Assembly (NCBI GenBank): GCA_001244265.2
Contig: CDLV01000006.1
Location: 744,001 to 808,000, forward strand
Reading direction: 5' to 3'
DNA from: Microbotryum violaceum
Taxonomy: Eukaryota
DNA: 64,000 nucleotides
Shown: positions 1 through 64,000 of the stretch, piece by piece
Numbering within the stretch: position 1 is the first letter of the stretch
Layout: every line of letters starts with the position of its first letter
Notes under the pieces: model-generated
What the model was told of the DNA's origin: nothing
The model's input: the letters and a program-made list of their open reading frames with translations, nothing else
Databases searched by the model: none
Made by a program: the position numbers and the translations under genes

Positions 1-37
1 TCCTCTTGGTTCCTCAGACGCATTCTTGGAATCCATC

Positions 38-4927
<4,890 letters not shown>

Positions 4928-6113
4928 TTCGCGATTGGCCCTTCGGAATGACCTCTTTCTTTCCTCCTTCTCGCGAGGATCGACACCACTCTTCTCTTCT
5001 CCTTTTTGACGGGAAATTGACGTTTGTTCTGTTTTCTCCTTTTGATGATGACCCAAAAATTACTTCTCTTGATCTTTCGGTATTTCTCTTGAGCCACCTG
5101 GTCCCGCCCCTCTCGTCTCGACTTTGCCTCCTCTATTCGCTCTTACGTTTGATTTGTCTCCTTTTCCCCTGCCTTAATGGATGCACGAATACCGTAAAGA
5201 GAGCCTTTCATGGTGTATCGATGAGTGATAGGGAAGGTTTTTGCCGCGCACTCATTGAGATAAGCCGTGTATCGAGCCGATCACTGCGCAGTGCCAGGAA
5301 TAGCTCAGGCCAACACGAGCTTACTTTACAACATGGGTGGCGGTGGTGGTAACGATGGTGGCGTTCGATCGACTCGGTCTTTTACCAATAGTTCTGTCAA
5401 TTGAACAAACATTCAGGAGTTGTTCTGGTAGCGAGGTCTCTGCAACCTACCTGAGTCCACTTTCACAGGCGAGAAAACTTGCTTCCGCCGGCGACCGCGG
5501 TGTTGGTGTGGGTGGGGGCCCGGGGGGGACTCCACCGCGGACCTCTTGGGACGGCACAGACCAGCAGTTCTGTGCCGCAGAGATGAACTGATCAGGATCA
5601 TCTACGATGTTAAAATAGGGTATTGCTATCGCTGTACTCGCCTTTGGAGAGCGACCCTCGATCAGTCCTCAACTTGGTGGCAAGCTGAGGAGCAGCGGGC
5701 AGCCGGCTTGGAAGGCTCAGTCGCTCGGCTGGACCGAGTCGCACGACCAATTGCGGATATGATACGATTCGACCCTGCTCGAGTTTGCCTTCCGAAGTGA
5801 TAATGAGTGTGTTGAAGGCGTACTTGCTCGTTCCAAGCAGGAGTGAGAGGCGTGACTCGCGAGACACACAGGTCGACCTTGGCAGTTGGTTGACTTCAAG
5901 CTCGGCGAAGTCGAACCGAATGATCGGCATTCTGCGCGGCGGGTCTCGTCGCTCGCCAAATGCAGGCATGTCGATCACTCGAGTGGATCCAGACCCATCG
6001 CCCGAGGCCTGTGCCTCAACGTACAAACACCAACTTCGAGTGATATGTTTACAAGCACTCCTATTCTTTTTCGAGTGTATGACGGCCGCTACACGAAACA
6101 TTCTTAATTATCT

Positions 6114-8133
6114 TCAAGAGTTGACCCTCGCACTTTGGTCGTCCTCGGCTCGAACTCGCCAAATATCCCAAGCCCATTGGAAGAGTGCGTTGTCCGCCGC
6201 ACCGACCCAAGGTCGCACCTCGTACATCCACGGGATAGGCTGGTCCTCCCTCACCCAGTGTCTGTAAGTGAAACACGCAAGACGTGTCCTGGGGATCAGC
6301 AAGCATCGAACGCCACGCACTCCGCCACATCAAAACTTAAGTGCTCACCTCCCATCGGTCGATGTCTCGGGTCTCGCATCCGTCAAACGATAGTAGTCAA
6401 TGAAATCAACCTTGAGCAAAGGGAACCGTTCTCTAAAGATCCCTAGGGCTCTCTGAGCCAAGATTCCATGATGCCGCAAACCCCTCCTCTTGAACATATT
6501 ATAGCACACGATCCCCGGACTGACGGACGGGGTCGAGGCCCAGATGATGTGGACCGAAGGCGAGGTGACGGCTTGGACGTAATCCAGTAACTCGGAGACA
6601 CGTTGTATGTATGCTTCTTCGCCGATGAGGGCGAGCCATAGACCCACATTCACGATGACGTGCGTGAGGGGGGGAACGCCTGGACCGACGAGGTCGGCTA
6701 GCGTGTCTTGCCACTTGTCGAACTCGTCCGTGAGGAAGCGCTGGCTGAAGCGGACAACACCTCGATGTGTATCCTTGGTGATGTTAGAAAAAGAGTACTC
6801 GAATGTCTTGGAAGAATAATGATACGTCTTCAGGTCGTCCGAATAGAGGCAGTTCCCTCCGATTTGTCCGTCGTGGAGTGAAGGGTAGAGATGGCCGCAA
6901 AAGGACGTGCGCAGGATCGAGTCGCCAATGTAGGCGACATGCTTGACCGAAGGAAGCTCTTCCAGCGAATGTTTCACGTCGAGTCGCGTTTGCTTGCACC
7001 GATAGGGGACGTAGATGTATTGATCGGTTGTGGTGAGGTTCGTGTCTGCAGGCGAGACGATTATGGGTCAGCGGCAGATTCTCATTCTCGAGGGAAACGC
7101 CGAGTGGATACTTGCCTTGATCCTGCAAGTGACTTTGAAGCCATGGTGTGAGGCGGTACTTGGGATTGATGTGGGGAACACTGATCCACCTGCCGTGTGC
7201 CGGGCCCTCATAGTCAACCGTGGTGCACTCTCGGAACCCGTCCGAGACGAGCCGGGAAGATTTTGGAGCTTCGACAACGTGCAATGGCCGTTGCCCACTC
7301 CCCTTGACGGTCCAATGCTGATCATTTTCCGAACAATCCGGGTTCCCAATCACTTCCGGGGTGATCCAAATATCGTAAAACCCGGCCTGGATCAACGTGT
7401 GCCTGATCTCGGTCGTTCCTGTCTTGAGATCATGTTTGTAGAGCGCTGGGTTTGACGGTACCGCTTCGGAGACCGGTCCGCGGAAGTGCACGACGTATTG
7501 CGGACTGCACTCTTCTGTGCCGACGATGGTCGCGTCGCATTGAACGGTGAGGGTGAAGGGTTCCCCGGCCTGGGCTGTCCATGCAACCTCGTCTGTGGGG
7601 TGATTCAAGGTAAAGGGTCCTGCGTTGAAGATAAAAATATTGGCGTTCAGCTGGGCCTCTTACATAGTGAAATTGAGTATTTAGACAGAGCTATGTTGCT
7701 ACTGACCCCAGTTGACTTTCCCTCGATCGAGCAAACTCTGTCCAGGGGTTTTGACATACACGGTCGGATCGAGTAAATCGAACACGACCGGCGATGACTT
7801 TGCCCACCACCAGTCGCTCGGACCGGACGTTCGAAAGAGCGTGTAGGAAGCGTAGAGGAGGTAAAGCATAATCGATGGGACTACCATACGTCTCCATTTA
7901 CCATGTTTGAACTCGTGGACCCAGCTGTGGGATTGCGGGGAGGTGTTCGGGGACGCGGGAGGATAGTCATGCGTTAAGTTGTGTTGGGACTCATCGAACC
8001 TCGTCCGGTTGAGCGCCTCCTCGTCGCCAAACGCAAACGAGTCGTTTCTCGCATCTTTGCTTTCTTCATCAAGAAAAGGTACGTCTTCCTGCCCCTCTAG
8101 ATCATCCGTACGCTTGCCTCGTGACACCGGCAT
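6114..8133 (-). CDS. Type II membrane protein with Ig-like domain and SGNH/PC-esterase-like domain (putative O-acyltransferase/esterase)
   Basis: N-terminal TM segment (MVVPSIMLYLLYASYTLF), beta-rich region, VAYIGDSILRTSFC (GDS motif), NVGLW, and DGR|H (DxxH) across the last intron; canonical introns. Confidence 0.75.
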
Positions 8134-8563
8134 GGTGCTCAAGGATTGGAGAGCACGCAGAGCACAATCCGACTTTAGGGGTCGGAGGACGAATGAGTCG
8201 GCTGGAGCCTAGATACGGGTTAGGAAGTCTCAAGCCCGGTAAGTCTTCGCTGGCGATTGTACGTCGAGGCAAGACCTGACGATTGATCCGTGTGCAGGTG
8301 TAAGAGGTGGTTGTGTGGACCGAATCGGTGCGATGAAGGAGGACAGCCAAACTGCCAAAGCGGATCGGAGCTCCCTCGGCTGCCCTCGGCCGGCACAGGC
8401 CGGCACAACCTCGAGCTTGGCTCACGTGACCAGCGGCCGTGTGAGCTCCGGCCTCGGCCTCAATCGGAGATCACGGCCGTGGAGGAACGGCCAAATGCGC
8501 GAATCGGACCATCGGATTGCAGCAAATCACAACTGCCTACTATGAACTACCACACTAAGCCCA

Positions 8564-10469
8564 CTATACAGGCCATCGAATCTCCCTTTCCTCTTGGTCC
8601 CTGAACCTCCATACATCCCATGCCCATTCCAACATGGCATCATCTGCCGACCCGACCAGCGGTCGCATCTTGCTCACCGTTTCGAAATCACTTTTCATCG
8701 CCCAGTGTCTGAGCAGCACGAAGACAAGTTGAATCAGTCAAAGCCTCATCAGAGCATGTTGGGGGGAACGCTTAGCTCACCTCCCATCCGTCGAGGTCTC
8801 GGGTCTCGCATCCGTCAACCTGAAATGATCGACAAAATCGACACGAAGCTTCGGATCCGTCTCTTTGAAATCCTTCAAGATGCGCTGCGCCAACATTGAA
8901 TGATCCTTCAAAGTCACTCTCTTGTACGCCTCGAAGAAATTGACCCCGGGCCTGACGGACGGCGTCGAAGGCCCAATGATGCGCAGCGGAACCGACGACT
9001 TCGAGGTGTGGAGCATCGACGTGACGAGACGGAGCGCATCGGTGACACGGTCCATGTAGCCCGCTTCGCGCCAGGTGACGAACCAAACCCCGACGTTGAG
9101 CACGAGTTGTGTCACAAGTACGTCCGCACCAAGATCTTCGAGCACTTCAGGCTATGTCGAGGTGTCGCCTGTGAGAAAGCGTTGACTGAATTTGATGCTC
9201 GTTCGATCCCCATTGGGTGCTGCAAGGACGTGTTCAAACGTTTTGGCCGTATGCCTCGAGGTCTTGGGGTCGTCGGGCGTACAGCCGCAACCGAATGATC
9301 CGTTGTGGAGAGAAGGATAGAGCTGACCGCAGGAGGAGGTGCGCAGTATCGAGTCGCCAACATAAGCGACGTGCCGTACCGAAAGGAATGCTTCGACCGA
9401 CGCCGCCACGTCGAGTGCTTTCCTCTTGCACCGGTACGGCGCATAATCGTATTCCGCTAGCGAGGTGTTGAGAGAATTTGTGACAAGGAATGTACTGAGG
9501 ATCTGGCTCGAGGAAGGGAGTTTGGCTCGAGTACCAAGTAGCTACCATGTGCTCACATTGCTTGTGCAAACACTGCGCACCCACGCGGTCCCTCGATACT
9601 CCTCTCGGACATGCCTCAAACTGACCCATCCGCCGCTTCCGGACCTTCATAATCTGCGGCATCGCATTCCTTCATCTCGTCCACGACCGTCGAATCGACG
9701 GAGGGCAAGACGTGCAGAGTCGCGTGCCCGCTCCCCTTAACGTACCAGTGCCGATTCTCGTCCGGGCACGAAGGGTGGTTCGGATCGCCCCTGACGCCCT
9801 CGGGTAGAATCCATAGATCATACACGCCCGCTTAGGTTACGGTGACCTTGATTTGGGTCCTTCCGCGTGCAGAATTGTGTTGGTACAGGCTCGGGATTGA
9901 AGGCACGGCTTCGGCGACGGGGCCACGGAGGTAGATGATGTATTGGGGACATACGGGCTTGCCGACGACGTCGGCGTCGCATTGGACCACGAGGGGAAAG
10001 ACGTGACCGGCTTTGACGGTCCACTTTGTTTCTTCGGGCACGATCAAGCTATGCGGACCTATCAAAGGTGGGGAGCACGGGTGCGTGAGCGGTTCCGCTA
10101 AGAATGGGGCAGTATTCCCTCAATCACAGGTCAACTCACCCCATTCGACGTGATTTTGATCCAAGAGGCTCGCACCACCCACCTTGACGTACAGATACGG
10201 ATCCAGGAGGTCAAGAATGACCTCTCGCGGCGGATGTAGTGGTGGAGGAGCGGAGAAGAAATCGAGTGCTGCACGTTCAAGGCTTGGCGAAAGCAGCCAC
10301 CAAAGCAAGAGGAGGGTCAGGGTCAAAGCCAGGCCCGCACAGCTAGTCGAGCTTGTTCGAAGGCGAAAGACGATATATGGTGACGACTGTTAGCTTCGGC
10401 TTCGTCCTCTTCGTCGGAGTCTTGTTCGTTGCATCCATGTTCGGGGTTGCGTTCGAAGCGGATTTGCAT
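8564..10469 (-). pseudogene. Tandem paralog of the 6114-8133 gene, disrupted
   Basis: Same motifs (DLLDPYLYVK, RGPVAEAVP, VAYVGDSILRTS, FSQRFLT, RLTDARPETSTDGR|HW) and matching introns, but TAG at a Trp position (9152-9154), TAA at a Gln position (9832-9834), and frameshifts near 9635 and 10325. Confidence 0.8.
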
Positions 10470-10970
10470 TCGATCTCGAGAAGAGAAAGCAAAAACGAGA
10501 TCGGACCGAAGTAGTCGGCGACCGGCGATCGCTGCACGGCCTGCGAGCGAAGGCCGGACGCCGAGGCTTTTCTTGTGAGCTGCATTGTAGGGCGCGTAAG
10601 GGTGTATGGTCTCGAAAGTCAGCTCCACGATGACGCTTTCGAACTCATTATCGAATGGACTCACCTCGTGCTTTGCGGTGGGGATTGAAGTTCCGAGGGC
10701 TCCCAGCTGATGGGTTCTGATCGGGTCCCGGTGCAGCGGATGGCAGGAGCGGGAACCCTTAAAATCGCCGGGAAGCGCGCCGATCGAATGTGGGGGGACA
10801 TTCTGTAATGCGGCAATTAGCGCAACAAGTAATCAACAGTGGGTGGTCTAGTAGGCCCGTGCGTCTCTCCCCACACTCTCACCTCACGAGCGGAACGTCG
10901 AGCGTAGAAGGCGCACCGTGCACGTGACCAACGAGGGGCGTGGTCAAGGGAGGACCCACAGCACCATAGC

Positions 10971-13900
10971 ATGTTCAACAAGACTGCGCCACCGATGCCT
11001 TCCAGCTCTCTCGGGTCGTTCAACCATGGCAACGGCAACGGCAACGGTAACGGTCTCGCTGCCTCGGGCTCGACCCCCGCCGCCTCGACCTCGACCTCGA
11101 ACCCGAGTCACGCCAACAACACCGCGGGGGCCTATGCGAAGGGCAACGGCAGCATCACCTCGTCGTCACAAGCACCCGATCCGGTCAAACGAAGCGTCGT
11201 GCCTGTCGTGCTCATTATCGACCCTTCGATCAGGTCCATAGCCCAGCCCTACACCTCGCTCGTGATATCGTACGTTCCCTCCTGGCATGGAACGATCAAC
11301 ACAAGACTGACCAATCCCCTCCTCTCTACACCTACAGCACACTACAGCTGCTACATCCGACCGCGCAGGTACGTCTGACTCGGGTCTCGCACCCACCTCC
11401 TTTGCGCGTTCCTATGTCCATCATCACTGCAGCCAGCTGACCGCGGCTCGACTCCCCTCCGCAGCTGCTCGTCACCGCACTGCAACCCGGACCCTATCCT
11501 GCGACGATCCACCCTCTCCAACCTCCGGCTGCCTTTCTCGCCTCTCTCCCTTCGATCGTCAAGCGACCCGCACGACCGTCGCACGCGACCTCGCTGTGGC
11601 GCTCGCCTGGATCGCACCTTCTCCACGCGATACGCACCGCGCGCAAGCTCATCCAAGCCCAGATCGTCGGCTCGTCGACGGTCCAGACCCAGCTGCCGCG
11701 CTACATCGTCGTCATCACCGCGACCGACCTCTACAACAACGGCGAAGGCGATGAGCTCTGGCTCGATGACGATGCCGACGAGCTCGAATCGTGGGAGTCG
11801 GTCGGGAAAACCTTTACCAAGGACCCGCATGCCACGACCCTCTTGTCCGTCATCACCCTCGGCAATACCCCCAACCTCGAGGCCTTTTGGAAGATTGTGC
11901 GTTATTTTTTTCCGCCGAGAGCAGAGCGGAGATGGTATGGGAGCGATCGTGGGCTGACCATCCGAAGATTTCCTTCTGTTGACTCGTTTAGTCTTCGAGT
12001 CGCTTCCCTCCGGGCTTGATCTACAACTCGACCGTCCCTTCTCCTGCGGTTCCCTTCACCTTTCCGCTCTACGCACCGGGGCATGCGTGCTTCCTGCTCG
12101 GGTTCTATAATGCCCGATCGGTGGCGGCATCGAATGCGGCCCTGCCCAGCAGTGGACCTCCGACGCCGCAGACCGTCTCAACCCCGAACGCGGCCTTGAA
12201 CAAGCGACCCGCAGAGTCTTCTACCACAACGTCTGCGACCACGAACATGACAAGTGGCAACACGGGCTCGGCAACGAACAAAAAGATCAAACCCAACCCC
12301 AACCCGTCCTTGAGTTCGCCCGCGCTCGCGCCCGCCCCCTTTGCAACGACGCAGTCCAACGCCACCACGGCCGCGAACCCCGTCAAGACGGGTCCGGCGA
12401 CGGCGAATAATGCTTCGTTGGTCCCCTTGTCGCTACCCCCGGGTCTGTCGACTGAAGCGATTCAGGCTTACGTCGCCGAATTGCGAGCGATCGCGGTGCG
12501 CAACTCGACGGCCCCACCGACGCTCGCCGACGTCCAGGCCATGGTCAACGCCTACGCCGCACAACAACAACAGCAACAACAATCACAACAACAACAACAG
12601 CAGCAGCAGCAGCAGACGTCTGCGCAGTCGGCTGCGGCGGGGTCGTTTATGACGGGGTCCGCAGCGGCGGGCGGGCGATCAGTACCGGCACCAGCACCCG
12701 ACCCGACACCACAGCAAATGCAAGCGCAGTTTCAGCAAATGCGCCAGCAGCAACAGCAACAGCAACAGCAACAAAACTACCCGGGTGCCGGGACGACGTC
12801 GTTGTTGGGGATCACCAGCGTGTCCGAGCTCACGCCCGCGCAAATGCAGAGCCTGCCGAGCATCCCCGAGGACATGAGGAGCAAGATCGAGGCGCACCTC
12901 AACCTCATCCGCGAGCAGGTCCGCGGCCGCAAGTTGACCGAGGAGGAAGGGCATGCGAGGATCCGCAAGTTGCAGGAGTTGGCCAACAGGTTCGTGCACG
13001 AGCGCGTTCGCGCAGACGGTGGCTAGGAACTGATGTCCTCGTTGTTTTCATTTCCCATCAGTTCGCGGCTCCACGCGGCTCAGCAAGCCGAAAGAGAGAG
13101 ACTGTCGTCGCAAGGCAGCAGCGCTCTGGTCCAACAACAGCAAGCCGCCGCCATCGCCGCCGCGGCCGCACGAGGCCGTGGGCCACCACCGGCCAACACC
13201 TCTTCGCAGCTACCACCGTCGCAGGTTCCCTTCCAGGCCACAGTGGCTTCAACGTCGACGACGAACTATGGCCAACCGCCTGGAGCGAACGCTTACCCCG
13301 CTTCCTCCCCTACGCTTCCGGGGGCATCATCGACGGCGACCCCACAGGCTCCGACGCCAAATGTTGTCCCGGCCTCGCCGAGAACGGTGTGGAAAGGCGG
13401 CATCTCGTGGGCGTTGAACGAAGGCAGCGGCAACAAGCAGGATTTCACCATGTACTGCGCCATGACACCGATGACACCCGCTTCGGTGCAGGAGCTGTAC
13501 GTCATAGTCTGTGGCTTCCCTGTTGGCGAACGATGAGGCTGATGGTCTGAGAGTCTATTATTTCTTTTCATCCACCAGAGCCGAAATTAAGCTGCCGCAA
13601 CAGATCCGCATCTCAAACCTCGCATCCATCGAATTGTCGACGTTGCAAGGGCTGGCGGGCAAGCATCGGTTGGCAACGGCGAGCTTATCGGCCTTGCCGA
13701 ACGATAGCCTCCCACCCGAGTTGCGCGGCAAGCAGATCGCGATGGGGGCCGACAACGAGCGGTTGTACACCATGTTTGCGCAGAGCATGGAACAGCGTGC
13801 CCAGGTAAGCCGTTCGTCGTCTCTTCGAGTCGGGTCCGAGGAGGCTCCCAGTCGCTAAACGCTCCCGCTCTTGTCTTCTTGCATTCGTAGTGCGGCATCA

Positions 13901-14120
13901 TCCGGTTCGGTCAACTTAACCAAGGCTTGGTCATGGTTGCCGTGCCCAAGCAACTCAAGTTCATCGCCATCTTCTTTACGCGTGTACCTCTGCTCGATGA
14001 ATGGATCAATCCGCCTCCGACGGCGGCGACAACGTCGAAGACTTCTCCGCAAGTATCGAGACCTCTACCGATTGTACCGACGAATGCAGCTCAGCTCCAA
14101 GCGCAGCAACAACAGCAACA

Positions 14121-14170
<50 letters not shown>

Positions 14171-14466
14171 TCCAGCAACAGCAACATATCTTACAACAAC
14201 AGCAGCTGCAACATCAGCAGCAGCAAAAGCAGCAGCAACAGCAGCAGCAACAAGCACAAGCGGGGATGTTTGCCACGCCGCAATTCAACATCAACCAGTT
14301 CTTGGCTGCGCAACAGCAACAACAACAACAACAACACCAGATGTACGGCGTACCCCCATCAGGGGGTTCGATGGCGATGCCCCAGCAGGGACAGCTCTCG
14401 GCGAGCGAATTCGCCGAGTTGCAGAGGTTGTTGGGTGGTGCTGCGGGAGGCTCGGGGTCGGGATGA
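10971..14466 (+). CDS. MED25: Mediator subunit 25-like protein (VWA domain, Q-rich linker, ACID/PTOV-like domain, polyQ tail)
   Basis: Spliced N-terminus PVVLIIDPS...RYIVVITATDLY...LLSVITLGNTPNLEAFWK...PGHACFLLGF resembles the Med25 VWA domain; VWKGGISW...LPQQIRI...CGIIRF...LVMVAVPKQLKFIAIFF resembles the ACID domain; long CAG/CAA runs. Confidence 0.7.
14104..14250 (+). repeat. CAG/CAA trinucleotide (polyglutamine) tract in the MED25-like gene
   Basis: Directly visible CAG/CAA runs; similar runs at about 12562-12615 and 12745-12774. Confidence 0.9.
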
Positions 14467-15693
14467 AGAGGCACAGGCCCCCAGTTGCAGTTGAGGGACC
14501 TCAGAGTGGGGGTTGATTTATTGTGGCGGGATGTTGTAATTCGTACTTGGAATGCGCAGAGGTCTGATCGTATAAGCACATGCAGCCAGCTTTGGAGTGT
14601 TGCCCTTGCTCAAAAGAAAGAAAAGGCCTCGCTGCGCATCGCGATCGTTGATGATAGGTCTCGCAGAACCCCGGTGTGATGGTTCTCAAATTAAATCACA
14701 TCAGTGGGCTTGAGGGCGTAGTGGGCGAAGGTCCTGCAACTTGAACCCTCTGGCAAGAGGTCATCGGCGCCAAAGAGCTCAGAATTCGTTTCAAGACATC
14801 CAGCCGCCAGAGTCACCGGGCTTCCGAGACCCGCATTCGGGAACAGCGTGAGTGCGATTGCCGACACGGGAGTATGTATTTGTTCAGTGCGGTAGGATGG
14901 AGCAAGGTTAGAGACCCCTTACAAAGCCCCTCGAGGGCCCTGCCGGACTCGTTTGCTGGCGGGGCGAAGTCGACCAGCGCCTCCCAACTTGAAAAACACT
15001 CCGACCCGGCGAGCAATCCGGCGATCCACTGCTTAGGTCTTGGACGAAACAGGCAAGTAGCAGTTAGAATTAATGCCATGACACGGTGCAAGGCGAATAG
15101 ACGCCGGGTCAACACAGTGAGGGCCCGCGCTCCAGCGATGAATCATCGCGACGTATCCGATCGAGGCTGAGATGCTGGAACGGCGCGGCCTTGAACGCGA
15201 GGAAATGCAGTGCAGCTCGAAGAGATCATGACCCTACTGGACTCTAGCTCCGCGATCGATCTGCTACTGCATAAACGCCCTATAGCTCGAAGAACGGGTT
15301 GAGCTTGGGGTACAGTGTCACTGTGGAAGTGCTACTGCATCCCGGATCCATCCGGTCGGCCTTGGAAGACGGTTGCACTTGCACGACTCAGCGATGCGGT
15401 ACTACCAGTGCTTATGGCCCCCATTCGAGTAGGAACGATTGTTCTTGGTGAAGGAACAAGAGCTAATTGTACACTTGTCAAGAGGTCTAGCTGCTTCTAC
15501 ACATTGAGACTCGGTCTAGACGCTCACAGACGACAGCTGAGGCTTCAACTTGTGGTGCGACCGAGTTCGCCCAGCAAGTCAGCAGGCCCCTTTCTCCCTC
15601 TCGCCTCCCAGTCATCCATCCGTTGCCTCTGCGCCTCTCCCTGTCCGTGTTCTCCCGTGCAGTTCCCGCGCCCCCAACGTTCTCATTATCGCG

Positions 15694-17582
15694 ATGTAAG
15701 CATCCCTTCATACATCACCGAGTTGGACTATGAAGCTGACCTTTGGTTTCCTTCACTCGCCCACGCTCCCCACGGGTCTCATCACATCGCAATCGACGAC
15801 GACGCGCGCCAGGCCGGCGTTGAACTATGCGCAGAACGAACGAGCGCTCTGTTTCCATGGACCATTGATCTATGAGTGCAAGGTCAGGGAAACAACCGAT
15901 GCGCAAGCCAAGGATCACGCATGTTCCGTGTACAAACACATGGTTGTACCGGTTCGCTGACCCACCCACCCCGGCCGCGATGCTGCTCGACCCGTCTCGT
16001 CGTGCAGGTGCTCGAAGCTGAGGTGTGGCCCAAGGACCATCCATCGGGCGAGAGTGGTCCCCATTTCCGGGTCCACTACAAAGGCTGGAAGAACTCGTAA
16101 GCTTCGTCATCGCAGAGACCCTTACTGCCGCCCCCCTTCCCCGCACTCAGGTCCCATACGACGCGGCGATCACGCCTACCAACTCCGCGGTGACGGTTCG
16201 ATCGAGGTACGCTGACCACCTCTTCATCTGGGGTGTGGGTGTCTTGGTTCACAGATGGGACGAATGGGTTCCCGAAGATCGACTCAAAAAGTACAACGAG
16301 GAAAACATTCGCAAGCAAAAGGCGTTGATCGAGGCGCAAAGGACGCGCGACGCCGCCGAGCGTGAACACCAGCGTCAGACCTATGCCGCCGAACAAGAGG
16401 CCAACAAACGAGGCGCTGCGGCGGCTGCGGCTGGAGGAAGTGGTGGCGGTGCAGCTGAAGGTGCGGCTGGTGCGGGGCCAACGAACGGCAGTGGTGGGAC
16501 GAGTGCCCCTTCGTCCTCGACGGGCGCGGCGACGGGAGCAGTGGCGGCAGGGGTCGCACCGGCCTCGAGTGGGGCCAACGGTGCGGCTGCATCATCTTCT
16601 ACAGCACCAGCGGCTGGTGGTCGGAACGAGGCGGCCAAGCAGCGCGGTCAGAAGAGGACGCGCGACGGCGAAGGCGAGGACGAGTACGTCAAGCGTCCCG
16701 AGATCAAGATCGTCATTCCCGACAGTCTCAAGACGCAGCTCGTCGACGACTGGGAAGCCGTCACCAAGAACCATACGGTCAGTACCCTTTTCGCTTGGCG
16801 GTGCCTTTTGCGGTGCCCGACGGAGCGGTGAGGTTGGTGAATGAGCTGCTGACACCCCAGCCACACTTTCCTCTGTCTCTAGCTTGTACCATTGCCAAGG
16901 GTACCGAACGTCGATACCATCCTCGACGAGTGGAACAAGTACTTGCAGAACGAGGATCCGGATCGCCGTCGGTACGTGATGCTGAGCTGTAGGCGCAATC
17001 CCCGTTCACCCAGGAGAACCGGGACTGACCGACTACCCTCACTGCGCAGTCTCGCCGCCGAAGTTGCCGCCGGACTAGGGATGTACTTCAACAAGGCGTT
17101 GGGAAACAACCTCTTGTACAAGTTCGAGCGAGGGCAATACGCCGAACAACTGGCCACTCTGCCGGCGGGGCGTCAACTGAGTTCCATCTATGGCGCTGAG
17201 CACTTATTGAGGCTCTTTGGTGAGCCTCCACCAACATCCCGCTCGTGAATCGCGGATGGGCCGGTCCGATTCTGATCTTTCTTTTTCGCGGATCGCTTTC
17301 ATCCACATCGCCACCACCACAGTCAACCTGCCCGAATTGCTGGCGCACACGACGATGGACCCCGAATCGGCGCTCGTGCTCAAGGAGAATATGGCCCAAT
17401 TCCTGTGGTGCGTCAGGACAAAGTTTACGGGTGCATACCACCTCTCGAACCCCTCGATCACTAACACGCGACAAGCTCCATCGTCTTTTCCTTCCCGCAG
17501 CTGGCTCGACTTGAACAAACAAATTTTGTTCGCCAAAGAATACACAGCGACCTCGTCGGGCTATCAAAACAATCACCGTTGA
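15694..17582 (+). CDS. EAF3: Chromatin modification protein Eaf3 (MRG family; chromo barrel plus MRG domain)
   Basis: ERALCFHGPLIYECK, HFRVHYKGWKN, WDEWVPEDRLKKYNEEN, LKTQLVDDWE, YFNKALGNNLLYKFERGQY, IYGAEHLLRLF; start codon appears split AT|G by intron 15696-15812. Confidence 0.95.
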
Positions 17583-17739
17583 CGCATCCACTCTTTCTTC
17601 GCGGAACACCCCCCCCATCCGTGTTTTTTCTCTGTCTCTCTTTTTTTCACCCCCTATCGAGATCGACTCTTCTCCTCTTCGATCTTTTGCATGTAATACA
17701 TTGCGATATTTTCTCTTGCCCCCCAAGATCGTAGCCTGC

Positions 17740-18665
17740 CTACAGACTGACCCGAGGATTGGTCAACCAATCGACCGAGGGGTCGGCGAGATGATCGTCG
17801 AAATCGCCGATCAGGGTCGAATCCCCCTGTTGGACGCGGGTCAGGGTTGTGGATAGGATGCTGGGATCGGATAAGATTAAGGAGGAGGAGGAGGAGGATG
17901 GAGGAAGTGGGTTGTAGGATTTGGAGGAGGGGGAATAGGTGTGAGCCTGTTGGTCGGGAAGAGAGTCAGGTTTTTCAAGTGAGGAGGGTGAGGTGGGGTC
18001 GGGTTTCGGGTTTCGGGACCCGGAAAGAGGTGAAGAACTGACGAGAAGCGGTAGTTGGGTCGTCGAGTCCAGATGCTCATTGTCGACCTGTGCAAATGCC
18101 AGAGGAGATAACCATTCAGAGAACGCGTCTCGGGAAGAATCTGCGCTCGAGCATCGAGAACTTACGACGAGGACGACGGCGGAAGGGAAGCGTGACCTCA
18201 ACTTGTCGGCGACGAGTTGCAAGGTCGGTGGTATTGAGAGGTCCGAGAGACGCGAGTTGGCGAGGTAGAGACCGACAAAGGTCGTTTCGGTTCGCTTGGA
18301 TTGGAGATGAAGGTCGGCCTGGGTGATGGAAAGGGGGGTTGTTGAAGGGAATGTGGGGTGAGCTCGAGTTCGAGAGGGATGGGAACTACGGCGAGAAAGG
18401 ATGGGCAGCTTACCATTTGGAGAGCGGCTTCCATCATGGGAGAGAGGGTTGTCCATTGGTGCAAGAGAGGGATGATATCGGTTATTGTGGTGAGCGCGGA
18501 CGAGGATGAGGACGAGGTGGACCCGACCAGGAGACCACAGACCGAGCAGGACGTGTACTTTGAGGCGTGCAGCACCAGCTTGAGGTACGCGAGGGGAGAG
18601 AGCGTGTACGAAGTCGGGGTCGAAGTCGAGGAGCCCGCGGAAGAGGTCACGGTTGAACGAGCCAT
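17740..18665 (-). CDS. EMC8: ER membrane protein complex subunit 8/9 (UPF0172)
   Basis: YTLSPLAYLKLVLHASKY..SVCGLLVG, DIIPLLH..TLSPMMEAALQM, VGLYLAN, LIGDFDDHLADPSVDWLTNP. Confidence 0.88.
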
Positions 18666-18830
18666 GGTGCGTGGTTGATGATACGTGGAGGAGGATGGCT
18701 GGCGTCCAGTTGCGCTCGGACTTGTCAGGACTTGTCAGAACTTGTCCCTCCGCGCGGCTCCGCTCGCTCTCCCACCAACCACGCGACCTCCTGACCGTTC
18801 CCCGCCCCCCGCTCCCATCACCCAGCCCTC

Positions 18831-20042
18831 AGTGAGCTGAAGCTGTCGAGAGCTTGAGATCCGGCACAGCACGCTGAACTGAACTTTTTCCGCTCTACCA
18901 GTGTCGTCGGCGTTTATGCAATGGGCAAAGTGAGCCGACCGAGCAGAGCTGATGCCGCCCCAATCGATTATCCAACCTCAATCTGTCGCGAGCGGAGCTG
19001 ACTCCCGTATTCTCAACCCACCTACGCGTCTCTTCCAGATCGCCCGAGGCTCGCAAATACTTTTTTTCGACCCATTTCTGGGGGTCAGTCATCTGGTTCA
19101 AGGTCCAAGTCGGATTCAGGATTCAGGACCGGCATCGAGGTCGTCGCTCGCGCCTCGGTCTCGGCTCGGCCTGGCGTAAAAGCCACTCCCCGCTTCGAGA
19201 TCACTGACTTCCTGCTCTGTTGAAATAGCCCGTTGGCCAACTGGGGTCTCCCCCTGGCCGCCCTGGCCGATCTGAGCGGCAAGGACCCCGAGTTTATCTC
19301 TGGCCCCATGACCGTCGCCCTGTCGTCTTACTCGCAAGTCCCCCCCCCCTCTCCCCTCCGGTGCATTCGAACGCGTCGAGTGCTAACTGCCTTTTGTACC
19401 CTTTGCCTCTCAACAGGATGGTCTTTATGCGATTCGGTCCGTCGACTGACTTTGTGTGATCGTAGCATGTGTCGCTAATCCTGGCGTGTCCTTTTCCCCC
19501 GACAGCCTGGAGAGTTCAGCCGAGAAATGTCAGTTCATCGACAGTCGAGATGCGAACTTTGCTTAAAGTACTAAACATTTCCATTTCCACAACACTCTCT
19601 AGTACCTCTTGTTCGCATGCGTAAGCCCCGGAAACTAACCATTGGAAGCACGCCAAGATGGGAAGAGGGCCTGATCCCAAACTCGGCCTTGTACACCTCG
19701 CACCTCTATGTATTTCGCACTCCTCTCTACAGCACGCAACCAACGCTACAGCACAACTGGCTCAAGGCTTCCGATTCATCAAATGTACGTGTTCAGAGGC
19801 GAATTGAGCGAACGAAATCCGAATGATCGAGACCTGACCGAAATCACGTATTCGTTCGTCTTCTGAACCACCGCAGACCACTGTCAGTTGTCCATTTCAG
19901 CGTTTCGAGGGGACCACAGACGCTCGCACAATCAAGTAGTCGAGCACGGGGACCGATGGGATGCTAACCTCTTTGTCTCCTCTTAGACTCGGGTGATAAA
20001 TCCCCCGTCGTCGAAGCCGCCAAGGATGCCGTCGGGAAATGA
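18831..20042 (+). CDS. MPC1: Mitochondrial pyruvate carrier 1, 10 coding exons
   Basis: Manual splicing gives [117 protein letters not shown], carrying the MPC1 signatures STHFWGP.ANWG and VQPRN.LLFACH. Confidence 0.95.
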
Positions 20043-20884
20043 GCAACCAAGATAGACAGCATGCGAGATAACCATGCTACGCCACGGAGGCGTCTCCCCC
20101 CTTCTCTCTGTGTTTGGTCGGGTCGGCAACTTCTCTCTTCCCGCACGCTTTCTGTAGACCGCTCTTCACTTTGTTTCAACCTTTCAGTTTCCTCCTCCTG
20201 GCTCTGGTAATTTCTGGATTGGCTCTTTTGCCTTGATATGAGAAATAATGATGTATACACAAATATAATCCAACTAAAAGGCAGGCGACGGACGGCAAAG
20301 ACAAAGGTAGGGGCATGGCGCGATGGCGAGTACGTCGCCCCTTTCCGGGGGCCCAGGCCGCTCCGGACTTTCCCGAATTAGACACCAGTCACAAAGTCTT
20401 CCCCCAGGCCTGAAGCTCCGAGCGCGCGTCTTGGACATGGGAAGAGTACCTGTATGTTCAAAATCTTCGTTCCCAAGTTACAAGACTTTGATTGCACGGT
20501 GCAAAATCAGCAGTACCGATGCTGAGAGCATACAGGCAGTCCGAGGCCCTGTTCCCAAAAGCTGTCAGGCGCGACTCGGGCCCGGGACGTGGATGTTTCA
20601 CAGCCATGTCTCACCCGTTGAAATGGAAAAATTGGAGCTTGCGTGTAGTATCCAACCGAGGCTCAGATTGGCTGATGAAAGGATGCGAAGTATAATCTAA
20701 CGCCCAAGACCAATGCAATTCGGCGGTCTGCAAGCAGGGTCTTGGTTATGCGCCATCATCATTCATAGCGCAGGAGGACCTTGCGATCGCCGCCCTGCCG
20801 ATCGGTGCCGTGGCGTGTGCGGTGGTCGCTGCCTCGTCTCTCTCGTCGTCGTCGCAGCGTTCGGGCTTTAGGGGACCCATCGAT

Positions 20885-21623
20885 ATGCCCCTCGATTTTC
20901 GCTTGCTTCTTATCCTCGCCGCCCTCGGCGCGCTCTACTTGTTGCCCTCTGATGTGTCGGCCGACTTCACCGAAACGAGCGAGGGCCCCGGCGAGGAATC
21001 GTCGGGCTCGGAATCTGGATCCAAATCCGAGATGGCCGCGCGAAAGGCTTATACACCCACGACGTTCTTACCCGGCCAGGTCATTGAGCCCGTCTACAAC
21101 TCGAGTCTGAAGGTGGGTAAGCGGTTTCGGTACAGCTACTTGCCGCTCTACGAATCGACGGAGTACATCTCCGTCACGCTCGCGGTGCAGCATCGTCGCG
21201 AAGAGGCTCGAGCGACTGCCGGCGAGGGGTTCACCAACTATACCGTAAGGCACTCCTTCGAGCGGATCTGCACGACCGAGTGATTAAAAGCTCTTTGCTA
21301 ATTCTTGCGCTCGTCTGCATGTCTACTGCCTCCACCACCACAGTTGACGAGCTGTCTCGCGCGAGATGCATCGGACACCGGTAGCGGCGGCCGATTGCAG
21401 AGCTGGTTCTTGGTCCCCCAAAACGCTTTGCCGAGCGATGATGGGACTTACTTCTCCTTCGTGAGTAGGTTATCTTGGGGACACCTAGACAAAGTAAACG
21501 TAGGCTGAGGAGGAATTGCCTACCTTGTCTCCATGCGGACAGATCGAGACGGTCGAACTTCAGTCCAAGTCAAGCCACGACGATGGGCTCCATAATTATT
21601 CGGTCGAGGTCAAGCTGGTTTAA
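20885..21623 (+). CDS. Small secreted protein, paralog A (3 exons)
   Basis: Signal peptide MPLDFRLLLILAALGALYLL; GT-AG introns join to ...SVEVKLV*; colinear with 22500-23240. Confidence 0.75.
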
Positions 21624-22499
21624 AAGTAATTGTTCAAAATTTAGTTACGGTGTATCTCGGGGTAACATAGATGTGGTGTAAGCTCTTGCTCTTCTCTTAG
21701 AAGTAATGCGACGTGTACGAGCCAGCCAGATCTGGCCTGTTCACACTCAGCTGTGGCGGCGTAACAATAGTTCCGACGTAATCTTTCAAGGGTGGGTCAG
21801 TACTGCGTGCTACCTATAGCTGGCAACACAGATCCGTGGGGAGGTAGGTGCGCGCTCTTTCACGAAGGTCCTTGCCAATTTCCCTCGACGGCGGTGAAGC
21901 CTCGCCGCTGTGGCAGGGGGACCGGCTCTGGCAGCGCATACAGTCAGTCAAGCTACCACCCGGCCTGGCCCCAGACGAGTCGCGCCTTACGCCATCCCAG
22001 CATTGCGGCGCGCACCGCCCCTTCTCCTTTGGTGGGCCCCAAACTTTGTCGCGCTAGCGCCTGCAACGGGCCGGCAGGCGGCGGCACCACCTTGCGGCCC
22101 TGCGCCCTACTGCTTCATGACCTAATCATTCTGGCCGAGGTGCTCATCCCCTTACGTCAAGGTATGGTGTTCACAGGGACTAGCACGTCCAGTCAGGATG
22201 TTGGAGTATTCCAAACGTCATATAGTTAAGTTCTCACATTCCCCGCTCGGGCTGTGTACATTTTTCGTTCTTTCGAGGGCTCCCAAGGCGCGACATGCCG
22301 TCAGTGAAAGGGGTTAATGACCGCACCGGTCGAGTTCGCCCAATATCTCCGATCTTCTCGGGGACGCGCTAGGCATACGCAATGCGCCGGACCGTTGGAG
22401 TTCTTCTTCCCCTCCTCCACATCACTTGCCTCTGACCAGCTCGAAAATCCCCCGCTCTCATTCAGCTCTACTACTACTGCCTTCAAACCTGCCACCACG

Positions 22500-23240
22500 A
22501 TGATGTACCTTCAACTCGCGACCGGGCTCATCCTCTCGACACTCGGGATGCTCTCGACGACGACGTCGTCATCATCGTCGCTCGTCGCAGCCGTGCCGGT
22601 CGCCCCCCTCGTCGCTCCCCGCGCCACCGCTCTCACCTCTCGCAATTTCGGAGCCCCACCCTCGCACGGTCAAATCCTCTCCCCTTCACCGAACGCGACC
22701 CTGACCGTAGGTCAAGCGTTCAACTTTACCTACTCGACGTGGAACAATACGATCGCGGGGGTCGTGTATGACGCGACGCAGTACGTTCGTGTGAACCTCG
22801 TCACGTACGAAGGGAGGGAACCTCAAGGCGCGGACGAACCCGCGAGTAGTTACAATGTGAGTTTCTTTTGCGTCGGGAAAAAAGGGGTGTTCGGTCAAAC
22901 AAATTTTGGTGGCTCATTTTTCGTCCTCGCGTTACTTTTTGGATCAAGTTAACGAGCTACCTTGCGCCCGATCCGTCCGCCGGCGACGGGGCGCCCCTCT
23001 CGGTCTTTTTCCACATCCCGCAAGACGCGATTCCGGCCAACAGCACCGATACCCAATATTTCACCTACGTGAGTCGTCCTTTCCTCCCTGTTCTTTCACA
23101 CTCGAGAGAGAAAAACTTAACCCTCCTCTTCTTCTTCCTCAATGCAGCTCGAAACGGCGGAATACCAAGTCGGGTCAGCGACTTGGAACGCCGATGGCAG
23201 TCCTTACCTTTCCTCGGTGGAGATCAAGTTGACCGCCTGA
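22500..23240 (+). CDS. Small secreted protein, paralog B (3 exons)
   Basis: Signal peptide MMYLQLATGLILSTLGML; N-glycosylation sequons (NAT, NFT, NNT, NST); ends SVEIKLTA*; same intron positions as paralog A. Confidence 0.78.
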
Positions 23241-23784
23241 CGGATCGTATGCGATGGCGTGGATATGGTCTTAAACCTCCCTCTTATGATCTTTTGTGTA
23301 TCACTGTTTACATTCCAACCCCTTACCCCGGATCGATGTGTAGCTTATATAACCTCGCGATCTCGATAATTGACACTTGAACATTGACTTGGCAAAGCGC
23401 GAAGATCAGCCATGGCGGTGAGGTCAAGTGGTGTGTGGTCTTTCTAGCCGTTCGTCGAGTTCGTCGTCGCATTGGCTTCAAGCAGGAATGCCCGACATAT
23501 GCTCCATCCACCACCGACGAGCCCTCTTAACACTACTGATGATTGATGGTGACGAGATCTTTTTCTCGTTCCAAACACACAAAAAGAGACAGCCTAGTCA
23601 ACTCCTGCCATCGTTCAACACTTCCCACAACACCCGTCTCAAGCAAGAATCCATAAGCGGTCCCCAAAACCTCAATTTCTCTCCTTGTCTTTCTTCCCGT
23701 CCTTTTTTGGGGGGTTGTGAATGCGTAGGAATGGTCGGAGATCCGGAGAAGAAGACGGTAGATCGATGGTTCTGTGTCGCGCGT

Positions 23785-24616
23785 TTAGATGACGGTCGAG
23801 GCGTTGGAAGCGATCTGTGAAGGCGAACAGGTGGGATGAGTATCGTGTGACGTCGTGATTTTGCGTTCGGAAAGAGATGGACTTACACGGGGCCACAGGT
23901 CGGCGCACTCCTTGGCGACCGGGCCAGCGATGGCGGAACCCTTCATCTCACCCTTGGGGTTGACTGCAAACGAACAGACGCAGACGACAATGAGCATCCC
24001 GTCCTTCACTTCTCCAAAACTCGAGACTGACCAATGACACCGGCGTTGTCCTCGAAGTAGAGGAAGACACCGTCGCGGCGGCGCCATGCCTTGCGTTGAC
24101 GGACGACGATGGCGGGGTGGACCTTCTTTCGGAGATCGGGCTTACCCTTCTTGACGGTAGCCATGACCATGTCTGTACGAGTTGATACGTGGGGAGACGA
24201 TGAGTTTCTCTGCGCAAGACTGCGAGTCGAGTTGGGGCCGACAGCTGGGCTGGGTGCTTACCTCCGGCGGAGGCGGCGGGAAGTCGGTTGAGACGGGCAC
24301 CGAATCGAGCGACGGAGATGACCTGGTGATGTATGAGGATGTGATAAAGGGTCAGAACATCGTCGCGTGCAATGGTATCGTCCCGTCAGATGCTGCAGCT
24401 GCTCGAGAATTGCCCGTGCTCCGCTAGCCCATCCCTCGCGGTATGTTTCCTTCCACGCGACTCTCATATGCCGCAAGCATACGATGGCTGTATACTCACG
24501 TAAAGGTTCTTGGCGCCCGAGTTATCGGCGCAGTTCATGACGGCTCCGACGGGCAAGGCGAGGGTCATGCGGAACTTGTTACCGGCCGATCCACCGCGTC
24601 CTCGTCCAGATCCCAT
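23785..24616 (-). CDS. RPL23: 60S ribosomal protein uL14 (L23)
   Basis: [95 protein letters not shown]. Confidence 0.98.
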
Positions 24617-25000
24617 TGTGGCTGATTAAAGAATAAGGTCGGGGGTGAAGAAAAGGGGGGGTGATGAGCAGAGTTGGTTGTCGAGAGGCGGATGACTGTT
24701 GGTAGAGAGACACGACAGAGGAAAGAGGGAAGGACGCAATGCGAGGGTCAGTTGTTGTACTCTGGGAAGGGTGCGATCGAGTTGTGTGGTGCGAGTCGTT
24801 GGAACGATGTTGACGATGTTGACGATGTTGACGATGGTGCGGGGGTGTCGGTGATGGTTTTGGATGGAGCGTGTGACTCTTTGCGGTGATGAAGGGCGGG
24901 CAAAGCGTGTGGCCCGTCGTCGTCGTCGTCGTCTCCGCGCCTGATGAAAAAAAGCGTCGTCGCGCGGGTGGGCGATTGCAGGCGTGCAGCGAAGGCGGCA

Positions 25001-25040
25001 GGCGGTCAGGCGGTCAGGCGGTCAGGCGGTCAGGCGGTCA
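25001..25040. repeat. Tandem 8-mer (GGCGGTCA)x5 in the RPL23 leader region
   Basis: Five exact copies visible; reads (CCTGACCG)n on the RPL23 sense strand. Confidence 0.95.
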
Positions 25041-25452
25041 GGCAGCAGGCGTGCAGCAACAACGACCAACGAGGCAGTACAACCCGGTCATGGTCCGAGG
25101 TCGAGCAGGTCCCCCAACAACGCCACCAAGAGTTGGTCAACTTACGGGCGAGTGGGTGTCGTGAGCGGTCGACAATGCTGTAGGAGACCAGGTCGTTTCA
25201 GCAGGTGGCCGTCGACTCGGGATTCGATTCTCCCGCCGCCAGTCACGCGGCCGGCCTGGCAATTTTGGCCGGTGGCGAGCGGTGGAGAGGCGGTTGTTGA
25301 GCTCGGACCCATTTGTACGCCGCCCTTCGCAAGGCTCGGATTTCCCCCACTCGCCCGGCTCTCATCAGGCTGATCATCTTCGCACCGTTGCCTTTAACCT
25401 AACTCCCCCAGCTGTCACCAGAACATCCTTGGAACCGCGCTCTCTCACCACC

Positions 25453-26727
25453 ATGGCAGCCCACCGCTCGGCCTCACCGGCTAGATCGGATGCCTCGGGC
25501 AGCTCCTCCGCCGATTTCGCCTTTGACTTTATGCAAGGCAAGGTGCAAGCCTACCGAGCTCGTACTCCCGTCATCCTACTCACTCAAAAGCCTGAGCCTG
25601 TCTGTGCACAGAACCCGAATCGTTCCGACCCAAGACACCCCCTCCGACGACGGCATCTTATACCCGTCGAGCGCTCGGAGGGCATGGACCCTTACAAGCG
25701 CCCGAGGAGGTTCAGGTTCGACTCGTTGGCGGGCATCCGCTATGGGGTACGTGCTAAAGCTGGCCGCTTGTAGACAGAAACCATTACACCCCGTACTGAT
25801 CAAAATCGCATCCCTTGCGCAGGTCATCTCCTCTACCCCGCCGCGATCGCCCTCGCGCGCTACCTCGAGACCCACGCACCTTCACTCCTCCACTCCTCCC
25901 CCAACGACTCCATTTCCGATCCCAAAGGAAAGCGAAAAGTTGAACCCAAGCGCATCATCGAACTAGGCGCAGGCGGTGGTCTACCCGCCCTCATCGCCGC
26001 GTTGGAAAGCGACCCTTCGACCAAAGTCATCATTTCGGACTACCCCGATCAAGATTTGGTCGACAACTTGCAGCACAACATTGCGTTGAACGGGTTCAGA
26101 GAAGACAAGATTCAGGCCAAGGGTTTCGCGTGGGGTCATTCTGTAGCACCTTTGATCAACGGTGTATGGGGGGATGAGCAAGGAGAGGGGGAAGAAAAAT
26201 TTGATGTGGTGCTCCTTTCGGACGTCGTCTTCAACCATTCCCAACATGGGGCTTTACTCGAGTCGTGCAAGGCCTTACTGAAATCTGCACCGCCCAAATT
26301 CGGTCGCTTGTCCGCATCATCAACATCATCCCTTCCCGTCCGACCAATCGACCTCACCCCTCCCGAATTGGACCTCCACTCCCCCCTCGTACTCTGCTTC
26401 TTCTCGCATCATCGCCCGACCGACATCCTCATCAAAGCCGACAATGGTCTGATGGAACTCGCCAAAACGAAAGGATGGATCGTCACCAAAGTATGGGAGG
26501 ATCCACATGCCGGGGTCAGTATTTCCTCGGCGCAGGCAGGATGAGCTTTCTTTGTACTGGAAAGCCAAGCTGACGTGGGTCTCTCTCTCTCTTGGTGGTG
26601 ATTCTATCTTGGATAGCCAGCCTTCCCGGAGGATAAAGGCGATTTGGCAATTAGAAGTACTGTGCATGGGTACGCATTCACTCGACCCTCCCCTTCTCCT
26701 ACAACGACATCGACAAGGGAGGCCTGA
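25453..26727 (+). CDS. EFM7: Protein N-terminal/lysine methyltransferase Efm7 (Nnt1)
   Basis: EPESFRPKTPPP, VRLVGGHPLWGHLLYPAA, IIELGAGGGLP (SAM-binding motif I), ISDYPDQDL, FDVVLLSDVVFNHSQH, FFSHHRP, FPEDKGD. Confidence 0.9.
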
Positions 26728-26974
26728 TCGAGCGACTCGTTTGACTCGAGCGCGTATGGCCCTGTTCGTATCGCCAGAGTACGTGATGGATTGTCTTTGC
26801 AAAGAGGGAGACGGCTACAGAATGCAATGCTATACGTCGACCAGATGGAGAGCCCAATCGATCATCTTGGTGTGGAGACGAGAGACTCCTCGAGAGATCT
26901 CTGTGAAAAGACAAACGTCTACGGAAGACAACGATTTCTGCCTTTCGACGCGACCTTCTTTCCTTTCCTTCTCA

Positions 26975-28947
26975 TCAGCTCGGCGCGGCTCCCTCTCCGC
27001 CACCATTATTCTGCCCTCCACTCCCAATCTCACCCCCAGTCCCAGAACTAGATTCCCGAGCCGCTCCTCGAAGCCAGTTGACCGGATCCTCCGTCCCCGT
27101 CGGTAAAGGCAACCTACACTTCCTAAAACCCGCATGGTCCAACTGCGTAAAATCATCGACGTGTACGAGCTGCAAGAGGTACTTGGCGACGTAGACGAGT
27201 TCGCTGTCGTTCGCTCCGGATCGCATCGCGTCCTTGTACGCTTTGACGCGCAGACCATTGCGCGGGTTGATCGCGCTGTCGAAATGATCGACTCTCGTGA
27301 ACGTGAATTTCTGGGTTCTTTCTGCTGCTTGAACCCGAGCATAGGTACCTACAAATTTCGGGCCAGATCATCGACGTGGATCGTATTCAGCGACGAGTAG
27401 TAGGTGGGGAACTTGGCCCACAGGATCGGCAGTGCTTTCACCTGTTGTATGATTCCTGATCAGCTTTAGGAAAAAAAAATCAGAACCATCTGTTGGGTGC
27501 ATACCTCGTGCTTGTAAGGCTTTCCCTCGCGTTGCGAGTAGACGGAAAACATTGGCGTGCGGTCGAGCGTCGTGATGATGTTGTAGCGACCAGGCGCGCT
27601 CTCCCCGATGATCTGTGGAGGGAAGGCGAAGTCGCTTGAGCTCTTCGAGGCACTGAGGTTAGCAAGTGGTGTGCACTCACGTCAAGTTCTACTAGTTTGG
27701 TTTCTAGCCAACGCCAAGATGTTTGACTGTCGAACGAGCAGTCGGCAGAGGGAAAGTGAGTGATCGAAATGTTGAAGAGATCTGGATAAGAGCACCTACC
27801 TCCAAATGACAATGTCGTAGAATGGCGAGATGGCGCCGAGGAACTGATGAAGGTATGGCCGGGCAAAGTCTGAGCAGAGGGGAGGATCGCTCAGCAACTC
27901 TTTCGCGCACTACAGTAAACTCGGCCCAAGGTTTACGTACGAGACGCGACAAAATTCTCTTCCTTCCAGAGCGCTGAAATTGAAACCAAAAGAAAAGCGT
28001 GAGCTTTGTCGACTTTTTGGGGTCCGTAGAGAAGTTCTAGAGGCCCACCTGTATCGAGAATGCAATAGTCGAGATCCAGCACCAGCAGCTTCTTGCCTGC
28101 AACGAAGGAAACGCAGTCCGTGTTAGCCCTGTACGTTACCCCCAAGCGCTAAGGGACAGCTCGTAACGTACCAGCTCGGGGCGGATTCATCTCGTCAACG
28201 TTCAACGCCGCGATCGCGTGCTTCAGCTTGCGCATGTTTCGAACGTTTTGTGCAGCCTTGTATTCGGCCGAGCTGTAGTCGACGTCGAGCTCTTGTTCCC
28301 GGACCGTCGTCGGCCCCGCCATCTCCTTGTGCTCCTCCCCCTCCGGAGTACCAATCTGGTGGGTGGGTGGGTAGGTGTACGAGGGGTCGAAAGATCAGCA
28401 TGCAACGTTTCTCGAGGAGTGAAACGACTACATCCAAGAGTTTACCATCATGAACTCTTTGGGTTTCCCGTTGGGCGTGATGGACAAGCACGACTTGACC
28501 TCGACCTCGTCGCTCGGTAGCTTGCCCTTGACCAAACCGACGATCTTCTGGCGCTCGGGAGGGACCGAGGTCATGGTCGAGATGGTGAGTTTGAGATCGC
28601 CTACGGTATCACTTTCCACGACAGTCAGGTCGTACTGCAAGGATAGATTGGGAGCGGACCGGAGCGGAGTTGAGTCAGTTCTCCCGGGCTGGTGCCAGGA
28701 GTCCGAGTCGTCGAGTTCCCAGGACTCCAACCAGTCGAGATCTCACTTTTTTGCCTTTCCACCCCATGATCAAGATGTACACGACCTCGGAAGGAAGATT
28801 GAGTAGCTCGGCTTGGTCGAACGGTCCCGCTGCAGCTTGGGTGACGGACACGTCCACCGTGTGGGGGGGAGGAACGTCGAGAGGGGCGTTCGATCGCTCC
28901 ATGGGTACGGCGATCGTCGTTGTCTCTGGTCGGGTCGGGTCTGCCAT
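26975..28947 (-). CDS. UBLCP1: Ubiquitin-like domain-containing CTD phosphatase 1
   Basis: UBL domain (WKGKK|YDL..DTVGDLK..TSVPPERQKIVGL, MM|IGT), NPPRA|GKKLLVLDLDYCILD (HAD DxD), ARPYLHQFL, SQTSWRWLETKL, NTIHVDDLARN. Confidence 0.92.
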
Positions 28948-29310
28948 ACTTGGAGGCCAAACGGAGCGATGAGGGAGCGTGGGAGGGTGGATCTACGAAA
29001 GAAGAGAGGCAAGTGGTCGAGCGTCTCCGCCGGGACGACGATCGATCGGTCGCGAAGCGAGTGGCAGCGAGTGGGGGCACCCGCGGTCTGCTTATCCCCA
29101 GAGGCACTCGCCGAGAGCATCGATCAGCGCTCAGCGCTCACGTGGTCGAATGTGTAAAGGTGTGGAACATGATATTGGGTGTTATGACAATAATGTGATC
29201 ATCAAAAAAGCAACAACAGACGAAATCATGCCGTACTATGCTACAAATGTCATAAAAATATTGCTTCCTCCACCCGGTTTGGAAGAGCGAGAATGAAACG
29301 AAACCGTCGA

Positions 29311-30976
29311 TCAAGTCGCGACCACCTCAGCTGGTGCAGTAGCTTCCTCAGAGATACTCTTCGCGGAAGAACTAGTTCTACGCCTCTGCTCGGCCTCCTC
29401 GCGCTTGCGCTTCGAGGTCCCGCTCGGTGCGACGCCGGACAGGAGCTTCCGCGCGTCGACGGACGTAAAGTTGATGAACGTCGACGCACCTGAACCGGAT
29501 CGCTTGCGCTTACGACCTGCCATCGAGGGGCGACGGGTAGGACTGGGAGTTGCGGCAGGCGTGGGAACTTTGTGAGGGGCGCGAGGAGCCGAAGACACAG
29601 TTGTTGCAGTAGGAGAAGGTCCACCGGGCGCCTTCCGTTGAGGGCGGACGACAGGCGCCGAGCTCGAGCAGGCTGGGTGCGATTGCATGCGCACGTGCGC
29701 ACGAGGGACCTGAGCAAAAGGATGGTAGCCATCCTCGTAGTACGATGGGTGAAGAGTACGAACGTGTTGCGAACGGGGACTTCCCCCGACCATCGAAGGC
29801 CGCCGGTGGAAGTGCTGCTGCGCAGGGTAGGGTTCGAAACCATTATACGCCAACTCGGGGGACGCGGGGGCCGAGCGAGGACGTGTTGGCGGAGTGTGGG
29901 CATAATAAGCATACTGTTCCCCATAGGGTTGCGAGGGTGCGATCGTGTAGTTGAGGCCGAACCCGATCGCTGCGTGGGGCGGGTGGGCATACGCCGGCGA
30001 GGGGGGCATCATCCCCATCGTCGAGGAGCCGTGGGATGGCGGCGAGTAGGCATATACGGCCCGCACCGGAGGAGGTGATGAAGCAGAGACGTATCTGGGA
30101 GCGAAAGCGGTCTCACTCGTGTAGGCCGAATAGTCTTGGGCGTCGAGCATGACCCCTGCGACGTGGTAGCACTGCACTTGCGGGGTCGTCGGCGTCGGCG
30201 GCAGCGCGACTTCGCCAGGGAGAAAACCCTTGACCTCGTCAAAAAACTGTAGGAAACCGAAGAGCAAATCAAGCATCAGCATCTTCGTTTGCAAAGGAAA
30301 AAACGAGCAAGAAGGCTAAGCTTACTTGGTCGACCTCGGTCGCCGAGGCAGGCCTTTGGGCCCTTTCGGGTCCACGAGGAGAGACACCGAGCCCGGTGGA
30401 AGCGGGTTGCACGATCGCGAGGGGCTGGACCGGAGGCCGGTGACGACGAGCCGCCAGCGAAGGTTGGGGAATGACCTGGTGCTGCGGTTGCGAAGGTTGC
30501 TGGTGCCGCGGCGGCGCAGGCGCGCGCTTGACGGATAGGGGATGTTGCGGCACGGCATACGAGGCCGGCAGGCCTTGAGGCTGCGCCGCGAGCGCCTCGG
30601 AGGGGTACCAGTGACGATCGTCAATCAGGTGGGGACGCTCGTCCGTCGGAGTCAATATGGCCTCGGACAGGGGCGAAAGCGAGGACTCGCTGACCAGGTT
30701 GTCCGTCGGCGCCGCGGCGTACAACGAAGCGGGGTCGCTGGCGACGGTTCTGTGCGAAGAAGATGGTCTCCCCGCGTGCGGGTAATCATCGTCTCCGGGG
30801 TAGTGAATGTAGAAAGACTCATCAACGGCGGGTTCGACCTGGGCGTGGCTACCAAACGCCGAATCCAAGAGGTCGGCCGAAAAGTCAGTTGTCTCGGCGG
30901 GGTAGATTGCCGCCGTCCAGTTAGAGGACGACGACTCGAGGGGCTGTCGGGCATTGCTTGCCACGACGTAGGGCAT
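29311..30976 (-). CDS. wetA: Pro/Ser-rich protein with C-terminal ESC1/WetA-related domain (putative developmental transcription regulator)
   Basis: C-terminal FINFTSVDARKLLSGVAPSGTSKRKREE matches the recalled WetA motif FVNFT..D..KILTGVAPSGSSK; one intron 30247-30325; orthology not proven. Confidence 0.7.
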
Positions 30977-33900
30977 GTTGGTGGCTGTAACTAACGCTGA
31001 AAGCAGGTAAGATTGTTCCCTCCACTTGGGTCCTAGGTGCGAGGACTTGTGTGTCGGCAAGGGAGAGCTTTCGCCGCCTCGTCGAGTCGCAAGCTTAAGT
31101 GCTCGAGAGGTCTGGAGACGAGTATAAGCTTTCGGAGCTGTACTGGCGCTGAGGTTCGCGGTGTTCGAGCGCGCGGAAGGTGAGTGGAAGTCGTCAAGGG
31201 ATGGAGACTGGGCAATGGGAGGATGGGAGGAGATGAAGAAAGGCCGGAAGGATGTAAAGCCTCTTCGGTATAGCAGTAGCCAAAGATACGTAGGTGCGAA
31301 TCCCACCACCGTTGATCATCAGGCACGAAGCGCGCTCATCATCTACTCGACTCCCCGCCGACTGAGCCGCCGAGCCGGGATTTGGGCGATTTCTCGGTGG
31401 CGCGCGCGAGCCGTGGAAGCCCAAAAAACGGCAAAGAAGGAGGGCCCGACGATCGGGAACCTGCCCGAGGACGCCAAGGGAGTTGGGGCCGCAGATAACC
31501 TTTGCGTGCCAGCAATGAATCAAGATCATTCCTACCTACCCAGGAACTTAATCAGTGATCGAGGGATTGCGCAGTGTGTACCTAGACATCGCTGTTCATC
31601 ATCGCACTGCATCATCGGCCGGGCCCTCCTTTCTAGGCACTCAGCCGGTCGCTCGGGCCGGTACCTTGAGGCAACTTTATCTTGACGGAGCAGCCGGCAT
31701 CTCCAGTGGATTACTAATTAAGGAACTTCGAAAACGATCGGGTATAGGCGGGTAAAGGTTCCTGATTACCTCGACGTAGAAATGAGGCCCTGCGGGCGGG
31801 CGCGCGACTGAGGGAACGACCGAAAGAGGAAGTTTAAGTCTGGACAGGGGGCGCCGCAGGAACGGGAGGCTAGAGGTGGCCGTCAACGCGTCAATTGCGA
31901 TGTCCACGTACCGACGTATATTACAGTGAACTGGTAGCGACAATCAAAACACACTCTCTATCGTCAACACCGTTGGCGCTATCCTATCTAGGCTACAAGT
32001 AAAATCGCAAGAGTGCAGTACCCTCCTTAATACCTGATAGCCATCGAACTCGAAATACTAGCGCTCACTGGCCAGGCGTCATCTTGGACCCCCACCTCAA
32101 CAGAGGCGGGACCCATTTGCTTTTAATTGTGCTTTCCGGAGCTTGCGACGCTTACTTTTGACACTACTTTTGACAACGATGTCGAGCAACACTATGAAAT
32201 CTGCCTCGGTGAGCGGGTAGACACTTGGTACTAAGCTGTAGACTGACCCATGTCCAAAACCCGGCTCATTTCTGTTCTGGCGCTCAGTTTGATCGAAATG
32301 CCGAGCAACTTCGGAGCTCGGAGGCAGGAAGGGAGCCGACTGCATCTCCCTCTACACGCCTAGAACGTGAAATCTGCGCCGCGTCGCGCGATGGGCAACA
32401 CGCTGCCAGCTCGTGAAGCCTATGATTTACAGACTCGTAAACGACGGCTTTGGACTAAGGGTGCCGAGTTTCCAAAAAAAACGGAAACGCCAGGAGGCCC
32501 CCCAATCGAACGAGCGACACCGCAAGCTATGTCGGCGGTCCGTCCGAGACGAGGGCTCTGCAGCCATCTGCATATCTGCGCGTACAGTCCGCAAGCGCGT
32601 CATGGGCGCTTGCTCAGACTGCTTCGGAACTCGGGGTTCCATGTCAAGTCGAAGGTACGTCGGAGTTTCATGATGATTAAGTCGTTCAGACCTGCTAGAC
32701 TGGGATGCCCGTACTCAGACTTAACCGAGATGGCTTTAAGGTCGACTTGCCTGAGGCCTCCTAGTTGAATTTACTTGAACTAACAATACTGAGATGCAAC
32801 CCAATCGACCTCTAGCACGGTGCGCAAAACCTAATCCGCGAATTCGAGATGTATTGCGATCTAGACTAGAGCCCGTCGAACTGCGCACATGCGCGGCTCC
32901 TGCCACGGGGGCATCTTGGAATCCTCAGCCAGTCCCCGGTGGCTCGAAAAGGACCAGACTGGGTCCTACAACAAGAGCGCGCCTTGAATGCTCCTGATTA
33001 AAGGCACCTGAAAGAATAATCTTTACTGCTGACAGGTAGGAGGAGCGGCACCAGAGCCCACGTGGTTGCCACAGGGCTCCGATCATGAGCAAAAGGCGAT
33101 CATAGCACGAATTTTGCATGCAAGTTTCCGGCCTTCGGGAAAGCTCGACCTCTCGGACCGCTCAGCATTCGCAAGGTTTTTTTGGGTTTTTTTTTTTGAT
33201 CTTCTCGGAACCTTTTCACACTACATCGCCTAGTGCATCTTCTCATTCGCAGTAACATGTAATCGAGGGATAAATCAAGGCTTCATCGACATCTATCTCC
33301 TCTCGTACATCATCCTCTAGACAGAAAAAAATCGCTTTGCGGTGTGGGATCGAACCACCCCTTCAAAGGTTCAGGAGCTCCGAGAGGCTTCCGAGTCTTA
33401 GGGGTGGGGGCTCCGAGAACTGGACAAGGTGGAGGTGCAGTACTTGTACTTAGCAGTATGCTTCCTTGCTCGTTCCCTCCAGTATCTTTATGGTCCGGAC
33501 CATGGCCTCCTGCTCGAAGCGGCATCAGACCTCTTGCACCATCATCGCACCATCACCACCGACGTAACCCCGCGAGGCCTGCCTCGACAACTCGACTCGG
33601 CGTCCCCCTTCTTCGTTCGCTCGCGGCACCGCCGACCCCAAGGGACCTGCTTACATGGGCACAATCAAGTGCATGGAACTGTATCTCTGGTCTGAAGCGG
33701 TGCCTCGTACCTCAGCAAAGGCTCCAGGTCCCCTCTTCGACTTGACCCGGACCCCTTCGCGCACGGGTCGTACCTGGAACTCGAACCGCCTGCACAGCTG
33801 TTTCCTTCCTTTCAGGGTCAGGGCTTCGCGCGCATCAATATGGCCTCGGCGGGACCTGGGGCCTGATGATATCGTAGTTGAGTGCTCCACAAGACAGGGG

Positions 33901-34001
33901 TCACATAGGAACGATCTCACGATGTGATGTATGCACTCAAAAATCAAACACTGCAGTGAATAAAGACATATGGGATTCTACTCTGACTAACAGGCGATGA
34001 C

Positions 34002-37000
34002 TTAATCCTTGAGCTTGAGGAAGCCTTCAATCGACTTTGTTATGGCTTCAATCTCGACGGCCAGCTCGCTTAACTGCAGAAGGACACCACGATCAGAACG
34101 AATCAGCACTGAAACTCGATCCGAAAGCTGATAGTGACAAGGTCCCTGCAAAGCACGGACCTTTTGTGCCTCCTTCTCCCGAACGTGCTGCGGCTTCTTC
34201 TCCTCGTACCCCGGAGCGGCCATACCATCCCGGATCTTTTGCGCTGCCTGCTCTTGGAAAGCCTTCTTCTTCTCAGCCTTGGCAATCTCTTGCTTAAAAT
34301 TGACCACACCCTGGGGTTTTGAAGATGATTGAGGGGGGGGGGGATAAACGTGAATCAGCTTTCCCCGGGGCGCGCTCGGCCCAAGGCCAAAGAAATTCTT
34401 GCAAAGTAGGGCTCACCTTGAGCATGACATTCGTCGCCAATTCAGGCGAAACGAGTTCACCAACGCATCCTTCGGGGATAGCTGCTTCGTTGTCGACGAT
34501 TGTGAGTTGCTCACAGCCCTTGATCAAGGGTCGCAACGCCTTCGTCGCGGCTTGTAGTGTCGACGCGAGCGCGGCGTTGTCGCGGACGTTGAAGATGACT
34601 GCCGAAAAGGAAACGCCGAAAGACAGTCAGCACGTGCACTTTGAGGTATAGCTGAACGGGCACTACTGACTTTGCAGCTTGGAGTTGATGTTGTACGAGA
34701 CTGCGATCGATCGCGACGCGCGGATCGCGGCGAAAGCCAGGTCAAAGTCCTTCTCGGCTTGCTCAAACTCAAAGTGAGCCGCCTGTTGTGCAAATGATAC
34801 CGTCAGATTCAGTACCATTTTTTATGTGCACAAACCAGACAGCATGCACGGATTTGAGGTCACTCACGGGTTCGGGGTATCGAGCGAGCGAGATCGACTG
34901 GGTCTCGTTCCCTGGTCGTGTCGGCAAGCGGTGCCACAGCTCCTCCGTGACGAAAGGCATGACGGGGTGCAACAACCTCAACCCATTGTCCAACACCGTA
35001 AACAACGTATCCTGGGCCGAACGACGGGCCTCCTGCGGTGCGTCGACGGCGGTGATATCCTTGATCGCCTCGATGTAGACATCGCAGATCTCGTACAACC
35101 AAAAGCTGTACATGTCCTCGGTCGCCTTCATGAAATGACGCTCGGTCAAGGTGGCGTTGACCGACGCTGTAGCGCGGTTCAACTTTTGTAAGATCCACTT
35201 TTCGACGAGCGATTCGCGCCCCGTCGGCTTCTCCGAGGCGGGAGGGACGTAACCTTCTTCGAATTTGGTGAGGGCGAATTTGGTCGCGTTCCAGAGCTTG
35301 TTGCAGAACTGCGGAGACAAACGAGGGCGGGCTCAGCATACGCATTGCTATCGGGAGCTTTTTGCTCTGACCACCACTCACCTTGCGGTACCCTTCGACG
35401 CGCAAGATCTCGAGGTTGATATCCCTCCCACCGGCCGAGTAGTTGGCCATCGCGAATCGCAACGCGTCCGTACCGCATTGCGGGATCCCATTAGGGAAAT
35501 CCTTCTTCTGCCCTTTCTCAGCGACCACAATCTCCTTCTCAACCAAGTTACCGACCCTCAATTGGGCATGGAGCGCATCGAGCGAAGCGCCTTCGATGAC
35601 ATCGATAGGGTCAATGACGTTGCCGAGCGATTTTGACATTTTGCGTCCGTGGGCGTCACGGATCATGGCGTGGCAGAAGACCTCGTTGAAGGGCATTTGA
35701 CCAGTCAGCTTGATGCCGAGCATGACCATGCGCGCGACCCAGAAGAAGAGGATATCCCAGCCGGTTTCCAGCAAGTGGGAAGGGTAGAACGCCTTCAAGT
35801 CTTGAGTCTGACGTAGAGGAAAGGATTTGTGTGATTAACGACCTATACTCGAGAGCTTGCCCACCGACGAAGACGAAACTCACCTGATCGGGCCAGCCCT
35901 GGATGGAGAAGGGCCACAGGCCGGACGAGAACCAAGTATCGAGCACATCCTCGTCCTGCTCAAGCACAAACTTCTCTCCCGGGAACCTCTTCTCGGCCTT
36001 TTGTTGCGCCTCCTCCACGGTCTTGGCCGCGACCCACGACTCGCTACTCAACCGATCCTGCTCCTTGCCCTCGATGTTGACAAAGTAAGCGGGAATACGA
36101 TGACCCCACCACAGTTGACGCGAGATGCACCAGTCTTGGATCGTCTCGAGCCAGCGATACCATTCGTTCTCCGAGTTTTGGGGTCGGATCAAGAGCTCCC
36201 CAGCGCGGGTACGCTTGATCGCTTCGTCGGCCAAGGTCTTGGAACTGACCCACCATTGCGGCTTCATGACGGACTCGATGATGTCGCCCGACTTGGAGCA
36301 GACGGGAATTGACATGGGGTTGTCGGCCGCGCCGACGTACAGATCCATCTGCTTGAGCTTCTCAATCACCGCGTTACGCGCGTGGAAGCGCTTCATGCCT
36401 TCGAATTCGGGACCGGCATTGGCGTTAAGTGTGCCATCGTCGTTGAGGATGTTGATGAACTCGAGATTATGGCGTTTGCCGACCTCGAAATCGTTGGGGT
36501 CGTGCGCGGGCGTGATCTTGACCGCACCGGTCCCAAACTCCATATCGACAGCGATCGCGTCGGTGACGATGGGGATGCGTCGCTCGAGGAAAGGGTGTTT
36601 GGCGAATTTGCCGTGGAGGTGGCTGTAGCGCGGGTCGTCGGGGTGCACGGCGATGGCGCTATCACCGAGCATCGTCTCGGGACGGGTTGTTGCGATGACG
36701 AGCTTCTCGTCCGAGCCTTCGAGAGGGTACGCGAAGCTGGTGATGACACCGAACTCGAACCTTTCGCTGGTGGGGTAGCCGGGCACGTTGAGCAGAGTGC
36801 GACCGGTCAAAACTTTTTGGTCGACCTACGAGGCATTGTGAGTCATGGGTCAGGACTTGAGCTCTCTGTTTCCAGAACACATAGAACATACCTCGAGCGC
36901 ACTGAGCGTCGTGTTCATCTGCACACACCAGTTGACCAATCGGTTCGCGCGGTAGATGATGCCTTCCTCCTGCAGCCTGACGAACGTCTCAGCCACAGCC

Positions 37001-37971
37001 TTGGACAGAGCGGGGTCCATGGTGAAGGCGACGCGATCCCAATCGCACGATACGCCGAGTCGATAGATTTGCTTGGTGATGCGTCCCTGGTACTCTTCCT
37101 TCCAGGCCATGCAGCGCTTGAGGAACTCTTCGCGGCCGAGGTCGTGGCGGGTCAGGCCTTCGAGTTTGGCCAGTCGCTTCTCGACGACGGATTGGGTCGA
37201 GATGGAGGCGTGATCGTAGCCGGGGACGAACAAGGTCGTGTAACCCTTCATTCGGTGCCTGCATCCATCGAAACCGACTCTGTCAGCTTTGCCTCGACGA
37301 AAGCAACGTGATTCGCCGGACTGACCATCGGATGAGAATGTCCTGGAGCGAGCAACCCAGAGCATGACCAATGTGCAAGCTACCGGTGACGTTGGGTGGC
37401 GGCATGGGGATGACGAACGTCCTCTCCTTGTCCAAGCGGTCAAAGTCGATCTGGCCGTGCTCGTCACGGGGCAAGAAGTCGGGGTTGGGGTCAAAGTGGG
37501 AGTGCTCGGTCGGGTTCTTGGACGGCAATGCGGGCACAAAGTAGTTGGACTTTTGCCACCACGAATACCACGACTTTTCGACGTCGACGGGGTTGTAGCC
37601 CGCTGCCATGGGGTTCGTCAGGTCTGGCGGGTCGGGGAGACAAGTCGGGTCGGAATTTTCAGCTTTCGCACCGCTCTGCTCCGGTACAGGTCTCTATGCG
37701 ATGCGAACGCACCCTTGATGTGACCTTCGGGCACTTCGATGAACGGAGGTTCTTCGGGAGCTGCCTCCTTGACCTTGACCTCCTTCTTCTTGCCCTGACC
37801 TGCCGCGACGGGAGGTGCGAGACCGGCGACTTTCTTGAGCGCCTTTTTGGCAGCCAGGGCAGCTTCCTTTTCGGCCTTTTTCAACGACGACTTGGAGGGA
37901 GCGGCGGGCGCTGCTGCCCCATCCTGGGCAGGGGTGGCGACGCTGGCGGGTGTGGGGTCGTTGCTGGCCAT
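34002..37971 (-). CDS. VAS1: Valyl-tRNA synthetase (cytosolic start; in-frame upstream extension discussed in findings)
   Basis: [15 protein letters not shown] (HIGH), [61 protein letters not shown]. Confidence 0.98.
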
Positions 37972-38343
37972 GGGGGAAGCGGAGGGGCGGCGCACGGACG
38001 AGGTCGAGCACAAGGAACGACGAGATGCGAGAGGCGAGGTGCACGCAGGGGCAGTGGAGGTGAAGGGTGGGCGATGGATCAACAAGCGTACAGAGTTTGA
38101 TACCAAAACTCTCGCCACGTTGAGGGCTGTGTGGAGTTCAGCTGAGGATGAGGATGAGCGTGAAGAGGCAAACGAGGCGCAGCTGTTCGCGCACCTCCAG
38201 GCTCCGCAGAGCCGTTTTGCGCCGACCGCCGGCTGTTGACTCGAGGCGTCGACTGGCCGGCCAGCCGAGCCCCACGCGCGCCGTGAATTCGATCGTTGAC
38301 ATCCTGGCCTGCTCAGTACTAGCTTAAGTGGGCCCTCTCTGCC

Positions 38344-40392
38344 AGGACCCCCGAAAGCCCAGCCAGAGGCGCATGCGGAAAAACGCCCTTTTTTGGCCTT
38401 TTTGTCAAAGTTTTTTACCCTATTTTGGCCCCAAAATGTCAAAATTTCGCATGCGCCTCGGAAACATTATCAAAATGTGTTCTACATGCTCCAAAAATCG
38501 CTCAAAAGTCCTCGAAAACGCGTTCCGAGCGTTTGCGGGCGCGCGGCGGCCTATCGGAAGTGGCTCACGGCGCGCGTCGCTTCGGCTGGTGTTGCGCGTG
38601 GCTCCAGGCTTCAAACAAGCCTTCCTTGCTTTGCTGGGTGGCTCGCTGCTTCGTTGTCAGACTTCCCTTTTGCTGAAGTTGAGATCCTTGTTTCCGCGGT
38701 GGCATTTGTGCGGCTTGTAGAGGTTCTGCCGGCGGCATCTCACAGGCCGGGCACGCTCCGAAGGCGGCAAACCTTTGCTCGGCATGTGCGCTCGTGCTGA
38801 TTAGGCGCTCGTCCGGGTAACATGAGGTAAGGTCCGTGGTTGAACGATATGTAGTCGTTGACGGGCCTAATGACTCGATGACCTGTCGACCATCAATCAT
38901 GCGGAACGGCATAGTGCCATCAATGAGGTGTGTGGAATAGCATGTTTTCTTGATGAGGCGAAGCTCCTGTACGACGACATTTGAGAGTAGAACCAACGAG
39001 GCGAGCGTGTCTTGGTTGCAGTGGTTTGTTGTCACTTTGCTGTAGATGTATCGCACTGTAGGACACAAGACTTGTGTCAAACGAGAACTTCACAGCTCAA
39101 CTGCCATTCAAGGCATCGTACCAATTCCAATGAACAGCACTTCTTCTCCATAGGCAGTTTGATCGCAGCTGATTGAATGCATGCCACGCTTGAGGCCAAA
39201 GCAGACCAGAGATCCGATCTCCGATGTTGTGGTAGTGGTTACAGCTCCGCCGTCAAGCGATCCAAATTGAGGATAGCGTTGTGCTAGTGCTCCGTCTGCT
39301 TGTTTCTCCAAACATTAGATCCAGTTGCCTTCGCTCCTAAATTCAGCGACAACTCACTTGAATGCGGCCATCCTCAGTATAGACATTCTTCTGGATCCTC
39401 GTGTGTTGTGAGCGCTCGGTCCATCTGGTCACCTCTAGTCCAGCGAAAGCTCCTTGTCGTGCCCGCCATGTCTTCGCAGCGAGATGGTCCCATGGACTGT
39501 ACCAACCCTTTCAAGAAGCATGAATGTGCTGCACTGCGTCCTTCCTCTGTATTGCTAACCCCTACGCCTGCCTCTCCGCGAGTTGGGTCGCTCGATTCCA
39601 TCGGCCTCCCTTGAGTAGAACAGCTTGAGTTGGCTACACTTATGAGCAGCTTGATGGGCAATCAGGTTGGCCAGTTCAGCGAGAAATTGGTATCGCGAGC
39701 ATCGACAACTTGAGGCGGAAGTTTCAATTGTGTGGGCTGTGTAGAACCAAACACGCGTGAGCTTAGACCAAAATTTCGATAGTTGAGCTTGGTAGACGCA
39801 CGATTGGTCGTGAGAAGCTGTTTCAGTTGCCTTCTCAACGGCCTCGAGTAGATGATAAGGTCGAGTAGTGGGTGAGCTCGTCTTTGGACAACTCGATGTG
39901 AAGAGACGCGTCGGCGGGAGCGACATCGAAGGCGAGGAGCTCGGCGATCGTCATGTTCATGTTGGTGAGCGGCAATAATCAATCGAAGGCATCGTTCAGG
40001 CCTGCATGGGATGATGTTGTCGTGCTATGCTCCAATCTCGGACGAAAGTCGGTGAAGCGGAACGGAACCTGCGCCCCTTCAATATCGAATCGGCCTAATC
40101 CCTCACAGCCACTTAACTCAAGTGATTACGGAAGATGGCTAGTACTAAGTGACTTGTTCAAGCGCGAGCATCTCGAAGCGAAGGCAAACGGGCCCAAAGT
40201 CATGCGGTAGGCCAAAATTGGGCCGACTCACGGGAAAATATCAAAATCTGGACATGCGCCTCGTGGGCGAAACGTGTGTTTCGTCTCAAAATGTCAATTT
40301 TTTGCAATGCGCCTCGACGATTTTCAGGATTTTGGGTCCTCAAAACGTCAAAAAAAAAAAAATGCGCCTCCGGCTGGGCTTTCGGGGGTCCT
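38344..40392. mobile_element. Non-autonomous DNA transposon, 2049 bp, 31-bp TIRs, 8-bp target site duplication
   Basis: Left [34 protein letters not shown] (38344-38374) matches the reverse complement of 40362-40392 with one mismatch; TCTCTGCC at 38336-38343 and 40393-40400; subterminal ATGCGCCTC repeats; no recognisable transposase. Confidence 0.92.
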
Positions 40393-40467
40393 TCTCTGCC
40401 CCTCTCGTGTGCACGTGAGCGCGCCTCGAGCCACCAAGGCGGGAGCATCAGCCGGCCAACGACCACG

Positions 40468-42063
40468 ATGCCGATCATCTACAAGCGATCCGAGTCGCCC
40501 GAGTTTGACCTTTTCGATCCAAAGTACGACTCTGCTTCTTCATCAAAGCATGACCTCGCACTGGAGGTAGATGAACTGGACCTGTTGCCTCCCGTCGCGG
40601 TCGTGTCAACCAGTTCGAACGTGACGACCAAGAACCACCACCATCAACGGCAAAGGGCGTCGTCGTCGTCTTCGGCTCCGAGATCAACCCGGTCAACCCC
40701 GGCCACGAGGAACTTGTCCCAGGCACCACCTCCCAAGAGATTGAGGGTCCAGGAGGAGCACATCTCTTATGATCGCGCGTCGACGTCGAGAGGGCCCATC
40801 AACGCGTCCCGGCACCACCCCTCGAGCGACAATCCCCGACGACAAGCGGCACAACCGAGGCCAGCATCCCGCGACCCACTGCCCAAGACGATGACAAACT
40901 CTTTCAAACGTACACGGCCCGCACCACCACCATCACCTTTCTCTCGGCAGGTCACGAGTGACGAGCCTCCATTTGGAAAGCAGCAGCATGGCGCGCCAAC
41001 GAGGCCTCAGCCGGGTATGCCGACTCCATCAACCTCACCCCCTCCACGAGAATACCCATTTCAGCGAACGGTGAAGCAGCCATACCATACCAGTCCTCAA
41101 CAGCCACGGCCACGATCATCCCTCAGCGTCCAAAGCGCTCCCGTCGTTCAGGATTTGTCCAGTCCCGACCACCCGCTTCGACCCCGTCGGGCGATCCATC
41201 CTCCCGACCGCGAGATGAAGCTTCCGATCGAACCATCGGGCACGCGTCAGGCTCGTCAGGATCCTCAAAGAATCACCTTCGTGAACCAGGGAATTGCCAA
41301 GGCCAGCGCTCCACCCTCAGTTGATGAGGTGTTTCCTCCACGGCGCGCTGTCGAGAAAAAAGCTCGGCCAGCTACCGACGATTTACCGAGATCTGGCCAG
41401 AATGGCACCACTCAGCAACCTCGGAGGAACGCGAAACCTGTACAACAAACAAGCAGCGAGATCGAGAGGAGTGCATCTCCGCCGCAGAGGAACGAGGGCT
41501 TGATGAGGCCCGCTTCGGTGCGTAAGGCTCAAGAACGTCGTACGACAGCCTTCGTCGTCAGTGAGGATCGACCCACACCTCCACGACCGGCGCGATCACT
41601 TCCTCGAAACCAACTCCAACAAGACGACCCCATTGAACAACGTGGCTACCCGTGTCGTCGTAGGGACCCAGCCCCACTTTCTCGTCGGTCCCTCGATACT
41701 CAAGCACCCCCACCCCCACCTCGTCCACCTCGTCCACCTCCTCAAGCCCAAAGTCCCGCCTCACCACCCCCAAGATCCTCGAACCCGAGCCCAAAACCAT
41801 TTCCCAAATTACAATTCCCTAACGTCGAAACCTTCCTAGCGAACCTCCCCCTCCCTCTAGCGCACCTCACACCCACCGTCGCCGCATTTGGATGTTCGTC
41901 CCAAGCCGATCTCTTGGCGCTTTCAGCTCGATCGGAGGGTGGGGCCAAGGCGAGGAGGGTGATGATGGATGAGTTGGAGAGGACGGGAGATCTGACGCCG
42001 TGGCAGAGGATTGTGGTGGAGGCTGAGTTGGAGGTGTTGGGGGAACGGGCGGCGGGCAGATGA
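40468..42063 (+). CDS. Intronless Pro/Ser/Arg-rich disordered protein with C-terminal helical (SAM-like) domain
   Basis: Long open frame from ATG 40468 (MPIIYKRSESPEF); C-terminal VETFLANLPLPLAHLTPTVAAFGCSSQADLLAL...LTPWQRIVVEAEL. Confidence 0.7.
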   Translation: MPIIYKRSESPEFDLFDPKYDSASSSKHDLALEVDELDLLPPVAVVSTSSNVTTKNHHHQRQRASSSSSAPRSTRSTPATRNLSQAPPPKRLRVQEEHISYDRASTSRGPINASRHHPSSDNPRRQAAQPRPASRDPLPKTMTNSFKRTRPAPPPSPFSRQVTSDEPPFGKQQHGAPTRPQPGMPTPSTSPPPREYPFQRTVKQPYHTSPQQPRPRSSLSVQSAPVVQDLSSPDHPLRPRRAIHPPDREMKLPIEPSGTRQARQDPQRITFVNQGIAKASAPPSVDEVFPPRRAVEKKARPATDDLPRSGQNGTTQQPRRNAKPVQQTSSEIERSASPPQRNEGLMRPASVRKAQERRTTAFVVSEDRPTPPRPARSLPRNQLQQDDPIEQRGYPCRRRDPAPLSRRSLDTQAPPPPPRPPRPPPQAQSPASPPPRSSNPSPKPFPKLQFPNVETFLANLPLPLAHLTPTVAAFGCSSQADLLALSARSEGGAKARRVMMDELERTGDLTPWQRIVVEAELEVLGERAAGR

Positions 42064-42312
42064 GGGCGGTGCTGGTCTCGGGGTGTGGATCATGTTTATC
42101 TGTGGATTTGTCTGAAGTGGGAGGGGGGCTATGTTTTGTATGTATGCCTTTGTGAATTCTTTTGTTGACACGATCAAATTTTTCCATGAATGGCCTCCTC
42201 GGTTGATGCGAGCTGACGGTATCAAATTACAACAATGCGAAACGAACACAACGATGCACCGCCCCTCTTACTCATTCCACCTACCTACGGATCATTCAAC
42301 CCCCCTCTACCT

Positions 42313-43533
42313 CTACCCAATCCTAAGCACCTGTAAAGTCGTACCCTCCCCATCCCAACTCGGCAAAACCTGCTCCTCTTTCCCACCCTTGTTTCCCTCC
42401 CCTTTCCCCTCCGAAACACTCAACCCTTCGAGCTCCTTCTCCAACCCCATCTTGTCCAACATAGCCCCGACCCACCCCACATCCGTCAAGAGTGCTAAAT
42501 CCCCCTTGCCACGTTCTTTCTCCAAGCGAGATTTAAGATGGGTGTAAGATGCTTGCCTTCCTTTGAGTTCTTGGATGATTTCGAGGGGAATGATGGACTC
42601 GGAGTGCGGTGATGGTGGTGTTGTTAAGGGTACGTAGGTGCGTACGTCAAAGATTCGGAAGAGGACGTGGTCGACGCGAATGAAGAGGCGGGAAAGGACA
42701 AAGATGGAGAACGAGTTGACGCGCTGTTGCAAGCAATCGTTAGGTTCCTTTCTTTTTGAGGCCCGCTTGTAGAGATTTCGAGTAATGAAAGAAGTACTCA
42801 CAACCCTCACCACCAATTCTGCGGTACCATTGTCGCCCAATTCATCCTCGAACAAAGGTACCTCATCAAAGAACAGAATGGGGATATCCTGTCTCGCTAA
42901 CAAATGAAGAGGGATACCCGGATGTCCTTCTGGGGCCGGGGTGAATTCGGGTCGGGCGGTCGAGGTGGTACTGATCGTTCCGGGATGGAGGGAGGTGTAG
43001 GTCCAGTCGTAGGGTTTTTGAACGGTCACGTCCGAGTGGGAAGATGATTCTTGGCTGGTTCGGTTGGAAGAAAAGGCTTTAGCCTCGCAGATTTTTGGGA
43101 GCAAAAGTGGGGGTCAGAAAAATTATGCTTGACTTGACTCACGCTTTGGACCATTCTGCCGCATGAGCGACTTTGACTTGGGTACTGCTGGCGACCGCCT
43201 TGAGCGCATCGAGGCAATTGCATTCGATTTTGAGGTTCGTAGGATGGTGGGTTAGGGTGAGGCGATTGTTGCCGAAGCAGATTTCGGGGAGGGGAAGGTG
43301 CAGGGAGGAAGAGGCGCTGTGTGGGGTGATGAGGTCGGTTAGTAGCGGATTGGGACGGAAGGAAGGTGAGGTGAACTTTGCAGGGAACAAGGCACTGACT
43401 TGTCGGCATCGGTGGCGGAGAGGATCGGCTTCTTGACGGTTTCGATCGTCCAGTCCGCGATGTGGATCCCTTTCGAATGGTCCGAGGGGGAGGAGAAGGG
43501 CTGCGGAGGATTGCTGGCCGATCGGGTCGTCAT
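42313..43533 (-). CDS. TIP41: TAP42-interacting protein Tip41 (PP2A regulator)
   Basis: WTIETVKKPILS, LPEICFGNN, VKVAHAAEWSK, KPYDWTYTS, ILFFDEVPLFEDELGDNG, LSRLFIRVDHVLFRIFDVR. Confidence 0.93.
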
Positions 43534-43780
43534 GTTGAGCTGCACTCGCGATGAACGGGCGAGAGGAAGAGCCACAGCGAAGAGGGCGCGCGCCGGGGTC
43601 TGGAACGGGGGAGAAAGGGGGTGGTCGGGGGGTGGTCGGGGGGGGTCGGGGGTGGGGACGTGTTCAGCACAGCAGGCCAGAGCTGGCCCGGCTCGACCTG
43701 GCTCGACGCTGGCTCGACGCTGGCTACGCTCACCCTCGCTCACCCGTTTCCCTTCGCCCCCACATCTCACTCGACGCACC

Positions 43781-45668
43781 ATGACGGCATCGCAAACAAT
43801 CGAAACAGGTCACGTCGACTCTATCGTAAGTTCCGGGCGTTCGATGGCGTGAGATGATCCTCCCAGACTGACCCACCCGACCCACTTCCCGTACTCCGTC
43901 GCGCTACCCGTGCCCGGGACCGTGTACGAACCGTTCAGCACGACGCCCAACTCGACTACTATGGCCGACGACTCGCGACGGGCTCATCGGACCGTACGAT
44001 CCGACTGTTCGAGGTCGAGGGCGATGATAGATATCGATTGGTAGACACTCTGCGAGGGTTAGTTTGGTTTGGTCGTCGCCGTTTCCCTCTACGTGGCCCA
44101 CGGGGCCGACTCGCGCACTCGGTCCTATCCTATGCTCAGTCCTGGCGCCACAACCAAGAACGAGAGATCCCGTGCAACTACGCGAGAACTACCCGCTGAG
44201 CCCCTCCTCGGACCCTTGCCGCTCCAGACACGACGGCCCGATCCATGCGCTCGCGTGGGCCCACCCCTCGTTCGGCTCCATCCTCGCCTCGTGCTCGTTC
44301 GACGGCAAAGTCTTTGTCTGGAAGGAGAACGACGGACCTCAAAAGGGGTGGAGCAAGGTCAAGGAACACTTGTTGCACACCGCTTCGGGTCAGTTTTGGG
44401 AACACGGAAGGGACGGATGGGGTCCGTTGAGGATCCCAACCCCCCAAGGTCTCTTGCTTCTTTGGCCGAATGGGGTCCGTACTGACGGGTCTCCTCCGTT
44501 CCATCTACCCCAGTCAACGCCATTGCGTGGGCGCCTCATGAACTCGGTCCTGTCCTCGCTTGCGCCTCTTCGGATGGCAAGGTCTCCGTCTTGACCTTCA
44601 ACGGTCAGTCTACCCCACCCCATCCTGACGCGACGCGAACAGAGAAGCCACGGAACAAGACGCTCAAAATCATCTCCTTCGCCGATCTTTTTACATTACA
44701 GATAACGGAACCTGGGACGCATCCCTCTTCCCCGCCCATGCGCTCGGCGTCACGTCCATCTCGTGGGCACCTGCCGTCGGCGTCGGCGCCTTGACCTCGG
44801 TCGACGGGCAGCAGGACGGTGGACCCTTGGCGATCCAACAGGTCAAGCGGTTCGCGACGGGTGGATGCGATGCATTGGTCAAGATTTGGGTGTGGGAGTA
44901 AGTTACATAACGCCCTGGTGTGACGTTGCAGAGGCGCTCAGCCGAGTTCTCCTTCTTGCGTCCACCGCCGAGGTTCGAAATGCTAATGATGCTGTCCCGA
45001 CTTCGCTCACAGGGAGGAGACAAAGTCGTGGTCGCCTGATCCGATTCAACCCATTCTGGAAGGGCACGTCGATTGGGTTCGAGACGTCGCATGGGCACCG
45101 AGCGTCGGCGTGGGTCGTGCGTACCTCGCCAGTGCCGGTCAGGTGATTTTGTTTTTGCCTGTGCAGCGATGCTCCTCTTGTTGATCTTGAGAAGGGAAGC
45201 TGATGTAGGTCTCTACTTCGTACTTTGTACATATCAGGACAAGACGGTGTACATCTGGACCCAAGATTCGCCGCGTGCGACATGGAACAGGGTCGCGCTC
45301 GAACCGACCCCAACCGCGCCGACACAAGCTGGTGCCGGTGCCGGTGCCGGGGGCGAGGGCAAGTTCGGCGAGGTGGTGTGGAGGGTCAGTTGGAGCGTGT
45401 CGGGAAACGTCCTGGCTGTTTCGAGTGGCGAGTTTTAATTTTTCGGTGACGATGGGCTTTGAAGGTGGGGGGGGGGAAACGCTGACCGGCTGATCTTCGT
45501 TCGTGGTTCTCTCAGGCGATGGCAAAGTGAGCTTGTGGAAGGAGAACTTGAAGGGCAAGTTCGAGGAGGTGTCGGTGAGTACTGAGAGACACGAAATCGG
45601 TCCAGGTGGAAGAAAAACCTTGGGGGTATTGATGATCGCTTTTCGGTGCGCAGGAATTGACATCGTAA
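43781..45668 (+). CDS. SEC13: COPII/nucleoporin WD40 protein Sec13
   Basis: [98 protein letters not shown] intron donor at 45428. Confidence 0.97.
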
Positions 45669-46000
45669 TCTTCGCTTTGTGCGCGTGGGCGGATGACTCT
45701 TTTTTTGACTTGGTTTCTGGGACCCCTCTCTTTGCTTCTTTGATTGCCGATGCTTTTATAAAATGCTTGATGTCACAATAACCGCTCAAATCGATGAGTT
45801 TGGCATGCGTCACGTGCCAGAGTCGTCTCAAGTGGTGTGATCTGCGCTCGGGCATGTTTCGCTCGACCCTTGTACGCAGCTGTTTGCTGTCGATTGCTGT
45901 GCACGCTTGTGCACGTCACGTCGAGTCAGCCGCGCGTTCGTCCTCAGTCGCCGTGCTGGCTTTCATCCGCTCGCTCCTCCCCCAAAAGACCCCGAGTGTG

Positions 46001-49000
46001 ATGGCGCCTGACGGTGGTGAGTTCAGCTACGCGCTGCAGTTGTACCTATCACGACTGACCAGGATGCCGATTCCAGGAGAACCTCCACGCGGCGCAGGTC
46101 GAGCTCCGTCGATGGCAACACGAAGCTACGCCGCTGCCTCATCCTCCGCTGCATCCCATGCACCCGACGTGCTTCCATCGGCTTCCTCCGTGGCGTCTTC
46201 ACCACCTCCACTTCCTCCCAAAGTTCCCTCGCGTAGATCGAGTTCGGCAAGAGCTATCCCTACCCCCGCCAACCTTTTCAACCCAGTGCCGACGAGCTCC
46301 TTTTTTGGATCTGATGGCGTATCATCATCCTCCTCACCCTCTTCATCGTCTTCTCCACACTTTCATCGAGCCTCGATGAACCCCACCGACACTCCACGTG
46401 TCCCGCCGCCTCGACTACCAGCATGGACGAACGGCACACGACCCTCAGCGGTCTATGACGACGCGCTCCACTCGACGACGAATCGAGTTCGGTCCGGCTC
46501 GTCCAGCTCGACCACCTCGACTACGGCCTCGACGGCGAATGTCACAGGTGCTGTTGGTGGGATCACGTCCATGTCTGGCGTCGAGACATCGTCGTTTAGG
46601 AAACCTTCGATTTCGCCCAAGCAGACTTTGCCTTCATTGCCCCCGAGTTGGTCGTCGATTTCGCCTCAGGTCGCTAGAGCACCACCTCCACCACTACTAC
46701 CGCCGTCGTCCCATGGAGCAGCGGTCCCGGCGAAGGAAGTCGGTGGTGAAGAGATGGTGCCTTCGAATCAGCAGTCGAGACCGGCGTCGTTGGGATGGGC
46801 CTTACCCCCTCAGCCGTCGACTCGCGCCGATGCGACGGGGTGGGAAGTCGACCCCAACGCCCCCCTCACCAGCTCGACGCTTGACCACCAACAGATCGAA
46901 TTCGCCCCTCCTCCCTTTGCGATCCCGCATCGTACACGTACGACGAGGGCGCGTTACGGCTTCAGTAACATCGCCGGGTTGGGTTGGACCGCACCAAAGA
47001 TCTTGGAAAAGCCTGTTCGGGGTGGCGTCGTCGGAGGGATATGGCAGCATGGCGTGTGGGACTTCAAGTTCGTCAACACACCCGAGAATTATCCGCCGAT
47101 GGGGGAGTTGCCCCAAAGGCCCGTAAAAGAGCCGGTGGTGCCGACGACAATGACTTCCCCCCTATCTCCGACAAGCGAGACGACCGAATCGCTCGATGCC
47201 ATGCAGGTCGACGGCGAGGCCACCAAACGATCCGCTGCCGTCGCCGCCGAAGTCTCGATGCAGCAAGCTCCTCCCCAGCACAAGACCATCTCACGAGCCG
47301 AACTCGATCAAGCCCGACCGCACCCCTACCTCTACTACGTACCCCGCCAACATGCTTGGGCGCTCTTTGCCCCTTTTGAGCAGACCGACGCTCACCGCTC
47401 CTTTGTCGACGATGGTCAAGTGCGACTGTGGATTTCGTCGTATGAGACGGCTGAGGTTCTGCTCAGGCGACTCGAGCCTCCGCTTCCTCCCCCCTTTGAA
47501 CCCTTCGATACGACGAAGCTACCCCTTCCCGCTCGAGAAGTCTATGACGCCGCCCGTCGCGTCTGCCTCGAACCTGAACCCGAGTACGTGACCAAAATCG
47601 ACGAGCCCAAGTCCGGTCGGTCGATCCTCTTCTCGGAACAAGACTTATACCCCTGCGTTATCCCTATGCTCGTCCTGCACGAGTTGCTGAGGACGAGGAG
47701 TGAGAGCCCGAGTCCCGGTGATTCGGCCGAGGATGCAAATTTGAATGCAATTCAGACATTATGGAGGTGGGTGAACTCAACTCTCTTCTGGAGTAGTGTA
47801 TCGAAATTGATCTGTCTGCAACACTTTCTTCAGATCCCTCGACAACCTCCTCTTCAAAGCCGAACAGCGACCACTCTCGATCAACGGCAAAGCCTTTGCG
47901 CGCTGTCTTCCCTGGGATGAGCTCACCCGCGCCATCTATGTAGCCATTCTCGGGTTCAGACTCACACCCGAAGAGACGCTCTGTCCACCGAACCTCGTCG
48001 ACTCGACCGACGAAGGACGGGTAAACCGCAATAGGTTGTTGAGGTGTTGGCTCGAGTTGGGACTCTGGATCGAGCATGTGCGCAAGTTGGAGGATCAAGT
48101 GAGGATCCGTAGAGTCGCGACGAGGGTCGAATTATCCTCGGGCGTGGATGCGATGAAGAACGTTTTGGGACCCGATACACTGGCAAGGGTTCCAGCTTCG
48201 AGCGCTTGGGCCATTGCTGGACGGTCGGCGATGACGGCGGGGTTCGATGGTCCAGTCAACCTGTCGCATCAACTCGCTCAGGCGTATCACTTCTTGGGCG
48301 TAACGCCTGATTTGGCCGATTCGGTCCTGGAGGAGGTGTACAAGGAGCAGGTGGGGAGGTGTTCGGCTTATACGGCGGATTGTGAGTCCGGTCCCTGCTC
48401 TTTCGGGGGCGAGGACTGTCAAGCCTGACGCAATATCATCACTTTTTCTTCCCACCAGTCCTCGAAACGATTCAGGAGATCAACCACGATCGTCGTTCGG
48501 ACGTGCTCGAGATGCTGATCGCGACCGAACGCTCGATCGGGCGCGTCTCAATTTCGGATCTGCGCAACGCCTACAAAGAACTCGGCCTCGAATTTGACCA
48601 TTCCCGTTCCGTGACCGATGACGAAATCGCGTTCCGCTTCGGACAAAGGAGGGAACAGGTGACCGATCCTGAACGGAAGAAGGTGTTGAAGGAGGCGATG
48701 AAACAGATTGCGGATCAGAGGGATAGCGAGTTGCTCAAGGTCATGTTGCTTTCTGCGAATGATGAGGAGGATCGACCGGCGATGTCGTTGGAGAAGGCGT
48801 ACAAATTGTTGGAGGCGACGCCGGAAATGTCGGATGAGATACTGAGCATGGTCTATGATGTTCGAGTACGTTTTCGGAGAGAAGGGTTTTCGTGGGTCGC
48901 GGATCGGGTGCTGATCTTGACTTTCGCGAATGGTGCAGATCGCTGACGCTCCGAGTCAAGTCGATGTAATGACACAAGCTCTGGCGACGATCGGTCAAGC

Positions 49001-51160
49001 CATTGGCAGCGACGCCATCCGGGTCAAGCTGGGTGGTGATACGGGTGAGTGTTCTCAAGGTGAAGATCAAATACTATGGATACTCAGCGCTGACCTGCCC
49101 CATACCGATCCTCCAGCTGCTCTGATCCCCCAACCTGCACCGGACATGCCCGTCGGTTTGACCAACATCGCCAACACGTGCTACCTCAACTCGCTCCTGC
49201 AGTACTTTTTCACCATCCGCGAGCTGCGTGAAGCCGTACTCCGCTTCCAGCCGACGCCGACGACCGACGTCTCGGCCTTCAATCGCGTCGGCGGTCGCCT
49301 TGTCACCAAAACTGAAGTCGAACGGTCGAAAAAGTTCGTCGTGCTCTTGCAAACCTTGTTCAACCAGCTCATCCACTCGGCTTCGACGTCCATCACCCCT
49401 GAAACCGAATTGGCGTACCTCGCTTTGGTGCCTTCCAAGGACGAAGCGGAGGTGCTGACGACGACCTCGTCGGCGGACGACCTCATCGTTTTGGATGATC
49501 CAGCTCGAACGAGTGGATCCCCCATCGCGACGACGTCCATGTTGCCTCCGACGAGCGATGACTCCAACCTCAAGTCCCCCTCTTCGTCCATTCTAGGCAA
49601 GAGGCGCAACTCGCACCTCGACAGTGATATCGAGGGAAGTCTGGCATTGGACCAGGTCCGCCTCGAGTCATCGCAGGCTCAATCGCCCAATCAGAGCAGC
49701 TCGGACGGGGCTTCACCTCCTGCGGATCTGGTCGTCGATCTCGAAGCCGCAAGTGCTTTGAACAGGGAAAAAAGTGGGGCTTCATTGTCGAGGTCTTCGT
49801 CGAAGACGGTCGTCGGAGAGTTGTTGGGGTCCTCGGACGAGCAGCGTAAGATGAAGAGGGGTAAATCTGTCGATGGTTCGATTTTCATTCACGCGGATGA
49901 GATGAAGGTCGACGATGATGACGACGACGTCATCATCCTCGAACCTCCTACCGGAACGTCGATGGCAAGGTCACCTACGCTCCCGCCTCGGCCACGACGA
50001 CCGTCCAAGGCGGTGACGAAACTCGAGGATCAAGTTTCCAACTACATGTCGTTTGGTCGTCAGAATGACGTCACCGAGTGCATGGACAATGTCATGTTCC
50101 AGATTGAGTGTGCGCTCAACCCTGATGGGACCCCGGACGAATCCAGCGGATCAGCGACGACGAATGACGCTTCCACTTCGGTGCTACGCAGGTCAGTAGT
50201 AGACGAGGTGAACAAGATGTGGTTTCCATGAACTGATATAGAGACCGCTCTCTGCCGACGAACAGGACGCTGTACGGCAAGATGCGCCAACACCTCGAAT
50301 TCACCGACCCTTCCGTGCCCGAGCCGATCCGCATTCGCGAAGAACCCTTCTTCTCCCTACTCGTCGACGTCGCCGAGGAAGGTCACACCGTTTACGACGG
50401 CCTCGACACCGTCTTTGACGATTCGATCGTCACGATCGAGGGACACGAGGCGCGACGGAGGATGAGGTTGGTCGATGTGCCTCCGGTCCTGCAGATCCAA
50501 CTGCAGCGCGTGCAGTACGACCGCGTCGCGCAGAGGATCTTCAAGTCCAATGCGCATCTCGATTTTGGCGAGACGTTGTCCTTGGATCGGTATCTCGAAG
50601 TCGAAGAAGGCGATGTCGAAGCCGCGCAAAGGCAGGCTTGGACGCAGAGCAAAAGGGACGAGATTGAACTCGCTCGCACGAAGTTGATGGCGCTCAAGTC
50701 GACCAAGACGGGGACGAGCTACGGTACGTGCATCAAAGAGGCGTTTGTGCACCTGTCGACCCTCAAGGACGAATTGGGGGATCTGTTGACGACCGAGTTT
50801 GCGCACGACTCGCTCGAAGAAGCGGCTTGGATCGATCAACAGATCGTCGAACTCGAAACGCGCATCAACGACTCGAGGAAAGCGATCGAGGAGTGTTGGG
50901 CCACCCAGGCCAAGACGGTTTACGAACTCGCGGCAGTGTTTATCCACCGCGGTACGGCGTTGAGCGGGCACTACTTTATCTATCAACGCGATAGCAAGAA
51001 CCGCGATCGGTGGCTCAAGTACAACGATTCGGTCATTACCGATGTTTCGGGTGAGGATAAGGTCCACCTTCGTTCGAGGGACGACACGAATGCGTATTTC
51101 TTGGTGTATTGTCGTCGCGATCGGCTGGATTCGATCGAGTCGATTGCGAGAGAGTTTTAG
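46001..51160 (+). CDS. UBP2: Ubiquitin carboxyl-terminal hydrolase 2 (USP family)
   Basis: Cys box PVGLTNIANTCYLNSLLQYFF, ELAYLAL, GRQNDVTECMDNV, LQIQLQRVQYDR, His box FIHRGTALSGHYFIY, WLKYND; repeated AY..LG helical segments upstream. Confidence 0.92.
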
Positions 51161-51469
51161 CAACATCTGTTTCGGCCCGGACGACGAGGGAATGTGCAAA
51201 TGGTGATAACGAAAATACCTTGTTTCGCTTTTGTCAATAGTACTAGCAACGTGTTTTCTTGTTTTGGTCCGAGTGTTGGTTGCAATCGCAGCGTCAGCAT
51301 TTGCAGCAGCAACAATTGCCCAGATGTGGTAATGACCATTCGATCCTAACGGCTGCGTAAAGGGACGCCGACTTTGTAACGAGGAGATTCGCTGTGCCCG
51401 CGCGAAGCTGGGTTCATAGGCGGGCCGGGTAGCGGCTCGTGCCTTGGTCTTTCTGGACACCCGCCCAAG

Positions 51470-52247
51470 GTTCGTGCAAGCGTCGGTGGGGTGGGCGTGT
51501 CGTCGTCGCTGTGGGATCGAGTGTACTGACCGTGTGATGCTCTCCCCCCTCCTCCCTCCCCTTCCTCCTCTCGTCCGACCTACTCGCCTCGTGTCGTTGC
51601 CGATCGCCCACCTCATCCACGCGCCCCTTCGTGGCTTTTTTCGCGGCGTCGTGGCTCCGCTCGTCGTGGCTGCTGCTGTACGACCTACCGTACGACCTAC
51701 GACTTTGACGGACTTGTCGTTTGATTGGACGTACTACGATTCGTCTGGCCCGACTGTCGGATCTCCTGCGGGTGGTTGTGGTCGTCTGTGGACGTGCCTC
51801 GCCTCTGCACGGCTGTGTTCCCCCGTGTGTGTGTGTCTCGCTCCCCGCCTGGCCCACGCCGACGCCCACCGCTGGCTGGCCGGCTCGCTGGCTGCGCCCG
51901 CTCGCAAAACGCAATTCGCACGCCCTCGCACCCGCACGCCCACCCGCACGCCCACCCACACCCACACCCACGTCCATCCGGTTACATTCGCCATCAACTG
52001 TACCCGTTGTCGACTCGACTTGATTGTTGTTCGTGCATCCACCCCACTGCATCATACACCGGACTGCTGCTGCGTGTGCATCGCCCTGGCCTCGACGCCC
52101 GCCTACGCCCACGGCCCGCGCCTACCCGTTACGCCCTCGTGACGCCCTACGCCCTGCTCGCTCGCCTGCGGAACGACGCCTCTCTCCTTCTCCTCCTCCT
52201 CCTCCTCCTCCTCCTCCTCTTGCACTCGCATACCCGTGCTCCAACAG
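51470..52247 (+). other. Predicted 778-nt 5'-UTR intron of RPS16 with distant branch point
   Basis: AAG|GTTCGT donor at 51470, TACTGAC at 51524-51530 followed by a pyrimidine tract, no AG between 51522 and 52245, CAACAG acceptor directly before ATG 52248. Confidence 0.75.
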
Positions 52248-52969
52248 ATGTCGAGCGCACAGCAAGTCCAAACCTTCGGCAAGAAGAAGACCGCCACCGC
52301 TGTTGCCCTCGCCCGAGTAGGTGGTACCCCAAGGAGGGAGCCAGAAGGATAATGATCGGAGCTGCCGTTCGCTGATCACCTCCTTCTTCATTCACGCATC
52401 CCGTAGGAGGGCAAGGGTCTCATCAAGGTCAACGGTATCCCCCTTTCGCTCTACGGATCCCCCATCCTCCGACCCAAGTTGTACGGTGAGTAAAGATGGC
52501 CGGCTCGCACTCGTCTCGCACGCACCGAAACCAGTCGAGACTGAGAGTCGCTTTCCGCAATTCACAGAACCCCTCCTCCTTCTTACCTCGTTCACCTCGT
52601 CAACCAACTCGCTCCCCTCGCCCCTGTCCCGCATGGACATCCGCCTCCGCGTCTCCGGTGGTGGACACACCTCGCAGATCTACGCGCTCCGCCAGGCGAT
52701 CGCCAAGGCCGTCGTCGCGTACGTCGCCAAGTACGAGGATGCCGCTTCGGCCCTCGAGGTGCGCAAGGTGCTCGTCGCCTACGACCGAACCTTGCTCGTC
52801 GCCGACCCGAGGAGGTGCGAGCCCAAGAAGTTCGGCGGAAAGGGTGCCCGCGCTCGTTTCCAAAAGTCGTACGTATCATTTCCCTCGCCGCCGTGTCTAG
52901 ATTGCTCTCCTCTTTTTTGTATTGAACGCTGATCGCAACAATTTCCACACACACGACAGGTACCGTTAA
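52248..52969 (+). CDS. RPS16: 40S ribosomal protein uS9 (S16)
   Basis: [79 protein letters not shown]. Confidence 0.98.
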
Positions 52970-53538
52970 ATATGCGGTCGATCCTCGAAGCCGCATGGCG
53001 AGCCTTGGATATGCGATCGGGTCACAGTTGGGAACGTGCATCGTCCGGCTTGTGTTGCGTTTACGTATCCGGGTATTGAGATGCTGCAACGAGTTGTGTT
53101 GGTGAAGAAGTTTGTGCCTTTTTGTGTGGTTGCGAGACTTGGAGAAGAGAAGATGAGCACGCGATCAAAGGGGCCAGCGCGCACTCTGCCAGGCCAACAT
53201 GAAAGGAGTCAAATTTCAGTAAGAAGTAGTGTTGACCATCGTAGTGCTTTTCTCCTCGCGACGCGCTGCACCCCGAGGGGTGGACGAATCTCGACCGCAG
53301 GATTCGATTTGTCGTGGCGCGTTCGGACCCATTGCGGTCGACTTGTCAGATCGCCGCGATTCCGCGCAGTCCGGCGTGGCGGCGTCTTCCCTCTCGAGCG
53401 GCTTCCACTTTGGGGCAAGTGCCAGTAATAGCGAGCATCTCGCGACCCCCATCCGCTTCTCCGCTTCGGTCGACCCGATCACCCATGCACCACCGGTAGC
53501 ACTAGAACGAACCCATGAGCTCGTGGCCGCGTCCTTCG

Positions 53539-55565
53539 ATGAATCCATCGCATGTAGGAGGGTCGTATCATGCGTATGCGAACCCACCTTCGTCGTCGTC
53601 GTGGTCCGGCGGTCAAGGAGGGGTACGGAGTCGAATCTCGCATGCCGCGAGTTGGAGAACGTTGACGGTCAGTTAGAGGTTGAGAAGCCTGATCTTACAA
53701 GGGGCTGATGGGTTGCATCCTTGTCTGCAGCTAGCGGTGTTGGTCTTTATGCTGTGGATTGCGCCCTCCCCACTTGGACCTTCCCGCCCAGGCTATCCAC
53801 CACCTCCGTCGTTACCGGATGACGGCGACCTTGGCGGTGTCGAACCACTGGATCACGTCTCTCAAGAAGGAACGTCTTCTCCGCCTCCTCCCGAAACTCA
53901 AGCCCCTTCCCTACTCGGAACCTGCCCCGTTTGTTCGCCCTCCGACGACCTCTGTGCGAAATGGGGCTCCCAAGTCCTCCTCCGGTCGCGCATCTACCGA
54001 GGCACGCTCCATCGCTTTGGCCGCTTTTTCGACAAACTCGCCCGAGGGGAGGACGTCAAGATTGGTTTGCTGGGGGGTAGCATCTCGCATTGCGTCGATT
54101 TGAGTAAGAAAGATTGTTATGAGACTCGATTGGCTCAAGGCTTGAGCAAAGAATGGGGAGTCAATGTGGAGGTCGGTCCCGTTTTAGAGGCAGAGTGGGG
54201 GAACGTTAATATTTTTCGGCTGATCACAGCCCCTTTCTTTTTTTCTACGTTCCCCACTAGATCCTCAACGGCGCGCTCTCAGGCATGGGATCCATGTTCT
54301 TCGAATCATGTTGGGCCTCGCACTTTCTGAACCGCGTCGATCTCATGCTCGTCGACGTCAGCGTCAACGATGTTATGACCTCGCTCAGGAACCCTTCCTT
54401 CGACGCATTGTTGAGGTCCTTGTTGAGTCATGAAGACCGTATGGCCGTTTTGGTTTTAACATTGTTCTCACCCTTGGTCGGGTGGAGGGATGGATCGGCT
54501 CAGGTCGAGAGTATCGCGCAGTATTATGACGTGCCGATAGTTAGGTGAGCTGGGACCGTCAGGGGCTCCCACGAGGTGACCGCAACTCAATTCGGTCTCT
54601 TCCTATACCGTGTATCGCAGTCAAAAGAACGTCGTCATCCACCACCGGCGACACAACCCCCCTCCCGAAATTACCACCCTTAAAGACACGGAAGCGACGA
54701 CCGAGTTCGACCAATGGTACAACCGCGCCAACGCCGAACCCAAGGATGGAACCGAACCCGTCACGGTCGCGTTCCCTGCGGGCCATCATCCGGGACCTAA
54801 AGGGCACGAGTTGATCACGGATTTGATTAGCTCGTTTTTGAGGCATGAGAGGTGCGTTCATGAGAGGGATCGTGGGATTGAGGTAGTGAGGGGCTCGATG
54901 CGCGAGTTTGACGTCTTGGACATGGATATCCCCGAGGTGAGTTCTTCATGGGGGGGGGGGGGAGGGGGGAGGACGGACTTGGTCGGCCCGGATGATCTGC
55001 TGACTGGAGTTACTCTTGCACGCTAGTGGAGCGTCTATACCCTAATCGATGGACGTAAAGCCTCCGTCGCACCTTCCCTGACCTGCTATTCCGCGACACC
55101 CACCACCACAACTCCGTTCCGCATCCTCTCCCAGCGAGGCGGTTGGACCCCAACACACTGGAAGAACAAGTACTACCTCATGGCCGACCAACCGGGCGCC
55201 CATATCGTTTTCGAAGTCGACGTCCCCGAGAGTGCGATCGTGCAACTCATGTATTGGAGGAGTAGTACGGTACCGCTGGGCAGCGCGATGGCCTGGTTCG
55301 ATGATGAGGTTGATAAAGTTGAGATGTTGAGAGGCAAATGGCTTGAGAAGGCGACCGTGCCTGCGTAAGTTCTCAACGGGCTGACCACTTGAAAGGTCTG
55401 ATTGGGGGGAGTGTACTGACCCACGAGTGGGTTCCTCCTTGTAGGTTGGCTCGGTTCGTGTTACCGGCGGAATGGGCGGGCAAGAGAAGGAAGTTGCACA
55501 TCTCTGTCATGGACCATACCGAGACGGGCTCGCACGAGTTTCGCCTCTCGACGCTCATTTACTAG
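53539..55565 (+). CDS. Cap64/Cas3-like SGNH-family membrane-anchored protein
   Basis: TM segment then CPVC....LCAKWG...LLRSRIYRGT..RF, KIGLLGGSISHC, NGALSGMGSMFFESCW, VDLMLVDVSVND, FDALLRSLL, QYYDVP, HHPGPKGHELI, KYYLMADQPGA. Confidence 0.78.
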
Positions 55566-55930
55566 GAGCGCCAAAAAGGCTCGGGTCATTTGTCGGACTC
55601 CCTTGAGAAGTGTAGCCGAGGATAATTTTCTACCGGTCGGGCCATTCTTCAACTCTGTTGTAACGATACGGACTCATTCATCACAACAGCAGGAAAGCTG
55701 CATGGCTACAGGAATTCATCGCATAAAAAAAAGGAGCCCTGCTAGCAGACGAAAACAAGAAGAGCCCCTGCTAACGACCCTTTCATTCGCCGTTTTCCAC
55801 CCGATCATCCTCAACCCTTGTGCCTCGACTCCACATCATCCCCAGACCTCTCTTTTCCGCCTTCAATCTCTACAAAACAGCACCTTTCCCCCGCTTTGCA
55901 ATCTCTACAAGTGATTATCATTGCCCAAAC

Positions 55931-57313
55931 TCATCGCCCATGCTCCTCCTCCCCCTCGTGCTCCTCCCCAAAATCAGCCATCGCCTCTTCCCAACCGTTT
56001 TGCCCGCGGCTCCCCAGCTTGATGGACCCTTTCTGCCCATAAACGTGACCGTCGAACGAAGACCGTTGGTGATTGAACTGGTTCGTAGAGCGTTCTTTCA
56101 GAGGCATTGAATCGTGATCGAAATCTTGGTCGGCCAAGAGTTGGTCCACGTCGTGCAACAGTCCTCCCCCGGAGACAGGAAAACGATCTTGCTCCTCCTC
56201 GTCTTGATCTCGATCGTCGTCCGGATCATCCTCATCGTGTCCCCCTCTACCCAAGATCGCCTCCTCATCCTCCAATTCAACCCCTCTCCCTGCTCCAATT
56301 TGGACGTACGTCATCGTCAATCGATACAGGTACCAACTCGTCAACATCCCCATCACCGAACCCATCACCACGAAAACCAAATTCACGAATTTCGCTCGAG
56401 GGTCCATTCGATTCCGAGAATCCGGATCGGCGAAGAGGAACATGCGCGAACCGATCCAAACGTGGAGTAAAAGTTTGGGCGTGATGCAGAGCGTAGAGAG
56501 GAAGAATTGAAAGAGGGTAACGGTTTCGATCGAAGCGAAGCTTTTCGTTTCATGAACCAAAGATCGGGATCGTTTGTGAGTCAGTGAAGGGTGGGCTTTT
56601 TCCCTTGCGTTTAATGTCGGACTCACAATGCGTTCGAATAAGGAAATGGAAACGGACACAACCTGATGAGGATGCACAACCCCAAGCCTTTGACCCTCAC
56701 GGCCCTACCCAAAGCGACGAACGTGGGCTCCCTCGCCAACATGGGTGCAAAACTACCAATCATCTTCCTCGTCACGACGAAGCTCAAACAACCTCCGATC
56801 ACGCAGCCCAGAGCGGCGATGATCCAACCTTGGAAGGTACCGAATGCGAATCCGCAGAGGGTGATGGTCGTGCCGTAGCCGAAGAGAGGCGGGAAGGAGG
56901 TGAGGATGATGAGACTGAGCAGGACGAGGCGTCCGGAGGGGCCCATATCGCTCAGCGTCGCGGCCCAGTCCGCCATCCACTGTTTGGGGAGAATACATAA
57001 TTAGTGAGTTCCGAGCACACTCGTGTACACGACCCACTTTCTGCGTGGCGCTCTCTCCAATCATTGTCGCGTACAACATCTCGACCCTCATGCAACCCAA
57101 TCACGAACCGCACCCATGACCCCCGGGTATTGCACTTACAGCGAACAACTGCACCGGCGTTAGATAAATCACCAACGCGATCGTGAACACATGCAACCCG
57201 ACCCACGTCCAAAAGATGAGCTTGGACGTGGAGGAGAGCGAGTCGTAGTAATCGCGCGCCCGGTCGAACGTTTCTCGGGCGCGGTGTTGCACGTTGCGGA
57301 ACAATGGGACCAT
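55931..57313 (-). CDS. TVP38: Golgi membrane protein Tvp38 (DedA/VTT family)
   Basis: LTSFPPLFGYGT..TLCGFAFG..GW, LIRLCPFPYSNA, FASIETV, TPKLLLHVWIGSR. Confidence 0.9.
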
Positions 57314-58227
57314 GGTGGGTAGTGGAGGAGCGGGTAGGGCAATCGGAGGAGGGGAAGGCGGTGGAGAGGGCTGGAGTGCAGCTAGTCACTACGGAGATGG
57401 GTGGGAAGGCGCCAATCGAGACTGGGCGGAGCCGCGGTGCGAGTCGGGAAAACGCGTCTCGACGTGGCGCGGGGGGGGCGGGGGGGGGCGTGACGTGTGG
57501 GGACGGGTTCGGGGTCGGGGAGCAGCGCAGCGCAGGACGGCGCACGGTCCGGCGTAGGTAGAACCAGGCGAAACTGACCGGGTCCAAGAGAAACAACTCG
57601 AGAACAAAGGAACGCTTCTTCTTCTTGATGTGGTGTGGTTGGCGGGCTGAAGATGCCCAGAGGTGACGGCGTGAAAGCTGGCACTCGATGAGACGCTCGG
57701 CGGCGCGTCCGTGGCCACGGTGAACCCGACACCGACACCGCCTTCGGTAATCTGGGGGAAAGGGGGAAAAGTAGGAGTGGCAATCCTGGCTCCAAGTCGT
57801 AGAGATGAACGAAAAACGGCCTGAAGGTTCGCAACAGGCATCCCGGTCCACGTAATATTTTCTCTGCGCACTCTCAAGTCGAACTCGCGGAAACAGCTCT
57901 GGAAAAAACGTTCACGACCAAAGACCCCGGAAAAACACATCTTTCTTTTCAGTCCATGTCCAAACAGCAACAACCCAACCACGAAAGCCTCGCTCGAAAA
58001 TCCGGTTCAAAGTCAACGATGGTGGAGTGGAAAAGACTAGACAAAAGACCGAGGGCAGCGTCAAGTCGACGATAGGCTGGGCCATGGTACGTCAACGTAA
58101 CTCCATACAAAGCTCGTCCCGCCCTCCTCCTTTGCTCCATCATGTTGGTGCCGAGTCCTCGAATTGCTGGCCGTCGTTTGGTGTGTTCCCATTCGAAGAC
58201 CAAGTGCGAGAAAAAAAGAAGAGGCGT

Positions 58228-58745
58228 TTATGCTGTCCACGATCAAAGAGGGAGGGGGGATAAGCAACTGAGATTGCCCTCGACCAATTGTCCAAGAGGT
58301 GTGTACTGACCTGAAGCAGCGGCGGCCTTGGCAGCAGCGACGGCTGAAGGTGTGAGACGGATGCGAGTCAGTTCGTGCCCTTGGGACGGCCTGCTCCAAT
58401 TGGGCTCGGCAAAGCGCACCCTTTTGTGTTCCCATAGCGGCGTGACGAGCGTTGCGGCGGAATTTGGGGTCAACCTATGACAGCCCGGATGGATGAGAGT
58501 GATCAGCTTCGGGTGGATCGCAATGCAATCGCAAGAATGAAAGGCAAGGGGTAAGGAACGTACACCCTTGAGCGAGGGGTACTTGTTCGTCTTGGGCTTT
58601 TTGATACCGTTGCGGTGAGCTTTCTGTTGGGTGCGAAAGGTGAGGGTGGATGTAAGTCAAGGCCAGAAGGAAGAGTAGGGTAGGTACGAGGATTGCAACG
58701 CACTCGGGTCTGGTTGTGGGCGGTGTGGTTCTTGGACTTGGCCAT
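58228..58745 (-). CDS. RPL29: 60S ribosomal protein eL29
   Basis: MAKSKNHTAHNQTR|KAHRNGIKKPKTNKYPSLKG|VDPKFRRNARHAAMGTQK; last exon is 5 nt (CATAA); leader-intron acceptor 1 nt before the ATG. Confidence 0.96.
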
Positions 58746-60234
58746 TCTGTGTACGGCAGAGCGGAGCGAAAAAGGGTGTCAGGTCTGGGTGTGCGTCAAT
58801 CGTAAAGTGATCGATCAAGTTGGTGTTTTCCCATCGTTCGTGGTCGTGGTCTCGAGGTCGATAGCAATGCATAATCGTCGTGGTCGCTCGTGGTCGTGGT
58901 CGTGGTCGTAGTCGTAGTCGGGGGTCGGGGGTCGATTGCGTCTCCCGCGTAGGTCGCCCGAGCCTAGCTCCCGGCCGCGAGCCAGCCCAAGCGCCGGGCG
59001 TGGAGGTGCGAAACCACCACCAGCCACGACCATCCATCCATCTATCCAGCTGACCGCTTGCCTCCTCGGCTTCCAATCCACTGCACATCGACGCAATCAT
59101 TCCTTCCTCATCCTGCTCTACATCGCCCATGCGGTCCAAACGGCGATGCTAGCCTCAGTTGGTCGTCGTCGTCGCCGCTCCGCTCAGGCGCGGATTCGAA
59201 TTTTGGGTGGTGTGGGTGGACCAGAGCGGGCGCGGATGAGTGCGACGAACAACGACGACGACCGCAGTGACCTCCCCACTCATAGGTCGTAATGTCGTAG
59301 TCGTGGCATGTCCAAGATACCGGTCATCCGATCAAGATGATCCAAACGTACGTTGATCTGTAGAGGCCTGTGGTATAGGGTGGACGACGATGGGACAGGA
59401 AGGGTAGCCCAAACTCGCCTGCTTGGCACCCGGCCTTGACCCTGCCTCAGCCATGCAATTCGGTTCAATTCGTCCGCAAGCGAATTTGGGCCGGCCACAA
59501 CGCGCATGCGCGCGCGCACGCAGGCCAGCCAGCCCATGGCGCGTGCTACTGACTTTCCCAAGCTCGCGCTCTGCTGTTTTCCTGCTTCCCCCTGTCTTTT
59601 CCGGCCCGCGGGCGGCCTTGAGCTTCGCCAGCCCAATTGGGGTCTTTCAAACTCTGGCTCCCTTTTTTTGAAACACGTTCGGAGAAGGTTTGTAGGGTAG
59701 ACTCCTCTTTCAACTTGCACAATGAAGCGGCTACCAGAACTACACAACTGCCAGCTCTCAAAACTCGGAGACAATTGAGAAGAAAACCCCCGAATTGGCA
59801 CTCACCTTGTGTCAAACCCGACATACTAGCCTGGTAGAGGAAACGCCTGAAAGCAAGGTCGTGTCCATGAGATGGCAAAGATGATCAGCAATCGAGCTCC
59901 CTCCTCGAACAACAACTCCCTCAGTCGCCCACACACAAAACACACGCACAACCGCGCAGAACCCCCGACAAAAGTCGTGAGCAATCCCAATCGCCAACCC
60001 CCACCAATCTCTTCAATTCAGTGATCCAGACATAAAATATTGATATCTTCAGCCGACCTCTCCCGGGTACGGTTTGTAAAGTCGTGACCCGTTTGGCAAA
60101 GTGGAGCGTCGTGGTCCTAGCGGACCTCTTAGTCCGCCCGTCGGTGATGGTTTCATCATGATGAAGAGATGGATGGGAGGAAGTCGTCAGGTGTACGCCT
60201 CTTGCTTTTTGCCTCTTGCAAAAAGATGTGGATA

Positions 60235-60382
<148 letters not shown>

Positions 60383-62494
60383 GGTGTGGTTGGTTAGAGA
60401 AAGAGCTAAGGGAGAGGGTTGAAACTCTTACATGTTGAGTATCACCTCACCTCCATCGTCAAAAGATGAGGATTTAACTTAACCTAAAGCATCAAGCCCA
60501 AACAAAGCAAAAGTCAGTCACTCCTTCCCCACATCTCCACACCCGGAATACGGCGGTCGATAGTCGAAGGTAGGGGCTCAGACATGAACACATAGCATCG
60601 GCATCGTCCGTTGCTACAAGGAGGGGGCAAACCCCCACCCCCGTAGCAAAAGAGCTGGGTTTGCTGAGATAGTGAATCTTGATAAATGTTGGAAAAATCG
60701 TCATGACCGAGGAGGAAACGTTGCGATGGGGAAGCTTGGTTCTCAACGAGGTGGAAAACTTACGATGGGTTTGGTGCGACGCTCGGGCGATGTGCTGAAG
60801 AACGTGAGGAGGCACGTATGGTGTCAGTTTCCTCCCATCTCTTCCACGGAGAACAACGTATGGTCTCAACACCACGAAGGCGTTGTCACTGGTCAGCCAA
60901 GGCTGAAACTTAGATGCGATAGGTTGTCGACAAAATGTGTATTCGGTGTTCCAAAACAAAGGAGCACAAGGGAGAGAGGAGCCAGAAGCCCCTGCCTCCT
61001 TTGCGCGGCCCTGTTTGTATGAAGGAGGTAGTGTAACATCACCCCAGAAACAAACGCGCTCGTGGTGTAGAAAGTTGTGCTGAAGGGCAAGGCTTACCGA
61101 CAGGGAGTCGAGGCCCATCGAGTTCACAGGAGAAGGTCGTGGGTCGGGATCTGATGGTGGAACCACAGCCAAGCTTTGATCAGTCAACTGTTGGAGATGC
61201 GTAGCACCGAGTCCAAGTATCCGTAGCGGGTCGCCAAAGTCGGAAGAGAGCTCAGCGTGTGAATACAAATCTTTAAAATGGAGATTCGTCAAACGAGCGG
61301 CCGGTTGTTCACCGGAACACGCCGTCGGCTACGGTGATGTTAGACCCCAACTTTTTGTTCCCTCGCGCGAACGAAGGAAAGTAAAAGCTCGAGTTCTTCA
61401 TGGCTCTTTTCCTACGGAGGTGTCGGGGAGTGGAGGACGGAAAAGGGAAAGAAGTGCTCACAATGCATTCCGCGGCCATACCACATATCAAGACATGTCT
61501 GATGAGATGAATTGGAAGAGAGGTCGGTTCACACCTGCAGGCTCAAGATGCGCTGCAGGTACAGGACGCCAGCGGATGAAGAAGAAAAAAAATGAGGTTG
61601 GTAGTCAGTGCACGGCCACGAAGGAGCGGCACAGCAAAGCGATCAAGTGGGTGATGTGATGGGCGGATCGTGGGAAAATCAGATCAAGTGTAGATTTATA
61701 GGAATATCTGCATATCGACGTGAACGCGCAATCTCGAAAGTTCGAGCAAGGGTTCGACGTGGGCCGTGGATGATCGGAAAACGAGCGTTCGCAGCGGGGG
61801 TCGAGGCGTCTGCAGTGCAATGAGCCCACGCAGACAGCCGACCTGACCGACGACTATCGAGCACTGGTCGCTGGGTGGGGTTCCTCATCACTTTTGTGGA
61901 GATTGGAGGTGGACAGGACGACTGGTGTGGACCGTGGGGAAGGGAGCGACTTACGATGCGGCGTGGCACTTGGTGAGGAGCAAGCCAGGGCCAGGGCCAG
62001 AGCAGAGGCTGCGAGCGGCGCACCGCTCACGCGCACGCGCACGCGGTGCAATTGGCTCGGGTTCCTAATGAGCGCTTGCGTTGCTAATGCCTGCGAGCGT
62101 GTGATTGCTGGCTATTACTATCGCTGACGTGCGATGATCTGATCGCCAACCCCCTGATACGATACCGCACGCGCTTTCCACCACCACCACCACTCGGCTC
62201 AACTCGACTTGGGAGAGTGTGATCAAGCTCCAACCGATTGCCTCCTGCCAGTCGTTGGGCCACACGATAAGGGAGACGACGGGACCGTGTGACTCTGATC
62301 GTCTTGGTCGTGACACGCTGTACCCGACACGTCGGCCGGCTTGGACTGCCCGCTGGTTTGCTCCCCCCCCCCCCTCCCCCCCACTCGGCACCGGCACGAG
62401 AAGCGCGCGCAGTCTCACCAGCACATTCCGAGCTGGCAGCTGACTGATCGTGGGCTAGAGAAGGCCTTGGGGGCCGGCAGGAGGGGACGAGACC

Positions 62495-64000
62495 ATGTCG
62501 TACCACTACAACAGCGACCACTATGACGACTACCACTATCAGTCGACCAGTGCCGCAACTTTCCCCTCGGCGTCATCGTCGTCGTCCTCATACCTCCACA
62601 CGAAGCAGCCTCCGTCGGCCGACGCACCCCTCGGACAGGCACCGCCTCCTCAAGCTTTAGCTCCACCAGGTCGGTCTCAGGTGCACTGCCAACACTCCGC
62701 AAGCAAGGGTTGCTTTATACCGTCTCACACGGCTGATTGACAACTCGACTGCAGACCTCGAGGTACCGTTCTATGCACGTACGTGCGCGGCTCACGGCGA
62801 AGAGCTTCGACACCGTCATTCCATCACCGCCGCTCCGTCTCAGCCGTTGCGCCCGTCCCAGACCCAGTACGACCACAACCCAGCTGGATACGACCCATCC
62901 CATCCCCACCCTGGGTATGCACGCTACCAAGCTCCTGTTCCACCGTCACAACCTTATGCCATAGCCGCCGCTGCCTCGGCTCCTCGCCCTCCTCCTGGCG
63001 CCTATGCCCCTCTTCCGCCGACAGCTCCTCCTCGGCCGCCTCTTCCACCCGGTGGACACACCTCCTCATCCTCCTTACCCGTCAACTCGGTCTCTGCCCC
63101 GTTCTACCCGACCGTGGATGACTACACCGCTCGGCTCGAGGCGTTGCAGATGGGCAATCTCTTCCCCGACGATTCGTCGTCGTCCCCGGCCTCGTCGCCT
63201 TCAACCGGTCTGAGACCCCCACCTCCGCGCCCGTTGACAATATCGCCCCCTTCCAACTCGAGCCTCAATCACCACCGCCGCAGCAGCCCAACGACCCCTG
63301 ATCAACTCTACCCTCGCGACCAACGCGACAGCTTCACCAGCGGATTCATCGCCATGTACGGCGGCTCGCCCTCGCCGCAGAATTCGCCCCTGCCGTTCAC
63401 CAACAACCTCTCGTCGTCTTCTGTGCAGTACCAAGCCCAGCAGCGCTACTCGAGCGATTCGTTGACTGCCGCGTCGCCGATTCATACGTCACATCTGTCC
63501 AACGCCACCGCCATGGCTATGCCGAGTCCGCTCTCGCCTCCGGTTCGATCGCAAGCCGCCGCATCGCTCGCCGCCGTCACGGGGATATCGAATGCTGCTT
63601 CCACCTCGGCTTCAGCTTCAAACAATTCTTACCCGTCCCATGCCTCGCATCCCAGCACGGACTCGTCCGCGACCCGGTCCTCGAACGGATCCCTGCCGCG
63701 ACCGCTCCCGCACGAAGATTCGTTCTATTCGGTCGCGTCCTCGACATGGTCACCGGGGCAGCCGGGACATCAACATAATTCGAATCACAGTTCGACTTAT
63801 AGCTCCCACCATACGAGGAAGTCGCCACCCCCACAGCATCAACCGTACGAAGCTGCCCCGCTCAAACCTTCGAGACCACCCCATTTCGTCCACTCCTCCG
63901 CCTCGTCATCCAGCGGGCGGTTCATCACGGACGGGCAGACGTTGGACTATTCGAACCCTCCGAGGTCGGGTAGCCTGGAGCACTTTCGAAGTACGGCCAG
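62495..64000 (+). CDS. 5' part of a Pro/Ser-rich protein truncated by the window end; function not assignable
   Basis: ATG 62495, intron, 8-nt microexon 62755-62762, intron, then an exon from about 62862 open to 64000 (YPTVDDYTARLEALQMGNLF...). Confidence 0.7.

Follow-up and report, generated by a model that had tools for sequence, protein, structure and literature searches.

How the 3' splice site is found once branching has taken place is still argued, the competing accounts being linear scanning, diffusion and RNA structure. The best test material for this search is provided by natural introns with very long distances from branch point to acceptor, and the long cases that we found described are either of about 350-440 nt (regulated exons in human) or dependent on structure (yeasts). 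According to the available part of Gooding et al. 2006 (PMC1431707), verified distant branch points are characterised by an AG-exclusion zone (AGEZ) that has a branch site plus pyrimidine tract at its 5' end and normal AG density upstream, and UACUGAC is the ideal branch sequence. The human examples named there comprise PTB exon 11 (AGEZ 380-381, verified branch at -351), nPTB (AGEZ 438, predicted branch at -389) and GABBR1 exon 23 (AGEZ 287, branch at -275). In Saccharomycotina, distances of up to 166 nt (Saccharomyces), 471 nt (C. glabrata) and 185 nt (K. lactis) are given by Gahura et al. 2011 (PMC3239191), who also describe introns, those of COF1 and UBC13, that depend on a stable stem which shortens the distance and hides silent AGs. 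In Cryptococcus the distance between branch and acceptor is typically 15-30 nt, and more than 50 nt may be prohibitive for the second step (preprint 10.1101/224170); in the same preprint Burke et al. describe long introns of C. neoformans and S. pombe in which branching is "early", i.e. distal, with distances to the acceptor clearly exceeding the common 15-30 nt and an outcome that is possibly non-productive. The text of the Microbotryum genome paper (PMC4469406) that was available to us provides average UTR and intergenic lengths only, with nothing on leader introns or branch distances.

Here we analyse a candidate leader intron of the RPS16 (uS9) gene of Microbotryum violaceum, located in a 64-kb stretch of genomic DNA (64,000 nt, hereafter "the window", whose first letter is position 1).

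Layout of the RPS16 leader region

The exons of RPS16 translate to a uS9 protein that ends in KSYR. The upstream neighbour on the same strand encodes a ubiquitin carboxyl-terminal hydrolase, both of its ORF pieces matching the Pfam family UCH (PF00443, E-values of 3.5e-15 and 2.9e-22), and its 3' UTR reaches at least position 51282, as indicated by contigs of the sequencing runs X1 (51100-51212) and X2 (51125-51282). The following features, all on the + strand, are considered in the analysis:

48930-51160, +, ubiquitin carboxyl-terminal hydrolase gene, upstream neighbour; ORF pieces 48930-50231 and 50282-51160, stop at 51160
51283-51469, +, room for the promoter of RPS16 and for a short non-coding exon 1 with CCCAAG at its end, as suggested by the end of the neighbour's 3' UTR and the position of the donor
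51470-51475, +, proposed 5' splice site GTTCGT in the context CCCAAG/GTTCGT, from the sequence and from matching donors in the related loci L001-L003
51522-52245, +, AG-exclusion zone, 724 nt, C-rich, 0 AG against 18.3 expected
51524-51530, +, branch-site heptamer TACTGAC with A51529 as the putative branch point, 59 nt past the donor
51541-51575, +, polypyrimidine tract adjoining the branch site, from the sequence
51678-51700, 51870-51905, 51917-51976 and 52127-52148, +, repeat patches inside the AG-exclusion zone
52179-52219, +, (CCT)13 pyrimidine tract, 28-68 nt before the acceptor
52245-52247, +, CAG as the proposed 3' splice site, immediately followed by the ATG at 52248 (CAACAG/ATG)
52248-52975, +, RPS16/uS9 coding region; exons 52248-52316, 52407-52485, 52568-52868 and 52960-52968 plus the stop codon
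52317-52406, 52486-52567 and 52869-52959, +, RPS16 coding introns of 90, 82 and 91 nt, their joints present in spliced contigs of the runs X2, X4 and X10

The putative leader intron thus spans 778 nt (51470-52247), with 718 nt between the branch A and the acceptor. The initial annotation had placed the donor AAG/GTTCGT at 51470, TACTGAC at 51524-51530 and a pyrimidine tract after it, had named the CAACAG abutting the ATG as the first AG, and had noted that no CTRAC lies near this acceptor. All of these elements were found where it had put them: the 40 nt that follow the putative branch are 88% pyrimidine (TRF detects a CTCCTCC array at 51542-51568), the first AG is that at 52246-52247, and the only CTRAY match within 51470-52247 is the one at 51526, contained in TACTGAC. 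The window contains 12 copies of the heptamer (3.7 expected), a number that none of 100 shuffles reached, and this excess fits a role as branch consensus in this genome. The three coding introns, which are confirmed by RNA, carry the motifs CTGAT, CTGAG and CTGAT at 31, 23 and 27 nt from their 3' ends, respectively, and, taken together with the excess of TACTGAC, they indicate that branch sites of the CTRA type are the norm in this organism.

Splicing at the proposed sites would also alter the context of the start codon. A purine at position -3 is generally preferred; the spliced form (CCCAAG-ATG) would have A at this position, as would the spliced form TCAAG-ATG of related loci described below, and the unspliced form of the window (CAACAG-ATG) has C.

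Among the minor features of the region, CCTACG and CCTACC motifs occur at 52101-52150, upstream of (CCT)13. The pattern GCCTACS is not enriched in the window as a whole (10 matches against 9.5 expected); its copies cluster in the tails. As judged by eye, CCTACG is also present approximately 21-31 nt ahead of the acceptor in two of the related loci described below, L001 and L002, and in L002 copies of the motif are found upstream of exon 1 as well (L002:2500-2575), where a CT tract lies at 2806-2860.

Extent, composition and chance of the AG-free zone

On the + strand an AG at 51520-51521 is followed by the next one only at 52246-52247, a gap of 726 nt. The intervening zone (51522-52245) has the base counts A 81, C 308, G 164 and T 171, i.e. 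A makes up 11% of it, and the base that comes after an A is C in 58 of the 81 cases, T in 16, A in 7 and G in none. The reverse dinucleotide GA occurs 24 times, and CT, at 79 occurrences against 72.7 expected, is normal on this strand, so that the depletion affects AG specifically and is confined to the + strand. The zone begins 4 nt ahead of the sole CTRAY and ends at the CAG touching the ATG, and the density of AG upstream is normal, with 16 occurrences in the 300 nt before 51520.

To assess how unusual such a run is, the whole 64-kb window was taken as the baseline on both strands. The second-longest AG-free run on the + strand has 172 nt and corresponds to a (GT)n microsatellite at 60224-60396, and the longest on the - strand has 200 nt. 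For 177 CTRAC sites, those of both strands included, the next AG downstream is found at a median distance of 23 nt from the A, with a 90th percentile of 63 nt, the five largest values being 99, 103, 111, 179 and 718. In 20000 mononucleotide shuffles of the zone the lowest count of AG was 6, compared to the observed 0; the chance of finding none is approximately 1e-8 by the Poisson estimate and 9e-10 when calculated as (1-fG)^81, and if repeats are allowed for by counting only 50 independent A contexts, it is approximately 3e-6. These figures bear out three statements of the initial annotation, namely that AG is missing from 51522-52245 while GA is common, that its absence goes far beyond what chance would give, and that other distances from branch to AG in this DNA are mostly of tens of nt; only the accompanying estimate of chance occurrence, "below 1e-10", was somewhat overstated.

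A purine-poor zone of low complexity, built from repeat units that happen to be free of AG, might look the same with no selection on AG whatsoever. The scarcity of A, a gap of 428 nt that is devoid of AA, and the arrays of CCT, CACCCA/CACCCGCACGCC, GTACGACCTACC and other repeats all speak for such an artefact of composition. However, it is this very composition that predicts 18.3 AGs, and it offers no account of As that never precede G in a sequence where they follow it 24 times. Moreover, tandem repeats account for only about 200 of the 724 nt, 70 of the 79 A contexts (7-mers) are distinct, and the G/T-rich part of the zone (51700-51830) is likewise AG-free. We therefore regard this explanation as highly improbable.

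Another possibility is that the intron is real and that its productive branch is not TACTGAC, but a weaker site closer to the acceptor. Relaxed branch-like motifs are indeed present in the putative intron (TTGAC at 51705, TTGAT at 51721 and 52020, GTGAC at 52139), those nearest the acceptor being GTGAC at 52139 and TTGAT at 52020, and the A of CCTACG might serve as well, given that the position of this motif in L001 and L002 corresponds to the usual branch distance. A second pyrimidine tract precedes the acceptor, and long distances between branch and acceptor are disfavoured in a related fungus (in the available text of 10.1101/224170). On the other hand, AG needs to be excluded only past the branch that is used, yet some 580-610 nt upstream of these candidates are AG-free too; the candidates all fail to match CTRAY, even the closest of them (52139) lies more than 100 nt before the acceptor, and the CCTACG copies of the window are 100-145 nt from it. 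A proximal branch hence appears improbable to us.

The initial annotation had also raised the possibility that the tail between branch and acceptor is a functional RNA, and for this suggestion we found no support. The tail does not fold better than expected (MFE of -210.5 against a shuffle mean of -213.4, z = +0.40), no structure that would shorten the distance is predicted (exterior distance of 13 against a shuffle median of 16), and Rfam gave 0 matches at E-values up to 1 across 51100-53200. In L001 and L002 the shuffled sequences fold better than the actual tails. A structure that bridges branch and acceptor was considered, as the MFE fold pairs both ends, and was discarded, as shuffled sequences do so equally well. 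A hidden coding gene was likewise rejected: the three long ORFs in the zone (51444-52142 and 51725-52375 on the + strand, 51414-52112 on the - strand) match no Pfam family, and ORFs of this length are expected in a sequence so poor in A.

Related loci and transcript contigs

In order to find related genes, we scanned metagenome contigs with the exon-3 peptide and kept 80 loci, in which exon 1 was placed by tblastn; a Met start was located in 14 of them. The three closest among the 80 (L001, L002 and L003, with 87%, 92% and 71% identity in exon 3, respectively) compare with the window locus as follows:

L003: donor TCAAG/GTTAGT, branch AACTGAC, acceptor TTCAG/ATG; intron 92 nt, donor to branch 66 nt, branch to acceptor 25 nt
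L002: donor TCAAG/GTGCGT, branch TGCTGAC, acceptor CTCCAG/ATG; intron 157 nt, donor to branch 50 nt, branch to acceptor 106 nt
L001: donor TCAAG/GTAAGA, branch AACTAAC, acceptor TTCAG 7 nt before the ATG; intron 190 nt, donor to branch 59 nt, branch to acceptor 130 nt
Window locus: donor CCAAG/GTTCGT, branch TACTGAC, acceptor CAACAG/ATG; intron 778 nt, donor to branch 59 nt, branch to acceptor 718 nt

All three closest loci of the 80 kept have a GT donor, a CTRAC motif and a YAG acceptor at corresponding places, and exon 1 ends in YCAAG in each of the four loci. The span from donor to branch is steady (50-66 nt), whereas the tail from branch to acceptor varies (25, 106, 130 and 718 nt), L003 with its 92 nt being an ordinary intron. 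What counts here is that the placement of donor, branch and acceptor is conserved amid sequence that otherwise cannot be aligned: a nucleotide alignment of the regions between donor and branch in the four loci has a mean identity of 51% and, apart from the short signals, contains no usable conserved block. No acceptor abuts the ATG in the 11 remaining loci whose Met was located; an AG is present at -8 in L065 and at -10 in L050.

The stretch from branch to acceptor is AG-free in all four loci, except for one AG situated 2 nt after the branch of L001, which by the rule quoted in the available text of PMC1431707 is too close to the branch to be used. The AG-free zone of the related loci starts at most 13 nt from the consensus branch motif, and the 300 nt upstream of it contain 20 AGs in L002 and 21 in L001 (16 in the window). 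Because these tails are so purine-poor, none of the three is by itself significantly depleted in AG given its composition (P of approximately 0.17-0.32 each). A comparison with RPS16 orthologs had been proposed along with the initial annotation; the plan of donor, branch and AG-free tail turned out to be shared by the three closest, and a significant depletion of AG in their tails did not emerge.

As regards transcripts, we examined contigs, and contigs only, from four public sequencing runs, whose designation as RNA is a guess, the contigs of X2, X4 and X10 being devoid of the coding introns. The joint 51469/52248 is absent from the contigs of all four runs; contigs drop rare forms and forms with short ends. 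The assembler behind such contigs may trim away a short exon 1 that it takes for a dead end. In all four runs 51283-51940 is uncovered, and blanks of this sort are uninformative on expression or splicing. The RPS16 contigs of X2 (identical in sequence) and X10 end at 52276 and 52255, respectively, with no loose ends. X4, which stems from a relative 90-95% alike in this region, yielded a contig of 2624 nt from which the three coding introns have been removed and which is collinear with 51953-52315, across the proposed acceptor; its end at 51953 adjoins the CACCCA/CACCCGCACGCC repeats. It follows that either an RNA exists that is unspliced in the leader and spliced otherwise, or transcripts start inside the zone. 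The contig may thus represent a pre-mRNA retaining the leader, a lariat intermediate (the tail joined to the downstream exons), or transcripts that start in the zone, and as contigs merge overlapping transcripts and carry no starts, levels or local depth, these readings are indistinguishable. A transcription start inside the zone had been named beforehand as an observation that would speak against the intron, and the X4 contig touches on this point without settling it. Within 51953-52247 the X4 relative differs by 10 substitutions and 3 indels (one of them a 39-letter replacement), none of which creates an AG; this is weak evidence, the chance being approximately 0.33 for the substitutions.

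We also considered an alternative donor, the GTTCGT at 52029, which would produce a long AG-free exon 1 and an intron of 219 nt. It was rejected because it leaves the AG-free "exon" unexplained, and the X4 contig is collinear across 52029, too.

The X4 contig also bears on an explanation in which most RPS16 transcripts start inside the zone, e.g. just past (CCT)13 or near 51950, so that the mRNA has an internal promoter and a long leader. In that case the unit of donor and branch would be either a recent relic or of use to only a minority of the transcripts, and the absence of AG would be a remnant or be upheld by that minority. This agrees not only with the collinearity of the contig over 51953-52315 after removal of the coding introns, but also with the number of ATGs, of which there is one (51537) in 778 nt compared to approximately 5 expected from the AT and TG frequencies (P of approximately 0.014), as would befit a scanned leader. 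The succession of a CCTACG cluster and a CT tract resembles the order found upstream of exon 1 in L002, the (CCT)13 at 52179-52219 could equally be a fungal CT-rich core promoter, and only about 190 nt separate the neighbour's 3' UTR (to 51282) from the donor. However, an internal promoter gives no reason for the total and strand-specific absence of AG over 724 nt, nor for a zone that sets in at the only consensus branch site and terminates at the CAG on the ATG, nor for the retention of donor, branch and acceptor in three relatives. In addition, the unspliced start context carries the C at -3, and contigs in which overlapping transcripts are merged cannot show starts or levels. We consider it rather unlikely that most transcripts start inside the zone.

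Proposed mechanism and comparison with known systems

It is probable that 51470-52247 is a leader intron, or was one until recently. That this segment is a 778-nt spliceosomal leader intron of RPS16 which employs the full distal-branch mechanism is a stronger claim, one that we favour as moderately probable. The initial annotation had proposed a leader intron with a distant branch and an AG-exclusion zone; its plan is shared by L001-L003, the intron reading itself rests on comparison, and the X4 contig is unspliced here. We infer splicing as such, the choice of the branch and the finding of the distant AG from the observed anatomy, the AG statistics and the conservation among the related loci.

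According to the distal-branch reading, the donor, TACTGAC and the pyrimidine tract would form a compact 5' unit of approximately 100 nt, the size of an ordinary fungal intron minus its acceptor, which would be recognised like an ordinary short fungal intron and undergo the first catalytic step at A51529. The second step would then join exon 1 to the first AG past the branch, 718 nt away and directly before the ATG. An AG that arose between branch and acceptor would act as a premature acceptor, so that a very highly expressed mRNA would retain a long C-rich leader, and we propose that the perfect AG-free zone results from the purging of such mutations by selection. The series of tails suggests growth in this lineage (25 to 106 to 130 to 718 nt), which may have proceeded by insertion and duplication of AG-free, C-rich sequence while the distance from donor to branch stayed at 50-66 nt. 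The ends of any long RNA lie fairly close together, and this may suffice for the approach of branch and acceptor.

For the regulatory ideas of the initial annotation, a timer acting through the second step and an autoregulatory switch of uS9, the analysis gave no support. A further, regulatory reading would have the second step proceed slowly, so that a regulated pool of polyadenylated lariat intermediates or leader-retaining RNA sets the output of uS9, the X4 contig being such a species; we hold this to be quite improbable. If true, it would offer a naturally occurring test of the distance over which the spliceosome can look for an AG, and a new type of ribosomal protein control. Irrespective of regulation, confirmation of the distal branch would provide a tail of 718 nt, unstructured and wholly AG-free, in a constitutive gene of a culturable fungus, and the tails of 25, 106, 130 and 718 nt would constitute a natural series for testing the distance limit and the first-AG rule. 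For the annotation of fungal genomes there is also a warning, as a leader intron of this kind is easily taken for promoter sequence.

With the "early" branching of C. neoformans and S. pombe the RPS16 locus shares a putative branch near the 5' end of an unusually long intron in a fungus with short introns. It differs from the events of Burke et al., as described in the available text, in the purge of AG, which speaks for a distal branch that is, or has been, productive and subject to selection. The introns of COF1 and UBC13 are likewise fungal and have a distance between branch and acceptor far above the norm; unlike them, as far as described in the available text, RPS16 has a tail with no AGs to hide and no excess of structure (z = +0.40), and its not being unusually structured sets it apart from the structure-dependent yeast cases. 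The RPS16 layout is of the human scanning type, not of the structured yeast type.

The resemblance to the human AGEZ exons, on the evidence of the available text of Gooding et al., consists of a branch site and tract at the start of the zone, normal AG density upstream, no good branch near the acceptor and a 3' splice site that is presumed to be the first AG past the branch. The human cases are regulated alternative exons, whereas here we deal with a leader intron in a constitutive ribosomal protein gene of a fungus, with a putative branch, and its 718 nt (726 nt between AGs) is roughly double the largest value named in the available part of PMC1431707. Compared with human zones of 381 and 438 nt, a fungal distance of 471 nt and the 15-30 nt of Cryptococcus, all as given in the available texts, a tail of 718 nt would be extreme. 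If used, it would be the longest natural AG-free search distance that we found described, for which we claim no record, as the later branch-mapping literature lies outside this comparison. Judged by its sequence, the putative RPS16 leader intron is a member of the known class of distant branch points with AG-exclusion zones, and not a new kind of system.

Start codons and a repeated donor motif in the proposed leader intron

The only ATG of the proposed 778-nt RPS16 leader intron (51470-52247, forward strand) lies at 51537, 8 nt past the proposed branch A, and opens an upstream reading frame:

51537-52142, forward strand: upstream frame of 201 codons, stopping 105 nt ahead of the real RPS16 start

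From 51540 to 52247 the forward strand contains no ATG, against about five expected from how often AT and TG occur (P about 0.014). An RPS16 RNA that started upstream and retained the leader would carry a long upstream ORF, and an RNA beginning inside the AG-free zone would do without it. The 9-mer of the proposed donor, GTTCGTGCA (51470-51478), recurs in the tail at 52029-52037; there, 219 nt ahead of the acceptor, it might be used as an alternative donor.

Repeated motifs in AG-free tails

The motif CCTACG/CCTACC occurs repeatedly in three AG-free tails, that of the window and those of L001 and L002 (two of the three closest RPS16 loci from metagenomes), and L002 has further copies ahead of exon 1. 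The tail of the window also includes a C-rich array.

51688-51698, window: CCTACG/CCTACC copies
52101-52150, window: CCTACG/CCTACC copies
about 3825, L001: CCTACG/CCTACC copy in the AG-free tail
about 2995, L002: CCTACG/CCTACC copy in the AG-free tail
2500-2575, L002: three further CCTACG/CCTACC copies, about 300 nt upstream of exon 1
51917-51976, window: C-rich array of CACCCGCACGCC and CACCCA units inside the AG-free tail

The motif is also found in the 39-letter replacement of the relative behind run X4, and it shows no enrichment across the 64-kb window (10 matches vs 9.5 expected). It could act in the DNA as a regulatory site, or serve as a weak proximal branch. The complement of the C-rich array is a run of G-tracts with which the template strand could adopt a G-quadruplex fold. 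The X4 contig ends next to this array, and three contigs of 31 letters with greater depth (160-180) map to it, suggesting that the copy number of the array differs in the X4 relative.

Other AG-free runs and downstream transcripts

Microsatellites aside, the second-longest AG-free run of the 64-kb window, which ends in TTTTTTTCATCAG, has five CTRAY motifs at 8-nt spacing, 67-99 nt ahead of the AG, and may be a further intron with a moderately distant branch.

24941-25142, reverse strand: AG-free run of 200 nt
60224-60396: (GT)n microsatellite, roughly 170 nt long

Past 53100 the X4 RNA contig extends for another 1735 letters, and the contig from run X2 stops about 10 nt beyond that position; in the X4 relative the transcripts of RPS16 and of a downstream neighbour probably overlap.

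A missing intron and a possible insertion in the RPS16 coding region

The first coding intron, which follows ALAR/ALAK in the window, L002 and L003 (the third close locus), is absent from L001, where 3851-3930 reads continuously through ALAREGKG; L001 still has the leader intron. Exon 3 encodes a notable segment of the uS9 protein:

52576-52630: 22-residue segment

The region of this segment is matched in the metagenome scan by L001 (residues 1-99) and L002 (residues 1-89); in the majority of the other scanned loci the match starts only at residue 19-22. In most uS9 proteins the loop at this place is shorter. The segment has the appearance of an insertion, specific to the lineage, into a core ribosomal protein.
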